A stretch of DNA of 63,252 nucleotides, the filler included, from Candidatus Rokuibacteriota bacterium (GTDB taxonomy: Bacteria > JAUVQV01 > DATDCY01), in assembly GCA_031406795.1 (NCBI GenBank). It is 9 parts of 9 records of this genome, joined end to end, with 100 filler letters (N's around TTAATTAATTAA, not from the genome) between each part and the next. Parts side by side here need not be neighbours in the genome. Positions count along the whole stretch, not along the records: positions 38,301 to 41,602 come from JANOHV010000184.1; 8 more parts are not named here. One strand, written 5' to 3'. Made by a program: the position numbers and the translations under genes. The notes under the pieces are model-generated. The model searched no databases and was not told the DNA's origin. It was given only the letters and a program-made list of their open reading frames with translations. Positions 1 to 63,252 of this stretch are shown here, in pieces (position 1 is the stretch's first letter; each line of letters opens with the position of its first letter).

Positions 1-462
1 CTGGCCGCCGGGGAGCGCGTCTTCGTCAATCTGCTGCAGAGCTGGGGCACGGTGGTCGAGCCGGTCGAAGGGCAGGGGACTGCGACGGTGCTGGTCGGCG
101 AAAAGCGCTTCACGGTCCCGCTGAAGGACCTTGCGCATCGCGCGGAGGCCCCGGGCGGCGGGGTCGTCAAGCGCGCTGCGAAAAGGGGACGCTACAGCTA
201 CGCGGTCCCGGAGATCGCGACGACGACCCTCGACCTGCGCGGGCAGCGGGCCGAGGCGGCGCTCGCCGAGCTCGAGCGCTTCCTCGATGCCGCGGTGCTC
301 AATGGCATCGCGCGGGTTTCGATCCTGCACGGGAAGGGGACGGGACGACTGGCGGAGGCGGTCCAAAGGGTCCTGGGCGAGGATCGCCGGGTAAGCGCCT
401 TCGCCTTCGCGCCGCTCGAGCAGGGCGGCGCCGGTATCACCGAGGTGACGCTCTCAACGTGA
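1..462 (+). CDS. mutS2: MutS2 C-terminal region with Smr endonuclease domain (5'-partial)
   Basis: LDLRG...ILHGKGTGRL...GGAGIT Smr motifs preceded by a KOW-like segment; frame open from the window start. Confidence 0.85.
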   Translation: MAAGERVFVNLLQSWGTVVEPVEGQGTATVLVGEKRFTVPLKDLAHRAEAPGGGVVKRAAKRGRYSYAVPEIATTTLDLRGQRAEAALAELERFLDAAVLNGIARVSILHGKGTGRLAEAVQRVLGEDRRVSAFAFAPLEQGGAGITEVTLST

Positions 463-463
463 C

Positions 464-520
464 GGCCGCTGAAAAGGGCCCGTCACCCTCTTGTTCAGTC
501 TCTCCGCGACCGTAACGGCT
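464..520. repeat. Internally deleted copy of the ~120-bp palindromic repeat family R1
   Basis: Starts ggccgctgaaaagggccc and ends ctctccgcgaccgtaacggc, matching the left arm and right flank of the copy at 8178-8317. Confidence 0.6.
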
Positions 521-545
521 GTGAAAAAGCACCGGCCAGCCGGGC

Positions 546-1163
546 TCAGTTCCCGATCCGCCACGCGCGGCCGAGCTTCGCGATCGCGGCGTGCCGGTAG
601 CAGTCCGTGGTGTGGTCGTTGACCATGCCGACGGCCTGCATGAACGCGTAGCAGACCGTGGGCCCGACGAAGCCGAACCCGAGACCGCGCAGGGCCTTGC
701 TCATCGCGTCTGATTCGGCGGTGCGCGCGGGAATTTCGGGAAGCGAGCCCCAGCGGTTCTGTCGCGGTCTGCCGCCGACGAAACTCCACAGAAACAGGGC
801 AAGGCCGCCGTGAGTCTCGCGCAGGGAGAGAACGCCTGCCGCGTTGCGCACCGCCGCCGCGACTTTCAGCCGATTGCGCACGATCCCGGGATCGGCGAGC
901 AGTCGCTCGACACGCCGCGTGTCGTAGCGCGCGACCTTCTCGGGGTCGAAGCCGTCGAACGCCCGGCGGTAGCCCTCGCGCTTGCGCAGGATGGTCAGCC
1001 AGCTCAGGCCGGCCTGGGCACCTTCGAGTACGAGCATTTCGAAGAGCTCTCGCTCGTCGGAGACGGGAACTCCCCACTGCTCGTCGTGATAGCTGCGGTA
1101 GAGCGGGTCGTCGCCGCACCAGGAGCAGCGGGTCTTGCCGTCGGTCACGAGCGGGTCCGCCAT
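546..1163 (-). CDS. tag: DNA-3-methyladenine glycosylase I
   Basis: RCSWC, YHDEQWG, LEGAQAGLSW, FVGPT, NDHTTDC motifs. Confidence 0.95.
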   Translation of the reverse strand: MADPLVTDGKTRCSWCGDDPLYRSYHDEQWGVPVSDERELFEMLVLEGAQAGLSWLTILRKREGYRRAFDGFDPEKVARYDTRRVERLLADPGIVRNRLKVAAAVRNAAGVLSLRETHGGLALFLWSFVGGRPRQNRWGSLPEIPARTAESDAMSKALRGLGFGFVGPTVCYAFMQAVGMVNDHTTDCYRHAAIAKLGRAWRIGN

Positions 1164-1167
1164 GAGA

Positions 1168-2532
1168 TCACAACCCTTTCAGGATTCCCTCCGCCACGAG
1201 AGTGCCGTTGAGCGCCGCGCCGACGATGCCGCGCGACTTGCCGACGCCGTCGCCGGCCACGTAGAGCCCCGGCACGGTGGTCTGGAGGTTGCCGTCGGTC
1301 TCGTACTTGGTGTCGTAGAACTTGATTTCAGGCACATAGATCGTCGTCGAGGGGTGCGCCACCCCGGGGATGACGCGCGCGAGCAGCAGGATGCTCTCGC
1401 GCAGGTTGTCGACGATCCGCCCCGGGTAGGCGAAGGAGATATCTCCCGGCGTCACGCCCGGTCCGGGCGCCAGGGTCGGCTCCATGGCGTCGTAGCCGAG
1501 ATCACGATTGAAGAACGTTTCGCGTTTGGAGCGACGACCGCCCACCAGGTCACCCCAGCGCTGGACGACGAGACTGCTGCCGCCGCCCCAGAAGTTGGCG
1601 TACTCCATCACCCGGCGCCCCATCTCGGCGGTGTCCTGGAGCGGTTCGGTCATCGAGACGGTGTTGAGGATGGCGAAGTTGGTGTTCGCGGTCTTGCGGC
1701 TCCTGAGGGCATCGCCGTTTACCAGCCGCGAGCCGTTGCGCCCCTCGATGCGCACGCGCCCCCCGGGGTTGGTGCAGAAGGTGCGGGTGCGGTCCCCGTG
1801 GCTCGGGGTGATGAAGAGGAATTTCGGGTCATAGAGCACCTGGGTGATCTCCGCGAAGACCGGCGCCGCGACTTCGACGCGGCAGCCGATGTCGATGGCG
1901 CCCCAGCGCGGTGTGACGCCCAGGCCGCGGGCGGTCTCGCGGAACCATGAGGCGCCCCAGCGCCCGGGCGCGGCCACGACCGTGCGCGCGAGCAGTTCGC
2001 CTCCCGAGGTGCGCACGACGAAGAAACCGTCGTCGCCGCGCGTCAGGCCTTCGACGCGCGTGCTCAGACGGAACACCGCGCCGGCGGCGCGGATTGAGCC
2101 GGTGATCCGGTCAACGACGAGATGGGCGAGGTCAGTCCCCATGTGTCGCTGCAGCGCCGGGACCAGGGTGATGTCCCACGCTCCCTGGCCCGTGCGGCTC
2201 CGGACCCAGGAGACCCGGTCGAGCCAGCCGCGGATGCCCGCCTCATCGGTGCCGTAGAGGGTTTCGTCGGCGCCGTGGCGCAAGAAAGTCTCGTCGACGG
2301 CGCCGATGCGGCGCTGGGCCTCCGCCTCGGTCAGCCCAAGTTCGGCCAGATCCAGGCCGATGTGCAGCGAGAGGTTGAGCTTGCCGTCGGTCAGGGCGCC
2401 GGCTCCGCCGCTGCGCTGCTTCTCGTCGATGACGAGGACCGAACACCGTCCGGCCAGACCCTGCGCCGCGAAGAGGCCCGCGGGGCCGGCCCCGATCACC
2501 ACGACGTCCCAATGCTCTCGGGGAACACTCAC
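1168..2532 (-). CDS. FAD-dependent oxidoreductase (uncharacterised family)
   Basis: GAGPAG Rossmann motif, DGKLN, RTFCTNPGG, C-terminal GLYVAGDG. Confidence 0.85.
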   Translation of the reverse strand: MSVPREHWDVVVIGAGPAGLFAAQGLAGRCSVLVIDEKQRSGGAGALTDGKLNLSLHIGLDLAELGLTEAEAQRRIGAVDETFLRHGADETLYGTDEAGIRGWLDRVSWVRSRTGQGAWDITLVPALQRHMGTDLAHLVVDRITGSIRAAGAVFRLSTRVEGLTRGDDGFFVVRTSGGELLARTVVAAPGRWGASWFRETARGLGVTPRWGAIDIGCRVEVAAPVFAEITQVLYDPKFLFITPSHGDRTRTFCTNPGGRVRIEGRNGSRLVNGDALRSRKTANTNFAILNTVSMTEPLQDTAEMGRRVMEYANFWGGGSSLVVQRWGDLVGGRRSKRETFFNRDLGYDAMEPTLAPGPGVTPGDISFAYPGRIVDNLRESILLLARVIPGVAHPSTTIYVPEIKFYDTKYETDGNLQTTVPGLYVAGDGVGKSRGIVGAALNGTLVAEGILKGL

Positions 2533-2996
2533 GGCAGCGGGTGCCCGAGCCGCCGGGCGTCCTCCCGCCAGCGCTCTTCCATCAGGGCCTGCTTGTCGGG
2601 CGTGACGGGGAAGAACTTCCCCTCGGCCTTCGCGAGGATTCTCCCGTCCTCGCCCTGCACCTCACCCCGACAGACGAGATAGCGGCGCTTGTCCTCCGCG
2701 ATTTCGCCGCGCCCGAGGATCACGTCTCCCGGAACCGCCGGGGCGAGAAAGCGCACGTTCATTTCGCCGGTAACGTAAAAGCGTCCGGTGGTCTCAATGG
2801 CGGCCCAGGCCATGACCTCGTCGAGAATGGTGCAGAGGATGCCGCCGTGCGCCGCACCGGGGAAGCCCTGAGCGTGCTCGGGGATGCGAAAGCGGGTCTC
2901 GACCCGGCCGTCGACAAAGTACAAGTCGAGTTGCAGCCCGCGCGGGTTGGCCTTGCCGCAGGCCATGCAGCCGGGGTAGCCGATGATTTTCTTCAT
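2529..2996 (-). CDS. PaaI-family hotdog thioesterase
   Basis: CMACG..NPRGL and HGGILCTILDE motifs. Confidence 0.9.
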   Translation of the reverse strand: MKKIIGYPGCMACGKANPRGLQLDLYFVDGRVETRFRIPEHAQGFPGAAHGGILCTILDEVMAWAAIETTGRFYVTGEMNVRFLAPAVPGDVILGRGEIAEDKRRYLVCRGEVQGEDGRILAKAEGKFFPVTPDKQALMEERWREDARRLGHPLP

Positions 2997-3126
2997 GATG
3001 GGCGAGCATAACGCGGCGCCGTCCGGACCGCAAATCGGCTGCGGCCGCTCCTTGCGTTCCGCGTGTCGGATGGAGACAATGACAGAAAAAGCGGCACAGG
3101 ACTCTCATCAGCGCGGAGGTGTCACC

Positions 3127-4347
3127 ATGGCAGCGAAACGTCAAGTCAGGAAGGTCGGCATGCTCTTCTCCGGCGGCCCCGCCCCGGCGGCCAACGCGGT
3201 GATCTCGGCGGCGGCACTGGCCTTTATCGATGCGGGAGCCGAGGTGGTCGGCTTCATCGAAGGCTACTCCAACCTCGAGAACTACGATCCGGCGCGACCG
3301 CTGCTCGAGGGCAAGCACTACCTGCGGCTCACCCGGGACGCGGTCACCGGCATCCGCAACGAGGGTGCGATCATCCTGAAGACGGCGCGCGCGAACCCCG
3401 GCAAGGCCGTCAAGACGCTGGCCGACCTGGCCGACCCGGTGAAGAACGGCAAACTCGTCGCGGCGCACCGGGCGCTCTCCGACCTGGGGTGCGACGCGCT
3501 GATCTCCATCGGCGGCGACGACACGCTCAAGACCGCCAACTTCATGTACCTGCTCCCGCGGCACGTCGCGGGCCTGAAGGAGATCGCCGTCGTTCACCTG
3601 CCCAAGACGATCGACAACGACTACTTCGGCATCGACTGGACGTTCGGCTACATCTCGGCCGCCAACTTCGCCGCACAGGAGGTGCGCAACATCCGCGCGG
3701 ACTCGCGTTCGATGGGCACCTGGTGGGTCCTCGAGATCATGGGACGCAAGGCCGGCTGGCTGACCTACGCGGCGGGGATCGGCGGCGAGGCCTGCCGGAT
3801 GCTGAGCGTCGAGGATTTCCCGCAGCTCTTCGATCCGGCGAAGGAAGCCGAGGGGATCGTCAACCTGATCCTCGAGCGCGCCGACGACGGGAGAAAACAC
3901 GGTGTGATCTGCATCGCCGAGGGGCTGGCCGACCACCTGCCCGAGGCGCTGCGTCCGAAAGAGCTGGATGAGCACGGCAATCCGGTGCTCGCCGAGGTCG
4001 AGATCGGGCGGCTTTTCTCGGCGCAGATCGAGAAGGCCTACCTCGCCCGCACGGGGAAGAAACTCAAGGTGCGCTCCAAGCAGATCGGCTACGAGACCCG
4101 CTGCGTGCAGCCGGTGGTGTTCGACGTGCTGCTCGGCAGCCAGTTGGGCGTCGGGGCGTATCGGGCGATGGTCGAGGAGGGTCTCTCGGGCGTGATGGTG
4201 AGCGTCCAGGGGCAGCTCGCGCTGGTTTACCGGCCGTTCGCGACACTCGTCGACGAGACGACCATGAAGACGAAGGTCCGCTTCATCGAGCCGGGGAGCG
4301 ATTTCCACAAGCTCGGGCGCGCACTCGAATATCGGCCGGTGAAATAG
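3127..4347 (+). CDS. pfp: 6-phosphofructokinase, probably PPi-dependent
   Basis: SGGPAP, GGDD (second Asp is typical of PPi-PFK), PKTIDND, MGRKAG; GGAGGT RBS before ATG 3127. Confidence 0.88.
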   Translation: MAAKRQVRKVGMLFSGGPAPAANAVISAAALAFIDAGAEVVGFIEGYSNLENYDPARPLLEGKHYLRLTRDAVTGIRNEGAIILKTARANPGKAVKTLADLADPVKNGKLVAAHRALSDLGCDALISIGGDDTLKTANFMYLLPRHVAGLKEIAVVHLPKTIDNDYFGIDWTFGYISAANFAAQEVRNIRADSRSMGTWWVLEIMGRKAGWLTYAAGIGGEACRMLSVEDFPQLFDPAKEAEGIVNLILERADDGRKHGVICIAEGLADHLPEALRPKELDEHGNPVLAEVEIGRLFSAQIEKAYLARTGKKLKVRSKQIGYETRCVQPVVFDVLLGSQLGVGAYRAMVEEGLSGVMVSVQGQLALVYRPFATLVDETTMKTKVRFIEPGSDFHKLGRALEYRPVK

Positions 4348-4382
4348 GGGCAAGCGGACACAATTCCGACAGGGGGTCGATC

Positions 4383-5147
4383 ATGTGCAATCAGCTGCAG
4401 CTGCTCAAGGACAAGGTCGCCATCGTCACCGGCTCGAGCCGGGGGATCGGTGCCGAGACGGCAAAGCTCCTCGCCGCGCACGGGGCCAAAGTCGCCGTGA
4501 ACTTCAACGCCAGCCGCGAGCGAGCCGAGCAGGTGCTGGCCGAGATCCGGATGAAGGACGGCGAGGGGATCGTCGTGCAGGCGGACGTCACCGTGCGCGA
4601 GCAGGTCGACGCGCTGGCGCGCGAGGTGCAGGAGAAGCTCGGGCCGGTGGACATCCTGGTGAACAACGCGGCGATCTCGTTCCCGGTGGTGCCCTTCGCC
4701 GAGTACCGCTGGGAGGACTTCGAGCGCAAGCTCGTGCAGGAGATGGCGGCCTGCTTCCACCCCTGCCAGGCGGTGATCCCCGGGATGGTGCGGCGCGGGC
4801 GCGGGAGCATCGTGAACATCTCCAGCGGCCTCTCGCGCACCCCCGGGGTCGGCTACTCCTCGCACTCCGCGGCCAAGTCCGCGCTGGACGCGCTCTCGAA
4901 AAGCCTGGCGATGGAACTGGGCCCCGCCGGGATCCGCGTGAACGTCGTGGCGCCCGGGCTCACCGAGACGGACGCGACGGCCTTCATTCCGCCGCAGGTG
5001 CGCGAGATGATCGCCGGCCACACGCCGCTGCGGCGCATCGGGCGCCCCGAGGACGTGGCCGGCGCGGTGCTCTTCTGCTGCGTCGACTGGTCGGGCTTCA
5101 TGTCGGGCGCCTACCTGCCGGTCTCCGGCGGCGCTCACATGCCCTGA
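4383..5147 (+). CDS. SDR-family oxidoreductase (FabG-like)
   Basis: TGSSRGIG, NNA, NVVAPG; HSAAK occupies the YxxxK position. Confidence 0.9.
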   Translation: MCNQLQLLKDKVAIVTGSSRGIGAETAKLLAAHGAKVAVNFNASRERAEQVLAEIRMKDGEGIVVQADVTVREQVDALAREVQEKLGPVDILVNNAAISFPVVPFAEYRWEDFERKLVQEMAACFHPCQAVIPGMVRRGRGSIVNISSGLSRTPGVGYSSHSAAKSALDALSKSLAMELGPAGIRVNVVAPGLTETDATAFIPPQVREMIAGHTPLRRIGRPEDVAGAVLFCCVDWSGFMSGAYLPVSGGAHMP

Positions 5148-5270
5148 CGCACCCGCTAAGGCCCCACCTGCGGCGTCACGCTTCGCCACTGCGTCGCTGC
5201 GGCGTACTGCTCGTACGCCTCGCTCCTCGGGCTCGCGTTCCTTGCATCTGGGACCTTATCGGGCGCGTCA
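5146..5270. repeat. Palindromic intergenic repeat R1
   Basis: Core cgtcgctgcggcgtactgctcgtacgcctc..ctcctc...ccttgcatc shared with the 5573 and 14967 copies; complementary ends. Confidence 0.85.
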
Positions 5271-5307
5271 GCGTCGATAGTGCGGGAAGAAAACCCAGAG
5301 GAGAGGG

Positions 5308-5385
5308 ATGATGGCGAAGCTATACGATGTCGAGATCGAGATCGTCGAGCAGAAGGGGCGCTGCCCGAACGGGCACCAGGCCTCT
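5308..5385 (+). pseudogene. Truncated N-terminus of a small Cys-containing protein (TIGR04076-like)
   Basis: GGAGAGAGGG RBS then MAKLYDVEIEIVEQKGRCPNGH; family-like sequence stops at about 5385. Confidence 0.55.
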
Positions 5386-5389
5386 GCAT

Positions 5390-5530
5390 GGGGGCCTTCG
5401 CCGTCTACCGGGTGCGAAGGGTCGAGCGGGCTGTCTGAACCGAGGTGCGGCCGTGTCAAACGTGACGAGAGTCACAGCAGGTGCCGGTCAGGGATTGTAG
5501 GTTGTTTCCAGTAAGAGCGAGCCCTCCTCC
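5390..5530 (+). other. Structured non-coding element (candidate ncRNA or non-autonomous mobile element)
   Basis: Stems ccttcgc/gcgaagg, gggct/agccc, ctgaaccg/cggtcag and a gtgac-GAGA-gtcac hairpin, followed by a terminator. Confidence 0.35.
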
Positions 5531-5533
5531 TGG

Positions 5534-5572
5534 CCGCCCCGCGGGTCCTGCCGACCCCGGGGCGGTTTTTTT
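5534..5572 (+). terminator. Rho-independent terminator
   Basis: ccgccccgcgggtc...gaccccggggcgg stem followed by T7. Confidence 0.75.
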
Positions 5573-5698
5573 GCAGTCCGCTGAAACAGGCCCATCTGCG
5601 GCGTTCCGCTTCGCCCTTCGTCGCTGCGGCGTACTGCTCGTACGCCTCACTCCTCAGGGCTCGCGCGCCTTGCATCCGGGCCTGTTTGAGCAGCCTGC
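5573..5698. repeat. Palindromic intergenic repeat R1
   Basis: Arms gcagtccgctgaaacaggccc / gggcctgtttgagcagcctgc around the shared core. Confidence 0.85.
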
Positions 5699-5741
5699 GC
5701 AGTAGCACAAGGGAACAATTATCGGTGTTACGATAGAGCAT

Positions 5742-6557
5742 ATGAGATACGGCTCCCCTTCGTACGCCGGCGCGGGCTTCGGCTTCGGGCGGCCCTGGAC
5801 TCCGGCGGTCCGGGCGTTGATCCTCGCCTGCGGCGGAATGTACCTCGCGCAACTGCTGCTGGGGCGGTCGTTCCCGATCGTCGAACTGTTCGCCCTCGAC
5901 ACGGCTCGCCCGCTCGAGCTCTGGCGCTGGGTGAGCTACGCGTTCCTCCATGGCGGTGCCTTGCACCTGATCTTCAACGCGCTGGCGATCTGGATGTTCG
6001 GATCCGAGATCGAGGAGCGTTTCGGGACGCGGCGGTTCGTCGCCCTCTGCGCGGTGACCGGCGTCGGCGCCGCGATCAGCGTCATCCTGGTCGATCTGCT
6101 GCGCGGGCGCGAAAGCCTCGTTCTCGGGGCATCGGGGATCGTCTTCGGGTTGCTGATGGCCTACGGGATCCTCTTTGCGGAACGCGTGATCACGCTGCTG
6201 GTTTTCTTCGTTCTGCCCGTGAGCATGAAGGCGAAGCACTTCGTCCTCGCCTTCGGCGCGATCGAACTTCTCTTCGGCATGGCCGGCGGGGATCGGGTCG
6301 CGCACTTCGCGCACCTCGGCGGGATGCTCTTCGGGTGGTTGATGCTCCGGGCCCCCGCCGGCTTGTCGCCTCGCGGCGGCGGCGGGCCGGGGTTGCTCGC
6401 CGTCTGGCGCGCTCGCCTCGACAACCTCAATCGGGCGCGCGACGACCGGCGCATGGACGCGTTGCTGCAGAAGGTGAACGATCGCGGGATCGGTTCGCTC
6501 ACCGAGGGAGAGAAGCAGTTCCTGCACCGGATGAGCCGGAGGAAGCGGTGGAACTGA
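5742..6557 (+). CDS. Rhomboid intramembrane serine protease
   Basis: WRW..YAFLH, HLIFN, GASG, AHFAHLGG. Confidence 0.93.
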   Translation: MRYGSPSYAGAGFGFGRPWTPAVRALILACGGMYLAQLLLGRSFPIVELFALDTARPLELWRWVSYAFLHGGALHLIFNALAIWMFGSEIEERFGTRRFVALCAVTGVGAAISVILVDLLRGRESLVLGASGIVFGLLMAYGILFAERVITLLVFFVLPVSMKAKHFVLAFGAIELLFGMAGGDRVAHFAHLGGMLFGWLMLRAPAGLSPRGGGGPGLLAVWRARLDNLNRARDDRRMDALLQKVNDRGIGSLTEGEKQFLHRMSRRKRWN

Positions 6558-7705
6558 GCGCCCGCGGCCGCGCGGTGCGCTCGCGCTGCCTGCTGCTTCT
6601 GGTTCTTGCGCAGGCGCTGGCGGCCTGCGGGAAACAGCCGGAATCGTCGCCGCCGCAGTCCGCACCGCCCGGGACGATCCGCGAGCTGACCGATGGCGCC
6701 AGCGTCACGACCGACGTCAACGCCCGCGCGCCCGCCTTCGCCCGGACCGACTTCGAAGGCGCGCTGGTACGCACTCAGGACGCCATCGGGTCCAAGGTCC
6801 TGCTGCTGGACTTCTGGTCGGTCTTCTGCCAGTCCTGCCTGCAGGAGATGCCCTTTCTTCAGGAACTGCACCGGCGCCACGCCGCCGAGGGTCTGCAGAT
6901 CGTCGGGGTGAACACCGACTTCTTTCCGAAGGAGCGCATCGTCAAATTCATGGAGAAGACGGGCCTGGCCCTGCCGTACCCGCTGATCCATGACCGCGAC
7001 CAGAGCCTGAGCAAACTCTTCTCGGTCGAGGCGCTCCCGGTGCTCGTGCTCATCGACTCGTCGGGCTGGATCCGCATGGTGCACCTGGGCTACAAGCCCG
7101 GCGACGAGCGCGAGATCGAGCGGCGCGTCAGCAAGGCCTGCGGCCGCATCAAGGAGACCGTCGTCACCCTGCAGCCGGTCGGCGGCACGACGGCTTTTTC
7201 GCCGCCGGAGAAGGGGCGGGCGCCGGCGGCGGCGGGGACGATGGTCGATGGGTTTGTTGCGCTCGACGGCGAGGGGCGCGAAGCGCCGTTTGCCGGTTGG
7301 CGCGCCGGCTCGCCGGTCGTGGTCTTCTTCTGGTCGCTGTTCTGCCAGCCTTGCCGGGAAGAATTCGGCCGGCTGGAGAATCTCGCGGCGCACCCGCCGG
7401 TGCCGGGGCTCAAAGTGCTCGCGGTGAATGTCGATTCGCCGAAGCTGCGGCCGCAGGCGGCGCGCTTTCTCTCGGCTCGGGGCGACAGCATCACCGGGGT
7501 TTTCGACCGCGAACAGGGGGGCGGCCGCTACGAGATCGCGGGGCTCTTCGGGGTGAGTTCGACCCCGAGCACGTTCCTTGTCGGGGCGGACGGCACGGTG
7601 CGCGCAGCCTGGTCGGGGGAGGTCGACGAGGCGACGCTCGCCGCGGGCATCCGGGCGAACCTGGCGCCCGGCGGCGGCGGCGGAAGCACGGGGGCGAGGC
7701 GATGA
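6548..7705 (+). CDS. Lipoprotein with two TlpA/ResA-like thioredoxin domains
   Basis: Lipobox LAAC; DFWSVFCQSC and FFWSLFCQPC motifs; start codon uncertain (6548 or 6575). Confidence 0.82.
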   Translation: MELSARGRAVRSRCLLLLVLAQALAACGKQPESSPPQSAPPGTIRELTDGASVTTDVNARAPAFARTDFEGALVRTQDAIGSKVLLLDFWSVFCQSCLQEMPFLQELHRRHAAEGLQIVGVNTDFFPKERIVKFMEKTGLALPYPLIHDRDQSLSKLFSVEALPVLVLIDSSGWIRMVHLGYKPGDEREIERRVSKACGRIKETVVTLQPVGGTTAFSPPEKGRAPAAAGTMVDGFVALDGEGREAPFAGWRAGSPVVVFFWSLFCQPCREEFGRLENLAAHPPVPGLKVLAVNVDSPKLRPQAARFLSARGDSITGVFDREQGGGRYEIAGLFGVSSTPSTFLVGADGTVRAAWSGEVDEATLAAGIRANLAPGGGGGSTGARR

Positions 7706-8187
7706 ACCGGGCGGTCCTTGGCACGCTTGCCGGACTCCTTGCGCTGTTGGCGCTTCCTGCAAGTCAAGTCATGGGGCAGGCTGCCGCTCCCGCTGACCCC
7801 GTCGCTCCGGCCGCCGGGGATGCCGTGGTCGGGCTCTCCGTCCGGGGCGCCAACCGCGCCTATCCGACGGCGCTTTTTACCGCACGGCGGGTGGTGAACG
7901 ACGTGGTCGGCGACCTGGAGGTGGCGGTCTTCCACGACCCGGAGCGCGGTTTGAGCGCGGCCTGGTTTCGCCTGGTGCGCGGCGAGCCGATCGAATTCTC
8001 CGGCTCGGCCGCCGGCACCGTGGGGGATGACCTGACAACCATCACGCGCTGGGACCTGGCGACCGGCGTGGCCGTGGGGGGGAACCTGCAAGGGCAGCGG
8101 CTGATCCCGCTGGCCGTCTCGACGACGACGTGGGCCAGCTGGGCCGCAACCCACCCGAACGCCCAACTCTTCCGCGAAGGCCGCTGA
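7702..8187 (+). CDS. Exported DUF3179-like protein
   Basis: Signal peptide; RAYP, VVND.VG, TRWDL.TG, TTW..W...HP; ATGA overlap with the previous gene. Confidence 0.7.
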   Translation: MNRAVLGTLAGLLALLALPASQVMGQAAAPADPVAPAAGDAVVGLSVRGANRAYPTALFTARRVVNDVVGDLEVAVFHDPERGLSAAWFRLVRGEPIEFSGSAAGTVGDDLTTITRWDLATGVAVGGNLQGQRLIPLAVSTTTWASWAATHPNAQLFREGR

Positions 8188-8298
8188 AAAGGGCCCACCT
8201 GCGGCGTTGGACTCCTCCCGGCTCACTGCGGCGGGCACCAGCCCGCCTCATTCGCCAGATCGGGGTCCACCTTGCATCTGAACCCTTTTGAGCAGCCT
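8178..8298. repeat. Palindromic intergenic repeat R1 (divergent core)
   Basis: aggccgctgaaaagggcccacctgcggcgtt...ccttgcatctgaacccttttgagcagcct; the left arm supplies the upstream TGA. Confidence 0.8.
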
Positions 8299-8483
8299 CT
8301 CCGTCACCGTAACGGCGGAGGGGTGGCGCGGAGGGGAGGTCTCCAGCGGCGGAACGAAGTGAGTGCCCGCTCGGGGGGCATAAACACGATGGAGGTCCGC
8401 AGCGTCCACCCCAGCGGCGGGGTGGCAGGCAGGACCCCGCAGCCAGCACGGGAATGAAGGCTTCTCCGAGGAGCGGCCCCGCG

Positions 8484-8750
8484 TCACCGGGAGCCGGACG
8501 AGTGCTCCTCCTTGACCTTGCGGAAGAGCTGGTCGAACTCCCCCTGCCGATTCTTCTCGCGCTCCCGTCCGTGCTCGACGACCGCTTCGCGCCGGGCCTT
8601 TTCCTGTTCGAGTTCTCGCAGCCGCTCGCCGAGGAAGTCCGCGCCCGGTTTGCCTTTGACCTCCTCACGGTGCCGCAGCACGGTCCCGGTGGCGGCGTCG
8701 ATCTCCATGGCCTCGCTGCACTTCGGGCACTTCACGCTGATCACGGCCAT
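8484..8750 (-). CDS. Small hypothetical protein with N-terminal CxxC and coiled-coil tail
   Basis: AGGAGG RBS; VKCPKC; charged helical C-terminus. Confidence 0.7.
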   Translation of the reverse strand: MAVISVKCPKCSEAMEIDAATGTVLRHREEVKGKPGADFLGERLRELEQEKARREAVVEHGREREKNRQGEFDQLFRKVKEEHSSGSR

Positions 8751-8918
8751 TGCGCCTCCTGTTCAGCCGCCGCCCCGCGCGGCAGCTGACATCCATCATA
8801 GCGCCGCATGGGCGAAGAGGCCAGACGGCTTGCAAAACGCGGCGGAAGGCGAGATAGTCAGAAGCAGAACGAGCACGCACCGGGAGTTCGCGGCAATCAT
8901 GAGCAACAGGAGGCGACC

Positions 8919-9491
8919 ATGACGTTGAAAGGATCGAAGACCGAAAGGAACATCCTCACCGCTTTTGCCGGCGAGTCCCAGGCGCGCAATCGCTACACCT
9001 ACTTCGCGTCCCAGGCGAAGAAGGAGGGCTTCATGCAGATCCAGGCGATCTTCGAGGAGACCGCGAATCAGGAGAAGGAGCACGCCAAGCGGCTCTTCAA
9101 GTTGCTTCAGGGCGGGATGGTGACGGTTCAGGCCGAATTCCCCGCGGGGGTGATCGGCACCACCTCGCAAAATCTGGCCGAGGCCGCCGCCGGCGAGCAT
9201 TACGAGTGGAGCGAGATGTACCCCGGCTTCGCGAAGATCGCCCGCGAGGAGGGTTTCAAGGAAATCGCGCAGATCTTCGAGTCGATCGCGATCGCCGAGA
9301 AGCAGCACGAGAAGCGCTACCTCGGCTTCAAGGCCAACGTCGACGGCAAGAAGGTCTTCAAGCGGGACAAGCCCCTGAAGTGGGTCTGCCGCAACTGCGG
9401 CTACCTCCACGATGGCCCCGAAGCCCCCGACCAGTGCCCGGCCTGCGCGCACCCGCGGGAATACTACGAAGCCCTCTGCGAAAACTGGTAG
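8919..9491 (+). CDS. rbr: Rubrerythrin
   Basis: [22 protein letters not shown] and C-terminal CRNCG...CPAC rubredoxin domain. Confidence 0.96.
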
Positions 9492-9497
9492 GACCCC

Positions 9498-11201
9498 ATG
9501 CGCGATTCGCGGCAGATTCTGATCGGCGGGGAGGCCGGGCAGGGGCTCGTGACGGTGGGCCAGCTGCTCTCCAAGTGCCTGGTGCGCGCCGGCTGGCGGA
9601 TCGTCGTCACGCAGGGGTACCAGTCGCGGGTGCGCGGTGGGCACAACTCGTGGGCGATCCGCTTCGGCTCGGGCGAGATCGCCGCCCCCGTCGAGCCGGT
9701 CGATCTGCTCGTCGCGCTCGATCAGGAGTCCGTCGAGCGCCACCGGGGCGAGCTGGCCCCGGGCGCGCTGCTGATCGCCGACGAGTCGCTCGACCCGCTC
9801 GGATTACCCGGACTGCGGGTCCCCTTTGCGAAACTCGCCTCCGCGAAGCATGCGAATGTCGCGGCGCTGGGGGTCGCCGGCACGCTGCTCGGCCTCGCCG
9901 AGGAGCTGCTGGCCGGCGCGGTCGAGGAACTCTTCGGCAAGAAGGGGACCGACACTACCGCAGAGAACCGCCGCGCGCTCGCCGAGGCGTATCGCTGGAC
10001 CCTGTCGACGAACACGTCGTTTCAGCTGCCCGGGCAGCCGCTGGCGGCCGCCCCCCGCATCATGGTCAATGGCAACGAGTCGCTCGCGCTCGGCGCGCTC
10101 TCGGGCGGCCTGCGCTTTCTGTCGTTCTACCCGATGACTCCCTCGACTTCGATCGCATTGACGGTGATCGAACATGCCACGGCGATGGGTGTTGTCACCG
10201 AACAGGCCGAGGATGAAATCGCCGTGGTGAACATGGCGATCGGCGCCTCGTTTGCCGGAGCGCCGGCCATGGTCGTGACCTCGGGGGGCGGTTTTGCGCT
10301 GATGGCCGAGGGGCTGAGCCTGGCGGCAATGACCGAGACGCCACTGGTGGTCGTGCTTGGCCAGCGCCCCGGCCCGGCTACCGGCCTGCCGACGCGCACC
10401 GGGCAGGAGGACCTGGAATTCGCTCTGCACGCGGGTCATGGTGAGTTCGCCCGTGCCCTGCTGGCCCCGGGAAGCCCTGAGGACTGCTTCGCGATCGCGC
10501 GCAAGGCCTTCTTCCTGGCCGAGCTCTTTCAGGGGCCGGTGCTGGTTCTGACCGACCAGTTCCTCGCCGATTCCTATCGCGCCGTCGAACCCTTCGAAGT
10601 GCGCGAGTTGCCGGCGGTGCGCGCAGGCTTTGCCGGAGAGGTCACCGTGCCCTACCGTCGCTACGCCGCTGCGGAGGACGGGGTCTCGCCGCGGCTGCTG
10701 CCCGGGCAGACCCGGCACCTCGTGATTGCCGACAGCGATGAGCACACCGAGGACGGGCATCTGACGGAAGACCTCGAGGTTCGCAACCGGATGGTCGCCA
10801 AGCGCCTCGCCAAGCTCGAGGGATTGCGCTGGGAGGTCATTCAGCCGCGGCTCGACGGGCCCGCCGGCGCCGAACTGCTGCTGGTCTGCTGGGGCTCGAG
10901 CGGCGCCGCGGTTGCCGAGGCGGCGGCTGAGCTTCGCGAGCGGGGGACGACGGCGGCTGCGCTGCACTTCACCCAGGTCTGGCCGCTCGACCCGGGGCAG
11001 TTTCTCGGCGCGTTGCGGGCGGCGAAGCGCGTTGTCTTCGTCGAAGGCAATGCCACCGGGCAGTTCGAGCGCCTGATCCGGCGAGAAACCGGCTTCGAGG
11101 CGGGCGGTAACGTGCGCCGTTTCGACGGCCTGCCGATCACGCCGGGGTACATCCTGCGCGCGCTTGCCGCAGCCGGCATCACGCAAGGAGTGAGCCGATG
11201 A
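9498..11201 (+). CDS. korA: 2-oxoacid:ferredoxin oxidoreductase alpha subunit
   Basis: GGEAGQG, YPMTP, QAEDE, TSGGGF, QRPGPATG. Confidence 0.92.
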   Translation: MRDSRQILIGGEAGQGLVTVGQLLSKCLVRAGWRIVVTQGYQSRVRGGHNSWAIRFGSGEIAAPVEPVDLLVALDQESVERHRGELAPGALLIADESLDPLGLPGLRVPFAKLASAKHANVAALGVAGTLLGLAEELLAGAVEELFGKKGTDTTAENRRALAEAYRWTLSTNTSFQLPGQPLAAAPRIMVNGNESLALGALSGGLRFLSFYPMTPSTSIALTVIEHATAMGVVTEQAEDEIAVVNMAIGASFAGAPAMVVTSGGGFALMAEGLSLAAMTETPLVVVLGQRPGPATGLPTRTGQEDLEFALHAGHGEFARALLAPGSPEDCFAIARKAFFLAELFQGPVLVLTDQFLADSYRAVEPFEVRELPAVRAGFAGEVTVPYRRYAAAEDGVSPRLLPGQTRHLVIADSDEHTEDGHLTEDLEVRNRMVAKRLAKLEGLRWEVIQPRLDGPAGAELLLVCWGSSGAAVAEAAAELRERGTTAAALHFTQVWPLDPGQFLGALRAAKRVVFVEGNATGQFERLIRRETGFEAGGNVRRFDGLPITPGYILRALAAAGITQGVSR

Positions 11202-12049
11202 CGACGGTCGCCGATTACGGCACGTACGAAACCGCCTGGTGCCCGGGGTGCGGCAATCACGCCATCCTCGGCGCGATGAAAGAGGCGCTCGCCTCGAGCG
11301 GGCTTGCGCCGCACCAGGTTCTTTTCATCTCGGGGATCGGTCAGGCCGCGAAGGCCCCGCACTACCTGAACGCCAATCTCTTCAACGGGCTTCACGGCCG
11401 CGCGCTCCCCGCGGCCACGGGAGCGAAACTCGCGAACCCGGCGCTCAAGGTGATCGTCGAGAGCGGCGACGGCTGCACCTACGGCGAGGGGGGGAATCAT
11501 TTTCTCGCGGCGGTGCGGCGCAACATCGGCTTGACGGTCATCGTTCACGACAACCAGGTCTACGGCCTCACGAAGGGCCAGGCCAGTCCGACTTCGGACG
11601 AGGGCTTCGTCACCAAGGCGCAGCCCGAGGGGGTGCACGCCGAGCCCTTCAATCCGGTCGAGACGGCGGTGGCGCTCAAGGCGAATTTCGTGGCGCGCGG
11701 CTTCTCGGGAATGCCGGAGCACCTCACGGGGCTGATCCGGCAGGCGCTCGCCGCGCCCGGCTTCGCTCTGATCGACGTGCTCCAGCCCTGCGTCTCGTTC
11801 AACAAGGTCAACACGTTCGCCTGGTACCGCCAGCGGGTGCGCGAGCTGCCCGCCGGTCATGACCCGACCGACTGGGCGGGGGCTCTGGCCGTGGCGGTCC
11901 GCTGGGGCGAAGAAATCCCCATCGGCGTGATCTATCGCGGCAGCCGCCCGGCGTTCGAGGAGCGGGTGCCGGCGCTCGCCGCGGGGCCGCTGATCGGCCG
12001 CGAAGTCGACCGGGAGCGTCTCGCGGCAATCGTCGATCACCTGAAGTAG
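11198..12049 (+). CDS. korB: 2-oxoacid:ferredoxin oxidoreductase beta subunit
   Basis: WCPGCG, HGRALP, SGDG, NQVYGLTKGQ, QPCVSFN. Confidence 0.92.
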   Translation: MTTVADYGTYETAWCPGCGNHAILGAMKEALASSGLAPHQVLFISGIGQAAKAPHYLNANLFNGLHGRALPAATGAKLANPALKVIVESGDGCTYGEGGNHFLAAVRRNIGLTVIVHDNQVYGLTKGQASPTSDEGFVTKAQPEGVHAEPFNPVETAVALKANFVARGFSGMPEHLTGLIRQALAAPGFALIDVLQPCVSFNKVNTFAWYRQRVRELPAGHDPTDWAGALAVAVRWGEEIPIGVIYRGSRPAFEERVPALAAGPLIGREVDRERLAAIVDHLK

Positions 12050-12170
12050 CAGGTTCATCTCGATCTTTTTGCGCAGCCTGCTAGAATTAGCGCCGGCCGG
12101 GATGTTTGAATCGAAAGGTCCCGGGCCTCGATCAAAGTAAAAATATCCACGAACCAGGGAGGAAGAACGA

Positions 12171-12329
12171 ATGAAGTACAAGTGCAATGTCTGCGGCTAT
12201 GTGTACGATCCGGACCAGGGTGACGCGATGAGTGGCGTGCCGGCCAAGACCCCGTTCGAGAATCTCCCCGCGGATTGGGTCTGCCCGGTCTGCGGCGCCG
12301 GCAAGGACGAGTTCTCGCCCACCCGCTAG
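12171..12329 (+). CDS. rub: Rubredoxin, 52 aa (absent from the ORF track)
   Basis: Translates [60 protein letters not shown]. Confidence 0.97.
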
Positions 12330-12342
12330 TCCCCGGCGGCAC

Positions 12343-13350
12343 CTATAAGAGGGCGGCGCGCTCCGCCATCTGTTCGTACGGGATGAGTCTGCGGTAATCG
12401 ACGAGCCCGGCGAGCGCCCCGGTCTGGCGCACGCGCATTCCCGTCTCCTCCAGGATCGCCACCGGGTTCAGGCCGCCCATCACGACGACGCCGAGGCGCC
12501 CTTCGCTGACCGGGATATCGAACAGCGGCCGGCCGGGCCAGCCGACATCGATCACGACGCCGAGCCCCGCCTCCTCCATGCTGCGCGCGAGGCCAAGTAC
12601 GCGCTCGCGGCTGTTGCCCGGCACCTCGCGGAAGCTTGCGCCGACCAGGCCGTTGCCGGTTTCGACGGCGCCCTTGTAGTCGGTCATGCCGCTTCTGATG
12701 AAGACCTCGAGCGGGTCGAGCGTCGTGCCTTCGTAGTGGATCAGCTCGACGAAACGCGTCGGCTTGAGCGCACGCAGTTCGAGCAGGCCGCCGAAGCGCG
12801 ACGAGACCGGGATGCCGTGGCGCAGCAGGACACCGTTGAAGGTGATGGAGCAGACCGTGCCGACGCCGACCTTCCCGTCGGGGACCCCGACATCGCCGAC
12901 GCGCTCCCCCGGTCCGAACAGAGCCGCGAGCCGGCCGACGCCGAGCCGTGCGGCGAAGACCCTCGCCATCTTCGGGATCGCCTCGGGGAGCTGATCTCGC
13001 TCGAGGAGGCTGACGTTGACGACGACGGTACCTTCGCGCCGGCCGAGGTCGAAGTCCATGTTGTACGTCAGCTGGTCGATCTTCGCGGCGAGGTAGCCAA
13101 CTTTCTCGAAGGCGCGCGCGTTCGAGAGCTCACGCGCGCCCGTTTCGGTGATGCGCCGCCCCTGCTTACCGAGGTTCTCGGTCAGCCCGCTGGCGTCGAG
13201 CGCCTGCAGATGAAAGCGCACGGTTCGCTCGCTCAGGTCGTGGCCGGCGGCGAGAAGCCGCGTGGCAAGTTCCTGGCTGCCGTGAGGGCGACGGTCTTCA
13301 TGAAGAATCTTCAGGATCGCCAGACGTTTCTTTTCGACCTTGTCGCTCAT
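12343..13350 (-). CDS. nrpR: NrpR-family nitrogen repressor (wHTH plus one NRD/DUF128 domain)
   Basis: SERTVRFHL winged HTH; VVVNVS, TVCSITFNGVL, SFREVP, GGLNP. Confidence 0.85.
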   Translation of the reverse strand: MSDKVEKKRLAILKILHEDRRPHGSQELATRLLAAGHDLSERTVRFHLQALDASGLTENLGKQGRRITETGARELSNARAFEKVGYLAAKIDQLTYNMDFDLGRREGTVVVNVSLLERDQLPEAIPKMARVFAARLGVGRLAALFGPGERVGDVGVPDGKVGVGTVCSITFNGVLLRHGIPVSSRFGGLLELRALKPTRFVELIHYEGTTLDPLEVFIRSGMTDYKGAVETGNGLVGASFREVPGNSRERVLGLARSMEEAGLGVVIDVGWPGRPLFDIPVSEGRLGVVVMGGLNPVAILEETGMRVRQTGALAGLVDYRRLIPYEQMAERAALL

Positions 13351-13590
13351 CTCTCGGCGATTCTATCAGAAAGATGCCGTCTGCAAGAGGGCGTTGCGGC
13401 AATTTTGCCGATGGCCCTGCCAGGAAACAGCTGGCGGAAACTGCTTGGCCACGCGCAAGCACCAGCTTCTACCGCGTTCGATCACCCCGTGTCAAACCGG
13501 AATTCGGTGGTTTCCCGGCAAACGCCGGCCGGGGAGTCAGTCGTCAATGAGCCGGGGAAGTAATCCTTCAGTGAAGCGCGGAAACTCTTT

Positions 13591-13671
13591 CCGTTCGTGG
13601 TGAGCTTGTCGAACCATGAACGGAAATCTTCCCTATCCACAAGCGCCCTTCGACAGGCTCAGGGCGAACGG
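13591..13671. repeat. REP-like palindrome family R3
   Basis: ccgttcgtggtgagcttgtcgaacc...cccttcgacaggctcagggcgaacgg; related copy at 52031. Confidence 0.65.
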
Positions 13672-13743
13672 TACCAATTTTGCTAACCCTCAGTGAATGA
13701 TTCCACGGGGAATCGGAAGCGCCACCGGTGCTCGTGGCCATTG

Positions 13744-13877
13744 TTGGCAAAACTGCCAACAGCACTTGGCAGTTTTGCCGCAACGGCAAGGAGAGCGAGT
13801 GCAAATACGCGGCAAATATGCGGAATATTCTGTTGACGACGGGGCCTCTAGTTGCATAAAGTGGCAACCTATTGCCA
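13744..13877 (+). promoter_or_regulatory. Candidate sigma70 promoter with GGCA-Nx-TGCC operators
   Basis: TTGACG (13833)-N18-TAAAGT; palindromes at 13744, 13766 and 13862, plus one at 13397. Confidence 0.55.
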
Positions 13878-13999
13878 GTTGTGCCGCGCTCGAAGGTTGG
13901 TCGGTGGCTGCAGCCGGGACGCATGAGCGGCTTTGGTCTTCCGTCCGCCCCTTCCGGCAAGCGGCTACCGCGTCACCATCAACCGAGGAGGAGAGGCGA

Positions 14000-14740
14000 A
14001 TGAACCTGAGACAGCCGAACGCCAGCACTGCCACCGACACGTTCAACCGCTCGCGCAATGTGGTCCCGATGTCCGGGATCTGCGTCGAGTGCCTCGACGG
14101 CTGCAAGGGCGGCTGCGAGATGTGGCTCGCGTCGTTCCGCGGCCGCGAGGTGATCTACCCCGGGCCGTTCGGGTCGATCACGGCCGGCGCGGACAAGAAC
14201 TACCCGCTCGATTACTCGCACTTGAACATCCAGGGCTACGCCTGTGGCGCGAAGGGCTTGCCCAAGGGCGTGAAGCCCGGCCCCGACACCGCGACCTTCC
14301 CGTCGGTGAACACCGAGACCGAGTACGGCTGGACGAAGAAGGTGAAGATGAAGGTGCCGATTTTCACCGGCGCGCTCGGCTCCACCGAAATCGCGCGCAA
14401 GAACTGGGAGCACTTCGCGATCGGCACGGCGATCTCGGGGATCACGCTGGTCTGCGGCGAGAACGTTTGCGGCATCGACCCGCAGCTGGTGCTGGACGCC
14501 AACGGCAAGGTCAAGAGCTCGCCGGAGATGGACCGCCGGATCGAGACCTATCGGCGCTACCACGAGGGATTCGGCGAGATCCTGGTGCAGATGAACGTGG
14601 AGGACACGCGCTTCGGCGTGGCCGAGTACGTGCTGAACAAGCACGGGCTGGACACGATCGAGCTCAAGTGGGGGCAGGGCGCCAAGTGCATCGGCGGCGA
14701 GATCCGCGTCGGCGATCTGGCGCGCGCGCAGGAATTGAAG
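14000..14740 (+). CDS. FMN-binding glutamate synthase family protein (3'-partial)
   Basis: GAGGAG RBS; Cys-rich N-terminus, TGALGST, ELKWGQGAK.IGGE. Confidence 0.85.
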
Positions 14741-14840
14741 NNNNNNNNNNNNNNNNNNNNNNNNNNNNNNNNNNNNNNNNNNNNTTAATTAATTAANNNN
14801 NNNNNNNNNNNNNNNNNNNNNNNNNNNNNNNNNNNNNNNN
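14741..14840. other. Artificial contig spacer
   Basis: N44-TTAATTAATTAA-N44; identical spacers start at 29853, 33687, 38201, 41603, 45155, 50107 and 57105. Confidence 0.99.
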
Positions 14841-14841
14841 C

Positions 14842-14970
14842 AAGGAGAACGGCAACGGCCTGGGGCTCTTTCTGGCCCGCGAGATCCTGCAGCATCACGG
14901 CGGGCGGCTCGAAATCCAGAGCATCCAGGACGAGGGCACGTCGGTCATCCTGACGCTCCCCTATGCCTAG
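14842..14970 (+). CDS. Sensor histidine kinase C-terminus (5'-partial)
   Basis: KENGNGLGLFLAREILQHHGGRLEIQS...GT is the G2 box of an HATPase domain. Confidence 0.85.
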   Translation, partial: KENGNGLGLFLAREILQHHGGRLEIQSIQDEGTSVILTLPYA

Positions 14971-15092
14971 GCCGTCGGAAAGGGCCCACCAGCGGCGTTG
15001 GGCTTCGCCCTTCGTCGCTGCGGCGTACTGCTCGTACGCCTCACTCCTCAGGACTCGCCCGCCTTGCATCTGGACCCTTTCCGACAGCCTAG
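14967..15092. repeat. Palindromic intergenic repeat R1
   Basis: ctaggccgtcggaaaggg...ccctttccgacagcctag arms; core nearly identical to the 5573 copy. Confidence 0.85.
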
Positions 15093-15108
15093 CCAGATAC
15101 CCGATCTC

Positions 15109-16485
15109 ATGACAAAGAAGACGATCCTCGTCGCCGACGACGACCGGAATACCTCCTCGGCGATGCGCGAAGGGCTCGAGGACGAGGGCTACACCGTCTT
15201 CTGCGCCGGCTCCGGGACTGAGGGACTGGAACTCGCGCGCGCAAAGAAGCCGGACCTCGTGCTGACCGACCTGATGATGCCCGGCATGGACGGCCTGGTC
15301 TTCCTGAAGACCCTCAAGAAACTCGACCCGTTCCTCCCGGTCGTCATCATCACCGGGCAGGGATCGGTGGAGACTGCCGTCGAGGCGCTCAAGGAGGGCG
15401 CGGCCGATTACCTCGCCAAACCGGTGCGCATGAAGGACCTCGTCAAGCTCGTCGGGCGCACGCTCGAAGTTCAGGCGCTGCGACTGGAGAACCTGACCCT
15501 CAAGAACCGGCTCAAGTCGCTGAGCCAGCCGGCCGAAGTCGTCGGGCGCAGCCCGGCGTTCGCCAGGATCCTCGAGGTCGTCCGCCAGGTGGCGCCGACC
15601 CGCAGCACCGTGCTGGTCACCGGCGAGAGCGGCACCGGCAAGGAACTGATCACCAACCTGCTGCACCAGCACAGCGCCCGCTGCGACAAGCCGCTGATCA
15701 AGGTCAACTGCGCGGCCATCCCCGAGACCCTGATGGAAGCCGAACTCTTCGGCCACGAGAAGGGGGCGTTCACCGGCGCCGTCGCGCAGAAGAAAGGGCG
15801 GTTCGAACTCGCGCACGAGGGGACGCTTTTTCTCGACGAAGTCGGCGACATGAGCCTCACGCTGCAGGCCAAGCTGCTGCGCTGCATCCAGGAGGGCGAA
15901 TTCGAGCGCGTCGGCGGCACGGAGACGCTGAAAGTCGACGTGCGGCTCATCGCCGCGACCAGCCAGGACCTGCTCGAGGCGATCACGGCCCGGCGCTTTC
16001 GCGACGACCTCTACTATCGACTGAACGTGATCTCGATCCACGTGCCCCCGCTGCGGGAGCGCACCGGCGACATCCCGCTGCTGATCGGCCACTTCCTGCG
16101 CAAGTACACCGCCGAGACCGGCAGGAAGATCGAGGGGATCACGCAGGACTGCCTCGAGGCGATGGCGACCTACCCCTGGCCCGGCAACGTGCGGGAGTTG
16201 GAAAACATCATCGAGCAACTGGTGGTCCTGGCGCGCGCACCGCTGCTGCGCAAGGAGGATCTTCCGGCGACGATCCGTCAGGAGGGCCGCCGCCGGGACG
16301 TCATGGTCCTGCCGATCGGCACGACACTCGAGCAGATCGAACAGGCCGCCATCCGTGAAACGCTCTCCATCACCGACGGCAACAAAGAACAGGCCGCCGC
16401 GTTGCTCGGCATCCATGTCGCCACCCTCTACCGCAAGCTCTCCTCCGAGGAGCTCTCGCAAAAAGCGAAAGAAAAACAGGACTAA
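15109..16485 (+). CDS. Sigma54-dependent response regulator (NtrC/AtoC family)
   Basis: Receiver domain, GESGTGKE, GAFTGA, WPGNVREL, Fis-type HTH. Confidence 0.95.
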   Translation: MTKKTILVADDDRNTSSAMREGLEDEGYTVFCAGSGTEGLELARAKKPDLVLTDLMMPGMDGLVFLKTLKKLDPFLPVVIITGQGSVETAVEALKEGAADYLAKPVRMKDLVKLVGRTLEVQALRLENLTLKNRLKSLSQPAEVVGRSPAFARILEVVRQVAPTRSTVLVTGESGTGKELITNLLHQHSARCDKPLIKVNCAAIPETLMEAELFGHEKGAFTGAVAQKKGRFELAHEGTLFLDEVGDMSLTLQAKLLRCIQEGEFERVGGTETLKVDVRLIAATSQDLLEAITARRFRDDLYYRLNVISIHVPPLRERTGDIPLLIGHFLRKYTAETGRKIEGITQDCLEAMATYPWPGNVRELENIIEQLVVLARAPLLRKEDLPATIRQEGRRRDVMVLPIGTTLEQIEQAAIRETLSITDGNKEQAAALLGIHVATLYRKLSSEELSQKAKEKQD

Positions 16486-16556
16486 ACAGAATTGTTTCGC
16501 ATTTTGCGAACGACCTTGTGCCAATAGCACATTATTTTCGCGTATTGCGAAAATAA
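16456..16556. promoter_or_regulatory. Three TCGC-N5-GCGA candidate enhancer sites
   Basis: Palindromes centred at 16462, 16503 and 16544 (41-bp spacing). Confidence 0.65.
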
Positions 16557-16656
16557 CTGCTTTCACAAACCCTGACCACTACCCCTAGTGGTTACCGTTC
16601 TGCTCAGACACTAGGAATATCAGGGGTAAAAGATCGCAAAAAATTAGTATAGCACT

Positions 16657-16672
16657 TGGCACTACAATTGCT
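16657..16672 (+). promoter_or_regulatory. Sigma54 -24/-12 promoter
   Basis: TGGCACTACAATTGCT, an exact GG-N10-GC match. Confidence 0.85.
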
Positions 16673-16688
16673 TAGTGTCAACAGCAAC

Positions 16689-17141
16689 ATGAGCGCGCGC
16701 AATAATCGCTACCGGATTCTCGTGTCCGACCGGGAGAAGAACACCCGGGACGCCGTGGCCGAGATCTTCACCGACGCCGGCTACAAAGTCGACGCCGCGG
16801 GCAGCGGTTCCGAGACCATCGAGATGCTCACCCGCCAGAGTTACGACCTGATCTTCTGCGATCTCGACCTGCCGAAGAAATCGGGTTTCGAACTCGTGCG
16901 CATGGCCCGCGCCCTCAACCGCGACGCGCGCATCGTGGTGACTTCGGCCCAGGGCGAGCCGGTGAACCGCACCCGCATGAAGAAGGAAGGCGCCTTCGAT
17001 TTCCTCGACAAGCCGCTGCGGCGCGCGACGCTGCTCGCCGCCGCGCGCAACGCGCTGCGCAGCACCGGGATGACCAGCACCAGCGACGCCGCCGTCCCTA
17101 CCGGCACCGACGGCGATCGCGAAAACTCGAGGCCGGCATGA
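16689..17141 (+). CDS. Single-domain response regulator
   Basis: Receiver fold: ILVSD, DLIFCDLDLP, FLDKP. Confidence 0.85.
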   Translation: MSARNNRYRILVSDREKNTRDAVAEIFTDAGYKVDAAGSGSETIEMLTRQSYDLIFCDLDLPKKSGFELVRMARALNRDARIVVTSAQGEPVNRTRMKKEGAFDFLDKPLRRATLLAAARNALRSTGMTSTSDAAVPTGTDGDRENSRPA

Positions 17142-18382
17142 AGGAGACGGGGAGAATCCAGATGGAGACCGCGGACGCTTCACTCAGCACCGGCGAACCA
17201 CCCCAGGAACCGCGCACCTACCCTTGGCAGCGCATACCCCGCTGGCGCGATGTCGGGCCGGAGCAGTGGCACGACTGGCGCTGGCAGGCAAGGCACCTGA
17301 TCCGCACCATCGAGGACCTGGACGGGATCGTACCCCTGCGGGACGCCGAGAAGAAGAAGCTGACGCCGATCGCCGCGGAGTACCATTTTGCGATCACCCC
17401 GCACTATGCCGCGCTCATCGACCCGAACGACCCGAACGACCCGATCCGCCGCCAGGCCATCCCGGCGCGCGAAGAGGGCTGCTACTACGGCAACGAGACC
17501 GAGGACCCGCTGCACGAACTCGAGCACGCGCCCGTCCCGGGCCTGACACATCGCTACCCGGACCGCGCGCTGCTGGTGACCACGGACTTCTGTTACATGT
17601 ACTGCCGCCACTGCACGCGCAAGCGCATCTGGAAGAACGGCGAGACGCCGGTCACCCGCGCGTCGATCCGGGCGATGGTCGACTACATCCGCTGTCACCC
17701 CGAGATCCGCGACGCGATCGTCTCGGGCGGCGACCCGCTCTCCCTGCCGCTGGAACAGCTGGATTTCATCCTCGGCGAACTGCGCTCGATCCCGCACCTC
17801 GAGATCATCCGGATCGGCACGCGGGTGCCGGTCGTCCTGCCGATGAAAATCACCCCCGAACTGGTCTCCGTCCTCGAAAAGCACGGGCCGATCTGGCTCA
17901 ACACCCAGTTCAACCACCCGCGCGAAGTCACGCCCGAGTCGGCCGCGGCCGTCGATCGCCTGCTGCGCGCCGGCGTCCCGGTGAACAACCAGACCGTGCT
18001 GCTGCGCGGCGTGAACGACGACGCCCCGACGATGCTCGCGCTCAACCACGCCCTGCTTCGCGCCAAAGTCCGCCCCTACTACCTCTTTCAGTGCGACCCG
18101 GTCATCGGCGCCGAGCACTTCCGCACGACCGTGGCGGCCGGCCTGAAGATTATGAGCGCGATGCGCGTCCACACCTCCGGCCTCGCCCTGCCGACCTATG
18201 TCATCGACTTGCCCGGCGGCGGCGGCAAAGTGCCGATCTCCCAGAACTACGTCATCGGCGAGAACGAGCAGGGCCTCGTGCTGCACAACTTCGAGGGGAA
18301 GACCTACACGTACCCGAGCCCCGCGCGCGCCGCCCGCACCCCGCGGCGCAAGGTCGAGACCCTCGACCCCGTACCGGCGTAG
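17138..18382 (+). CDS. kamA: KamA-family radical SAM aminomutase (lysine 2,3-aminomutase-like)
   Basis: THRYPDR, CYMYCRHC, SGGDPL, YLFQCD, DLPGGGGK (PLP lysine). Confidence 0.9.
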   Translation: MKETGRIQMETADASLSTGEPPQEPRTYPWQRIPRWRDVGPEQWHDWRWQARHLIRTIEDLDGIVPLRDAEKKKLTPIAAEYHFAITPHYAALIDPNDPNDPIRRQAIPAREEGCYYGNETEDPLHELEHAPVPGLTHRYPDRALLVTTDFCYMYCRHCTRKRIWKNGETPVTRASIRAMVDYIRCHPEIRDAIVSGGDPLSLPLEQLDFILGELRSIPHLEIIRIGTRVPVVLPMKITPELVSVLEKHGPIWLNTQFNHPREVTPESAAAVDRLLRAGVPVNNQTVLLRGVNDDAPTMLALNHALLRAKVRPYYLFQCDPVIGAEHFRTTVAAGLKIMSAMRVHTSGLALPTYVIDLPGGGGKVPISQNYVIGENEQGLVLHNFEGKTYTYPSPARAARTPRRKVETLDPVPA

Positions 18383-18395
18383 GGCGGCGGACGCG

Positions 18396-18899
18396 ATGCC
18401 CGCTCCCGGGACGGACGTCACCGTCACGCCGACGCGCGAGCAGGAGCGCCCGGCCATCGAGGGTCTGCTGCGCCGCTGCGGCGTCTTCAGCGAGGAGGAG
18501 ATCGCCGTCGCGCTCGAAGTCCTCGACGTCTACCTGTACCGGCTCAACCAGCAGGATTACCAGGTGTTCACGGCCAAGCGCGGCGGCGAGGTCGCCGGCT
18601 ACGTCTGCTTCGGGCGCAACACGATGACGGACGGGACCTTCGAACTGTACTGGATCGCCGTCGACCCGCGGCAGCATCGCCACGGCGTCGGCGGCTCGCT
18701 GATGACCCTCGCCGAGTACGAGATCGCCCGCCAGGGCGGCCGCCTGATCAGTGTCGAAACATCGTCGCGGGAGGACTACCACGCGACGCGCAAGTTCTAC
18801 CACCACCTTCACTACCGGCAGGCAGCCGTCGTCGCCGACTACTACGCCGCCGGCGACTCGAAAATCATCCTGACCAAGAAAATCGCGCGCGTCGCATGA
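18396..18899 (+). CDS. GNAT N-acetyltransferase
   Basis: LYWIAVDP..HRHGVGGSL, VETSS, TRKFY. Confidence 0.88.
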   Translation: MPAPGTDVTVTPTREQERPAIEGLLRRCGVFSEEEIAVALEVLDVYLYRLNQQDYQVFTAKRGGEVAGYVCFGRNTMTDGTFELYWIAVDPRQHRHGVGGSLMTLAEYEIARQGGRLISVETSSREDYHATRKFYHHLHYRQAAVVADYYAAGDSKIILTKKIARVA

Positions 18900-19900
18900 G
18901 GATCGGGATCGCCTTCAACCTGCGCGACGACGTCCCCTCCCCCCCCGGGGCCCCCGTCGACCACGCCGAGGAATTCGACTCGCCCACCACCATCGCGGCC
19001 CTCGAGGAAGTGCTCGCGTCGGCCGGACACGCCGTCGAGCGGCTCGGTTTCGGGCGGCCGCTGCTGGAACGCCTGCTCGCCGACCCGCCGGACCTGGTCT
19101 TCAACATCGCCGAGGGCCTCAGCGGGCGCAGCCGCGAAGCGCAGGTCCCGGCGGTCTGCGAGATGCTCGGCGTGCCCTGCACCGGTTCCGACCCGCTGAC
19201 GCTCGCGCTCACGCTGGACAAGGACCTGGCCAAGCGCGTGGTCGCATCCCGCGGGCTCGCGACGCCGCGACACCTGCTCGTCGAGCGGCTCGCCGAGCTG
19301 CCCGGCGGCGCCGCGCCCGGCGGCCTGGTCTTCCCGCTGATCGTCAAACCGGCCTGGGAGGGTTCGAGCAAAGGAGTCCGGCTGGCCTCCCGGGTGACGG
19401 ACCACGCCGCACTGCGCGAGCAGGTCGGTTTTGTGCTCGAGGGGTACGGCGGTCCGGCGCTGATCGAGGAGTTCTGCGAGGGCGAGGAGTTCACGGTCGG
19501 GGTCCTCGGCAACGAGTCGCCCCGGGTCATCGGGGTAATGCAGATCCGCCATCGCACCCTGCCGGCCGACGAGTTTCTCTACTCGCTCGAGGTCAAGCGT
19601 GACTGGGAAAACCAGGTCGAGTATCTCGTGCCCCCCCCGGTGTCGGCGCGGCTCCTCGCCGAACTTGAGGGGCTTGCGCTGGGGTGCTATCACGCGCTCG
19701 GCTGCCGCGACGTCTCGCGCGTCGACCTGCGCCTCAAAGGCGGGGTGCCCCATTTCATCGAGGTCAATCCCCTCCCCGGGCTCTCGCCGACTTACGGCGA
19801 TCTGCCGATTCTCGCCGGGCGCATGGGCTGGACGCATCGGGAGCTGGTCCTGGCGATCGTGCGGCACGCGGCCGAACGAAGCGGCCTCAAACAAGTCTGA
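18896..19900 (+). CDS. D-Ala-D-Ala-ligase-like ATP-grasp enzyme 1
   Basis: VFNIAEG, VKPAWEGSSKG, SRVDLR, EVNPLPG. Confidence 0.88.
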   Translation: MRIGIAFNLRDDVPSPPGAPVDHAEEFDSPTTIAALEEVLASAGHAVERLGFGRPLLERLLADPPDLVFNIAEGLSGRSREAQVPAVCEMLGVPCTGSDPLTLALTLDKDLAKRVVASRGLATPRHLLVERLAELPGGAAPGGLVFPLIVKPAWEGSSKGVRLASRVTDHAALREQVGFVLEGYGGPALIEEFCEGEEFTVGVLGNESPRVIGVMQIRHRTLPADEFLYSLEVKRDWENQVEYLVPPPVSARLLAELEGLALGCYHALGCRDVSRVDLRLKGGVPHFIEVNPLPGLSPTYGDLPILAGRMGWTHRELVLAIVRHAAERSGLKQV

Positions 19901-19991
19901 CGCATCACGCAACTCAGCGTCGGCCTTTGGGAAGGGAACCACTCAGCGTGCAACATACCGGAAGAGTCGGAAAAGAAAGCGCCGCCGACAA

Positions 19992-20990
19992 ATGAGCCTC
20001 GGGCTCATCGTCATCGCACACAACGAGCTCGCCGACCCCCGGCGCCCCGGTCCGGCCGCCGAGCCGCACCTGATCCACGAAGAGATCCCGATCATCGACG
20101 AGGTGCTGCGCGCAGCCGGGTGGGAAACGCTCGCGCTCCCCGTCGGCGCCGACATTTTCGGAGCTCTCCACACGCTTGGGGCGCGACGCCCCCGCGCCGT
20201 GGTCAACCTCTGCGACGACCTGCTCGGCCGCAGCGACCACGAGATGCACTTCGCCGGCGCGCTGGAACTGCTGGGGATTCCCTACACCGGGGCCCCACCC
20301 CTCGCGCTCGGGCTGTGCCGCGACAAGGTCAAAACCAAACTGATCCTGCGCGGGCACGGCGTCCCGACCGCGCCGTTCGTGCTGGTCGATGAGCCGGAGA
20401 CCCCGCTCGAGCTGCTGCGCTTCCCGGTGATCGTCAAGCCCGCCGCCGAGGATGGCAGCCTCGGGATCACGGATGCCAGCGTGGCCGCGGACGAGACCGC
20501 CGCGCAGCGCGCCATCGCGGCGGGGCTCCAGGCGTACGGCCCGGTGCTCGTCGAGGAGTACATCGAGGGCCGCGAACTCAATGTGCCGGTGTTCGGCAAC
20601 GACCCGCCGCGCGTGCTCCCCATTTCCGAAATCGATTTCAGCGGACTGGCTCCCGGGTTGCCGCGCATCTGCGGCTACGAGGCCAAGTGGGAGCCGGCCG
20701 ATGCGCGCTATGGCGGCACCGTGGGAATCTGCCCCGCGGACCTCACCGGGCAGCTGCGAGACCGGATCGAGCACTGGTCCGCGCTCGCCTTCCGGGTGCT
20801 CGGCCTGCGCGACTACGCCCGCATCGACTGGCGCCTCTCGCCGACACGGGGCCTGATGGCGCTCGAGGCGAACCCGAACCCCGACATCTCGCCGAGTTCG
20901 GGCTTCCTGCGGTCCGTCCGCGCCGCGGGCATGGACTACCCGCAGTTCATCGCACAACTGGTCGAGCAGACGCTCGCCCGCGCCCGATGA
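19992..20990 (+). CDS. D-Ala-D-Ala-ligase-like ATP-grasp enzyme 2
   Basis: VKPAAEDGSLG, EEYIEGRE, YARIDWR, EANPNPD. Confidence 0.88.
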   Translation: MSLGLIVIAHNELADPRRPGPAAEPHLIHEEIPIIDEVLRAAGWETLALPVGADIFGALHTLGARRPRAVVNLCDDLLGRSDHEMHFAGALELLGIPYTGAPPLALGLCRDKVKTKLILRGHGVPTAPFVLVDEPETPLELLRFPVIVKPAAEDGSLGITDASVAADETAAQRAIAAGLQAYGPVLVEEYIEGRELNVPVFGNDPPRVLPISEIDFSGLAPGLPRICGYEAKWEPADARYGGTVGICPADLTGQLRDRIEHWSALAFRVLGLRDYARIDWRLSPTRGLMALEANPNPDISPSSGFLRSVRAAGMDYPQFIAQLVEQTLARAR

Positions 20991-21592
20991 ACAGGATGGC
21001 TGCCAGACTCCTCGTTCTCGCCTGCCTTCTCGCGGCGGTCCCCGCCGGCGCGCAGGGACTCGACCCGCAACTCCAGGAGATCCGGACGCTGATCCGGGAG
21101 AAGCGCTACCCCCTGGCTCTGGAGAGCCTGCGCCTCGTCGGCCGGCAGATCCAGGAGTTGCGCCTGGAGTCGGTCGCCGCCGCCTTCCCCGCCGCTCCGA
21201 ACGGCTGGACCGCCCTGCCGCCGCTGAGCCTCCTCGAGGAGGACGAGATCTGGAGCAATCGCATTGCCGCGCAGCGTTCCTACGTCGGCTCCCCGGGTCC
21301 GGCGCGCGTCGACCTCACGATCGACGTGCACTCGCCGTACGGACCGGCAGTCGCGTTGAGCTTCAACCCGATACTGCTGACGGCCGATCCCCTGTCCCGT
21401 CTCGTCCCGATCGGCGCCGAAAACGCGCTGGTGCGTTTCAACCCCGACACCGGCGAGGGCGAACTTCGCGTGCTCGTCGGGCGGGAAACTCTCGTCACTG
21501 CCCGGGGGCGCGGGGTCCGCTCCCCCGAAATCCTCATCGAGATCGCCCGCAGGGTGGATTTCGTCCTGCTGCGCCATGCCGCGGGTCTGTAG
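20987..21592 (+). CDS. Exported hypothetical protein
   Basis: Signal peptide ending AGA-Q; ATGA overlap with the upstream gene. Confidence 0.65.
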   Translation: MNRMAARLLVLACLLAAVPAGAQGLDPQLQEIRTLIREKRYPLALESLRLVGRQIQELRLESVAAAFPAAPNGWTALPPLSLLEEDEIWSNRIAAQRSYVGSPGPARVDLTIDVHSPYGPAVALSFNPILLTADPLSRLVPIGAENALVRFNPDTGEGELRVLVGRETLVTARGRGVRSPEILIEIARRVDFVLLRHAAGL

Positions 21593-21612
21593 GAGGCTGG
21601 TATAATCCGGGG

Positions 21613-22539
21613 ATGGAAAGTCGCCCCGTGACGATACCGCTCTCAGCCGGATCCCGCCTCGCGGCGGCTCTCTTGCTGCTCGCCGCGCTCGCGGCGCTCA
21701 CCGGCTGCGCCGGGCACGCCAACGGGCTTGCGGCCTGGCCCCCGGCGGATGGCGTGCGGCCCCGGGTTGGCCTCGCCCTCGGCGGCGGCGGCGCCCGCGG
21801 CTTCGCCGAGATCGGCGTCATCCGGGCGCTCGTCCGCGAGAAGGTCCCGATCGACATCGTCGTCGGCACGTCGGTCGGCAGCCTGATCGGCGCTCTGTAC
21901 GCCGACACCGGCAAGAGCCTCGACCTGGAGTTCTCCGCACTGCTGGTGACCAACGAGGATCTCTTCGACTACAAGGCGCTGGCGATCCTCTCCGGCGGCT
22001 TCGTCAAGGGTGATCGGCTCGAGGAATTCCTCGGCGAACGGCTGAAAAACCGGGACATCGAGAAGATGGCGCTGCCTTTCGCCGCAGTGGCGACGGATCT
22101 GCGGACAGGAACGACGGTGGTTTTCAGCCGCGGCCCGGTCGCGCGCGCCGTGCACGCTTCCGCGGCCGTCCCCGGGGTTTTCGTGCCGGTGACGATCGAT
22201 GGGCAGACGCTGGTCGACGGCGCGGTGACCAACCCGGTGCCGGCCGATGTCGCCCGCTCGCTCGGCGCGGACATCGTGATCGCGGTGGCCATACCTTCGG
22301 CCGTGCCGGCCAAGGCGCCGGTCACGCCGATCGAAGTCGCCTACCACGCGGTGACCGTCATGGCCGCTGAAATCGGCCGGCTGCGCGCCCGCGAGGCCGA
22401 TGTGGTGATCACGCCGGACGTCGGCGACACCGCCTATGACGATTTCACGGAAAAGAAGCAGCTCATCGAGGCGGGTGAAGCCGCCACCCTCGCCGCGCTT
22501 CCGGCGATCAAAGCGGCGATTTCACGAAAGACCCGGTAG
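21613..22539 (+). CDS. Patatin-like phospholipase lipoprotein
   Basis: Lipobox LTGC; GGGGARG, GTSVG, DGA motifs. Confidence 0.92.
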   Translation: MESRPVTIPLSAGSRLAAALLLLAALAALTGCAGHANGLAAWPPADGVRPRVGLALGGGGARGFAEIGVIRALVREKVPIDIVVGTSVGSLIGALYADTGKSLDLEFSALLVTNEDLFDYKALAILSGGFVKGDRLEEFLGERLKNRDIEKMALPFAAVATDLRTGTTVVFSRGPVARAVHASAAVPGVFVPVTIDGQTLVDGAVTNPVPADVARSLGADIVIAVAIPSAVPAKAPVTPIEVAYHAVTVMAAEIGRLRAREADVVITPDVGDTAYDDFTEKKQLIEAGEAATLAALPAIKAAISRKTR

Positions 22540-22577
22540 CTTTTGGCCCGAAACTCAAACCTGGGAGGAGAACGAAC

Positions 22578-22802
22578 ATGAAGAAGCTGTTGATCTCGAT
22601 TACCGCGGCGCTGCTGCTGACGCTGCCGGCGGCCTGCATGCACCATGGCTACCGCGGCGGTCCGGGAGGACCTGGTTGCCAGAAGCACAAGGATAGCGAG
22701 TGCAAATGCCATCAGCGGCAGGACTGCCCCAAGCCGGATTGTCCGAGCAAGCCGGATTGTCCGCAGACACGGCATCAGGAGCCGCCCCCGCCGGCCAAGT
22801 AG
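22578..22802 (+). CDS. Small Cys/His/Pro-rich lipoprotein
   Basis: GGAGG RBS; signal peptide ending PAAC; DCP repeats. Confidence 0.75.
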   Translation: MKKLLISITAALLLTLPAACMHHGYRGGPGGPGCQKHKDSECKCHQRQDCPKPDCPSKPDCPQTRHQEPPPPAK

Positions 22803-22897
22803 AAACCTCCGTCGAGCCCGCCCGGGTGCCGCGATTCCAAGGGGTGCCCGGGTGGGTACATTGCACCGGGCAACGCCCACGGCTGTGCTAATGAGAG

Positions 22898-24349
22898 GTG
22901 TGTCTGATGCGCACGGGGGGGAAGTTCTCTTGGTCCGGCGGGTCACGGTCAACCCTCGGCCTCCTGCTCCCGGCTCTCGCGTGCGGATGCCTGCTCTTTG
23001 CCGCGTTCTCCTGGCACCGCTCGCATCTGATTCCCCGAGACGCCGACTTCGAAAGAGCGCAGTGGCTGCTGACCGGCGACGAGCCGGGCTACCTGCTGCT
23101 CGCCCAAGCTATCGCGGCGGGTGACGGCCTCGATGTCCGGCCGTCCCATCTGCGCAGTTCATTTCTCACGTTCCAGTCGAGAGCCGTGATCGGGCCGGAC
23201 CAGTGGACATGGGAAGCCTACCGGACGCTCGGTTTCAAGCCCTGGCTCGACCGATCGAAGTCCTGGGGCGACCGCCAGATCCTGCCCCGCCTGCCTCTGT
23301 TCTCCGCTGCCGTTTCACCGCTGGTCAGGCAGACCTCACATCTGCGCTGGCTCATCGGCTGTCTTCAGGCCCTTCTCGTTGCAGGCACGGCCGTGATGCT
23401 CGCGGCCTTCGCCGCGCGTGACAACCCGAAAGCGGGCATCCACTCGGCAGCGGGGCTGCTCTTTGTCCTGGGGAGCATCCCCATAGCGTATTACACGACG
23501 CAAATGTTCCCGGAAACCCTTGCCGGCCTGTTGCTGCTGTGCGCCTTGGCCTGGCGCGCCCGCAGCTTGCGGGTCGCCGGCCTCGTGGGAAACACCCTGC
23601 TGGTTCTTGCCCTCTGGACGACGCCGCGGGTCGCGGCTGGGATCCTCGCGGCGACGGTGGTGCTGGCGGTCCATGACTGGCGGAAACATCGATATGCCAA
23701 TGTCGGCACGCTTGTCCTCGGGTGGCTTGTTTTCATCTGCTGGAACCTGTGGGTCTGGGGCTCCTGGATGCAACCGAACCAGAACGCGGCCAGCCAGAAC
23801 AGCCTGGCATTTTTTCCGCAAGGAGTCCTCCGGTTCTTTTTGGGCAACGACGTCGGGATCATCTTTCTCAGTCCGGTGATGTGGGTCTGCCTCGTCGCCG
23901 GTGTCGTCAACCTGATGCTGCTCAGGAATCATCTCGATCTCGCCTGGGCCGCTCTGTTCGCGGGAATTCTCGCGGTCGTCGCCTCGTTTCCCGACGTCCG
24001 GGCGGGAACCTGTCCGGCGGGGCGGTATCAGGTCATCCCGGCGTACCTTCTCGCCTTTCCCCTGATCCGTCTCTTGTGCAGCGACCTGACTGTCTGGCGA
24101 CGGCGACTGGTGCCGCTGCTGTACGTGCTCGGCATACCGGGGCTGGCGATGGCCCTGGTGGTCGCAACCCGCCCGTCGTTCTGGTTTCGGCGCTACCACC
24201 CGCTGTTCGGTTTCGAGGAATTCCGACGGTTCTACGCACTCCTGCCGCCGGCGCAAGGGCCGGCTCTCTTGTGGCTGAGCTTGGCCTGGCTCGGCGGGCT
24301 GTTCCTGCTTCTTTGGTTGTCCCGGCTGAAAAGAGGCGGCACGGGCTGA
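22898..24349 (+). CDS. Polytopic membrane protein, GT-C glycosyltransferase-like
   Basis: GDEP.YL after the first TM helix, FPE and GRY motifs, many TM segments. Confidence 0.6.
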   Translation: MCLMRTGGKFSWSGGSRSTLGLLLPALACGCLLFAAFSWHRSHLIPRDADFERAQWLLTGDEPGYLLLAQAIAAGDGLDVRPSHLRSSFLTFQSRAVIGPDQWTWEAYRTLGFKPWLDRSKSWGDRQILPRLPLFSAAVSPLVRQTSHLRWLIGCLQALLVAGTAVMLAAFAARDNPKAGIHSAAGLLFVLGSIPIAYYTTQMFPETLAGLLLLCALAWRARSLRVAGLVGNTLLVLALWTTPRVAAGILAATVVLAVHDWRKHRYANVGTLVLGWLVFICWNLWVWGSWMQPNQNAASQNSLAFFPQGVLRFFLGNDVGIIFLSPVMWVCLVAGVVNLMLLRNHLDLAWAALFAGILAVVASFPDVRAGTCPAGRYQVIPAYLLAFPLIRLLCSDLTVWRRRLVPLLYVLGIPGLAMALVVATRPSFWFRRYHPLFGFEEFRRFYALLPPAQGPALLWLSLAWLGGLFLLLWLSRLKRGGTG

Positions 24350-24417
24350 CGCGGGCGGGAACCCCGTTCGATACCCGCGCGCATCGTCTGCCGCAAGCGT
24401 GTCCTGTTAGCTGCCTC

Positions 24418-25542
24418 TCAGGCAATAACGGCGGAGTCCACCACGAGCGGCGACAGTCGCGCCGGGGAGATGGTGATCCCGAGGCCCGGCGTCCGCTGTA
24501 CGACGGCATCTCCGCCCTGTCCGAATTCGAACGGCTCGTCGGTCACGTCGTGTTCCAGCAGTCGGGTGCCATACGACCCTTCGAGAGCCTCGTATCCGGG
24601 CAGCGTCGCCGCGAGCAGTCGGCCGGCTGCCGAGAGCAACGACGATTCACCGACCTGGCACCCGACCTGCACCCGCACCCCGCTCTCCCCGGCGACGCGG
24701 GCGATCCGCTGGCACGCGGCCAGCCCGCCGAGCTTCGAGAGACGAAGGTTGAAGAGTCGGTAGCCGCCCTGCTGCACGAGCGCGTGAGCCTCCTCCGCGG
24801 TTGTCAGCGACTCGTCCGCCATCAGGGGGATCGCGCTGCTGCCGGCCAGCGCCGGGATCTCGTGCTCGCGCCCGCGAGCCAGCGGCTGCTCGACCCACGC
24901 GACGGCGAAGCGCTCCATCGCCCGCAGGTGCCCGATCGCCGCTGCCAGGTCCCAGCTCCCGTTGGCATCCACGGCGATCGTCACGGCATCTCCGAGCAGG
25001 CTGCGGGCCTCGGCAAGGGCCTCCTGCCAGATCTCCCCCTCGGCCTTGATCTTGAGATGGCGCACGCCGAGTTCCCGCACGCCGCAAAGGAACGCGGCGG
25101 TCTCGGTGCGTTCCAGCAGCGGGAGGACGACCGAGTACCGGACCGACTCCCGCCGCCGACCGCCGAGCCACCATGCCGCCGACCGGTTGAACGACCTGCC
25201 GGCGAGGTCGAACAGGGCGAGTTCCGCGGCGCAGCAGCAGGTCTGGGTGCCCGGTGTCGGCGCAAGGAGCCCGGCGAGCGCCGGCAGCAGCTCCCCCGGC
25301 TCTTCGATGACGGTTCCGATGAGTGAGGGCAGCAGGACCTGCGCCAGGTGCGCGAACGAGGTTTCGGCGGCTTCCCCGGTCACATAATCTCGGGGCACGC
25401 CCTCGCCCCAGCCTTCGTTCCCCTCCTCGTCGCGGAGCCTGACGACCAGGTTCAGGCTCTCCCGCCTCGACGCGAGAGCGTGACGGACGCTCAGGCGCAG
25501 CGGCAGGCGAACGAGGAACGCCTCGGCCCGGCACAACCTCAT
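24418..25542 (-). CDS. Enolase-superfamily enzyme (muconate cycloisomerase/dipeptide epimerase-like)
   Basis: GWGE, KIK, DAN, EQP, DES; Arg in NLRLSK. Confidence 0.85.
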   Translation of the reverse strand: MRLCRAEAFLVRLPLRLSVRHALASRRESLNLVVRLRDEEGNEGWGEGVPRDYVTGEAAETSFAHLAQVLLPSLIGTVIEEPGELLPALAGLLAPTPGTQTCCCAAELALFDLAGRSFNRSAAWWLGGRRRESVRYSVVLPLLERTETAAFLCGVRELGVRHLKIKAEGEIWQEALAEARSLLGDAVTIAVDANGSWDLAAAIGHLRAMERFAVAWVEQPLARGREHEIPALAGSSAIPLMADESLTTAEEAHALVQQGGYRLFNLRLSKLGGLAACQRIARVAGESGVRVQVGCQVGESSLLSAAGRLLAATLPGYEALEGSYGTRLLEHDVTDEPFEFGQGGDAVVQRTPGLGITISPARLSPLVVDSAVIA

Positions 25543-26447
25543 GCCGGCTGCAGCTGGTCGAGAAGGTGCAGTTCTTTCCAGATATACCAGTGATCGGGGG
25601 CGCCGTAGATGTAGTGCTCCAGCCGTTTCAGCAGCTGCGCATCCGGACCAAGGCCGGTGGGGGCGGCGTGGTGCTCCTGCGGCGATTCGAGGACGAGTTG
25701 ATAGTTCATCGCGCCGACCCGCTCCATCAGCGCGAGCAGGACCGGCGCTCCCGTGCGCCGGTGCAGCAGATCCACCGTGCGGTCCAGGGCGACCCGCCGA
25801 CCGAAGAAGTTCATCACCTTGTTCGCGGTGGGCTTCCACGAGGACATCTCGTCGAGTTCGGTGATGAAAATTCTCCCGCCGCGCAGCGCCGCGAGCGCCC
25901 GGGTCATCACGGCCCCCTCCCCGGCGTCGAGGGGCTCGACACCGGCCCGCCGGGCGATCCCTTCCATGGTTGTCTTCAGCTGCCGGGTCTGGTACTTGAC
26001 GACCATGGTGATCGGGTACCCACGAAACGCGAGCGAGCCCGGCAGGAACTCCACCGCGCCGAAGTGACCGGTGGAGAGGATCACGCCCCGGCCGTCAGCC
26101 AGCGCGGCATCGAGCAGGTCCGCGTGAACCAGCGTGACGTGCCTCAACAGATACGCCCGCACCCGTTCATAGCCCCAGTAGGCGGAGAGCATCTTCTCGA
26201 AATAGTGGTCGAAGATGCCGTGGATCACGCGCTTTTCCAGGTCGGCATCGAACTTGCGGCTCACGTGCGAGGCGCAGTACGTCTCCCGCAGCGCCCGCAG
26301 GTAGAGACTGCGCTCCAGCGGTTTCCGGCGAAAATACAGCCGGCCCAGCAGGCGGACGTAGCTGCGCAGCACGCGCGGCGGATACCAGGCAAAGACCGCC
26401 GCATTGACGGGAGCCTGGAAGAACCGGCTCAGGTTTGCTGCAGGCAT
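25539..26447 (-). CDS. Lysophospholipid/LpxL-type acyltransferase
   Basis: GRGVIL.TGHFGAVE (Hx4E), FFG, PDHWY. Confidence 0.85.
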   Translation of the reverse strand: MPAANLSRFFQAPVNAAVFAWYPPRVLRSYVRLLGRLYFRRKPLERSLYLRALRETYCASHVSRKFDADLEKRVIHGIFDHYFEKMLSAYWGYERVRAYLLRHVTLVHADLLDAALADGRGVILSTGHFGAVEFLPGSLAFRGYPITMVVKYQTRQLKTTMEGIARRAGVEPLDAGEGAVMTRALAALRGGRIFITELDEMSSWKPTANKVMNFFGRRVALDRTVDLLHRRTGAPVLLALMERVGAMNYQLVLESPQEHHAAPTGLGPDAQLLKRLEHYIYGAPDHWYIWKELHLLDQLQPA

Positions 26448-28264
26448 ATCAGCGGAGAAGTGCTGCGCGGGATCGCGTTGGTCTCACGCAGCTTGAGGAA
26501 ACTCTCCACAAGATACGGGTCGAACTGTTTGCCCCGGTTCTCCACCAGCTCCCGGACCACGACCTCTTCCGGGAGGGGAACCCGGTACGGACGGGTCGTG
26601 GTCATCGCGTCGTAGCTGTCCGCGATCGCGAGGATCCGCGCCTCCAGCGGGATCCCGTCGCCGGCGAGCCGGTCCGGGTAGCCCAGGCCGTCATAGCGCT
26701 CGTGGTGGCTGCGGATGATCCGGGCGATGTCGCCGAGACCCTTGAGCGGCCGGATAATCGTCTCGCCGATCACCGGGTGGTGCTTGATCGCGTCGTGTTC
26801 GTCCTGGTCCAGCCGACCCGGCTTGTGCAGGATCTTCTCGGTGATGCCGATCTTGCCGATGTCGTGAATCATGCAGGCCAGTTTGAGGTTCAGCAGTTGT
26901 TTCTCCGAAACGCCGACCTCGGCGGCCAGCCGCGCGGAGTAATCCGCGACGCGCTCGGAGTGCCCGTGCGTGTAGGGGTCCTTCGCCTCGACCGCCTTGG
27001 CCAGAGCCTGGATGGCGTCGAGAGAAGCCTGCTCCAGGCTCTGGTAGAGACGCGAGTTCTCGAGCGCCACCGCGACGTGATTGCCGAAACCGGCCAGGGA
27101 GTCGAGGTCCTCCTGGGTGATCGGCGCGTGCCGCCCCGCCCGATCGGCGGCCAGCACGCCGATCACCTTCCCGCGACTGATCAGCGGGACGATCAGGAAG
27201 GAAGTCGGCGAGAACGCCTTGAGCAGCAGATTCTTCTGGTTGAGGCCGTGATGCGCGACGTCGTCGACCAGGACCGGCTTGCCGGAATTGAAGCTCCGCA
27301 CCAGGATGTTGTTGGTGCGGTTGAGCGGGACCCGGTAACCGCCGAACTGCTTCATCATCTCGATCTCGCCGCCCGAGGAGGCGGCCGTGACGAGACTCTG
27401 CTCATCCTCGTCGAGCAGCAAGATGATGCTGCGATCGTAGCCGAGGCTCGACGTCGTGAGCCGCATGATGACGTTCAGCAACTCCCGCCGGTCGAGCAGC
27501 GAGACGACGGCCTTCCCGGACTCGTGGATGGTCTCCAGCTCCTGGATCTTCTTGCGCAGCCGGCCCGTCAAGTCCTGGACTTCCCGGTACTTTTGCGAGA
27601 GCAGCTGCTTGTCCTCTTCGAGTTCCCGCACGGTGTCCTGGAAAAGACCGCGGGAGATGAAGAATTTCCTGAAGACCCCGAACGGGCGGGACACGGGCTG
27701 CCAGCGCAGCCGGTACTCGCAGCAGGCGCCGCCTTCGAACGCACACTCCGTCTCCATCACCGATGCGGGCTTGACCCCCCAGACCTGGGTGATCGCGCTG
27801 TAGATCCCCTGGTTGTACAGGCAGACGTCCTTGGAGTGCTCCATCCCGGGAAACCAGTCGAGCCGGAGCACGGCTTTGTCCCTGGTGAGCTCGATGAGCT
27901 CGACGCGCTTGGTCCGGTTGAACCGGTCGTTGACTTCCTGGGCCTTGCTCAAGCCTTGTGCCGGGGTCAGGAAGATGCGGAGAAAGATATTCTGGATGTA
28001 GCCGAACCGCCGGTGCACGACCGAGTCGTAGCCGATCTTGAAAGCGAGCTGCTCGTCGCCGAGATGCAGGCGCAGCCTGGCGAAGAGCCGGCTCACGGCG
28101 CCGGCGGACACCCAGTTGTTGCGGTCGGAGAGATACGCAAGGGGCTCTTCAAGAAGATCGAGCTCGGGGCAGAGCCCGGTGACGAATCGCCGGGGGTCGA
28201 TCGACTTGCGGGAGAGATAGTCCAGGATCGCGCGGGTGTTGAGACAACTCACCTCGGCCTTCAT
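26429..28264 (-). CDS. V4R-like sensor-GAF-HD-GYP phosphodiesterase
   Basis: C...ETEC..EG..CCEY V4R pattern; GAF; YTHGHS, HDIGKIG, HHERYDGLGYP. Confidence 0.85.
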   Translation of the reverse strand: MKAEVSCLNTRAILDYLSRKSIDPRRFVTGLCPELDLLEEPLAYLSDRNNWVSAGAVSRLFARLRLHLGDEQLAFKIGYDSVVHRRFGYIQNIFLRIFLTPAQGLSKAQEVNDRFNRTKRVELIELTRDKAVLRLDWFPGMEHSKDVCLYNQGIYSAITQVWGVKPASVMETECAFEGGACCEYRLRWQPVSRPFGVFRKFFISRGLFQDTVRELEEDKQLLSQKYREVQDLTGRLRKKIQELETIHESGKAVVSLLDRRELLNVIMRLTTSSLGYDRSIILLLDEDEQSLVTAASSGGEIEMMKQFGGYRVPLNRTNNILVRSFNSGKPVLVDDVAHHGLNQKNLLLKAFSPTSFLIVPLISRGKVIGVLAADRAGRHAPITQEDLDSLAGFGNHVAVALENSRLYQSLEQASLDAIQALAKAVEAKDPYTHGHSERVADYSARLAAEVGVSEKQLLNLKLACMIHDIGKIGITEKILHKPGRLDQDEHDAIKHHPVIGETIIRPLKGLGDIARIIRSHHERYDGLGYPDRLAGDGIPLEARILAIADSYDAMTTTRPYRVPLPEEVVVRELVENRGKQFDPYLVESFLKLRETNAIPRSTSPLICLQQT

Positions 28265-28451
28265 CCGCGCGCCCCCCTCCCAGCCCCTCTATCAAGCCTT
28301 CGGCGAGGCCGAAGGCCGCCAGTCATTAGGTTTCCAGACCCATACGCTATCATGAGAATGGTTTATGTCAAGAAATTCTGTCAGTGACAGCCATCACCGA
28401 CACGAACGCGGCAAATGTGGGCGAATTCACTGCCCGAGTCGGCAGGGAGCG

Positions 28452-29852
28452 CTAACGGGAACGCAGTTTCTCGGGGACGAAGTCGAGGTCGCTGGCTTCG
28501 CGGACCGCGAGCCCGATCTGGAAATCCATCACATCGCGGGGGACCGGCAGCTGGTAGCCCACCAGACAGGCCGCGAGGGCCGGGACGGCCGCCAGCCCCT
28601 GCGTGCGCGCCAGGCGATACGCCTTCACCGCGATCGCCTCGGCCGCCCCGGGGGTGAGCATCTCCGGAATCGTCGACTCCAGGCCGGCGTACGCCTCCTC
28701 CGGGATGTCCAGGCCGACCCGCCTGCAGAGCGCCCGCAACAGCGTGAAACCCTCGCGGGGTTCGAGCGTCGGGAAAAGCGGGATCTTGACGTCGATGCGT
28801 CCGGGCCGCTTGATGTCGACTTCGATCAGGTCGGGGCGGCTCGAAGCGAGGATCCAGAGGATCTTCCCCCGGTTGTCGGTGTCGCTCATCTCCTCGGCGA
28901 TCATCGAATAGATGCGCCCCGACACGCCGGAGTCGTTGCTGGAGGACTCGCGCCGCCCGAGCGCCTGGTCGGCTTCGTCCACGAACACGATGCAGCGGCC
29001 GAGCGCGTGCAACAGACGGAAGATCCGCTCGAGGTTGCCCTCGGTGCTCCCCACCCACTTGTCGCGGAAGTTCTTCATCTTGACGACCGGGACGCCCGCC
29101 TCGCCGGCGAGGCACTCGACGAGGAATGTCTTGCCCGTCCCGACCGGCCCGCAGAAGAGATACCCCATCGGCAGCGCCTTGAGATCGTCCTGCTTCCACA
29201 GGGCGATGTCCTGCCGCAGCCAGGCCTTGACCTTCTCGCTCCCGTAGATGTCGTCGAGCGTGCGCCGGCTCTCGACAAAGCCGATCAGCCCGCTGTAATC
29301 CTGCTCGACGAGCGACTTCTTGAGCGCCACGAGGCCGGCGGGTTCGACCGCCCGGCCCGCATGGCGCGCCGATTTGAGCAGCTGCTCCACGGAACTCAGG
29401 GCGACCCCCGCCAGCTGGCGCGCGAGCGAGTCCAGCCGGCCGGCGTACCCGGCGAGGGCGGCGGCGTACGCCGGCTCGAGCACGCGCAGCGTCTCGCTCA
29501 GCGCGGCTGCATCGGGAAGCGGCACCTTGATCTTCGCGGCGTGGGCGTTGTTCGCGAGCAGCGGGTGCAGGTCGTTGAGGTTCTCGGCCACCAGGAAGGT
29601 CGCGATCTGGTGACCGCCGATCAGGCTGTCGTTCGCCCAATCGCGCAGCAGCAGCACGACCGCACCCTGGTCGTAGCCGCCCGCGTCCCCGGCCGGCGCG
29701 ATCAGCTCCGCCGCCTCGAGCAGCACCGCGACGCGGGGCGTCGATTTGCCGAGCCGCCCGAGATTCGCGGTATACCGCAGATAGTGGGTCAGCGACTCGA
29801 CCGCGCCGCGCGGCGCCCGGGGCAGCTCGCCGAGCCGCTGCAGGGCGGGCCA
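28452..29852 (-). CDS. AAA+ ATPase (5'-partial)
   Basis: GPVGTGKT, KWVG pore loop, FVDE, RPGRID. Confidence 0.88.
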   Translation of the reverse strand, partial: WPALQRLGELPRAPRGAVESLTHYLRYTANLGRLGKSTPRVAVLLEAAELIAPAGDAGGYDQGAVVLLLRDWANDSLIGGHQIATFLVAENLNDLHPLLANNAHAAKIKVPLPDAAALSETLRVLEPAYAAALAGYAGRLDSLARQLAGVALSSVEQLLKSARHAGRAVEPAGLVALKKSLVEQDYSGLIGFVESRRTLDDIYGSEKVKAWLRQDIALWKQDDLKALPMGYLFCGPVGTGKTFLVECLAGEAGVPVVKMKNFRDKWVGSTEGNLERIFRLLHALGRCIVFVDEADQALGRRESSSNDSGVSGRIYSMIAEEMSDTDNRGKILWILASSRPDLIEVDIKRPGRIDVKIPLFPTLEPREGFTLLRALCRRVGLDIPEEAYAGLESTIPEMLTPGAAEAIAVKAYRLARTQGLAAVPALAACLVGYQLPVPRDVMDFQIGLAVREASDLDFVPEKLRSR

Positions 29853-29984
29853 NNNNNNNNNNNNNNNNNNNNNNNNNNNNNNNNNNNNNNNNNNNNTTAA
29901 TTAATTAANNNNNNNNNNNNNNNNNNNNNNNNNNNNNNNNNNNNNNNNNNNNTCTCGAAGACCGAGACGACGTGCTCGAGAAGC

Positions 29985-30233
29985 TCAGACGGCCCCATGC
30001 GACATCCTGTGCGCCACTTCGCGGCGGACGCGCTCCGTGGTCCAGTCCGGATGAGTGCTTGAAAGGTGTGCCTTCAGCATGCAACAAGACGACTCCCAAA
30101 GCGCAAAGGAGGTCCGAAGCCGCTCGGCGGGCGTCTTGCGTCTCAGGATCGAGGCCATTTCGCGATCCATGACTTCGATCTGCCCGGGATCGAGGCGCTG
30201 TAAACACGCGCTCATTTTATGGATGTTGTTCAC
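29985..30233 (-). CDS. Small antitoxin-like partner of a nucleotidyltransferase
   Basis: ILRRKTPAERL...HPDWT; overlaps the start of MGPSELL, which continues at 45350. Confidence 0.7.
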   Translation of the reverse strand: MNNIHKMSACLQRLDPGQIEVMDREMASILRRKTPAERLRTSFALWESSCCMLKAHLSSTHPDWTTERVRREVAHRMSHGAV

Positions 30234-30337
30234 AATCTACCGCCGGTCCCCGTCGCAGGGGACAGCCGGAAAGAAAGCAACGGTCGTTGCAATCACGCTG
30301 TGTTGATTATGAAGCATAAGCTTGTTTTTCAAGCATA
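30231..30337 (-). promoter_or_regulatory. Promoter plus ops-like leader element A, copy 1
   Basis: TTGAAA-N15-CATAAT, AGCGTGA, gtcccc/ggggac hairpin, GGCGGTAGATTG overlapping GTG. Confidence 0.75.
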
Positions 30338-30359
30338 CACTCATTCGGCGATGAACCCT

Positions 30360-30499
30360 GGCCACTTGATGCTTTTCTCAGGGCAAACCAGGAATGATGT
30401 TCATGGCCAGCTGGCACTTGGCCTTATACCCCGCCGGGGACAAGACGATGACAAGCGCGGCGAGGCAGAGGGATTTCAGGAGAAGCGGGGTTTTCCCGG
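30360..30499 (-). repeat. Repeat element B, copy 1
   Basis: gaaaaccccgcttctcctgaaatccctctgcctcgc...ccccggcggggtataag, shared with 30829 and 46719. Confidence 0.85.
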
Positions 30500-30504
30500 T
30501 ATTC

Positions 30505-30777
30505 TTACGGATGTGTCTTTTCTGGCCGGCGCGCCGGGAGACCGAACAACATGCCTTCCACGCTGATGTCCTCGTCGACATCCGGCCAATGGACCCCGAT
30601 GCCGTCACCGATAATCTCGAAGCGCTGCCGTTGTTCGGGAGTCGCCTCCGAGAGGCGCCAGGACCATGCCAGGGGAACGCTGACAACACGCCCGTCGACC
30701 AGGACTGCCGTTATCTGATCCTCGGTAACTTTGATTCCGGCTAGCCGTGGCTCTAAGATGTTAACCGCAATGTTCAT
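30505..30777 (-). CDS. DUF2442-like antitoxin
   Basis: L.DGR..SVPLAW, L..AT, GVHWPDVDEDISVEG. Confidence 0.85.
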   Translation of the reverse strand: MNIAVNILEPRLAGIKVTEDQITAVLVDGRVVSVPLAWSWRLSEATPEQRQRFEIIGDGIGVHWPDVDEDISVEGMLFGLPARRPEKTHP

Positions 30778-30833
30778 CCCATGCCTCCTTGATCCTGTCC
30801 GCAGCGTGGATCATATTCACGCCCGGCAGGCAC
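30761..30833 (-). pseudogene. Remnant of a DUF4160-like partner gene
   Basis: Tail RIKEAWDEHCG* overlaps the DUF2442 start; the rest is missing. Confidence 0.5.
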
Positions 30834-30912
30834 TTGAGCTAATACCCCGCCGGGGAAAGGACGATGACATGCGCTGCGAGGCAGAGGGATTTCAGGAGAA
30901 GCGGGGTTTTCC
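30829..30912 (-). repeat. Repeat element B, copy 2
   Basis: About 85 bp closely matching copy 1. Confidence 0.85.
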
Positions 30913-30960
30913 GATGCTGCCGGAAAGAAGGCAGCGGCGGCCAGACGAACCGGGGATGCG

Positions 30961-31374
30961 TCATGGTGGGGAAGCGCCCTCACCCGCCGTCACCAGCGCC
31001 CGAATGCGGGCCGCGACATCCTCCACCTCTCGGCGGAGGGCCGGCAGATCCTCGGCAGCGAAGTCGAACGTGGGGTTGTAATCGGCTTCTTCGCGGTACT
31101 TCATCAGCTTGGCGAAGAGTTGCGTCGCGCTCCGGTCCAGCGGCCCATCTTTCACGAAGTTTTGCCCGAGCATCCGCAATGCACCCTCGTGGCTGCGCAC
31201 CTCCAGGCCCTGGGTGAGGAGCAGTGCGCGCACGAGGTACAGAAACGCGTAATAGAGCTTGGAGACGGCATCGTTGACGAAACCGTGATCGATCAGGACC
31301 TCGAGCGCTTGAAAGGCGCGCTCGGCACGCGCCAACTCGTCAGCGATGTTACGTTCGCGGTTTTTCTGGTTCAC
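30961..31374 (-). CDS. HEPN-domain protein
   Basis: AVSKLYYAF, SHEG, REEADY; GTGA overlap with the MNT gene. Confidence 0.85.
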   Translation of the reverse strand: MNQKNRERNIADELARAERAFQALEVLIDHGFVNDAVSKLYYAFLYLVRALLLTQGLEVRSHEGALRMLGQNFVKDGPLDRSATQLFAKLMKYREEADYNPTFDFAAEDLPALRREVEDVAARIRALVTAGEGASPP

Positions 31375-31763
31375 AGGGGCACACCCTCCCGTTCGATATC
31401 CGCGGCAATGCGACGCTCGCGCTCCTTGAGCTCCCGAAAATGATCTGCGGAGAATAGCAGGAAGGAAACCGGGAAATTGTGGTGAGCTTCCACCGCGCAC
31501 ACGGCGTCGAGGATGCGGGTGTGCTCCGCGCGGGTGAGGTGCTCCACAACTGCGGCGACATCGATATCGGATCTCGGCTCCCAATCACCGCGGGCGCGCG
31601 AACCGAAAAGCACAAACCTGGTGAGACGCGAACCGGCGATGGCGCTCACCGTCTGCTTGAGCTCACGCAATATGGCTGTAACGTCGGGCGCAGACTTCGG
31701 ATCGCTGCCAGCTGGACGCCCCTCGGTGAGGAAGGAAAACTCCTGCGCGGCAAGATCGATCAC
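31371..31763 (-). CDS. Minimal nucleotidyltransferase (MNT) antitoxin
   Basis: LFGSRARGDWEPRSDID. Confidence 0.88.
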   Translation of the reverse strand: MIDLAAQEFSFLTEGRPAGSDPKSAPDVTAILRELKQTVSAIAGSRLTRFVLFGSRARGDWEPRSDIDVAAVVEHLTRAEHTRILDAVCAVEAHHNFPVSFLLFSADHFRELKERERRIAADIEREGVPL

Positions 31764-31872
31764 GACAAGCTACCGCCGATCCCCATCGCAGGGGACTGCC
31801 GGAAAGGAGGCAGCAACGGCCGCATTCACGGTGAGTTCATCATGAATGATAAGTACTTGTCTTTCAAGCACA
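31764..31872 (-). promoter_or_regulatory. Promoter plus ops-like leader element A, copy 2
   Basis: TTGAAA-N17-CATGAT, ACCGTGA, hairpin, GGCGGTAGCTTGTC then GTG. Confidence 0.78.
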
Positions 31873-31904
31873 TACGTATCATCGGGCGTGGCGGAAGGCG
31901 GTCC

Positions 31905-33179
31905 TCACTGTCGCAGCAGGTACTTCCAGGCAGCCTGCGCCCCGGGCAAATCACGCTCCCGACCGGGAACGTACTCGTGATAGAGCAGTGCGCCCTCCGC
32001 CTTCGGCCATCGGGTGGCGCCGAATGCCATGGCAGCCTTCTCCCGCTGGAAGGTTTCGGCGTCGGCCAGGCTCCAGCAGGTGTTGACGAACAGCTTCCCC
32101 TCGGCGTCGCACAGATCGACCTCGCTGCCGTTGGCGTAGTAGAAGAAGTCCTTGCGGCTGCGCCGGTTTTCGAGGAACACCACGGTCTCCAGCTTGTGGC
32201 CCAGGTCGCGGCTCGGAAAAGCCTGGAAGGCGGCGATCAATCCCGTGTCGATCACGTGCAGCTTCTTCGGGTTGTGCGCCTGCTTGCGGATGGAGGTCTC
32301 CCGCTTCGGCAGCAGAAACACGAGAAAAGCGTCTTCAAGGTAGCCGAGGTAGTCGAAGAGCGTGTTCCTGGAGACGGTATACCCCTGCGATGCGAAATCC
32401 CGGTGCAGCTTGCTCACGTTCAGCAGCGACCCGGTATTGCGGAAGCAGTGCCGCAGCAGCTCGCGCATCAGTTTTTCGTTGCGCACGGCGTAGCGCTCCA
32501 CCACGTCCCGGTAGAGCATCAGCGACGAGTACTCCTCCAGGATCAGCGGCCGCAGCGCCTCGTCGGCCAGCACGATCTCCGGGAAACCGCCGCAGAGCAG
32601 ATAGGCCTCCAATTCATGGCGCAGAAGGCTCTCGTTGTCGGCGTCGTGCGGTACGACCTCGATGCCTCGAAACGTCAGGTATTCCCGGAAGGAAAGCGGG
32701 AAAACTTCCAGGGTGACGCTGCGCCCCCGCAAGGCTGTGGCCAGGTCCCGCGTCAGCAGCTGCGAGGAGGATCCGGTGACGAAGACCTCCACGTCTTCCG
32801 TGTCGCGCAGACGGCGAACCCAACGCTCCCAGCCGGGCACGGTTTGCACCTCGTCGAGAAAGAGGTAGCTGCGCTTTCCCGCCGTTTCAGGGAACACCTC
32901 GTGCCAGCAGCGCAGCACCAGATCCAGCTCCTCGGCCCGGATGGGATGCAGACGATCATCTTCGAAATTCAAGTAAAGGATGCGCCGGCGATCGACACCC
33001 TGCGCGACCAGACGCTGAATGGCAGCGAAGAAAAGAAACGTCTTCCCGGACCGCCTGACACCGGCCAGGCCGACGACCTTGCCCGTATCGGTGGGCAGAG
33101 CCAGCTTGCGCGGTTTGCAGGCCGGCAATGCCCGCTCGGCGAACTGGCGGATGACGTACTTAAGATTGTCACTTGTCAT
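31905..33179 (-). CDS. AAA_14/DUF4143 ATP-binding protein
   Basis: GVRRSGKT, FLDEVQ, TGSS, GGFPE, KLHVIDTG, EVD. Confidence 0.9.
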   Translation of the reverse strand: MTSDNLKYVIRQFAERALPACKPRKLALPTDTGKVVGLAGVRRSGKTFLFFAAIQRLVAQGVDRRRILYLNFEDDRLHPIRAEELDLVLRCWHEVFPETAGKRSYLFLDEVQTVPGWERWVRRLRDTEDVEVFVTGSSSQLLTRDLATALRGRSVTLEVFPLSFREYLTFRGIEVVPHDADNESLLRHELEAYLLCGGFPEIVLADEALRPLILEEYSSLMLYRDVVERYAVRNEKLMRELLRHCFRNTGSLLNVSKLHRDFASQGYTVSRNTLFDYLGYLEDAFLVFLLPKRETSIRKQAHNPKKLHVIDTGLIAAFQAFPSRDLGHKLETVVFLENRRSRKDFFYYANGSEVDLCDAEGKLFVNTCWSLADAETFQREKAAMAFGATRWPKAEGALLYHEYVPGRERDLPGAQAAWKYLLRQ

Positions 33180-33270
33180 AGGGACAATATATCAAAAGTC
33201 GTATCCACATGGAAGTATGATATTGCCGGTGGCGGCCTCATCGACAATGCGGTACCGATGCCGCCAAGTC

Positions 33271-33686
33271 CTACTCCTCGAGCCCCTTCCACTCCAGGAA
33301 GGCATCCACCACTGCGCGGGCGTCGGCGGTTTGCGGCGCAATGCTCTTTACGAGGTTGATGTCCCCTGAGGCCCTCCAGGCGATTTCCAGGGACTTGAAG
33401 AGATATGTGGCCCGCAGCCGCGCCAGGTACCAGGGCGCCCGCCTCTCGATCATGAGCCTCTTCTCCGCGGATTCGGGGATGATGTGGCTGTCGTCGAGTT
33501 GCGCCAGCTTCCGCGCTTGCTCCAGGGCTTCCGCCCTTCCCCCGGCCAGCAGATAGATCGTCGCGGCCGAGAGGCGCAGCGGGGCGTTCACCGGGTAGGC
33601 GGCAAGCGCCAGGCTGATCTGCGCATCGGCGCGTCGGAGATTGCCGTCCGCGGCGGCGTAGATCTGTCCCAACGCCAGGTGCTGGT
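33271..33686 (-). CDS. TPR-like C-terminus of an unidentified protein (5'-partial)
   Basis: Helical Ala/Leu-rich frame open to the contig end. Confidence 0.55.
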
Positions 33687-33811
33687 NNNNNNNNNNNNNN
33701 NNNNNNNNNNNNNNNNNNNNNNNNNNNNNNTTAATTAATTAANNNNNNNNNNNNNNNNNNNNNNNNNNNNNNNNNNNNNNNNNNNNACCCCTCTTTATGA
33801 GCGCAGAGCAT

Positions 33812-33827
33812 AGCAAATAAGGTGCCA
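33812..33827 (-). promoter_or_regulatory. Sigma54 promoter for a gene beyond the contig end
   Basis: Minus strand TGGCACCTTATTTGCT followed by an AAGAGGGG RBS; GTCTCA-N5-TGAGAC palindrome at 33940-33956. Confidence 0.7.
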
Positions 33828-33993
33828 CATTTGTCGCACGAGCGGCATCTGCAACAGAAGTGCCCGTCAATAAAGTATTTTTCCGGCAAGCACCCGCGCA
33901 AGCCGTTCAGAAGACTCGCGGCTCCGATTTCGTTCATCTGTCTCATCGGCTGAGACGGATGCGACAGGCGAGACAGCCGGCGCGATCATGGTC

Positions 33994-36900
33994 TCAGCGC
34001 TTGCGGGTCATGCCGCCGAGCGGGATCGTACCCTCATAGCCGAATCGGGTCTGCCAGAAACCATCCGTGCTCTTGAAGACATACCAGTTGCCACCGGGCG
34101 GGTAGTAACAGCCGATGTCCGCGCGCCCGTCGCCATCGAAGTCTCCGACCACGGGTTCCGTTCCCGCATAGCCGAAGGTCGTTTGCCAGAACCCTTCCGT
34201 GCTCTTGAAAATGTACCAGTTGCCCCCGGCGGGATCGTAGCAGCCGATGTCGTCCCGGCCGTCCCCGTCGAAATCGCCGACCACGGGGAGGGTGCCTTTG
34301 TACCCGAAGGTCGTCTCCCAGAAACCCTCCGTGCTCTTGAAGAGATACCAGTTGCCGCCGACCTCAGAGTAGACACCGACGTCCTTCCGGCCGTCCCCGT
34401 CGAAGTCACCGACCACCGGGGTGCCGGCGAAGCCGACTGCAGTCTCCCGGAAACCCTCAGTGCTCATCGAGAGAAACCACTTCCCGTTCCGGGGGTCGTA
34501 GACCCCGATGTCGTCCCGACCGTCGGCGTCGAAGTCTCCCGCAATGGGGATGGTCCCGGAATAGCCGAAGCTCGACTGCCAGAATCCTTCCTGGCTCTTC
34601 ATGACGTACCAGTGCCCGCTCTCGGGGTGGTAGCAGCCGATGTCGGTCTTCCCGTCGCCGTCGAAGTCCCCGGTGATCGGGATGGTCCCCTCGTAGCCGA
34701 AGGCCGTCGACCAGAACCCGTCCGTGCTTCTGAATTCGTACCAGTTGCCCCCGGGCGGGTAATAGCAGACGATATCCGACCTGCCGTCGCCGTCGAAATC
34801 GTTGACCGCCGCCGGAGCCAGCATGATCGCGAAGATCTTCTCCGTCCAATAGCCGGCGCCGCCCTGGTCCCGCGACCTGACCCGGATGCGGTACGCGTTC
34901 TGCATCGAATAGTCGAGCACGGCGGCGGTCTGGATCTCATTCCCCGCGATCCTGAAGGAAGCATTGTCCGCGTCCCCCGATCCGGGGACCAGCGAATAGA
35001 CGAAGGTTTCGCCGGCGTCGGCGTCCGTGGTGCTCAACGTCCCGAGGGGCAGCCCGAGGGTCGTGCCGACCGGGGGGACATCGACCAGAATGGTCTTGCT
35101 CAACGCGATGTCGGTCGGGGGATTGTCCGGCACGACGGCAGCGGACGCCGCGGAAGCCGGTCCTGTTCCGAGCGCGTTTGTCGCCGTCACGCTGAACGTA
35201 TATGCGCTGAAGTTGGCCAACCCGGTAACAACCAGTGGGCTCGCCGGACCGCTGATCGAGAAGCCGCCGCGGTCCGCAGTTGCCGTGTAGGAGATGATCG
35301 GACTGCCGCCGTCGTAAGCCGGCGCGGCGAAGTTCACGCTGACCTGACCGCTGTTGGCGAACGCGGCGCCGATGATCGGCGCGTCGGGAACGGACTTGAA
35401 CGGCGTGACGGGATTGGAAGCCGGCGACGCCGATCCGGGACCGGCGGCGTTCGTCGCGGTCACCTTGAAGGCATAGGAGATGCCGTCGGTCAAGCCGGTG
35501 ATGGCGTGTCCGAGGGCCGTCGTTCCGGCATTGACGTCCACCCCGCCCGGAGGAAGCGACGCAACCGTGTAACCGGTGATCGCACTTCCGCCGTCGAACC
35601 CCGGCGCGGTGATAATCACCGTCGCCTTGGTGCTGAAGGCCGTGGTCGCGACCGGTGCGGGCGGCGCGTCGGGAACGGTGTACGGGGTGACCCGGTTCGA
35701 CGGCGCCGACGGCAGCCCGGTCCCGGCGCCATTGGCCGCGGTGACGGTGAACGTGTAGGGCACCCCGTTGGCGAGCCCGGTGATCAGATGCGTCAGCGCG
35801 GTTGAACCGGCATCGTCGTCCGCGCCCCCCGCGGGGCTGGGGAGCACGGTGTACCCGGCGATCGTGCTCCCCCCGTCAAACGCCGGAGGGGAGAAAGACA
35901 CGGTAGCCTGGGCATTGAGGGGTGTGGCCGCGGCCGAGACCAGACGTGGCTGATCCGGAACCGTGAAGGGCGTCACCGGACTCGTGGCCGCCGACGCCGG
36001 TCCCGTCGCGGCGGCATTGGTTGCGGTCACCGTGAACGTGTAGGCGGTGCCGTTGGCAAGCCCGGTGACCGTGATCGGACCGATCGGGGTGCCCGGCCCC
36101 AGGGCGGTGATGCCGCCGGGGTTCGACGTGGCGGTATAGGAGGTGATCGGACTTCCCCCGTCGAAAAGCGGTGCCGTGAAACTCACCGAGACCTGGCCGT
36201 TGGCCGGCGTGGCGGTTCCGATGGTTGGTGCTGCGGGGGCGGTAGCCCCAGCGGGAACGGCGTTCGATGGCGCCGAGGCGGGCCCGGTTCCTGCCGCGTT
36301 TGTTGCCGTAACCGTGAAGAAGTAGCTCGTGCCGTTGGTCAACCCGGGGACGGCAATCCGGAGCGGCAGCGTGAACGGAGCGGCGATGGCGCCGGTCTGG
36401 CCGCCGGGGACGGAAGTCGCGGTGTACGAGGTGACTGCGCTTCCCCCATCCGCCGCGGGTGCGGTGAAGCTCACCGTCGCCACGGTCAGGTCGGTCGTGG
36501 CGGTGACCCCGGTCGGCGCTTCGGGGATCGAGATCAGCGTGAAGGGCACGGCGGCGGTTGCGCCCGGATCAGGCGTCGGCGAGGTCAGGAAGGTTCTGAC
36601 GTCGACGGCGACGGTGTGCGGCCCGAGGGCCGTGCCCGAGGGGACGGTCCACGACTTCGCATAGCTGTAGTCCTGCACCACGGCCCCATCGAAGGAGAAG
36701 CGATACTGCCCGGTCGGCACCGGCGGGGCCGCGCTGAACGTCGCCTGGGCGTTGAACTTCACCGGCGCAGCGTGAGGGCTGGCGAATTCTGGAGTGAGCG
36801 TGACGCCGGTGGCGGGCTGCCAGGAGGACGTGAGGACCGTCACCGGTGGCGTCGCAGCCGAGTCGCCGAAGGAGTTGTAGGCGACAACCGCGTAGGTATA

Positions 36901-38200
36901 CGTCGAACTGGGAATCACGTTCTTGTCCGTATAGCTCTGGAATTCGTACGTCAGCGTGTCGCCGACCGGCGTCGTCGAGAGGATCGGCATCGTGGCGATG
37001 AGGTCGGCGGAGGCGGGGGTGCAGGGACTTTCGCAGCGCAGCACCTTGAAACCGGTCGCCCTGCTGTAATCGTCGGTATCCGGCGTGGGGGGCACCGGTA
37101 GCGTGCGGAACTGGGTGTCCGTCCAGAGGAGGACGTTCTGCTGAAGCGGCGTCGCCACCGCGAACGCGCCCGGCACGTTCGGCGCGGCGCCCGGTTCATG
37201 CAGGATGATCGTCCGCATCATGTCGGCCTCCTCGTGGGAGAGGATGTGACAGTGCCAGACGTACTCGGCGAAGAAATTGGTCACCTGATTCGTGATCGGC
37301 GGATCGACAAGCAGACCCGTCACCGGATCGATCTGCGTGAAGCCCAGGCTCGAGCCGGGCGGCAGGCTCGGGTTCAGCAGTCGGCTGCTGGCGGGCAGGG
37401 AGAACGGCAGGTTCTTCGGCGCCTTAGGACGCAGCGCGACGATCGTGTCTTCCAGCGGGCTGATCCGCACGGTATCCTTCCAGCCCAGTTCATTCGGATC
37501 CGGCGGCCGGATGAAACCGTCCCAGCCGACCCGGTTGAGGATCTGCACGTCGAAGAGGTGGAAGTGAACCGGGTGCGTGTCGACGCCGTTCTGGGTGATC
37601 TTCCAGATTTGCGGCTCGCCGTCCAGCACGATCTCGGTGACCGGATCGACGTAGTTCTGAAGCATGAAGGTCTTCACGCCGGCGACGGTTACGGCCAGTT
37701 CGAGGCCCAGCTTGGCGCTCATCCGCCCGAATTCGTCGAAGACCTCGCCCATCTCGTCCTGGATGGCCTTGGACTGCATGAAGTAATTGTTCACCGGGAC
37801 CTGGTCGGTCGTGACGAAGGAGACGCTCTCGTCACCGATGCGCGACACGCCCCAATACGGGAAAGCGGTCGGGAAGGTCTTGTTATAGGCCGTGTCGTAG
37901 GCCGATTGGGCGACGATCACTGGATTCTGGGATTTTGCGAACACGCCGGGCACGAAGTCCCCCGCGGCGGCGCTGCCGGTCGACCTGAAAGCATTCTCCA
38001 GGTTCGTCAGCCAGGTCGGGTTGAAGTCGTTGACAGGAGCGGCGCCGCCGCTTCCCGAGACCCTGATCTGCATGATCGTGCGGGTGTTGGGGCCGAAGCC
38101 AACCGGCGTGCCGGCGGACCCGCCGATATCGGTCAGGTCTTCCGCGCCGGTGAAATAATCGTAGTGCGGATCCAGGGCCGGATAGGGGGCGGGGGAGTCA
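33994..38200 (-). CDS. Large multicopper oxidase with FN3, cadherin and FG-GAP modules (OmpB/MofA-like; 5'-partial)
   Basis: HPVHFH and WHCHILSHEEADMM copper motifs; repeated DGGS.IT.Y...YTFTVTA.N FN3 units; GDFDGDGR.DIG repeats. Confidence 0.88.
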
Positions 38201-38300
38201 NNNNNNNNNNNNNNNNNNNNNNNNNNNNNNNNNNNNNNNNNNNNTTAATTAATTAANNNNNNNNNNNNNNNNNNNNNNNNNNNNNNNNNNNNNNNNNNNN

Positions 38301-38615
38301 GACGAAAGCGCCCGGCTGGGCGACCGACTCGAGGTGCCCGAGAACGATTCCCATGATCCTCGAGCCGATCCCCTTGCGCTGGTACTTCGGCACGACGAGG
38401 ACGTCCTGGATCAGGAAAGTCAGCACGCCGTCGCCGATCACCCGCGCGCAGGCCACCGGCGCCTCGCCGTCCATGAGCACGACCACGTTGAAGAGATCGT
38501 CGCGCACCGCCCGCGCGGCCACCGGAAACCCAAGAGCCGGGAGCCCGAGTTCCTGCCGCACGTGCAGGTACTCTTGCGGCATCACTGAACGTCCGAGATA
38601 GCTGATCTTTGCCAT
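38301..38615 (-). CDS. GNAT acetyltransferase (3'-partial)
   Basis: ARVIGDG, IQDVLV.PKYQRKGIG. Confidence 0.85.
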
Positions 38616-38817
38616 GGCGCGGGATTCTACGTGCGGTGCGGGACGCTGTCAAACCCGACGCCGATTCCGAGGATCGAGGTCATCCCCCGGCTTGCGGCTT
38701 CGACGGCAACCGTGAATCACGACGAAGGCTCTTGAGTTTGCCTTCCCCAGGGCAGCTCTGCTATTGTCCACAGCTTGGGAAGGGTTTGAAAATGGTCCTG
38801 GGGAGGACTTGATCGCC

Positions 38818-40719
38818 ATGCGCGCGGGAAAAACCGGACGTGTTTTCGTCAAGAGTATCGCTCTTCTGATGTTGATCGGCGTGGCGGTCTGGGTGCGGAT
38901 CCCGGTCGCGCGGGCCATCTCGAACGCCGAACAGGCCTTTCTGTCACTGTACTTCAGCGACGACGAACTTCACGTTATCTCCTCGACACGCAGCCTGCAG
39001 TCGATCGCCCGGATCGCCGAGAACGTCACGGTCGTCACGGCCGCGGACATCGAGTTGATGAATGCGCACACGATGGTGGACGTGCTCGGGAGTGTTCCGG
39101 GGGTCGTCATGAGTACCGCGGCGCCATTCGTCAGTAATGCCATCGCGATGATTCAGGGGCCGGACATCCGGCACGTCACGGTCCTGTTGAACGGCGTACT
39201 GCTTAACAACCTGAGCGACAACGTCGCCATACTCGGCGCCATTCCCGTCCAGGACATCGCCAAGGTCGAGATCCTTAAAGGCCCCGCCTCCTCGGTCTGG
39301 GGTTCTGCGATGGGCGGGGTGGTCAACATCATCACCAAAGGCCCGGGCACCAAGGCCGTCCAGGGATCGGTCGCCCTCGACTACGGTTCGGAGAATACTG
39401 GCGACTACCGGGCCGCGATCTCCGGCAGACTCGGCGGGCTCGGCTATGCGTTCAGCGGCACGAAGTTGCGTTCCGACGGGCTGGTCGAGGGCTTCGAAGC
39501 CGATGCGGAGCATCTGAGCGCCCGGCTCGATTATGCCATCGCCGAGCGCACGAGCGCGAACTTCACGTTCTTCTACGGCGACACGAACCGCGGCGACGGC
39601 ATCGACCGGGAGTTCGACCTCTCCTTCAGCAATCGTCACAAGCACCTGGTCTCCCAGCTGGCGTTGACCTCCGCGCTCGGCCGGGCGGGCAGCCTCGACT
39701 TCGCCCTCTGGACGACGCGCTTCGACAACCGGTATTTCATGAATCAACTGAGCGATAACCTCGAACTCTCGCTCAACACCTTGAAGGAGAACCGTTCCGG
39801 CGCCAGCCTGAAGTACGCCGTGAGCACGGGCGGCCAGGATCTGGTCTTCGGCGCCGATTACTCGGCGGGAACACTCGATGCGAGCAATATCGAAGGCGCC
39901 GACCCCGAGCTGAAGCAGTGGGCCGTCTTCGCCAACGACACCATCGGCCTGGGGAACCTGACGCTAACCCCCGGGGTCCGCTACGACGACATCTCCATCG
40001 CCGAGAACTTCTGGAGCCCGAGCCTCGGGGCGACCTACCTGCTCGCCAGGGACACCCTGCTGCGGGCGACCGTCGCGAGGGGCTTTTCGATTCCCACTCC
40101 CGCCGAGACCTCGGGAGACAGCGAAATCAATCGCTACCGGGCCAACCCCGATCTCACCGTGGAGAAGATGTGGTCGTACCAGGCGGGGTTCGAATCCGGC
40201 ATTCTCGACATCTTCTGGCTGAGGCTCTCGGCCTACCGCCACGACGTGGAGGATGCCATCGCGGAGAAGTCGCTCGACAACGACTTCTTCACGAAAGTGA
40301 ACGCGGGACGGCAGCGCCGGCAGGGTTTGGATGTGGAGCTCAGGACCAAGCCGATCCATAACTTGACCCTTGCCGGCAGCGCCTGCTTCCTCGAAGTTCG
40401 GGACTTGGAAACCGATGAGCATGTGATCGATGTGCCGAAGGCGATCTACGACATGAGCCTCAAGTACGACGACCTGCGGTCCTTCCGCGCGCTGTTGAAG
40501 GGACGGTATCTGCGCATGGACGAACCCGAGAACAAGAATGCGGACATCAGCGGCGTCATCGTCGATCTCAACCTGGTCAAGAAGATCATCGAGCGCCCGG
40601 GGATTTCGCTCGAAGCTTTTGTCTCCGTTCACAATCTCCTGAATCAGTCGCAATACCACCAAGATATCTACAAGAACCCCGAGCGGTGGGTCGAGGGCGG
40701 GATCAGAGCCGCCTTCTGA
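38818..40719 (+). CDS. TonB-dependent receptor
   Basis: Plug motif VEILKGPAS.VWG..AMGGVVNIITK; beta-barrel; terminal Phe. Confidence 0.92.
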   Translation: MRAGKTGRVFVKSIALLMLIGVAVWVRIPVARAISNAEQAFLSLYFSDDELHVISSTRSLQSIARIAENVTVVTAADIELMNAHTMVDVLGSVPGVVMSTAAPFVSNAIAMIQGPDIRHVTVLLNGVLLNNLSDNVAILGAIPVQDIAKVEILKGPASSVWGSAMGGVVNIITKGPGTKAVQGSVALDYGSENTGDYRAAISGRLGGLGYAFSGTKLRSDGLVEGFEADAEHLSARLDYAIAERTSANFTFFYGDTNRGDGIDREFDLSFSNRHKHLVSQLALTSALGRAGSLDFALWTTRFDNRYFMNQLSDNLELSLNTLKENRSGASLKYAVSTGGQDLVFGADYSAGTLDASNIEGADPELKQWAVFANDTIGLGNLTLTPGVRYDDISIAENFWSPSLGATYLLARDTLLRATVARGFSIPTPAETSGDSEINRYRANPDLTVEKMWSYQAGFESGILDIFWLRLSAYRHDVEDAIAEKSLDNDFFTKVNAGRQRRQGLDVELRTKPIHNLTLAGSACFLEVRDLETDEHVIDVPKAIYDMSLKYDDLRSFRALLKGRYLRMDEPENKNADISGVIVDLNLVKKIIERPGISLEAFVSVHNLLNQSQYHQDIYKNPERWVEGGIRAAF

Positions 40720-40809
40720 CCGGACGAGCGGCTTGCGGTAACCGAGGATCCAGCCGGCGGTATTACCGGCCAGGGTCTGGCGTCGTCATCGGGGAAGGGG
40801 GGAGCGGTC

Positions 40810-40902
40810 ATGCAGCAGCGGATAGTCGTACTCGCCCAGGGTGTTCAGAAGCAGGAGATTCTCAGGCAGGCCTGTTGCTCGAGTGCGAACAACCGAGCGT
40901 AG
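40810..40902 (+). CDS. 30-aa candidate RiPP precursor (geopeptide-like; absent from the ORF track)
   Basis: GGGGAG RBS; MQQRIVVLAQGVQKQEILRQACCSSANNRA*; directly upstream of a radical SAM gene. Confidence 0.8.
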   Translation: MQQRIVVLAQGVQKQEILRQACCSSANNRA

Positions 40903-40910
40903 AGCTACCG

Positions 40911-40945
40911 GCGGCGGCGGGGGCCCAGCGTCCCCGTCGCCGTTT
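40911..40945 (+). terminator. GC-rich hairpin between peptide and maturase genes
   Basis: gcggcggcgggg...ccccgtcgccgt followed by a short T run. Confidence 0.55.
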
Positions 40946-40950
40946 CCGTC

Positions 40951-41602
40951 ATGTTGACGCGGTATCATCGCATCTTCTTCCCGCCGGAGTTTCCCGGGAA
41001 AGCCGTCCTCTTCTCCACCCGTACCTCCGCCTCGCTGCTGCTGCCCGCCGCCATGATCGGCGAGATTGAACGGGGCGCCATCGCTCCGGATGACCGCGCG
41101 ACCCTCGCCAATCACGGTTTCCTGGTCGAGGATGCCGAGGCCGAGAAGCAGCAGATGCGCGCGTTTCTCGCCGAACTCGCCGCGATGGACCGCGTCTTCA
41201 AGCCGATCGTGGTGCTGAACCTCGACTGCAACCTCGCCTGTACGTACTGCTTCGAGGGTCAACGCAAGGGGAGGCACTACCTGTCGGAGCGGACCGCGGA
41301 AAGGCTCCTGGATTTCATTCGCGATGCCGGGATCCCGGGTCGGAATGAGGTCAACGTAACGTTTTACGGCGGCGAGCCGTTGTTGAGTCTGGAGAGGCTG
41401 GCCTCCCTTGCCGGGAAGATCGGCGCGCTCGCCGCGGCGGCAGGCATCCCCTTCAGCTTCTCGTTGATCACCAACGGCACGCTGTTGACGCGCAAGAATG
41501 TGAACCGGCTGCGGCCGCTCGGTCTCAGGAGCGCCTGTGTCACGCTGGATGGTCCCCGGGACACGCACGACGCCGCGCGGCCTTTCCGCACCGGCAGCGG
41601 CA
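40951..41602 (+). CDS. Radical SAM peptide maturase (geopeptide-maturase-like; 3'-partial)
   Basis: About 80-aa N-terminal extension, CNLACTYC, FYGGEPLL, ITNGTLL, TLDGP. Confidence 0.85.
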
Positions 41603-41702
41603 NNNNNNNNNNNNNNNNNNNNNNNNNNNNNNNNNNNNNNNNNNNNTTAATTAATTAANNNNNNNNNNNNNNNNNNNNNNNNNNNNNNNNNNNNNNNNNN
41701 NN

Positions 41703-41895
41703 AGGTGAAGGCCCAGCGCAGGGAGGCCGCGGTGAAGCCCGACTGAACCATCGGGTTGCGGGTGATGTAGCCGGGGTCGTCGAAGTTGATGAAGCTGTTC
41801 CCGAACGCCGGGTTGAAGACGACGACGACCAGCAGCAGGATCGTGTAGGCGGCGGCCGCCGGAGTGAGCCGCTGGCGCGGGCTACCAGTTGCCAT
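41703..41895 (-). CDS. Membrane protein, TMTC-like glycosyltransferase N-terminus (3'-partial)
   Basis: F.NFDD..YIT.NP after the first TM helix. Confidence 0.7.
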
Positions 41896-42349
41896 AGCGC
41901 CCTGCGGTGGAGGTCACCTGGCCGCGCAGGGGATCATAGCGATACGGCTTGCCGAACGGGTCGAGCACCAGCCCCTGCGCATCAATGCTGCTCGGCTCGA
42001 GATAGGTGCGCTTGAAGCTCGTGCGTTTCTCGAAGGAAGTCTGCCCCGCCGCGATCGAGAATTCCTGGTTGGGGAGCAGGTACGGCTGATCGACCAGTTC
42101 CCTGAGGCTCGCGGGAAAACGCCGGTTGAGCGCGGCGAAGAGGACGACCGCCGTCCGGATGCTGGCCAGTTCGTGCCGGAGGGCAACCTCGCGGGCCGTC
42201 CGGATGACGCGGAAATAGTAGGCCATGCCGGTGCTCAGCAGGATGGCGACGATGATACAGGCCACGAGGGAGTTGAAGGCGGCGGAGCCCCGCTCCGCGG
42301 ACGGCCCCGTGTCAGCGGCCTGCCTAGCGCTTGATGAAGGAGACGACAT
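41882..42349 (-). CDS. Pilin/pseudopilin-like protein
   Basis: N-terminal hydrophobic helix, FPASL.EL and DPFGKPYRY; directly after the GspF gene. Confidence 0.65.
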   Translation of the reverse strand: MSSPSSSARQAADTGPSAERGSAAFNSLVACIIVAILLSTGMAYYFRVIRTAREVALRHELASIRTAVVLFAALNRRFPASLRELVDQPYLLPNQEFSIAAGQTSFEKRTSFKRTYLEPSSIDAQGLVLDPFGKPYRYDPLRGQVTSTAGRYGNW

Positions 42350-43550
42350 TCCACCAGGGCATGAAGATGGCGAGGGCGAGAAAAAGCACCCCGCCGCCGA
42401 TCACCACGACGAGAAGCGGCTCGATCGCGGTCGTCAGATTGCGGACCGCGAATTCCACCTCGCTCTCGTAGTAGTCGGAGACCTTCTCCAGCATCTCGTC
42501 GAGCTTGCCGGTCTCCTCGCCGACGGCCACCATCTGCACCACCAGCGGCGTGAACACATTCTGCAGGCGCATCGGTCCCGCGATGGACTGCCCCTCCTGG
42601 ACGCTTTCGCGGATCCCGAGGATGACGCTCTTGATCCTGACGTTCCCCACGGTCGCCGCGGCGATCTCGAGCGTCTTGAGGAGCGGGACGCCGCTGCGCA
42701 GCAGGGCGGAGAAGACGCTCGAGAAACGGGAGAGGGACGACTTGAGGAAGAGCGGCCCGAAGATGGGCAGGCGGATCTTCCAGGTGTCCCAGAACTGCCG
42801 GCCGCCGGGGGTCCGGAGCGCGAAACGCACGCCGAAGATCGCCGCCGCCAGCAGGACGATTCCGGGGATCCAGAACCGCTGGAACATCACGTTGGCGAAG
42901 ATCATCATCCGCGTCGGAATCGGCAGCTCCCCGCCGAAGTTGGCGTAGAGCTGCACGAATTTCGGGACCACGAATTTCATCATGATGAAAAATGCGACGA
43001 CCAGGGCCGCGCTGACGAACATCGGGTACCGCATGGCCGCGCCGATGCGCGCGCGCTGGACCGATTCCTGCTCCGCCAGAGTCGCGAGGCGTTCGAGCAC
43101 CTTCTCGAGCAACCCGCCTTCCTCGCCGGCGCGGATCATGCTGATGTAGAGTTCCGAGAACGTTTCGGGGTGGTGGGCGAGCGCCGCGGAGAACGAGCCG
43201 CCGCTCTCGATTTCGGTATAGAGCTCTTCGAGGATCCTCTTGAGGCGCGGGCTCTCCGTCTGGTCCCTGAGGGTGCCCAGGGAGCGCAGAAAGGGCAGGC
43301 CGGCGGAGATCAGGGTTGCCAGCTGCCGGTTGTAGAGGATGAAGTCCTGCGTCGAAACCCGCGAGAAGTAGTCGTTCAGCCGGGCGAGCGAGAACCCCGG
43401 GCGCGCGCCCGGATCCCGCGGCTCGATGCTGATGGGGTAGTACCCGAGCCGGTCCAGTTGGTGGGCCGCCTCGGTGGTCCCTTCGGCCTCGAGCACGCCT
43501 TCGGCGGCTCTCCCGGCGCGGTCGCGGGCGCGGTAGGCGTAGGAGGTCAT
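42324..43550 (-). CDS. GspF/PilC-family inner membrane platform protein
   Basis: RQLATLISAG, GEEGG, YP, GEETGKLD, IEP. Confidence 0.93.
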   Translation of the reverse strand: MTSYAYRARDRAGRAAEGVLEAEGTTEAAHQLDRLGYYPISIEPRDPGARPGFSLARLNDYFSRVSTQDFILYNRQLATLISAGLPFLRSLGTLRDQTESPRLKRILEELYTEIESGGSFSAALAHHPETFSELYISMIRAGEEGGLLEKVLERLATLAEQESVQRARIGAAMRYPMFVSAALVVAFFIMMKFVVPKFVQLYANFGGELPIPTRMMIFANVMFQRFWIPGIVLLAAAIFGVRFALRTPGGRQFWDTWKIRLPIFGPLFLKSSLSRFSSVFSALLRSGVPLLKTLEIAAATVGNVRIKSVILGIRESVQEGQSIAGPMRLQNVFTPLVVQMVAVGEETGKLDEMLEKVSDYYESEVEFAVRNLTTAIEPLLVVVIGGGVLFLALAIFMPWWNVVSFIKR

Positions 43551-43557
43551 GGCGCCG

Positions 43558-45154
43558 TCAGCCCTCGATCGGAGGGGTGACGCGCAGAATTTCCTCGATC
43601 GTGGTCACGCCGCCCTGCACCTTCTCCAGACCCGCTTCGCGCAGCGTGCGCAACCCGGCGCTCCTCGCGAGGCTGCGGATCGCCTCGGGCGGGGACTTGC
43701 CGACGATCGCCCGCCGCAGTTGGTGCTTCAGGGCCAGCGCTTCGAAGATGCCGGTGCGACCGCGGTACCCGGTCTCCCTGCAGTGCGGGCAGCCCCGGCC
43801 GTGGACCAGCTCGGTGCCCGGCGGCAATCCCGCAGCCGCCAGCAGGGCCGGGTCCGGGGTCGATGCGCCGCGACAGGAGGGACAGATGGTCCGCACGAGC
43901 CGCTGGGCCATGATGCCCTCCAGCGCCGCGCTCGCGAGATACGGCTCGACGCCCAGATCGAGCAGCCGCAGCAGCGCGTCGACGCTGTCGTTGGCCGGGA
44001 GCGTGGCGAGGACGAGGCAGCCGGCAAGCGCCGCGTGCATGGCGATCTCGGCGGATTCGCGCTCGCGGATCTCGCCCACCAGGATGACGTCGGGGTCCTG
44101 GCGCAGGATCGCCTGGAGTCCGCGGGCGAAGGTCATCCCGGCGTGGCGGTCGACCTGGATCTGGGTCACCTTGGGCAGGTGGTACTCCACCGGATCCTCG
44201 AGCGTGATGATGTTGCAGCCCACGGCGTCCAGCGTCTGCAGCAGGGCGTACAGCGTGGTCGTCTTCCCGCTGCCGGCCGGCCCGGTGACCAGGACCAGAC
44301 CGTGCGGCTTCGCCGTGAAGCCCTGCATGAACCGCAGGACTTCCGGCGCCATGCCGAGTGCGGTCAGCTCCGACAGCGCGGTGCTCTTGTCGCGCAGCCG
44401 CAGCGCGATCTTCTCGCCGTGGATCGTCGGCAGCGTCGCGGCCCGGATCTCGACCTCCTGGCTGCCCGCCGGGAGCGTCCAGCGCCCGTCCTGGGGCTGG
44501 TACTTCTCCGCGATGTCCATGCCGGCGAGGGTCTTGAGCCGGGCGAGGATCGCGGGGTACAGGGCCAGGGGAAACGAGCCGACGCTGTGCATCACCCCGT
44601 CGATGCGCGTCCGCAACTCCAGCGCGCTGGCCTCGGGCAGCAGGTGGATGTCGCTGGCTCTGTCGGCAACGGCCTGGACGAGGAAAGAGTGCACGAGATT
44701 GACCACCGTACTCTCGGCGGCCCCGCGTTCGAGCCATTCGCCGCTGCCCCGCTCCTCGGAGACGACTCCCGGCCTCTCGACGCCGCGGGCCCGCGGGCCA
44801 TCCTGGACCGAACCGCCCGTTCCCTGGTACTGGTCGAGGGCGGCGACGATGTCGGCCTCCTTGGCCACCGCCGGCTGGACGGCCAGGCCGCTGGCCCGGG
44901 CGATGTCGTCGATGCCGATGACGTTGAGCGGATCGGTCATCGCGACGATCAGTTCGCCGTGCTCGGTGGCGACCGGGACCGCCAGGTGCAGGCGCGCCAG
45001 CCGTTCCGGGACCAGCCGCAGGACTTGGGGATCGATCGTGATCGCGGCGAGGTCGATCACCCGTATCCCGAGCTGGCGACTGAGCGCGTGGATGATCTGC
45101 TCTTCGGCGATGTCGAACGCGCGGCCGAGCACCCGGCCGAGGCGATCGCCGCTG
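43558..45154 (-). CDS. GspE/PilB-family assembly ATPase (5'-partial)
   Basis: ASDIH, GPAGSGKTTTLY, LRQDPD, CxxC...CxxC. Confidence 0.93.
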
Positions 45155-45349
45155 NNNNNNNNNNNNNNNNNNNNNNNNNNNNNNNNNNNNNNNNNNNNTT
45201 AATTAATTAANNNNNNNNNNNNNNNNNNNNNNNNNNNNNNNNNNNNNNNNNNNNGTCGTCTTGTTGCATGCTGAAGGCACACCTTTCAAGCACTCATCCG
45301 GACTGGACCACGGAGCGCGTCCGCCGCGAAGTGGCGCACAGGATGTCGC

Positions 45350-45922
45350 ATGGGGCCGTCTGAGCTTCTCGAGCACGTCGTCTCGGTCTTCGAGAGGCTG
45401 GGCATACCCTACCTTGTCACCGGTTCCGTCGCAGCCATGGCCTACGGCGAACCGCGCCTGACGAACGACATCGACATCGTGGCCGGCATCGCCGAGCAGC
45501 ACATTCCCGCCCTGCGGGAGGCCTTTCCCGCGGAGGAGTACTACCTCCACGATGAAGCCGTCCGCGACGCCATCCGCCGACCGGGACAATTCAACATCAT
45601 CCACCCGGCGTCCGGCCTCAAGATCGACGTCATTATCCGCCGTAACACCCCATTCGACCGCAGCCGCTTCGGGCGGGTCCGCCGCATCCACCCCGCCGAG
45701 AATTTCGAAGCCGATTTCGCCGCTCCCGAGGATGTGATCATCAAGAAGATGGAATACTATAGGGCGGGCGGTTCCGAGAAGCACCTCCGGGACATCACCG
45801 GGATTCTCGTGACCTCCGGCGCCGATGTCGACCGCCCTTACATCGAGAGCTGGGCGCAGCAGCTCGGTCTCGGCGAGATCTGGGAAGCCATCGTAAAGAG
45901 ACTGAGTTCATGTCGACCATGA
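45350..45922 (+). CDS. Nucleotidyltransferase-fold protein (DUF6036-like)
   Basis: YLVTGSVA..YGEPRLTNDID, PEDVII.K, KHLRD. Confidence 0.82.
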   Translation: MGPSELLEHVVSVFERLGIPYLVTGSVAAMAYGEPRLTNDIDIVAGIAEQHIPALREAFPAEEYYLHDEAVRDAIRRPGQFNIIHPASGLKIDVIIRRNTPFDRSRFGRVRRIHPAENFEADFAAPEDVIIKKMEYYRAGGSEKHLRDITGILVTSGADVDRPYIESWAQQLGLGEIWEAIVKRLSSCRP

Positions 45923-45985
45923 TACGAAGAGCATTACCAAGGCGAGGGCAGCATTGGAAATGAAGCATTGCGGGGAGGTGATTGC

Positions 45986-46200
45986 GTGATTGCTCAAGAA
46001 GTTCTGAAGACGGTGCGATCCTATGTCCGTGCGGCGAGACGGGCCGGCATCCACGTTGACAAGGCCATCCTCTTTGGTTCCCATGCTCGCGGGGCCGCTC
46101 GAGAAGAGAGTGATATCGATCTGGCGGTCATCGCGCCGGAGTTTGACGCCCGCAATCGGGAGCGTTTGACCCGGAAGCTCACAGAACCGCTCGCCGTGGG
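45986..46200 (+). pseudogene. Truncated MNT antitoxin
   Basis: LFGSHARG...SDID, then family similarity is lost. Confidence 0.65.
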
Positions 46201-46359
46201 TCGGATAACCACGCTCCGGGCATGGTGTTTACCACGACCTTCGACGAGCTGCTGCCATGCCCTCGTTGGCGCATCGCAGCGTTCGCGGCCGCATCGACAT
46301 CAAGTGTGCAACGCAGGCTGGGCATCGATTCACCAGTTGAAACCACGGAGGAACAGGCC

Positions 46360-46593
46360 ATGAACTGGAGCGAGCGCATTTCCCACGATTCCGCCATCTG
46401 CAAGGGAAGGGCCTGCGTGAGGGGTACGAGAATCATGGTCTCGACAGTATTGGACAACCTGGCTGACGGCGTATTACCTGAAGAGATCATGCAGAGTTAT
46501 CCGCCACTTACGCGCGAGGATATCCAGGCATGCATCGCTTACGCGGCGGCTTTGGCACCCGAGGAAATCCATCCTCTTGCACACGCGGTATGA
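46360..46593 (+). CDS. DUF433 antitoxin
   Basis: ICKGRACVRGTRI.V, YP.LT.EDIQACIAYAA; GGAGG RBS. Confidence 0.9.
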   Translation: MNWSERISHDSAICKGRACVRGTRIMVSTVLDNLADGVLPEEIMQSYPPLTREDIQACIAYAAALAPEEIHPLAHAV

Positions 46594-46682
46594 AGTTCAA
46601 AATAGACCAGAACCTGCGTCGTCAGCCGCTTGGCGGCAAGTTGTGGATTGTCGAGGAAAGCAAGCTCCGGGTGCGGGGGTAA
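46590..46682 (+). pseudogene. DUF5615/PIN-like toxin reduced to fused N- and C-termini
   Basis: MKFKIDQNL joined directly to GKLWIVEESKLRVRG* (30 aa). Confidence 0.7.
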
Positions 46683-46718
46683 TTCAGCGTGGGGTACTAT
46701 GAATGACCCGGCCATCCT

Positions 46719-46860
46719 CCGGGAAAACCCCGATTCTCCTGAAATCCCTCTGCCTCGCCGCGCTTGTCAGCGGCTTGTCCCCGGCGGGGTATTAGGCCAA
46801 GTGCCAGCTGGGCTCGAACATCATCCCTGGTTTTTCCAGGCCAAAACTTCAGGTGGCCCA
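46719..46860 (+). repeat. Repeat element B, copy 3
   Basis: Matches the reverse complement of 30360-30499 and, as there, is followed by element A. Confidence 0.85.
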
Positions 46861-46881
46861 AGTCCGTCGCCGAATGGTGTT

Positions 46882-46988
46882 ATGCTTGAAAAACAAGCAC
46901 TTATCATTCATAATCAACACACCGTGATGCAACGACCCTTGCCTCCTCTCCGGCAGTCCCCTGCAATGGGGACCGGCGGTAGCTTGTG
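46882..46988 (+). promoter_or_regulatory. Promoter plus ops-like leader element A, copy 3
   Basis: TTGAAA(46886)-N17-CATAAT(46909), ACCGTGA, hairpin, GGCGGTAGCTTG (46975-46986) overlapping GTG. Confidence 0.8.
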
Positions 46989-47369
46989 AACAAGTCAGAT
47001 TTCACGCAGTTTTCCCGCTTGATGAAGCGCCTCGAAGAGGATCCGAACGTCCGGTTCGCCCTGATCTTCGGATCCCAGGCGCGCGGGAGGGCGCGCAGCG
47101 GCAGCGACCTGGATCTTGCCGTGTACTTTGACAAGCCTCCGGTCGGGCTCGATTACCTTGATCTGCTCAGCGAGCTGAGCGATCTCTCCGGCCGCGAGGT
47201 GGATCTCGTGGTCCTCAATCGCGCCTCGGCCATCCTGCGACATCAGGTTCTGAAGCACCGCGTCCCACTTTGTCTCAAGGATGATCCGGCCTATACAAGA
47301 TTCCGGGAGCGGGCGATGACGGATTACGATGTCTATCGGTACGTGAGCGGAGGCCCGGCCCATGGTTGA
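46986..47369 (+). CDS. mntA: MntA-type antitoxin nucleotidyltransferase
   Basis: FGSQARG...SDLDLAV, VDLVVLN. Confidence 0.88.
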   Translation: MNKSDFTQFSRLMKRLEEDPNVRFALIFGSQARGRARSGSDLDLAVYFDKPPVGLDYLDLLSELSDLSGREVDLVVLNRASAILRHQVLKHRVPLCLKDDPAYTRFRERAMTDYDVYRYVSGGPAHG

Positions 47370-47784
47370 CCCGATCCTGATCGAACGCAAGCTCCGGAAG
47401 ATCGAGGGTTACCTGCGCGAGCTTCGGAGCATCGGTGCGCGAAGCCTTGAGGAATTCAGGGGAAACGTCGTCACGAAGAGATTTGTCGAGCGGCAGCTCG
47501 AGCTTTGCGTAGAGCAGATGATCGATATCTGCAAGCATCTGGTCGCCGGGCTCGATCTTCCGGAGCCGGAAACCTACGCGGGTTGTTTCGATCTCCTGGC
47601 GCGTGCAGCGGTGGTGACCGAGAGCAACGCGGCCGTCTTCAAGGCGATGGCGCGGTTCCGCAACCTCTTGATCCACGGCTATGACGAGGTTGACGATGCC
47701 GTGACCTACGGGATCTTCTCGACGCGGCTCGGTGACTTCACCACGTTCGCCGGTGCGATCCGTGGGTATCTCGGCCGGACATGA
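47362..47784 (+). CDS. hepT: HepT/DUF86 HEPN RNase toxin
   Basis: RNLLIHGY (Rx4HxY). Confidence 0.9.
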   Translation: MVDPILIERKLRKIEGYLRELRSIGARSLEEFRGNVVTKRFVERQLELCVEQMIDICKHLVAGLDLPEPETYAGCFDLLARAAVVTESNAAVFKAMARFRNLLIHGYDEVDDAVTYGIFSTRLGDFTTFAGAIRGYLGRT

Positions 47785-47795
47785 TGGTTAGAAAA

Positions 47796-47860
47796 GTGAA
47801 CGCATCCTTAGGACGCGTTTGCCGGCTGTTCCCTGCGACGGGGAGCGGCGGTAGCTTGTG
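47796..47860 (+). promoter_or_regulatory. Leader element A, copy 4 (promoterless, degenerate)
   Basis: gtgaacgca...ccggctgttccctgcgacggggagcGGCGGTAGCTTGTG. Confidence 0.7.
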
Positions 47861-47867
47861 AGCAACC

Positions 47868-47925
47868 GGGAATTCTTCTTCGAGACCGGGCGCCCCGAAT
47901 ACCTCTTCCCCGCCACGGACAAGGC
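47868..47925 (+). pseudogene. fcl: Short fcl fragment
   Basis: [16 protein letters not shown], nearly identical to 49072-49128. Confidence 0.7.
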
Positions 47926-47958
47926 GGCAGAGAGATTGTTCCCGTATGCCCACTGAGT

Positions 47959-48204
<246 letters not shown>

Positions 48205-48272
48205 ATGATGGACATCAACGCCAAAATCTCCATCGCCGGCCACCGCGGCCTCGTCCGCTCCGCGATCCTGCC
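48205..48272 (+). pseudogene. fcl: 5' fragment of GDP-L-fucose synthase
   Basis: MDINAKISIAGHRGLVRSAI after a GGAGAGG RBS. Confidence 0.75.
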
Positions 48273-48289
48273 TAACTCATCGTAATTCC

Positions 48290-48393
48290 TTGATAATTGT
48301 GCTTTGATCCCGTATTGTTCTTGCACCGTGAACGCAGCCACCGCTGTCCGTTTTCCGGCAGTCCCCTGCGATGGGGACCGGCGGTAGCTTGTC
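48290..48393 (+). promoter_or_regulatory. Promoter plus ops-like leader element A, copy 5
   Basis: TTGATA-N17-TATTGT, ACCGTGA at 48325, hairpin, GGCGGTAGCTTGTC then ATG. Confidence 0.8.
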
Positions 48394-48852
48394 ATGTTCG
48401 ATCTCTACGCTGAACTGTCATCCCTGATCATGCGCTTCGAGCGGGACGAAGTCTCTTACGCGCTCTGCGGGGGGATGGCCATGGCCGTACACGGTTTCGT
48501 GCGCGCCACAGAGGACATCGACGTCATCGTTCCCCCCGAAGCATTGGAGTTGGCTCTTGGCGCGGCGCGCGCGGCTGGTTTCGACATCGTGAATCCTCCC
48601 GTGAGTTTCGCCGGGGGAAAAGTTCCCATGCACCGGGCCTGCAAGACCGAACCGGAGGTCGGTGACTTTCTTGCGCTTGACCTCCTCGTTGTGACGCCGG
48701 CGACGGCGGCAATCTGGGCCGCGCGGTTGCGCGTCCCCTGGGAGCATGGTTCGCTCAGCGTACTCTCTCGCGAGGGGCTCATTGCCCTAAAATCACTGCG
48801 CAACAGCCTGCAGGACCAGGCCGACATCGGCCGCCTCAAAGGTGAGGAATGA
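48394..48852 (+). CDS. Nucleotidyltransferase-fold protein
   Basis: YALCGGMAMAVHG..RATEDID, LIALK, QDQADI. Confidence 0.82.
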   Translation: MFDLYAELSSLIMRFERDEVSYALCGGMAMAVHGFVRATEDIDVIVPPEALELALGAARAAGFDIVNPPVSFAGGKVPMHRACKTEPEVGDFLALDLLVVTPATAAIWAARLRVPWEHGSLSVLSREGLIALKSLRNSLQDQADIGRLKGEE

Positions 48853-49034
48853 AGATCACGGACCTGACCGCGGCAGAGGTCACCCGCCGCCTCCGACGAG
48901 TAGCGGAACTGCGGCGTTTCTGCCGCGCGCTAGCAGCCATGAAGCCTCGAATCGACGGCAACCGCGGCCTCGCCGGCTCCACAAACTTTCGTAACTCCTC
49001 GGAATTACTAGGCAATTATGCAAAGCATCTGTAG
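48849..49034 (+). CDS. Small basic partner protein
   Basis: ATGA overlap; [16 protein letters not shown]. Confidence 0.55.
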
Positions 49035-49070
49035 GCTTGTTCGCACCGTGAACGCACCCGCCGCTGTCCG
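49009..49070 (+). promoter_or_regulatory. Element A, copy 6 (promoter and 5' half of the leader only)
   Basis: TAGGCA-N17-TAGGCT, ACCGTGAACGCA at 49045, joined at ccgctgtccg to fcl. Confidence 0.6.
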
Positions 49071-49920
49071 TCGGGAATTCTTCTTCGAGACCGAGCGCCC
49101 CGAATACCTCTTCCCCGCCGCGGCCAAGGTCGGCGGCATCCACACCAACAACACCTACCCGGCGGACTTCATCTATGACAACCTGCTGATCGAGTGCAAT
49201 GTCATCCACGCCGCATACAAGTATGGCGTCAAGAAACTCCTCTTTCTCGGCTCCTCCTGCATCTACCCCAAACACGCCCCCCAGCCGATGAAAGAGGAAT
49301 ACCTGCTCACCGGCGAACTGGAGCCCACCAACGAGCCCTACACCGTGGCCAAGATCGCCGACATCAAACTCTGCCAGAGCTACAACCGCCAGTACGGCAC
49401 CGACTTCATCTCAGTGATGCCGACCAACCTCTACGGCATCAACGACAACTACCACCCGGTGAACAGCCACGTCCTGCCGGCGCTGATCCGCCGATTCCAC
49501 GACGCAAAAGTGCGCATGGAAGGAACAAACGTCATTGCGAGCGAAGCGAAGCAATCTGACGCCCACCCAAACGACTCCTCCATTGCCCCCGATGGCACCT
49601 GGGTCCAGGCCTGGGGCACCGGCTCCCCCCGCCGCGAATTCATGTACGCCGGTGACATGGCCGACGCCGCGTCTTCCTGATGCAGAACTACTCCAGCAAC
49701 GACTTCGTCAACATCGGCACCGGCGAGGACATCACCATCCGCGAGTTGACCGAGATGGTCGCGCTCACCGTCGGCTACCAGGGCGAGATCGTCTGGGATG
49801 CGACGAAGCCGGACGGCATGGAACGAAAACTCCTCGATGTCTCCCGTCTCCACGCCCTCGGATGGCATCACAAGCACGCTCTGCACGAGGGGATGAGCCT
49901 GGCCTACCAGGACGTCCTTG
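49060..49920 (+). pseudogene. fcl: GDP-L-fucose synthase, 5'-truncated and frameshifted
   Basis: [40 protein letters not shown]; frameshift near 49675; KPDG. Confidence 0.9.
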
Positions 49921-50029
49921 CTCCAGGCGCACCTCTCGCACGCCCATCGCGAGTGGACCCCGGAGCACGTCCGGCGTGAAGTTGCCCACAGGATGTCGCA
50001 TGGGGCCGTCTGATCTTCTCGAGCACGTG
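49921..50029 (+). pseudogene. Second, diverged copy of the antitoxin/nucleotidyltransferase junction
   Basis: [14 protein letters not shown] and MGPSDLLEHV, compare 45320-45380. Confidence 0.75.
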
Positions 50030-50055
50030 GATGCAGAAACTTAACGGAGTTCGCG

Positions 50056-50106
50056 ATGCGGATTGAGTGGGATCCGAACAAGGCGCGTACGAATCTTCTG
50101 AAGCAT
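50056..50106 (+). CDS. BrnT-like toxin N-terminus (3'-partial)
   Basis: MRIEWDPNKARTNLLKH after a GGAG RBS. Confidence 0.75.
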
Positions 50107-50206
50107 NNNNNNNNNNNNNNNNNNNNNNNNNNNNNNNNNNNNNNNNNNNNTTAATTAATTAANNNNNNNNNNNNNNNNNNNNNNNNNNNNNNNNNNNNNN
50201 NNNNNN

Positions 50207-51859
50207 TCGCTCGGCCTGCCGACGCAGGCGCCGCAGCGGCTCGAGGCCGGACTGATCCACGCGCTCGTCGAGGCCGCCGAGAGCGCCGGGCACGTCTACC
50301 TGCCGCGCGGCGTGCTGGTGCAGCGGGCCGCCGAGCTGCTCCAGATCGAGCCGGGGCCGCTCGAGCACGCCATCGACGACCTGGATCGGCGCGGGCTCGT
50401 GCGCGCCGAAGCGCTGCCCGGCAACGAGGACGGCGGCGCCCCCGCCCAGCCGGTCTACCTCACGCAGCTCTATGCGGACGAGACCGCCGCCGCCGAACTG
50501 CTCGGGGTGATTCTCGCGGCGGGGGAGGCGGCCGCGCGGCTCGATGTTGAGGCCGAGCTGAAGCAGTTCGAAACCGAGTGGGGCATCGCCCTCGCGCTCC
50601 CGCAGCGCGCGGCCGTGACGCGGGCGCTCACGGGGCACGCGCTGGTGATCACCGGCGGCCCGGGCACCGGCAAGACCACGATCATCAACGCCATCGTGCG
50701 GATTCTCGAGGGCATCGGCGACCGCATTCTGCTCTGCGCGCCCACCGGGCGGGCCGCCAAGCGCATGGAGGAGGCCACCGGGCGGCCGGCGAAGACCATC
50801 CACCGGCTGCTCGAGTTCAGCCCGCGCCGCGGCGAGTTCGAGCGCAACGGCGCGCGCCGGCTCGAAGCGGACCTGGTCATCGTCGACGAGATGTCGATGG
50901 TCGATTTGCCGCTCTTCGGCCACCTGCTCAAGGCGATCCCGGCGTCGTGCCGGCTGATCCTGGTCGGCGACGTCGACCAGCTCCCCTCTGTTGGCCCGGG
51001 CAGCGTCCTGCGCGACCTGATCCGCTCGGGCGCGCTGGAGACCGCGGCGCTGACCGAGATCTTCCGGCAGGCGCAGCAGAGCCAGATCGTGGTCAACGCG
51101 CACCGCGTCAACAGCGGGCGGCTGCCGCAGGGCGCCGGCTCCGGGGACGCGCCGTCGCCGGTCGCGGAGGCTGGAGAGCCCGGGAGTACGCTGCCCTCGC
51201 TCCTGGTGCCCGGGTCCTCGGATTTCTTCTTTATCCCTCGCGAGGAGCCCGAGGCCATCCTCGCCGCCATTAAGCAACTGGTCGCCCGCGAGATCCCGCG
51301 GCGGCTCAATGTCGATCCGCTGGAGGGCATCCAGGTGCTCACGCCCATGCACAAGGGGCTGCTCGGCACCGTCAACCTCAACGCCGAACTCCAGGGGTCG
51401 CTCAACCCACGGGGCGAGCAGGTCGGTCGCGCCGGCCGGCTCTTTCGCGCCGGCGACAAGGTGATGCAGATCCGCAACAACTACGAGCTGGAGGTCTTCA
51501 ACGGCGATCTCGGCCGGATCCACGAGGCCGACGCCGAGGCGCAGGAGGTGACGGTGCTCTTCGACGGTCGCCCCGTCGTCTACACCTACGCCGAACTGGA
51601 CGAACTGGTCCTCGGTTACGCCTGCTCGATCCACAAGTCCCAGGGCAGCGAGTACCCGGCGGTCGTCATCCCGCTGCACACGCAGCACTACGTCCTGCTG
51701 CAGCGCAACCTGCTCTACACGGCGATCACGCGCGGGCGGCGGCTGGTGGTGATCGTCGGCAGCCGCAAGGCGGCGGCGATCGCGGTGCGCAACGCCGGCG
51801 TGCGCGAGCGGCACACGAGACTCGCGCAGCGGCTTGCCGATGCGTCGCGCCGCGTTTAG
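50207..51859 (+). CDS. recD2: SF1B helicase RecD2 (5'-partial)
   Basis: GGPGTGKT, APTGRAA, VDEMSM, GDVDQLPSVG, HKSQGSEY, YTAITR. Confidence 0.93.
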   Translation, partial: SLGLPTQAPQRLEAGLIHALVEAAESAGHVYLPRGVLVQRAAELLQIEPGPLEHAIDDLDRRGLVRAEALPGNEDGGAPAQPVYLTQLYADETAAAELLGVILAAGEAAARLDVEAELKQFETEWGIALALPQRAAVTRALTGHALVITGGPGTGKTTIINAIVRILEGIGDRILLCAPTGRAAKRMEEATGRPAKTIHRLLEFSPRRGEFERNGARRLEADLVIVDEMSMVDLPLFGHLLKAIPASCRLILVGDVDQLPSVGPGSVLRDLIRSGALETAALTEIFRQAQQSQIVVNAHRVNSGRLPQGAGSGDAPSPVAEAGEPGSTLPSLLVPGSSDFFFIPREEPEAILAAIKQLVAREIPRRLNVDPLEGIQVLTPMHKGLLGTVNLNAELQGSLNPRGEQVGRAGRLFRAGDKVMQIRNNYELEVFNGDLGRIHEADAEAQEVTVLFDGRPVVYTYAELDELVLGYACSIHKSQGSEYPAVVIPLHTQHYVLLQRNLLYTAITRGRRLVVIVGSRKAAAIAVRNAGVRERHTRLAQRLADASRRV

Positions 51860-51864
51860 CATGC

Positions 51865-51998
51865 TGCTGAAAAATGGTCAAGGAACGTCATTGCGAGCGT
51901 AGCGAAGCAATCTGATGACTTGAAAGCGCCTTGTATTCATCAGATTGCCGCTTCGCTTCGCTCCTCGCAATGACAGCATTCAGGTTTTTTCAGCATCC
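51865..51998. repeat. Palindromic repeat R2 (gtcattgcgag type)
   Basis: tgctgaaaaa / tttttcagca arms enclosing gtcattgcgag...gcaatctgatga / tcatcagattgc...ctcgcaatgac. Confidence 0.85.
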
Positions 51999-52030
51999 TG
52001 TTAGAGCAAGAACCGTTCATGTAAGGTGTA

Positions 52031-52059
52031 ACCGTTCGCCCTGAGCTCGTCGAAGGGCG
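52031..52059. repeat. REP-like R3 half copy
   Basis: accgttcgccctgagctcgtcgaagggcg, close to the reverse complement of 13644-13672. Confidence 0.65.
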
Positions 52060-52078
52060 GGGAACAAGGAGGGGTAAC

Positions 52079-52483
52079 GTGAGTGGCAGCATCACCGCGG
52101 CGCATGTCGCCGAATACCTCGGTCGCGGGCTGCTCGACGTGCTCGTCGATCTGTTCAAGTCCGATCCGGCGCTCTATGACCTGCTCGGCGAACTGCTCGC
52201 CGACCCGCAGATGGGAGTGCGCCTCGGCGCCTCGGCGCTCGTCGAGGAGTTGGCCGTGACCGATCCCGAAAGGCGTCCGCTGGCCGCCGCCGCGCTGGCG
52301 CCGCTGCTGGAGGACGCAGATCCCGTCCACCGCGGGGACGCCGCGTGGCTGCTCGGCTTCGTCGGCGGCGCGGCCGAGGTGGCGCCGCTGGAGTCGCTCG
52401 CGGAGACGGACCCGAACACCGACGTGCGCGAGGCGGCCGCGGAGGCGGCGCAGAAGATCAGGGAGAACGCGTCTACAGCCTGA
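52079..52483 (+). CDS. HEAT-repeat protein
   Basis: LLAD...VR, LLED....RGDAA..LG, VREAAAEA; AGGAGG RBS. Confidence 0.8.
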   Translation: MSGSITAAHVAEYLGRGLLDVLVDLFKSDPALYDLLGELLADPQMGVRLGASALVEELAVTDPERRPLAAAALAPLLEDADPVHRGDAAWLLGFVGGAAEVAPLESLAETDPNTDVREAAAEAAQKIRENASTA

Positions 52484-52488
52484 GCCGT

Positions 52489-52956
52489 TCACGCGCTCTT
52501 TGAGAAGACCTCGACCCGGACCTCCTGGCCCAGCACGGCGAGCAGACGCAAGAGCTGATCCACGGACTTCTTGCTCTTGGACGTGTCCAGGAGTCGATAG
52601 AGCTGGGGCGCCGAGGTCTGCATGCGGCGGATGGTCTCTCGCTTGGAAAGGCCGGACTCCGCCAGGGATCTTCTTGCCTCCAGCGTGAGGCGATAGGCGA
52701 TCATGTCGCGCAGATAGGACGGGTCGCGGTTGAACTCCAGGACCTGGTCGATGTGCACCGTGCCTTCGCGTCCGGAATTCAAGACATAGGTGAAGGCCTC
52801 GCGGGCCAGTTCCTGGTCCACGGACACGTGCCGAACGCCGTCGGTAGAGGAAGGCGGCGGGACGCACTTGGCGAATGGGAAGACGAAGTCCTTGCTTCGA
52901 GAATGCACTTCGAAGGACTTTCGCCGATTGTTGGCCTTGACCGAGAGGATCTTCAT
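52489..52956 (-). CDS. HTH (XRE-like) antitoxin
   Basis: C-terminal SKRETIRRMQTSAPQLYRLLD HTH; coupled to the upstream small gene. Confidence 0.75.
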   Translation of the reverse strand: MKILSVKANNRRKSFEVHSRSKDFVFPFAKCVPPPSSTDGVRHVSVDQELAREAFTYVLNSGREGTVHIDQVLEFNRDPSYLRDMIAYRLTLEARRSLAESGLSKRETIRRMQTSAPQLYRLLDTSKSKKSVDQLLRLLAVLGQEVRVEVFSKSA

Positions 52957-53147
52957 AGCACTCCCTCCGCCTGAAGTTGCCGGATCAGCCTCATGATGCG
53001 CTCGGATACTTCGCCTTTCATGGCCACCCGGTTGTCCAAGTCCCACTTCACGACAAGAGCCCCGTTTCGGTAGACATGCACATGCCGGGGGCCATGGTCG
53101 CCCTTCCACGTGAAGAAGACATAGCCTCCTCGCCGGAACTTGCCCAT
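52953..53147 (-). CDS. DUF4160-like small toxin
   Basis: GYVFF...DHGPRHVHV. Confidence 0.75.
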   Translation of the reverse strand: MGKFRRGGYVFFTWKGDHGPRHVHVYRNGALVVKWDLDNRVAMKGEVSERIMRLIRQLQAEGVL

Positions 53148-53152
53148 TGGCA

Positions 53153-53182
53153 ATTGTTACCGCCACAGGTAACATCTGTCAA
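53153..53182 (-). promoter_or_regulatory. Leaderless promoter with TGTTACC-N6-GGTAACA operator
   Basis: Minus-strand TTGACA (53182) and AACAAT -10 just before ATG 53147; inverted repeat at 53155-53174. Confidence 0.55.
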
Positions 53183-53232
53183 GTGAAGGACCGCCGCATG
53201 AAGCTTGGGGTTCGCCCACGAGGGAGAGACAC

Positions 53233-54198
53233 TTGGATCCCGTTGACAAGTTCTACCGCCTGGATCGCATCCTGCGCAGTGCCCGCTGTCCCGTTTCCCG
53301 TGCTGTCCTCCAGGAGAAGCTGGAATGCTCGCGCGCGACCGTCGGTCGCATCATCGAGGAGATGCGCGATTATCTGGGCGCGCCGATCGAATACGACCGG
53401 TGCGCGCGGGGTTATCGGTACGCCGAATTCGAAGATGGTGCCTACGAGCTTCCCGGCCTCTGGTTCAACGCCTCCGAATTGCACTCGTTGTTGGCGGCCC
53501 ATCAGTTGCTCGCGAATGCGCAGCCCGGTCTGCTGGAAGGGGACCTGGCGCCGCTGCGCGACCGCATCGAGCGCATCCTGAAAGCGCGGGGGATCGAATG
53601 CGGCGAGGCCGGCCGACGAGTGCGTATCCTGCGCATGGCGGCGCGGCGACTGGAGCCGGAGCCCTTCCGTACTGTCGCCGGAGGGGTGCTCGGCAGACGC
53701 CGACTGTCCCTGATCTACCACGGTCGCGCCCGCAATGAGCAAACTGAGCGGCAGGTCTCGCCGCAGCGGCTGACGCACTACCGGGACAACTGGTACCTCG
53801 ACGCCTGGGACCACGGCCGCAAGGCGCTGCGATCGTTCTCGGTGGACCGCATTCTCACAGCGCGCGCCCTCGAACTGGCGGCCCTGGACATCGCCGATGC
53901 CCGGCTCGACGGGCACTTCGCCACCGCGTACGGGATTTTCGCCGGAAAACCGAAGCACAAGGCCCTGCTGCGCTTCAGCGCGGAGAGCGCCCGCTGGGTA
54001 GCCGACGAGGTCTGGCATCCCGATCAGAAGGGATGGTACGACGGCGGGCATTACTTCCTCGAAATTCCCTATGCCGATCCGCGCGAGCTGATCCGCGACA
54101 TCCTCAAACACGGCCCGGACGTCACGGTCATTTCGCCCGCCTCGCTGCGGGCGGAGCTGGAGCGGTGTCTGAAGGAGGCGCTCAGGAACTACGTGTAG
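53233..54198 (+). CDS. WYL-domain transcriptional regulator (YafY/PafC-like)
   Basis: N-terminal wHTH; RQVSPQRL.HY..NWYLDAW, FSVDRI, WHPDQ. Confidence 0.92.
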   Translation: MDPVDKFYRLDRILRSARCPVSRAVLQEKLECSRATVGRIIEEMRDYLGAPIEYDRCARGYRYAEFEDGAYELPGLWFNASELHSLLAAHQLLANAQPGLLEGDLAPLRDRIERILKARGIECGEAGRRVRILRMAARRLEPEPFRTVAGGVLGRRRLSLIYHGRARNEQTERQVSPQRLTHYRDNWYLDAWDHGRKALRSFSVDRILTARALELAALDIADARLDGHFATAYGIFAGKPKHKALLRFSAESARWVADEVWHPDQKGWYDGGHYFLEIPYADPRELIRDILKHGPDVTVISPASLRAELERCLKEALRNYV

Positions 54199-54667
54199 GG
54201 GCGGGGTTCATCCCGGTCTCGGCGTCGAGGGGGACGTGCTATCAGATCAGGTTAAGTCCTTGGACTGGCGAGCACGCAATGCGGAGCGGATCGCCGCGCT
54301 GCCAGGTGAGGCGCTCCGGGAGGTGCTCGGGAACCTTGGCACGCTGGTCGGCGGCTGACAAATTGAGCCGGCGGGGGTGTATAGTTCCAAAAACCCCTGG
54401 GGACAAAGTGCCGGGATGGTGAACTGCAGCGCCAATTCGAACAGAAAACTCGACGCACTGCGTCGAGAATTGCCGAGCCGGAAGAGAGATGGGGCAAATT
54501 GGCGAATGTTTTTACAGGCTTACAGAGAAATCGCCCCGTGTTAGCGTCTATCTGCCGCCTGAAGCTGCACGCAAGCGGCGGGTTCGGTGTGGATCGTCTG
54601 CGATCCTACGTTCTTGTCTGCTGGAGGCTCTTCTGAAGGTCGTCTGATGGCTGGTGAGGATGCCATC

Positions 54668-54823
54668 ATGGAAGCTACGGTCACTGCCAAGGGACAGGTT
54701 ATCATCCCGGCGCAAATCCGCCGGCGTCTCGGATTGAAGCAGGGCACTCGCCTCCGGGTCGAGGAGCACGACGGGGCGATCATCATGAGGCCGATCGCGC
54801 GAGACTGGCTCAGGCAGGGGTGA
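54668..54823 (+). pseudogene. AbrB/MazE antitoxin, probably truncated and orphaned
   Basis: TVTAKGQVIIPAQIRRRLGL; no toxin follows. Confidence 0.7.
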
Positions 54824-54867
54824 GCGGGGGAGCCGGCGGGAATCAAGATAAGGGAGAAAGCGTCCAC

Positions 54868-54906
54868 TTGACTATTGACGTACGACGAGCGTAACAATGT
54901 ACGTCA
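54868..54906 (+). promoter_or_regulatory. TA promoter/operator
   Basis: TTGACT and TTGACG hexamers; TGACGTAC-N15-GTACGTCA inverted repeat. Confidence 0.55.
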
Positions 54907-54918
54907 CAGGAGGCCGTC

Positions 54919-55167
54919 ATGCAGACGAAACTCACCTTGAGAGTGGATGATCAGACCGTGTTGAAGGCGAAGTCGTATGCGCGCGTCCGCCGCACGAGCC
55001 TCTCGCGCATCGTCGAGGAATACTTCCGTCGTCTGGAAGGCGGGGAGAGCGCGGCCTCGGCCGAGACGCCGGTCCTGAACGAACTCTCCGGTTTGCTCGC
55101 AGGACGTGGCACCCCGGACACTCTCAAGAAGAGCTACCGCGCCCACCTCGAGGACAAGTACCGGTGA
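54919..55167 (+). CDS. RHH antitoxin (DUF6364-like)
   Basis: TKLTLRVD....KAKSYA....SLSRIVE.YF. Confidence 0.85.
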   Translation: MQTKLTLRVDDQTVLKAKSYARVRRTSLSRIVEEYFRRLEGGESAASAETPVLNELSGLLAGRGTPDTLKKSYRAHLEDKYR

Positions 55168-55574
55168 AGAAGGTCCTCTGCGACATTAACGTCATCCTGG
55201 ACATTCTTTTGCATCGGGAGCCGTTTCATCGTCCGGCCGCCGTCCTCTTCGGCGCGCTTGAGCGGGGGGAAGCGCGCGGCTACCTCTGTGCGGTCAGTTT
55301 TCCGACCCTGCACTACCTTCTCGCGAAGCACGTAGGGACCATTGCGGCGATGCAGTCCCTCAACAAGATACGGACCGTCTTCCGTGTTGCACCAGTGGAC
55401 GAGAAGGTGGTCGATCTGGCGCTTGCATCGAGCATCAGTGATTTCGAGGACGCCGTCCAGTACTACTCTGCGGCGCGTGTCGGGGCAGACGTCCTCATCA
55501 CGAGAAACAAGAAGGATTTCCCTGTCAGGGGGATTCCGGTCTTGACCCCGGAGGAGTATCTGGCGGGCGAGTAG
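55164..55574 (+). CDS. PIN-domain toxin
   Basis: DINVILD, DFEDAVQ, ITRNKKDF. Confidence 0.9.
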   Translation: MKKVLCDINVILDILLHREPFHRPAAVLFGALERGEARGYLCAVSFPTLHYLLAKHVGTIAAMQSLNKIRTVFRVAPVDEKVVDLALASSISDFEDAVQYYSAARVGADVLITRNKKDFPVRGIPVLTPEEYLAGE

Positions 55575-55591
55575 GTTTGACGAGAGCGATA

Positions 55592-55800
55592 GTTGTGGAG
55601 TGTGGGGCAATTTACTGGCACGGGTCTCGAGAACGCCAGGAGGTAGTGGTTACCGAGGAACTGCGGGTCCGTCTCGAGCTGACGGTTCCCCGACTGCGCG
55701 AACTTCTGGAACGGCGAATCCTCCCGGAGCCTTCGAATGACGAGCACTGCCCGGATTGTTCTCTCAATGCGGCATGCATGCCCGGGACAATTAGCGATTT
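55592..55800 (+). pseudogene. cas4: C-terminal remnant of Cas4
   Basis: GAIYWHGSRERQEV.VTEELR...LP.P.ND..CPDCSL...CMP, the three C-terminal Fe-S cysteines. Confidence 0.7.
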
Positions 55801-55871
55801 CGGCAGACCTCGACGTTTCGTCAAAATTGTCCAACATCGACTCCAGATTGTGATCGTGAGAGAATCCGACC

Positions 55872-56189
55872 ATGGACGGACATGATCAGCGGATCGCCGA
55901 AGAGCTGAAACGTCGCCTCTCGGAAGTTGTGCAGCTCCTCGACTTCCGTGTCTTCGGTTCGCGCGCACGCGGGGATGCCGACGAATACTCTGGCCTCGAT
56001 GTCTTCATCAAAGTCGAAGCTCTTGATCCATCGACCAGGGAAAAAATCGGGGAGATCGTCTGGGAGGTCGGTGACAACAATTCCCTTCTCATCTCCCCAC
56101 TCATCGTGACGAGGCAGGAAATCGAGAACACGCCATTACGATCCGCTCCAATCGTTCTGAACATCATGGAAGAGGGCGTGCGGCCGTGA
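55872..56189 (+). CDS. MNT antitoxin
   Basis: VFGSRARGD...SGLD (first catalytic Asp altered), EEGV. Confidence 0.8.
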   Translation: MDGHDQRIAEELKRRLSEVVQLLDFRVFGSRARGDADEYSGLDVFIKVEALDPSTREKIGEIVWEVGDNNSLLISPLIVTRQEIENTPLRSAPIVLNIMEEGVRP

Positions 56190-56310
56190 ACTGCGCCTCT
56201 TATGCCATTTTCTACGCAGTCCTCGCCCTGTGATCCACAAGGGCTTTCATGGAGCCCGGCCCTGTCGCCTTGAGCCCTTCGTCGATGAGATGTTCGTCGA
56301 TGCGGAGTGA
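56186..56310 (+). pseudogene. HEPN toxin remnant
   Basis: N..SYAIFYAVLAL followed by a stop. Confidence 0.5.
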
Positions 56311-56368
56311 CCGGAGGCCTGGAGCTGACTGAGGCAAGCCGCGTGACGGAGCGCCTTGGCTCGGCCGT

Positions 56369-56778
56369 TCAGGATGGAAAGCGTTGCAGGAATTCGGCTG
56401 GGCTGAGGATCGGGATTTCTTGGAAACTCTTGAGCTCCTTGAGGTGCAGATCGCCGCTCACGATGAAATCGGCTCTGCCGGTGACGGCGCACTCCAGAGC
56501 TCTGTCATCCGCCGCATCCCTTGTTACAGGCGACAAGGGACTCGGTGCGAAGACGATTTCCGCTCTTTCGGTGATTGCTAGGAGAAAGCCGGCGACTTCG
56601 TCCTCGGGGTTGTGAAACTTGGAGTAGGAGAGAACGCGTTCAACTCGTTGAGGAGGGGTGGGGAGATCAGAAGGCAAAACTGGCCTTCCATGGTTCGGCG
56701 TAGTATCTCGTAAGGGGTCCCACGCCACCCGAAGGCCGAGAGCAGAACGTTGGTGTCTAAGACGATCCGCGGGCCCAT
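56369..56778 (-). pseudogene. PIN toxin, frameshifted
   Basis: VLDTNVLLSA in one frame; DAADDRALECA...IVSGD.HL in another. Confidence 0.8.
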
Positions 56779-56980
56779 CGCACGGCGTCATCGACGTCCT
56801 TGGGCGCGATGTTCAGTTCCTGAAAACGCGCCGCCGCCTTAGCGGTAACAGCGTCGAAACGCTCCAGCGGGTTTTCGATTGGCGCCCGCTTGATGAGAAC
56901 GAAATCGTCGCCTTCGACGATCAGCACCGGCTCTTTGGCTTTGAGCCGCAGCCGCCGTACGATCGTAACTCCTCGCCCTA
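56757..56980 (-). pseudogene. AbrB-like antitoxin with degraded 5' end
   Basis: VTIVRRLRLKAKEPVLIVEGDDFVLIKR...DVDDAVRWAR overlapping the PIN start. Confidence 0.6.
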
Positions 56981-57204
56981 CCCCGTCTTGTCGGCAACGC
57001 GCTGAGGGGTGATTCTGGTGCCTCCAAACAAGGAGGAGCCGGGATGATCGAGAAGCAGCGGGAAGAGCTACGCCGACGAGTATCCGAGATTCAAAGTCGC
57101 AAGCNNNNNNNNNNNNNNNNNNNNNNNNNNNNNNNNNNNNNNNNNNNNTTAATTAATTAANNNNNNNNNNNNNNNNNNNNNNNNNNNNNNNNNNNNNNNN
57201 NNNN

Positions 57205-60200
57205 GGTCGCACCTCAGGTGCGCTCTCCTCGACGGTTCCCAGCCAGACCATCCGCAGATCGAAAACAAAAATCATGATGTCGCAGATCTCCTGATAGATA
57301 TCCCGGAGATCCGTGATGAGGATCAGGGTGTTGGATGCCGTGTTCAGGGCGGCGAGCTCGCGACTGTAGCGTTCGAGGGCGGCCTCGTTTCTCTTGCGTT
57401 CGGAGATGTCTCTGACGACATGGATCAGGCCGACAACCTGGCTGTTGCTGTCCATGCGCGGTATGGCCCGGATTTCGAGATATCGGCCCAGGTGCGGTTC
57501 GAAGATTTCGTTCACGGAGGGCTTTCCCGTCACGAGACTCGCGCAGCTCGGGCAGCCTGCGGGTGGGCACTCCGTGCCGTGGAAATATTCGAAGCATTTG
57601 ATGCTCTTCACCTCAAGGAAAGGCAGCCCGAGGATCTTCTCCGCGGCCTTGTTGGCGCGGATGATGTTGAAATCCGCGTCGTGGACGGTCACCATGTCGG
57701 TGAGGGTGTCGAAGGTCTCCTTCCAATCATGCGATATCCGGAAGAGCTCTTCCTGGAGTTTCTTGCGTTCGGTGACGTCGCGGAAGATGACTTGGGCCGA
57801 GACGATCTTCCCGTCGACCCGGCGCACGCTGGCGCTGCCTTCGACATCGACGATCCTCCCGTTCCTGGCGACGAACTTCGCCTCGATAAAATCGAGCCTC
57901 ACTCCGGACAGGACTTTCGCAAACTGAGCCTTACAGGATTTCTGGCAGCTCGGATGAATTATGTCGAACATAAGAAGCGAGCGCAGGTCGCTTTCGCCGT
58001 AGCCCAGGGTCCTGCGCCAGGCGGCGTTGACGAAAAGGAAACGTCCGTCCGGCGCCACGCTCTGGATCATGTCGTTGGCATTGTCGAAGATATTCCGGTA
58101 ACGATCCTCGCTTGCCGCGATATCCTCTTCAGCGAGCTTCCGTGACGTAAGATCCTGAATGGTCTCGATGGATGCGACGACCTTGCCGGCGTTGTCGCGA
58201 ATGGGAGCGGCATCGAACACGATATAGCGGTTTTTGCCGTTCAGATGAGCGATCCATCGCTCGGCATGCAGCCCTTCCGGCACCAGCACGGAGCGTGAGG
58301 AAATGGGATAGAGTCGGGAGAGTTTCTCCGGGTTTCGGTCGAGCACCAGGTCGGCGAGGACCGGACGCGTTTCCTGGTAGAACGCTTTCCCCGGGTGAGC
58401 GGAGCCGATCATCTCCGGTGCAGGCACACCGGTCAGCTCCTCGCAGGCTCTGTTCCAGAGAACGACCTCGTGGCGGTCGTTGATGACGAAGGTGGCGACG
58501 CTGGAGCCCTGGATCAGCTGCTCCGTGAACGCCTTCTGATCCAGGATGGCATTCTCGGCCCGTTTCCGCGTACTGATGTCGCGTACGACACTGACAATGC
58601 CGAGCGTGTCGCCCTCATTGTTCAGGAGTGGCCTCAGGAGGTGCTCGGCCGGGAAAATCTTCCCATTCTTTCGTTGCATCGGGAATTCGAATTCGGCATG
58701 CCCCTTATCGGCGATCTCCGATACCACCTTCCCGCGGAACGCAGCGTACCTTTCGTCGTTTATAAAGAGCAGCCGCGTGTCCCGGCCGATCAATTCCTCG
58801 CGCGAGTAACCGAAGATCCTCTCTGTCGCCAGGTTGCAGTCCAGGATTTTCCGCGTCTTGAGGTCCGCGACGAGAACTGATTCGTCCAGACTGGCAAGCG
58901 TGTTTTCGTACAACAGGCGGGATCTGCGCAATTCCGCTTCCGTTCTCTTGCGCTCCGAGATATCCCGAACGATGCTGTAGAGCACTTTCCGGCCTTCGTG
59001 GTCGACAACGACGGAATTGATCTCCACCGGCATGATGGTGCCGTCTCTTCTGATATGCGCGGACTCAAAGACGGCCTTGCCGTGCTGGCGAATCTCCTCG
59101 ATCCGTTCCGGCACCCTGGCCGCGAATTCCGGCGAATCGAGCTCAGACACGTTTCGTGACAGCAGCTCTTCCTTCGAATAGCCGAGGCGCTCGTGAGCCA
59201 CCGTATTTACATCGAGGAAACACCCGTGCATGTCCAGGATGAAGATGGCGTCATTCGCGGCTTCAAAGAGCGTGCGAAATTTCTTTTCGGAGGCCAGCAG
59301 CACATCTGCGATCTTCTTCTTCCCGGTGATGTCCTGTCCTGTCCCGATCGCGCCGATCGGCTGCCCCGCCACGTCCAGGAGCGGCTCGACGGAGCCCCTC
59401 ACCCAACGCTCGGCACCATCGGGCCGGATGATACGGAACTCCAGGTTCTCCAGTCGCTTTCCCGCCGCCGTGACCCTGATCCAACCCGCTATCGCCTTGC
59501 GATCCTGTGGGTGTATCAGGTGCAGGTAGGATTCCATCGTCGGCACAAATGTCGCCGGAGACGTGCCGTAGATGCGGTGCATCTCCTCGGACCAGGAAAC
59601 GCCGCCCGTCGCGAAATTCGCCTCCCAACTCCCGATCTGTGCGATGCGCTGCGCTTCCGAGAGCATGTGCTCCTTGCGACGCAGGGCTTCCTCGACCTGG
59701 CGTCGCGCAGTGATATCCCGGGCGATCCCCGTAGTCCCGATGACGCTGCCCTGTTCATCGATGATCGGCGTCTTGATCGTTTCGATCCAGGAGGTTTTCC
59801 CCTCTTTGTCCGCAAGCGGTTCTTCGACGACCTTGCGCGTGCGGGAGCGCATCACGTCCGCGTCGTCTGCGCGGTACCTTTCGGCGAGCTCCCGTGGCCA
59901 GATGTCCAGATCGGTCTTGCCGACCAGATCGGCGGGGGAATGACCGCAGGCCCTGCCGAAAGGTTCGTTCACGGCCAGGATCCGGCTCTGATCGTCCTTG
60001 AGCCAGGCGATGTCGGGGATGTTGTCGAGAATCGCCCTTTGCTGGAGCGCCAGGTCGTGCAGGCCCCTCTCGACCCGCTCCTGCTGGGTGATGTCCGACA
60101 TGATGTGGACGGCCCCGATGAATTCGCCGTCATCGGCAAAAAGCGGATCCGCCGAGATTTTGTAGGTCAGCGATCCCGAGGTTAACGTGGTGACCGCCCG

Positions 60201-60809
60201 CTTGTGGGTGGTCATCACCTCCTTGATCGGGCAACCCGCGGCCGGGACCAGGGAGTCATACACCACCTCCTCGCAATGATGGCCGATGATGTCCTGGTAG
60301 CTTTTCTTCGCGAGGACCGTCAAGGCCTTGTTGCACCGGACAATCCTGCCGTTGCGGTCGATCCAGGCGATGCAGTCGTTCATGGCGTCGAACGCTTTGC
60401 GCCATTCGCGCGCAGCCGTATGGAAACTCTGCTCCAGGCGTTTGCGTTCCGTGACATCGTGTGCCAGCACCAGCTTGGCCCGAGTCCCGGCAAAGGTTAT
60501 CGTGTGCGTGATGATCTCGACATCGATGATGGTCCCGTCCTTCTTCCGGTGTTTCCAGGTCCCGGCCGCACCGTAGCCCTCGAGCTTCCGCGCTGTCCGT
60601 GCCAGCAGCGACGGAACCTCCTCCGGCGGTCGGATCTCCTTGATCGTCATGGCGAGGAATTCGCCGCGGGAATAGCCGTAATGGTGGACGGCGGCATCGT
60701 TGACTGCCAGGAAGGCCAGGGTCTCGAGATCGTAAACCCACATCGGCAGGGGATTGTTCTCAAACATCTCCCGCGGGGGGATGCCGGACGCGCTTGCCTG
60801 ACGGGTCAT
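57205..60809 (-). CDS. Multi-PAS sensor protein (about nine PAS domains, then a GAF; 3'-partial)
   Basis: Nine PAS units ending in D[IVL][TS] motifs; AGGAGG RBS. Confidence 0.9.
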
Positions 60810-60926
60810 GGTCCCTGCCTCCTTCCTGACCGATAGTATAGTGTTTCGAAAGCTGCAGGTGGATATTCGGAACGCCGGGGGGACGCTCGTGGCCTGCTCG
60901 CCCGGTACCCCGCGAGGGGGCCGCGA

Positions 60927-61289
60927 TCAGGGCAGCAGTTTCTGGACACTCCTCAGGAGAAAGGACAGGGGATTGGATTTCTCGACATAGTCGTCGGCGC
61001 CGACCTCGAAGCCGACGATGCGGTCGGACTGGGAGTCCCTGGCCGTCACCATGACGATCTTGATGTCCTTGGTCCTGGGGTTGCCCTTGAGTTTCCGGCA
61101 GATCGTCCGGCCGTCCAGCAGGGGCATCATGAGATCCAGCAGGAGCAGGTCGGGATGCTCCACCGTGGCGGCGATGAGCGCGTCCACCCCGTCGTAGGCG
61201 TGCGAGTACTCGTACTGGTCACCCAGGCAGTCCATGTAGACCTGGTGCGCCAGGTGGCTGTCGTCGGCGATGAGCAGCTTCTTCTTCAC
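60927..61289 (-). CDS. Single-domain response regulator
   Basis: LIADD, DLMMP.LDG, GADDYVEK. Confidence 0.9.
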   Translation of the reverse strand: MKKKLLIADDSHLAHQVYMDCLGDQYEYSHAYDGVDALIAATVEHPDLLLLDLMMPLLDGRTICRKLKGNPRTKDIKIVMVTARDSQSDRIVGFEVGADDYVEKSNPLSFLLRSVQKLLP

Positions 61290-61409
61290 GAGGTCTCCGT
61301 CCTGCGACTTCGGACGCCCAACAAGATCTCCACGATTCGGCTTCGGATACGGGACCGATTGTCCGACGCGGACGAAGGGTTGTCAATGCCTGCTCCTTTT
61401 CAGCAGCCG

Positions 61410-62576
61410 TCACGACGTGCGCAGGGCGTCGACGATGGCGAGGCGCGAGGCGCGTAGCGCCGGCAGCGCCCCGCCCGCCAGCCCCATCCCCAGCGCGAAG
61501 GCGAGAGACTTGGCGGCGATCGCGGTGGTGAGTTCGAAGCGGAAGGCCAGTTCCGAGAAAGTCTGCCAGTTCATCGTGGAGACGGTGGCGAACTGGAGAA
61601 ACGCGGCGCCCAACAGGCCGCAGACGCCGCCGAGCAGTCCGAGAAAGGCCGACTCGAGCAGAAACGCGGCGAGGATGCTCCCGCGCTGGAACCCGAGCGC
61701 GCGCAGGGTCCCGATCTCCGGCACCCGGTTGGCGACGGCCGCGTACATGGTGATCATCGCGCCGATGACCGCGCCGAAGGAGAAGATCGCCGCCAGCACC
61801 GAGCCGAAGACCCGCAGGAACGTGGCCATCGCCTCGGATTGGTCGGCGTAGAAGCGCCGCTCGCGCTTGGCCTCGAGCGCGAGCCGGGGGTCGCCCTCGA
61901 GGCGCTTCTTCAACCCCGCGAATTGCGCGGGGTCCCGCAGGCGCAGCAGAACGGAGGAGTAGATCGACCGGTTGAACGCCTGCATCAACTGGTCGACGTC
62001 CCCCCAGATCTCCGAGTCGAATCCCGTTCCCCCCGCGTCGAAGACCCCGACCACGGCCCACTCCCGCTGGGCGAAGCGCAGGCGCTCCCCGACGCCGGCG
62101 CCGCGGAAGCGTCGCGCGATGCTCGACCCGGCGGCGATTTCGGCGCTGCCGGGCCTCGGCAGGCGGCCGGCCGTGATGCGCACCTGCGGCCGCAGCGCCA
62201 GGCTCGCCGGGCCGATCCCGCGGATGGTGACGTTCGCCGGGCGCTCCCCGCGCCGCTGCACCAGGCTGATCAGCACCATGAGCTCCTTGGCGACGAGCCG
62301 CTCGCCCCCGGCGCCGACGGCGACTTCGGGCTGGCTCTCGACGATCGCCGCGGCCTCGCGCGCGACCGAGCTCTGGACCTCGGTCTGCGAGGACTTCCTG
62401 ATCAGCACCGCGTTGTCGTACGACCCGGTCTCGACGAGCGTGGCCCGCAGCCCGGCCGCGAGCATCTGCATGGCGGCGAACACGAAGACGACCATCGCCA
62501 TCCCGGCGGCGGTCAGGACGGTGGTCAGCCGCCGTGTCCAGAGGTTGCGCAGCGAGTACGAGTACGGAATCGCCAT
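61410..62576 (-). CDS. ABC transporter permease (MacB/FtsX family)
   Basis: SLRNL.TR, EIGTLRALGF, LPA.RASR. Confidence 0.92.
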   Translation of the reverse strand: MAIPYSYSLRNLWTRRLTTVLTAAGMAMVVFVFAAMQMLAAGLRATLVETGSYDNAVLIRKSSQTEVQSSVAREAAAIVESQPEVAVGAGGERLVAKELMVLISLVQRRGERPANVTIRGIGPASLALRPQVRITAGRLPRPGSAEIAAGSSIARRFRGAGVGERLRFAQREWAVVGVFDAGGTGFDSEIWGDVDQLMQAFNRSIYSSVLLRLRDPAQFAGLKKRLEGDPRLALEAKRERRFYADQSEAMATFLRVFGSVLAAIFSFGAVIGAMITMYAAVANRVPEIGTLRALGFQRGSILAAFLLESAFLGLLGGVCGLLGAAFLQFATVSTMNWQTFSELAFRFELTTAIAAKSLAFALGMGLAGGALPALRASRLAIVDALRTS

Positions 62577-62585
62577 CGCTGCCTG

Positions 62586-63252
62586 CTACCCGAGGTGGCG
62601 GAAGCCTTCGACGACATTCACGCGGGCGGCTCGCCAGGTCGGCACGACGCTGGCCGCGACGCCCACGACAAGGATCGCGGCGGCATCCATCAGCAGGGTG
62701 TCCCCCGAGACCTGGAAGACCGGGAAGAACTGGCCGAGCTGCGACTCGAAGTAGCGCGCCGCGGGAAAGGTCAGCGCCATGCCGAGCGCGCCGCCGGCCG
62801 CGGTCAGCGTCAGCGACTCGCCCCAGACCAGCACGCCGATGCGAAAGCCGTCGAATCCCAGCGCCTTGAAGGTCGCATACTCGCTCATCCGCTCGCGCGC
62901 TGTCATCGCCATCGTGTTGGCGGCCACGACCATGATGATGGCGATGACGGCGAGCGAGACGAGACGGATCATCGTGATGATCGCCTGGGTCATGCTGATG
63001 AAGCTGAGGTTGAAGGCCTTCTCCGTCTCGGTCAGCGTCTCGGCGAGCGAGTTCTTGAACAGGCCGTCGATCGCGGCCGAAACTTCCGCCGCGCGGTCGG
63101 GGTCCTGCACCCCCACGAGGTACCAGCCCACGCTGTCGGCGGCCCCGGGCATCAGGCGCTTGACGCCCTCGTTCAGGTAGTCCCAGTGGAAGAGCAGCGG
63201 CGATTCGTCGGCCGTCTTGTCGCGCCCCCGGAAGATGCCGCGGATCGTCATC
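62586..63252 (-). CDS. ABC transporter permease (5'-partial)
   Basis: ANTMAM..RER..EYA..KALGF. Confidence 0.9.
   Translation of the reverse strand, partial: MTIRGIFRGRDKTADESPLLFHWDYLNEGVKRLMPGAADSVGWYLVGVQDPDRAAEVSAAIDGLFKNSLAETLTETEKAFNLSFISMTQAIITMIRLVSLAVIAIIMVVAANTMAMTARERMSEYATFKALGFDGFRIGVLVWGESLTLTAAGGALGMALTFPAARYFESQLGQFFPVFQVSGDTLLMDAAAILVVGVAASVVPTWRAARVNVVEGFRHLG

Follow-up and report, generated by a model that had tools for sequence, protein, structure and literature searches.

What does a 30-codon open reading frame with a tandem pair of cysteine codons do between a gene for a TonB-dependent receptor and a gene for a radical SAM enzyme? An earlier note on this DNA had read the arrangement as a candidate RiPP system and had likened it to the geopeptide families of Geobacter relatives. 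In NCBIfam the geopeptide system comprises a peptide model (TIGR04229) and an enzyme model (TIGR04280, a hypothetical equivalog). To our knowledge, these database families have had no product, chemistry or role assigned to them, and our literature search found no paper on the geopeptide system or TIGR04280, nor any on a radical SAM RiPP together with a TonB-dependent protein in Geobacter.

The window, by which we mean the whole stretch of 63,252 nucleotides that was analysed, consists of contigs joined with N spacers, and the locus lies within positions 38301–41602, which are contig C23 of the genome (G000:C23, 3302 bases). Four features follow one another on this contig:

38818..40719, + strand: TonB-dependent outer-membrane receptor (Pfam Plug and barrel domains, synteny)
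40810..40902, + strand: geopeptide-type precursor, 30 aa (translation, family alignment, sub-threshold TIGR04229 match)
40910..40944, + strand: GC-rich hairpin between precursor and maturase (folding against shuffles)
40951..41602, + strand: geopeptide radical SAM/SPASM maturase, N-terminal half, 217 aa (TIGR04280, Pfam), cut by the end of the contig

We are highly confident that the second and fourth of these form a genuine RiPP precursor–maturase pair of the geopeptide family. The conserved cassette to which the pair belongs has the order TonB-dependent receptor, precursor, hairpin, maturase, orphan PF04392 protein, sensor histidine kinase.

The maturase and the contig break

The earlier note had assigned the system to 40810..41602. 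Its start is correct, being the ATG of the peptide, but its end is not that of any gene, because the window is made of contigs joined by N spacers and C23 simply stops at 41602. Searching the same genome with the TIGR04280 profile returned two pieces, one at C23:2651–3301 (238 bits) and the other at C163:6–632 (306.8 bits), which cover profile positions 2–218 (3–218 for the window protein) and 218–426, respectively. The missing 3′ end, whose recovery the earlier note had proposed, was thereby located outside the window at G000:C163:3–695. The final 9 bases of C23 are the initial 9 bases of C163, and merging the two contigs on this overlap yielded the family consensus at the join without a gap. 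When compared with the intact orthologue from another genome of the same genus (G003), the N-terminal half of the maturase was 66% identical and the C-terminal half 69%. In addition, contigs from two other runs of the same study (X2 and X3) extend 185 and 592 letters beyond 41602, a comparison that concerns lengths only. Based on the overlap, the gap-free consensus, the identity to the G003 orthologue and the longer contigs of the other runs, we take the maturase gene to be intact in the organism and split in the assembly only; the join of C23 to C163 itself was made from the 9-base overlap, the abutting profile coordinates and the orthologue alignment. The contig from a further run (X1) ends where C23 ends, and C23 may derive from it.

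Because TIGR04280 has a cut-off of 400 bits, we assigned the enzyme to this family on the sum of its abutting halves (238 and 306.8 bits, 544.8 in total), which is a sum of two separately scored pieces and not a score of the joined protein. The enzyme matches the entire profile, its gene adjoins that of a geopeptide-type precursor, as expected of the family, and the runner-up NCBIfam models reached at most 94 bits and nearly all describe peptide maturases, in several cases with substrates rich in Cys. The likeness that the earlier note had drawn was therefore well founded, in that the enzyme matches TIGR04280 across both halves and the only NCBIfam match of the peptide is TIGR04229, at a sub-threshold score. 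By sequence score, the enzyme is classed as a member of a named, uncharacterised family, and the peptide as a sub-threshold relative of the named partner of that family.

The half of the maturase within the window contains an RRE-like domain (approximately residues 1–85) and a radical SAM core with the motif C93-x3-C97-x2-C100 (Pfam Radical_SAM, 53.1 bits). With the CX3CX2C motif starting at C93, about 90 residues precede the core, such that the N-terminal extension described in the earlier note is present and is somewhat longer than the ~80 residues claimed for it. The half on C163 contains nine Cys, and eight Cys positions after the motif are conserved at 90% or more across 49 sequences; the enzyme thus combines the CX3CX2C motif with a Cys-rich C-terminal region of the SPASM type. 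The search against RRE and SPASM models that the earlier note had suggested gave a divided answer. No PqqD/RRE domain was found by Pfam at E ≤ 1, the only matches being Radical_SAM and Fer4_12, and the Pfam SPASM model had no match at E ≤ 0.001, but the Cys-rich C-terminal region was present and an RRE-like fold was modelled for the G003 orthologue, as described later.

Three other coding sequences were considered as members of the system and rejected: a GNAT fragment, which has a divergent orientation, and a fibronectin/FG-GAP protein and a type II secretion F protein, which lie on other contigs.

A short peptide gene upstream of the maturase

Translation of 40810–40902 exactly reproduced the 30-residue peptide of the earlier note, and the good ribosome-binding site claimed for it, between the receptor and radical SAM genes, is a GGGAG motif (Shine–Dalgarno site) that ends 5 nt 5′ of the ATG. 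The end of the precursor gene and the start of the enzyme gene are 48 nt apart. The peptide has a leader with I5-V-V-L8 and G11 (IVVLxxG), then Cys22-Cys23, and then a 7-residue tail, which is the build of the geopeptide system: a short hydrophobic leader strand, Gly, Cys-Cys and a short tail, encoded directly 5′ of the maturase. Its sole NCBIfam match was TIGR04229 (14.8 bits, E 0.018, profile positions 1–21 of 22). Because this score is under the curated cut-off of 30 bits, we call the precursor geopeptide-type and do not count it as a member of TIGR04229; of the two models against which the earlier note had proposed a search, that for the enzyme was therefore matched and that for the peptide was not. 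The window system also differs from the named one in its host, which belongs to a candidate phylum represented by six genomes and not to Geobacter. A scan of the same genome with TIGR04229 did not find the precursor again, its top matches, at 11.2 bits, lying elsewhere.

To place the peptide among its relatives we scanned 185,579 species genomes, which gave 80 loci, and examined 60 of them (L016–L075). Four had too little upstream DNA (L040, L058, L065 and L070), and one (L072), in which the enzyme is 28% identical and has no peptide, was left out of the family. At the other 55 loci, where the upstream DNA was long enough, the enzyme gene is always preceded by a short ORF built in the same way, which encodes Cys-Cys in 51 cases and a single Cys in four (L026, L054, L055 and L062). 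The outcome that the earlier note had named as fatal to its reading, enzyme homologues without a conserved upstream Cys-Cys peptide, is thus the opposite of what these loci contain. Only 11 of the 55 peptides matched TIGR04229 at E ≤ 0.1 (best E 1.5e-5), and therefore the curated model covers a narrow part of the family.

When the 55 peptides were aligned, M1 and C22 were invariant, and G11 and C23 were at least 90% conserved. The tails after the Cys pair are 6–16 residues long (8–10 residues in 45 of the 55) and follow a loose x-G-(G/A)-aromatic-x-P-x-R pattern. The tail of the window peptide is short, at 7 residues, and lacks an aromatic residue. Its leader is neutral and rich in Gln. Between the window and the same-genus G003 locus, the codons for IVVLA differ at synonymous third positions only. 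A search with a profile of the family found 180 peptide clusters at E ≤ 0.001 in 1.84 billion representative proteins, which indicates that peptides of the geopeptide type are already present as predicted proteins in public collections; Cys-Cys was present in 150 of the 150 clusters among the matches listed (of 180), under a profile that itself favours Cys-Cys. The small ORF should be annotated as a gene.

Predicted fold and leader binding

Structure and complex models were built on the intact G003 orthologue, not on the window protein. In the AlphaFold2 model (pLDDT 92.3), the N-terminal domain consists of strands at residues 8–12, 19–24 and 30–34 followed by helices, after which come a radical SAM barrel and a C-terminal part rich in Cys. 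Across its whole length, the model is closest in fold, among PDB entries, to CteB (Foldseek E 4e-21, TM 0.69, ~450 aligned columns including the N-terminal domain), and the closest PDB sequence is likewise CteB (E 7e-22, ~21% identity); the next matches were anSME, TigE, SuiB and ChlB.

We then modelled the G003 enzyme together with its own 31-residue peptide and obtained ipSAE values of 0.85, 0.85 and 0.84 in three runs, versus 0.04 for the best control, with a partner pLDDT of at least 66 and at least 72% of contacts common to the runs. Of 157 solved complexes, 116 attain the pass mark applied to these models, as do 2 of 215 mismatched pairs; a pass here may reflect likeness, because a CteB–peptide complex has already been solved. 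In the model, enzyme residues 27–34 pair with peptide residues 5–12, which are the conserved leader motif, and peptide residues up to 26, including both Cys, contact the core and SPASM parts. The hallmark of an RRE, a three-stranded sheet with helices that receives the leader as an added strand, is therefore seen in the G003 model, whereas a match to the PqqD/RRE sequence family was not obtained. Together, these predictions support a CteB-like fold for the maturase and an N-terminal domain that pairs with the leader. A candidate charge complementarity between leader and RRE (Spearman −0.51, n = 46) was rejected after a comparison of phylogenetically independent pairs, of which only 3 lay on supported branches, gave a median p of 1.

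CteB, the thioether-forming SCIFF maturase (PDB 5WGG/5WHY), shares with the geopeptide enzyme a three-part build with an N-terminal RRE, predicted in our case, and a Cys-containing substrate. That substrate, CteA, has six Cys in 45 residues, whereas geopeptide-type peptides have one Cys-Cys pair and a tail of 6–16 residues, and the context of CteB differs from the receptor, binding protein and kinase of the geopeptide cassette. As for the proposal in the earlier note that the Cys-containing tail is cross-linked or otherwise modified, we infer cross-linking between Cys and tail from the CteB-like homology and predicted fold only, and we give thioether chemistry on this peptide an even chance. 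In the sactipeptide and ranthipeptide class, such a thioether connects the sulfur of Cys to the α, β or γ carbon of an acceptor residue. SPASM enzymes also make C–C and C–O links and epimerise, according to an excerpt of PMC10114670.

A TonB-dependent receptor dedicated to the cassette

The receptor ORF is open from a TTG at 38764, but its likely start is the ATG at 38818, which follows GGAGGA and is itself followed by a signal-peptide-like stretch. Pfam identified a Plug domain (62.5 bits) and a TonB_dep_Rec_b-barrel domain (131.3 bits). All 25 NCBIfam models listed for the receptor scored under their cut-offs, the best being TonB-B12 at 111.4 bits versus a cut-off of 599.7, which by this standard leaves the protein with general domains only and outside the named families (BtuB, siderophore, heme, PqqU and others). 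The closest solved structures are BtuB and Cir.

A single copy of the receptor gene is present in its own genome, and orthologues (E 1e-77 to 1e-224) adjoin the peptide gene in 52 of the 60 related loci. Among the 52 loci that have at least 1 kb of upstream DNA, 49 have the receptor, and the three that lack it, all from spirochaetes, have an SBP_bac_5 protein at the same position; every one of the 52 thus has either the receptor or SBP_bac_5, and two Omnitrophota loci have both.

Linkage was also examined in the reverse direction, using the 54 genomes of the class that holds one of the Nitrospirota-labelled carriers. The maturase was found in 19 of these genomes and a receptor orthologue in 16, all among those 19, with receptor and maturase adjacent on one contig in 16 out of 16. 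The three genomes that have the maturase but no receptor carry the maturase gene at the edge of a contig or as a fragment. Of the 35 genomes of the class that lack the maturase, none has a receptor orthologue, although one has a 28%-identical match. Moreover, genomes with two or three cassettes have a separate receptor for each. The test of co-occurrence that the earlier note had recommended was therefore strongly positive both from the cassette to the receptor (52 of 60 loci) and from the receptor to the cassette (16 of 16 beside a maturase, 0 of 35 without one). We conclude that the receptor is dedicated to the cassette and that, in this class of 54 genomes, it occurs only beside the maturase.

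The hairpin and the downstream genes

The hairpin that the earlier note had placed between peptide and enzyme is indeed strong, with a 15-bp stem, a 5-nt loop and a folding energy of −36.9 kcal/mol (z −3.5), which was matched by 1 of 200 dinucleotide shuffles. It ends 6 nt before the maturase ATG. At the equivalent position, z was below −2 in 31 of 42 related loci (median z −2.5, mononucleotide shuffles), and in lower-GC hosts a U-run often lies 3′ of the hairpin. We infer that the element is probably an attenuator or partial terminator that also occludes the ribosome-binding region of the maturase.

Beyond the 3′ half of the maturase, contig C163 has the following genes:

C163 852–1817: PF04392 binding protein, 3′ of the maturase
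C163, likely start 1804: HAMP-HisKA-HATPase kinase, overlapping the end of the binding-protein gene
C163 3391–4740: REC-AAA-HTH sigma-54 activator, 3′ of the kinase
C163, 3′ of the sigma-54 activator: receiver protein, then cNMP-binding HD-GYP protein

Gene families were built from 509 clustered ORFs of the 60 loci, and four recurred: the enzyme, the receptor, a PF04392 (ABC_sub_bind) periplasmic binding protein and histidine kinases. Both flanks reach 3.5 kb or more in 34 loci, and among these the receptor is present in 33 and a kinase in every one. The corresponding cluster-based count for the PF04392 protein, 26 of 34, is a lower bound because longest-ORF calling produced spurious antisense ORFs in GC-rich DNA; recounting by tblastn found the protein in 44 of 59 loci. 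Those without it mostly have cut flanks or SBP_bac_5, and one (L036) has full flanks yet lacks a binding protein of this kind. In the window genome the binding protein is single-copy and has no permease or ATPase beside it on C163. Among the clustered ORFs of the 60 loci there was no conserved gene for an exporter, for a leader peptidase or for import across the inner membrane, which weakens the case for a released product. The PF04392 proteins with solved structures have free aromatic amino acids as ligands, according to an excerpt of PMC10443332. The aromatic nature of those ligands, set against a window peptide whose tail has no aromatic residue, counts against sensing of the product.

The earlier note had supposed that the receptor implies a metal-binding or signalling peptide. 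The signalling half of this proposal is strengthened by the conserved orphan binding protein and sensor kinase, and the metal-binding half gained nothing.

A feedback of the cassette through a sigma-54 promoter was also considered and dropped. In the window, TGGCAC-N5-TTGCW (with ≤2 mismatches) occurs 19 times versus 19.7 expected, with no match before the receptor or the peptide; the only sigma-54-type match in the locus is inside the Cys-Cys codons, and the 52 related loci have no consistent site.

A proposed mechanism and its alternatives

We propose a mechanism of four steps. In the first, the hairpin would attenuate read-through and mask the start of the maturase, leaving the precursor in excess over the enzyme. 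In the second, as modelled, the leader strand I5-V-V-L8 with G11 would dock as a β-strand on the three-stranded sheet of the RRE-like domain. In the third, by homology to CteB, the enzyme would take a hydrogen from a tail residue and join that residue to a Cys sulfur, which could leave the 7-residue tail with one or two small thioether rings; because four related loci encode a single Cys, two rings would not be universal in the family. In the fourth, the product would exit the cytoplasm, re-enter across the outer membrane through the dedicated receptor, and be bound by the transporter-less binding protein, which would report to the kinase and the sigma-54 regulator. It is the tight and exclusive linkage to an importer, a binding protein and a kinase that suggests a product acting outside the cytoplasm, re-imported and sensed. 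We regard the explanation as a whole, the RiPP pair in its conserved cassette together with all four steps, as evenly poised between right and wrong; re-import and sensing of the product, which we draw from gene linkage, has a prospect somewhat short of even.

The most serious alternative is that what the receptor, binding protein and kinase detect is an external cue unrelated to the peptide (an aromatic compound, for instance, or a foreign peptide), and that they only control production of the peptide, which would be an output acting inside the cell or on the envelope. The lack of an exporter conserved in the cassette would fit this alternative, as would the free aromatic amino acids that are the known ligands of PF04392 proteins, and a kinase with a sigma-54 regulator could drive any regulon. 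However, a receptor for an unrelated cue sits poorly with an orthologue that is always beside the maturase (in 16 of 16 genomes, versus 0 of 35 that are maturase-negative) and with the provision of a separate receptor for each cassette in genomes that have two or three. The spirochaete loci also speak against it, since they put an oligopeptide-type SBP_bac_5 protein in the receptor's place, which points to a peptide ligand. We consider an unrelated cue unlikely.

TonB receptors import the RiPP-derived methanobactin and PQQ, which raises the alternative that the product is likewise a metal-binding peptide or a salvaged cofactor, imported for use and not for sensing. Its vicinal Cys could bind soft metals, and a PQQ transporter is among the distant matches of the receptor. 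Nonetheless, the cassette has no conserved gene for an inner-membrane importer, a reductase or metal handling, the partner of the binding protein, encoded by an overlapping gene, is a kinase and not an ABC permease, and the nearest relatives of the enzyme consume the Cys thiol in thioethers, all of which makes import for use quite unlikely.

The cassette has no conserved genes for immunity, an ABC exporter or a peptidase, and its constant partners are sensing proteins, which makes it improbable that the product is an antimicrobial RiPP to which the receptor is linked for another reason, such as immunity or kin uptake, even though the tails vary widely and, according to an excerpt of PMC10114670, many radical SAM sactipeptides are antibiotics. 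Hardly credible is the notion that the small ORF is no substrate at all but a regulatory leader peptide, in which tandem Cys codons before a terminator sense Cys-tRNA: a short ORF with tandem Cys codons, a terminator-like hairpin and then a gene would have this appearance, but the amino acids of the N-terminal motif are conserved across phyla while the DNA changes synonymously, the peptides of four loci have a single Cys, the N-terminal domain of the enzyme is predicted to hold the leader, no anti-terminator segment was seen in the ORF, and the downstream gene encodes a peptide maturase and not Cys biosynthesis.

Returning to a product that is released and sensed, we tentatively suggest that the cassette forms a self-contained RiPP pheromone loop of outer-membrane-bearing anaerobes, in which release would be followed by TonB-dependent re-uptake and by readout through the periplasmic binding protein, kinase and sigma-54 regulator. 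This fuller reading is doubtful as it stands; under it, each cassette in a genome that has two or three would serve as a channel of its own. Our literature search found no description of a RiPP pheromone system with energised outer-membrane uptake.

Comparison with known systems

Elements of the proposed loop have counterparts elsewhere. In the polysaccharide utilisation loci of Bacteroidetes, a SusC-type transporter imports a ligand that is read by a periplasmic hybrid two-component sensor, and in LuxP–LuxQ a transporter-less binding protein reports to a kinase. The ligands in these cases are a glycan or AI-2, whereas that of the geopeptide cassette is proposed to be a self-made RiPP, and the proteins are not homologous to those of the cassette as far as tested.

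A small precursor with a radical SAM/SPASM enzyme has been tied to streptococcal quorum sensing in the case of streptide StrB and TqqB, according to an excerpt of PMC10114670. Those systems are Gram-positive, are regulated by Rgg/SHP and make C–C or C–O links, whereas in the geopeptide cassette the precursor and enzyme are accompanied by an outer-membrane receptor and by a kinase with its periplasmic binding protein. An uncharacterised cluster from Parabacteroides, a diderm, likewise encodes a precursor and a radical SAM enzyme together with a TonB-dependent receptor and a two-component system, and has features of its own, namely a 61-residue precursor, a peptidase–ABC exporter and nucleotidyltransferases (excerpt of the review PMC9389541). 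Likened to our cassette by the gene content described in that excerpt alone, it looks unrelated.

The precursor–maturase pair is almost never alone, its usual companions being a dedicated TonB receptor, an orphan binding protein and a sensor kinase. Cell–cell signalling is poorly known in metal-reducing and sulfur-cycling diderm anaerobes. If re-import and sensing were true, the cassette would provide a peptide signalling route in diderm anaerobes, these groups included.

Spread of the cassette

The system extends far beyond Geobacter, and the curated peptide model misses most of its precursors. We found it in MAGs labelled Nitrospirota, Desulfurivibrionaceae, Spirochaetaceae and Omnitrophota, as well as in the candidate phylum of the window genome, which has six genomes in our collection. 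Three of the five other genomes of this phylum have an intact TIGR04280 gene (474–579 bits), with the intact orthologues of the same genus scoring 546 and 474.2 bits; the two genomes without the gene are 78% and 92% complete. In each of the three carriers, the receptor is followed by a Cys-Cys ORF and then by the enzyme.

We constructed a quick maximum-likelihood tree of 47 enzymes, leaving out the columns of the N-terminal domain and the two halves of the window enzyme. Cassettes with basic leaders and those with acidic leaders each clustered across taxon labels. The genus of the window host grouped with basic-leader loci of Nitrospirota-labelled MAGs, and the other family of the phylum (G005) grouped with acidic, Geobacter-type loci. 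This pattern, as seen in the enzyme sequences, suggests either transfer of whole cassettes or ancient paralogy. Within this spread, the window locus is notable for its host lineage and for a leader that is neither basic nor acidic but neutral and Gln-rich.

Variation in the precursor peptide

Among the 55 precursor peptides aligned from the related maturase loci, three, all from Nitrospirota-labelled MAGs, carried a histone-H1-like insert and matched NCBIfam model NF038053.

L023:1812-2018, precursor with insert
L024:5755-5952, precursor with insert
L034:5707-5925, precursor with insert

This Lys/Ala/Thr-rich insert of 25–40 residues separated the leader motif from the Cys-Cys core, and gave each of the three peptides a net charge above +20. 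At four other loci (L026, L054, L055 and L062) the precursor 5′ of the maturase had a single Cys, with Asn-Cys or Tyr-Cys where the others had Cys-Cys. The existence of single-Cys precursors, which included an entire Desulfurivibrionaceae group, means that only one Cys is indispensable. Locus L042 had a tandem pair of near-identical precursor genes (5636-5731 and 5829-5927) ahead of a single maturase.

Gene order and receptor replacement

G003, a genome of the same genus, had its PF04392 gene (L016:1-96, minus strand) 5′ of the receptor in divergent orientation, whereas in the window's own genome this gene was 3′ of the maturase (G000:C163:852-1817); the cassette has thus been rearranged within a single genus. 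At five loci an SBP_bac_5 (oligopeptide/nickel-type) binding protein was encoded immediately 5′ of the precursor, in place of the TonB receptor in Spirochaetaceae/Spirochaetales (L066, L067 and L069) and in addition to it in Omnitrophota (L074 and L075).

Other genes in the window

38304-38615, minus strand, GNAT acetyltransferase fragment (104 amino acids, truncated by the contig start)
33994-38073, minus strand, 1359-residue protein, on a contig other than that of the cassette

The GNAT gene was divergent from the TonB receptor gene and was not conserved alongside the cassette. In the 1359-residue protein, a multicopper-oxidase-like stretch accompanies FG-GAP repeats and five fibronectin type III domains; this large protein is probably located at the cell surface.

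Decayed cassette copies

Four genomes contained a decayed or interrupted cassette copy, in which the receptor or maturase matches had in-frame stops or were mere fragments.

G006:C2:280646-283771, decayed or interrupted copy
G010:C6:172794-176161, decayed or interrupted copy
G028:C7:225-3342, decayed or interrupted copy
G034:C1:1504759-1506369, decayed or interrupted copy

All four also had intact copies elsewhere in the genome.

Follow-up and report, generated by a model that had tools for sequence, protein, structure and literature searches.

A leader with a kept core of about 48 nt, comprising a pyrimidine tract, a GTCCCC-N6-GGGGAC hairpin, one single base and the 12-mer GGCGGTAGCTTG, recurs in front of the genes of a bacterial exopolysaccharide (EPS) locus. 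Judged by its sequence, it is the promoter-proximal leader of the rfb/EPS operon of this lineage, and we tentatively regard it as a probable loading site of the ops type, which is reused as a portable expression module. The preliminary description of this DNA had seen in it a control element of toxin-antitoxin genes; it shows no specificity for such genes, but belongs to an EPS operon and was reused in front of them.

The array and its leaders

The window, that is the whole stretch of DNA analysed (63,252 bases), consists of nine contigs joined by linkers of the form N44-TTAATTAATTAA-N44 (Table 1), and distances or adjacency across the linker points are artificial. The biggest direct-repeat family of the repeat scan, D1, is made up of these linkers. 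The genome bin to which the contigs belong (G000) comprises 278 contigs with 4.1 Mb and 67 % G+C and is 99.9 % complete. Leaders were found on the two contigs C26 (45255-50106), which carries leader copy 1, and C21 (29953-33686), which carries the copies near 30-32 kb. The reversed C21 shares 141 identical overlapping bases with the start of C26, and therefore all copies in the window form one array with a single reading direction: five full copies and a partial one on two contigs which are adjacent in the genome. Joints seen in metagenome contigs, for example 46928 to 48352 and 48392 to 50017, represent paralogous copies or variants and, coming from DNA contigs, are uninformative on transcripts.

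Table 1 Features of the array segments and contig joints in the window
Feature	Position	Strand	Remarks
Promoter-like site TTGAAA-17-CATAAT, leader copy 1	46886..46914	+	10/12 consensus matches
Leader copy 1, type i	46921..46988	+	Covariance-model match, G000 C26:1658-1737
Hairpin P2, GTCCCC-TGCAAT-GGGGAC	46956..46973	+	0 mismatches; RNA folds; ends one base 5' of the word
ops-like 12-mer GGCGGTAGCTTG	46975..46986	+	Last G is first base of GTG start
MntA-type nucleotidyltransferase antitoxin	46986..47369	+	NF047752, 100 bits, cut-off 60
HepT-type HEPN RNase toxin	47362..47784	+	NF047751, 108.5 bits, cut-off 60
Leader without promoter, type iii	47801..47859	+	Directly 3' of HepT stop codon; word 47847-47858
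fcl fragment (from ~codon 45) and TviC/WbpP-like epimerase fragment	47860..48215	+	tblastn with G001 genes
fcl 5' fragment, ~22 codons then stop	48216..48289	+	Compared with intact G001 fcl; directly 5' of type ii promoter
Promoter-like site TTGATA-17-TATTGT	48290..48318	+	Promoter scan; homologous to G001 rfb promoter
Leader, type ii	48325..48392	+	Hairpin 48361-48378, word 48380-48391, ATG 48394
152-aa ORF, weakly DUF6036-like nucleotidyltransferase	48394..48852	+	E 5e-4, under cut-off
Degenerate promoter and leader 5' part joined straight to fcl, core absent	49009..49075	+	nhmmer, C26 3739-3816, E 2.4e-4
fcl (GDP-L-fucose synthase) fragment, profile position 46 onward	49018..49680	+	NF047922, 296 bits, under 500-bit cut-off
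Promoter-like site TTGAAA-17-CATGAT	31839..31867	-	Promoter scan
Leader, type i	31766..31832	-	Word 31777-31766; GTG 31763
Nucleotidyltransferase (31763-31374) and HEPN (~31372-30964) pair	30964..31763	-	Domain search
Promoter TTGAAA-15-CATAAT (30332-30306) and leader, type i	30233..30332	-	Word GGCGGTAGATTG at 30244-30233
Rv0078B-related antitoxin-like ORF	29988..30233	-	PF18993, 40.9 bits, cut-off 27.1; GTG overlaps word
GGCGGTAGNTTG sites	46975-46986, 47847-47858, 48380-48391	+	Word search
GGCGGTAGNTTG sites	31777-31766, 30244-30233	-	Word search
Linkers	14741-14840, 29853-29952, 33687-33786, 38201-38300, 41603-41702, 45155-45254, 50107-50206, 57105-57204		N44-TTAATTAATTAA-N44

The promoter geometries given in the preliminary description were recovered. 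Three promoters (TTGAAA-17-CATAAT, TTGATA-17-TATTGT and TTGAAA-17-CATGAT) are detected by a promoter scan, and the one with the 15-nt spacer (30332-30306, minus strand) as well as the degenerate TAGGCA-17-TAGGCT (~49009-49037) were found by direct reading of the sequence. Equally, the described order of a hairpin and an ops-like word in five copies, with the start codon overlapping the word or following 2 nt on, could be reproduced: the 12-mer GGCGGTAGNTTG occurs five times in the window as compared to a mean of 0.73 in shuffled sequences, and none of 100 shuffles reached five. At 46986, 47858 and 30233 a GTG shares the last G of the word, and at 31763 and 48394 the start codon (GTG or ATG) lies 2 nt past it. 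No promoter precedes the copy at 47801-47859, behind which a GTG is fused to an fcl fragment; of the copy at ~49045-49075 the 5' part alone is left.

In each of the five full copies of the window a hairpin of the GTCCCC-N6-GGGGAC type stands one base 5' of the word; three of these hairpins pair perfectly, and the other two with one and two mismatches, respectively. Taken alone, the hairpin pattern shows no excess over chance in the window (13 found, 6.9 expected). The loops UGCGAU, UGCAAU, UGCGAC and GGUGAU are GNRA-like tetraloops with a non-canonical closing pair, and in the RNAalifold structure the hairpin is lengthened to 13 pairs, the word forming its 3' arm. Covariation in the stem, which the preliminary description had named as a check, did not clearly emerge among the copies of this genome, which show wobble changes and breaks, a double change at one of the 13 pairs and no clear compensation.

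Leader copy 1 is composed of a conserved GTGA box, a small variable hairpin with a pyrimidine tract, and the core. At least three types of the 5' half exist, each with a small hairpin followed by a U/C-rich tract (for example at 30290-30277, minus strand, with equivalents in other copies). In one copy these two elements were flagged as terminator-like, and they could act as a weak attenuator or pause 5' of the core. A long-range pairing between the variable 5' half and the GGCGGTAGC region beats shuffled sequences in only three of the 12 leaders (one of type i and two out of the three of type ii) and was therefore discarded as a general feature.

Further repeats and gene remnants were observed within the window. 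A second repeat of ~100-170 nt with small hairpins (46720-46810, plus strand; 30500-30400 and 30920-30850, minus strand) is found 5' of the promoters at 46886 and 30332, two of the three of type i, and also after one cassette; its three genome copies are all on C21 and C26. A short palindromic repeat within an fcl fragment (49528-49559) is found again on another contig (51884-51915), and a metagenome contig depth over 49467-49628 of two orders of magnitude above the flanks indicates that it is very widespread. At 45968-46593 a nucleotidyltransferase ORF is followed by a DUF433 ORF in another frame and a truncated small ORF, which are probably decayed cassettes.

Copy number and conservation

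Searches with the exact word, nhmmer and a covariance model yield a total of 12 copies in the genome, confined to the contigs C21, C26, C96 and C179 and all co-directional with their flanking genes. Among 11 copies the ungapped pairwise identity amounts to 0.81 in the core, to 0.38 in the leader's 5' half, and to 0.31 both in the promoter and downstream; among such recent paralogues the high identity of the core could be a result of gene conversion rather than selection. The exact word GGCGGTAGnnTG is present in eight of the 12 copies and in the copy of a congener (G001), and its 8-nt core GGCGGTAG in ten of the 12. In the whole 4.1-Mb genome GGCGGTAGnnTG occurs 11 times, eight of them on array contigs, and a reversed control word eight times. 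The three occurrences beyond the array are no more than expected by chance genome-wide, so that neither a wider regulon nor a further target operon can be seen; one of these sites, on closer inspection, falls within a gene of the opposite strand.

According to two studies, RfaH reads the bases G5 and T6 of ops, and the C3:G8 pair shapes a small hairpin of the non-template strand (PMC2871177; PMC5995543). G5 and T6 are kept in ten of the 12 copies as well as in G001. Exceptions are the orthologous rfb leader of the relative G003 (CC; word GGCGCCAGCCTG / GGCGCCAG), the diverged C179 copy (T6 to A; word GGCGGAGG) and the C96 copy at 6925 (G5 to C); one C96 copy has the word GGCCGTAG. Homologues which keep only the GGCGG part had been held in the preliminary description to speak against an ops-type signal, and this objection applies in part, as GGCGCCAG of G003 and GGCGGAGG of C179 alter the bases read by RfaH.

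Outside this genome, the covariance model was run on 100 other genomes and gave a match in the congener G001 only. Sampling of the lineage is thin, with five relatives; the 95 further genomes and one metagenome pattern scan yielded nothing. In the metagenome scan, for which the TAG of the word was left free, six loci were hit, none with TAG at that place and none in a related context. With relaxed thresholds the model matched G002 and G003 at E 0.1-0.6, and a pattern matched G003 once; all these matches fall in coding-like sequence and were judged to be chance.

Origin of the array in an EPS operon

The congener G001 has a single leader copy, situated after a TTGACG-17-TATATT promoter and before a MarR_EPS gene (TIGR04176, 120 bits, cut-off 88). 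This gene is followed by dTDP-glucose 4,6-dehydratase (rfbB), rfbA, other rfb genes, gmd and fcl (in short, MarR_EPS-rfbBACD-gmd-fcl at the operon head) and further on by a UDP-sugar dehydrogenase and a TviC-like epimerase. The copy retains GGCGGTAGCCTG and the CCCC/GGGG hairpin, and differs in the loop, the stem ends and the 5' half. Because the -35/-10 boxes, a GTGAACGC box just past the predicted start and the core all align between G001 and the array copies, the array leaders are paralogues of the promoter-leader of the EPS operon. The genome's own rfb operon (C126:3900-4500, L064 minus strand 315-185) still has its promoter and the leader's 5' part; in comparison to G001, a deletion has taken the 3' part of the leader with the ops-like word as well as the MarR_EPS gene, and has left a canonical GGGAGGG before rfbB. 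An orthologous rfb leader could not be recovered from G002, on account of a contig end, and rfbA was not found in G002 or G004.

The contig with the rfb genes, C126, joins C179 through gmd, and C21 joins C26. Past the sugar-nucleotide genes C179 carries PIN/MazE, Rv0078B-like, AbiEii-like and AAA_14/DUF4143 genes together with a diverged leader copy. Six copies are situated on C96 among AbiE, VapBC, HEPN/MNT, DUF2283, DUF4258/MqsA-like, BrnT and ATPase genes, and this contig ends with FecR-like, porin, Wza, Wzc and Wzy-like genes. On the opposite strand of the locus just two of 76 ORFs of at least 90 aa have a Pfam match at E≤1e-4, an IS integrase core and a GDSL fragment, both under the curated cut-off. 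Gene order and common direction thus place the cassettes inside one long EPS locus, between synthesis and export genes, where toxin-antitoxin and defence-like cassettes are intermixed with fragments of fcl and the epimerase.

Coreless fcl fragments were also observed before DUF5674 genes on C96 (L001; 9080-9190 and 9870-10000) and on L002 (11960-12010). The DUF5674 cassette occurs twice, on C96 and C179, with different upstream remnants.

A NusG paralogue as candidate factor

The preliminary description had called for a specialised paralogue of the RfaH, UpxY or LoaP type, and the genome indeed encodes one. In addition to the housekeeping nusG between secE and rplK, a second NusG-family gene of 168 aa is present on contig C122. 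Among the NCBIfam families it scores best with RfaH (92.3 bits), followed by NusG (72.9), UpxY (61.1) and LoaP (41.4); the RfaH score is under the cut-off of 144.5 for the equivalog TIGR01955. The paralogue is also present in G001-G004 and was not found in G005, and a scan of the genome collection with its alignment returned three close relatives only.

The side chains which contact ops in E. coli RfaH are K10, H20, R23 and R73, as stated in PMC2871177 and PMC5995543. Compared to that protein, the paralogue keeps K10, R16, T72 and R73, alike in G000, G001, G003 and G004, and has L-I at the two Rho-loop positions. In the housekeeping NusG these four residues are Y, K, T and P, with only T72 shared, and its Rho loop has I-F. 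Two of the four side chains that touch ops directly are not retained in the paralogue: H20 is replaced by Q, and R23 is located beside an alignment gap and is not conserved. Of the residues linked to autoinhibition by an alpha-helical KOW domain, F130 alone is identical, whereas K stands for E48 and V for I93. An AlphaFold2 model of low confidence, built on a five-sequence alignment, has a mean pLDDT of 46 and stays below 35 in the C-terminal domain. For RfaH in general, one study reports an early appearance of K10 and a late one of R73, and a distribution over 23 of 117 phyla (PMC7593976).

In the region upstream of the paralogue no conserved ops-like word was found across G000-G004. A long AT-rich perfect hairpin repeat is located just 5' of the gene (C122, L006 2195-2240) and again at ~7900-7960, ~5.7 kb downstream; it is probably an interspersed hairpin repeat of the lineage.

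The proposal of a JUMPstart equivalent which works through a NusG paralogue can therefore be upheld in part. A homologous leader heads the polysaccharide operon of G001, the copies lie in an EPS locus, and the paralogue has RfaH as its best family and four of six residues tied to ops. Against this stand the score below the RfaH cut-off, the lack of H20 and R23, and the Rfam model of JUMPstart (RF01707), which gave no match at its gathering score in the whole window and none even at E≤10 over 46700-49200, a segment with three copies inside.

Possible functions of the leader

To judge from the promoter-like sites, the leader would be transcribed, and transcription would begin 6-7 nt past the -10 box, at A(C/G)CGTGA, with starts predicted near 46921, 48325, 31832 and 30300. 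The nascent hairpin would then end 12 nt before T11 of the word; 12 nt is the spacing at which hairpins in the exit channel stabilise pauses. The word, on the non-template strand, may supply both a G(-10)/Y(-1)/G(+1) pause, a pattern which it suits in our own reading, and a loop of the non-template strand, and the RfaH-like NusG paralogue would load at the core. Once loaded, the factor would make RNA polymerase resist termination and Rho/NusG silencing across the long co-directional locus, and it might assist ribosomes at start codons without a proper Shine-Dalgarno sequence or GGAGG. Toxin-antitoxin and defence-like cassettes have been inserted between sugar-nucleotide and export genes, and leader copies, some with their own promoter, were multiplied and joined, in an untidy recombination process, to the opening codons of the cassettes. 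We propose that in this way the factor would be loaded anew at each copy, which would also drive expression of the gene that follows; the three promoterless copies (47801, C96 3668 and C96 4350) would re-load it within a transcription unit.

The close vicinity of word and start codon allows for a different function. The core might be a module for translation initiation and mRNA stability that acts without any NusG paralogue: GGCGG would serve as a weak Shine-Dalgarno sequence 6-9 nt before the start, the 5' hairpins would protect the transcript, and promoter, 5' UTR and start codon would together form a portable unit for the expression of captured genes. A GTG or ATG within 0-2 nt of the word is indeed found in eight of the 12 copies, which also have the spacing of 6-9 nt, and in five copies the homology reaches into the first 2-3 codons (GTG AAC AA / GTG AGC AAC). 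Furthermore, GGCGGAGG of the C179 copy is nearer to a Shine-Dalgarno sequence, and the rfb leader of G003, which lacks the word, has GAGAGGAG as a Shine-Dalgarno sequence instead. However, GGCGG has a central mismatch to the anti-Shine-Dalgarno sequence if GGAGG is taken as the reference, and GGAGG is absent before the start codon of every copy, yet present at other genes of the array. In the remaining four copies the start is farther away or absent, with the next real start ~40-95 nt off in three of them (C96 3668, C96 6925 and C179). The RNA folds make the word the 3' arm of the lengthened hairpin, a pairing that would impede ribosome binding, and neither the strict conservation of TAGCTTG nor the hairpin 1 nt upstream is explained. 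We consider such a module rather unlikely.

An equally small chance is given to a core without present expression function, that is a recombination scar or small hairpin repeat which duplication and gene conversion would have spread during the invasion of a rearrangement-prone polysaccharide locus by cassettes. The region forms a mosaic in which fcl and epimerase fragments recur beside the copies, and the junctions between leader and downstream gene fall at differing bases; from this it follows that the array grew by untidy duplication and recombination with no precise site-specific mechanism. One copy has the look of 48 nt inserted between two codons of fcl, the assembled contigs are broken at the repeats, and multiple copies are limited to one genome of the genus. 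A mere repeat of the REP or MITE type would be scattered genome-wide, unlike the 12 copies, which are restricted to this locus and all oriented with the genes, and the diverged orthologue in G001 retains word and hairpin at the head of its operon.

The ops-type loading leader, which we continue to prefer, can also be carried further. The leader might be the attachment and expression handle of a non-integron system of cassette capture, in which foreign toxin-antitoxin and defence genes are fused to copies of the operon's own loading site and the factor would shield them from Rho/NusG silencing and, at every insertion, restore transcription of the export genes, so that the signal would make the operon a permissive landing pad; this extension is very doubtful.

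Still less is to be said for a DNA operator. GTCCCC-N6-GGGGAC is an 18-bp perfect inverted repeat, in the ancestral arrangement between the promoter and the start of a MarR-family gene, and MarR proteins typically regulate their own genes through operators of this kind. It might thus bind a dimeric regulator such as MarR_EPS and contain no signal in RNA or on the non-template strand. However, MarR_EPS (TIGR04176) was not found at E≤0.001 in G000 and G002-G004, and its absence from G000, which still has 12 copies, weakens this explanation and makes it unlikely there; moreover, the repeat of G001 is degraded to CCCCA-N-TGGGG next to an intact word. Overall, an operator appears highly improbable.

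Integron attC sites, which have core sites RYYYAAC ... GTTRRRY and a length of 57-141 nt and form an array beside intI, were rejected, as reading of both strands revealed no R''/R' cores, there is no adjacent intI, and the attC words of the genome's three integrons have no occurrence on the array contigs. The three integron integrases above the TIGR02249 cut-off are encoded on other contigs (C235:42187-43122, C255:1191-2126 and C113:18537-19478). These integrons have AT-richer cassettes and classical attC sites of ~130 nt, and more attC words are present on C157.

Comparison with known systems

As far as can be read from the sequence, the word and its context make this an RfaH/ops-type leader, while the Rfam model and the RfaH cut-off do not. 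Among the NusG paralogues, LoaP of the Firmicutes likewise is a specialised protein that serves polysaccharide or antibiotic operons via 5' leaders, and it requires a hairpin of the leader RNA. A similar role for polysaccharide operons is fulfilled by UpxY of Bacteroides, according to PMC7593976. In contrast to both, whose genes lie inside the operons they act on, the paralogue described here is encoded elsewhere, and its scores with LoaP (41.4 bits) and UpxY (61.1 bits) are lower than that with RfaH. Integron cassette arrays are similar in their small co-directional cassettes, many of them toxin-antitoxin pairs, with a homogeneous short hairpin repeat in between. However, the repeat is here located upstream of each gene together with a promoter, and it has neither R''/R' cores nor an adjacent intI.

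PrfaH of IncX plasmids is an RfaH relative with an ops-like word close to its own promoter and downstream of it, and it is encoded in the operon under its own control, as described in PMC11880322; the paralogue has no such word upstream. In title-level literature searches no work was found on ops leaders before toxin-antitoxin cassettes or in this lineage, and none on Rokubacteria and NusG.

If the proposed function is true, RfaH-type anti-termination directed by ops exists in a Rokubacteria-like lineage, uncultured and distant from the enterobacteria in which it was defined. The signal would there have a fixed geometry of hairpin plus word, and could be multiplied within a single locus so that invading toxin-antitoxin genes are expressed. 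RfaH counteracts the silencing of foreign DNA, and in view of this role the reading would, if true, tie RfaH to the way in which islands of defence and toxin-antitoxin genes accumulate. The element itself is a compact candidate site of 48 nt for pausing and loading, with natural variants at key bases.

The closest likeness is to E. coli RfaH with ops/JUMPstart (waaQ, rfb, kps, hly, tra): over 12 nt, GGCGGTAGCTTG matches GGCGGTAGCGTG, the E. coli ops given in PMC11880322. In both cases the word belongs to the non-template strand of a promoter-proximal leader that heads a long polysaccharide operon, and a NusG paralogue is encoded elsewhere, here as a candidate factor with a monocistronic-looking gene and with K10, R16, T72 and R73. 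Unlike the E. coli system, the host belongs to a Rokubacteria-like lineage, whereas about 95 % of RfaH proteins are found in Proteobacteria (PMC7593976); the paralogue is under the RfaH cut-off and without H20 and R23, the leader gives no match to RF01707, word and start codon adjoin each other, and the locus contains twelve copies, most of them before toxin-antitoxin genes. What is unusual here is thus the lineage, the geometry of hairpin, one base, word and start codon, and the twelve-fold reuse of the leader before toxin-antitoxin and defence-like cassettes.
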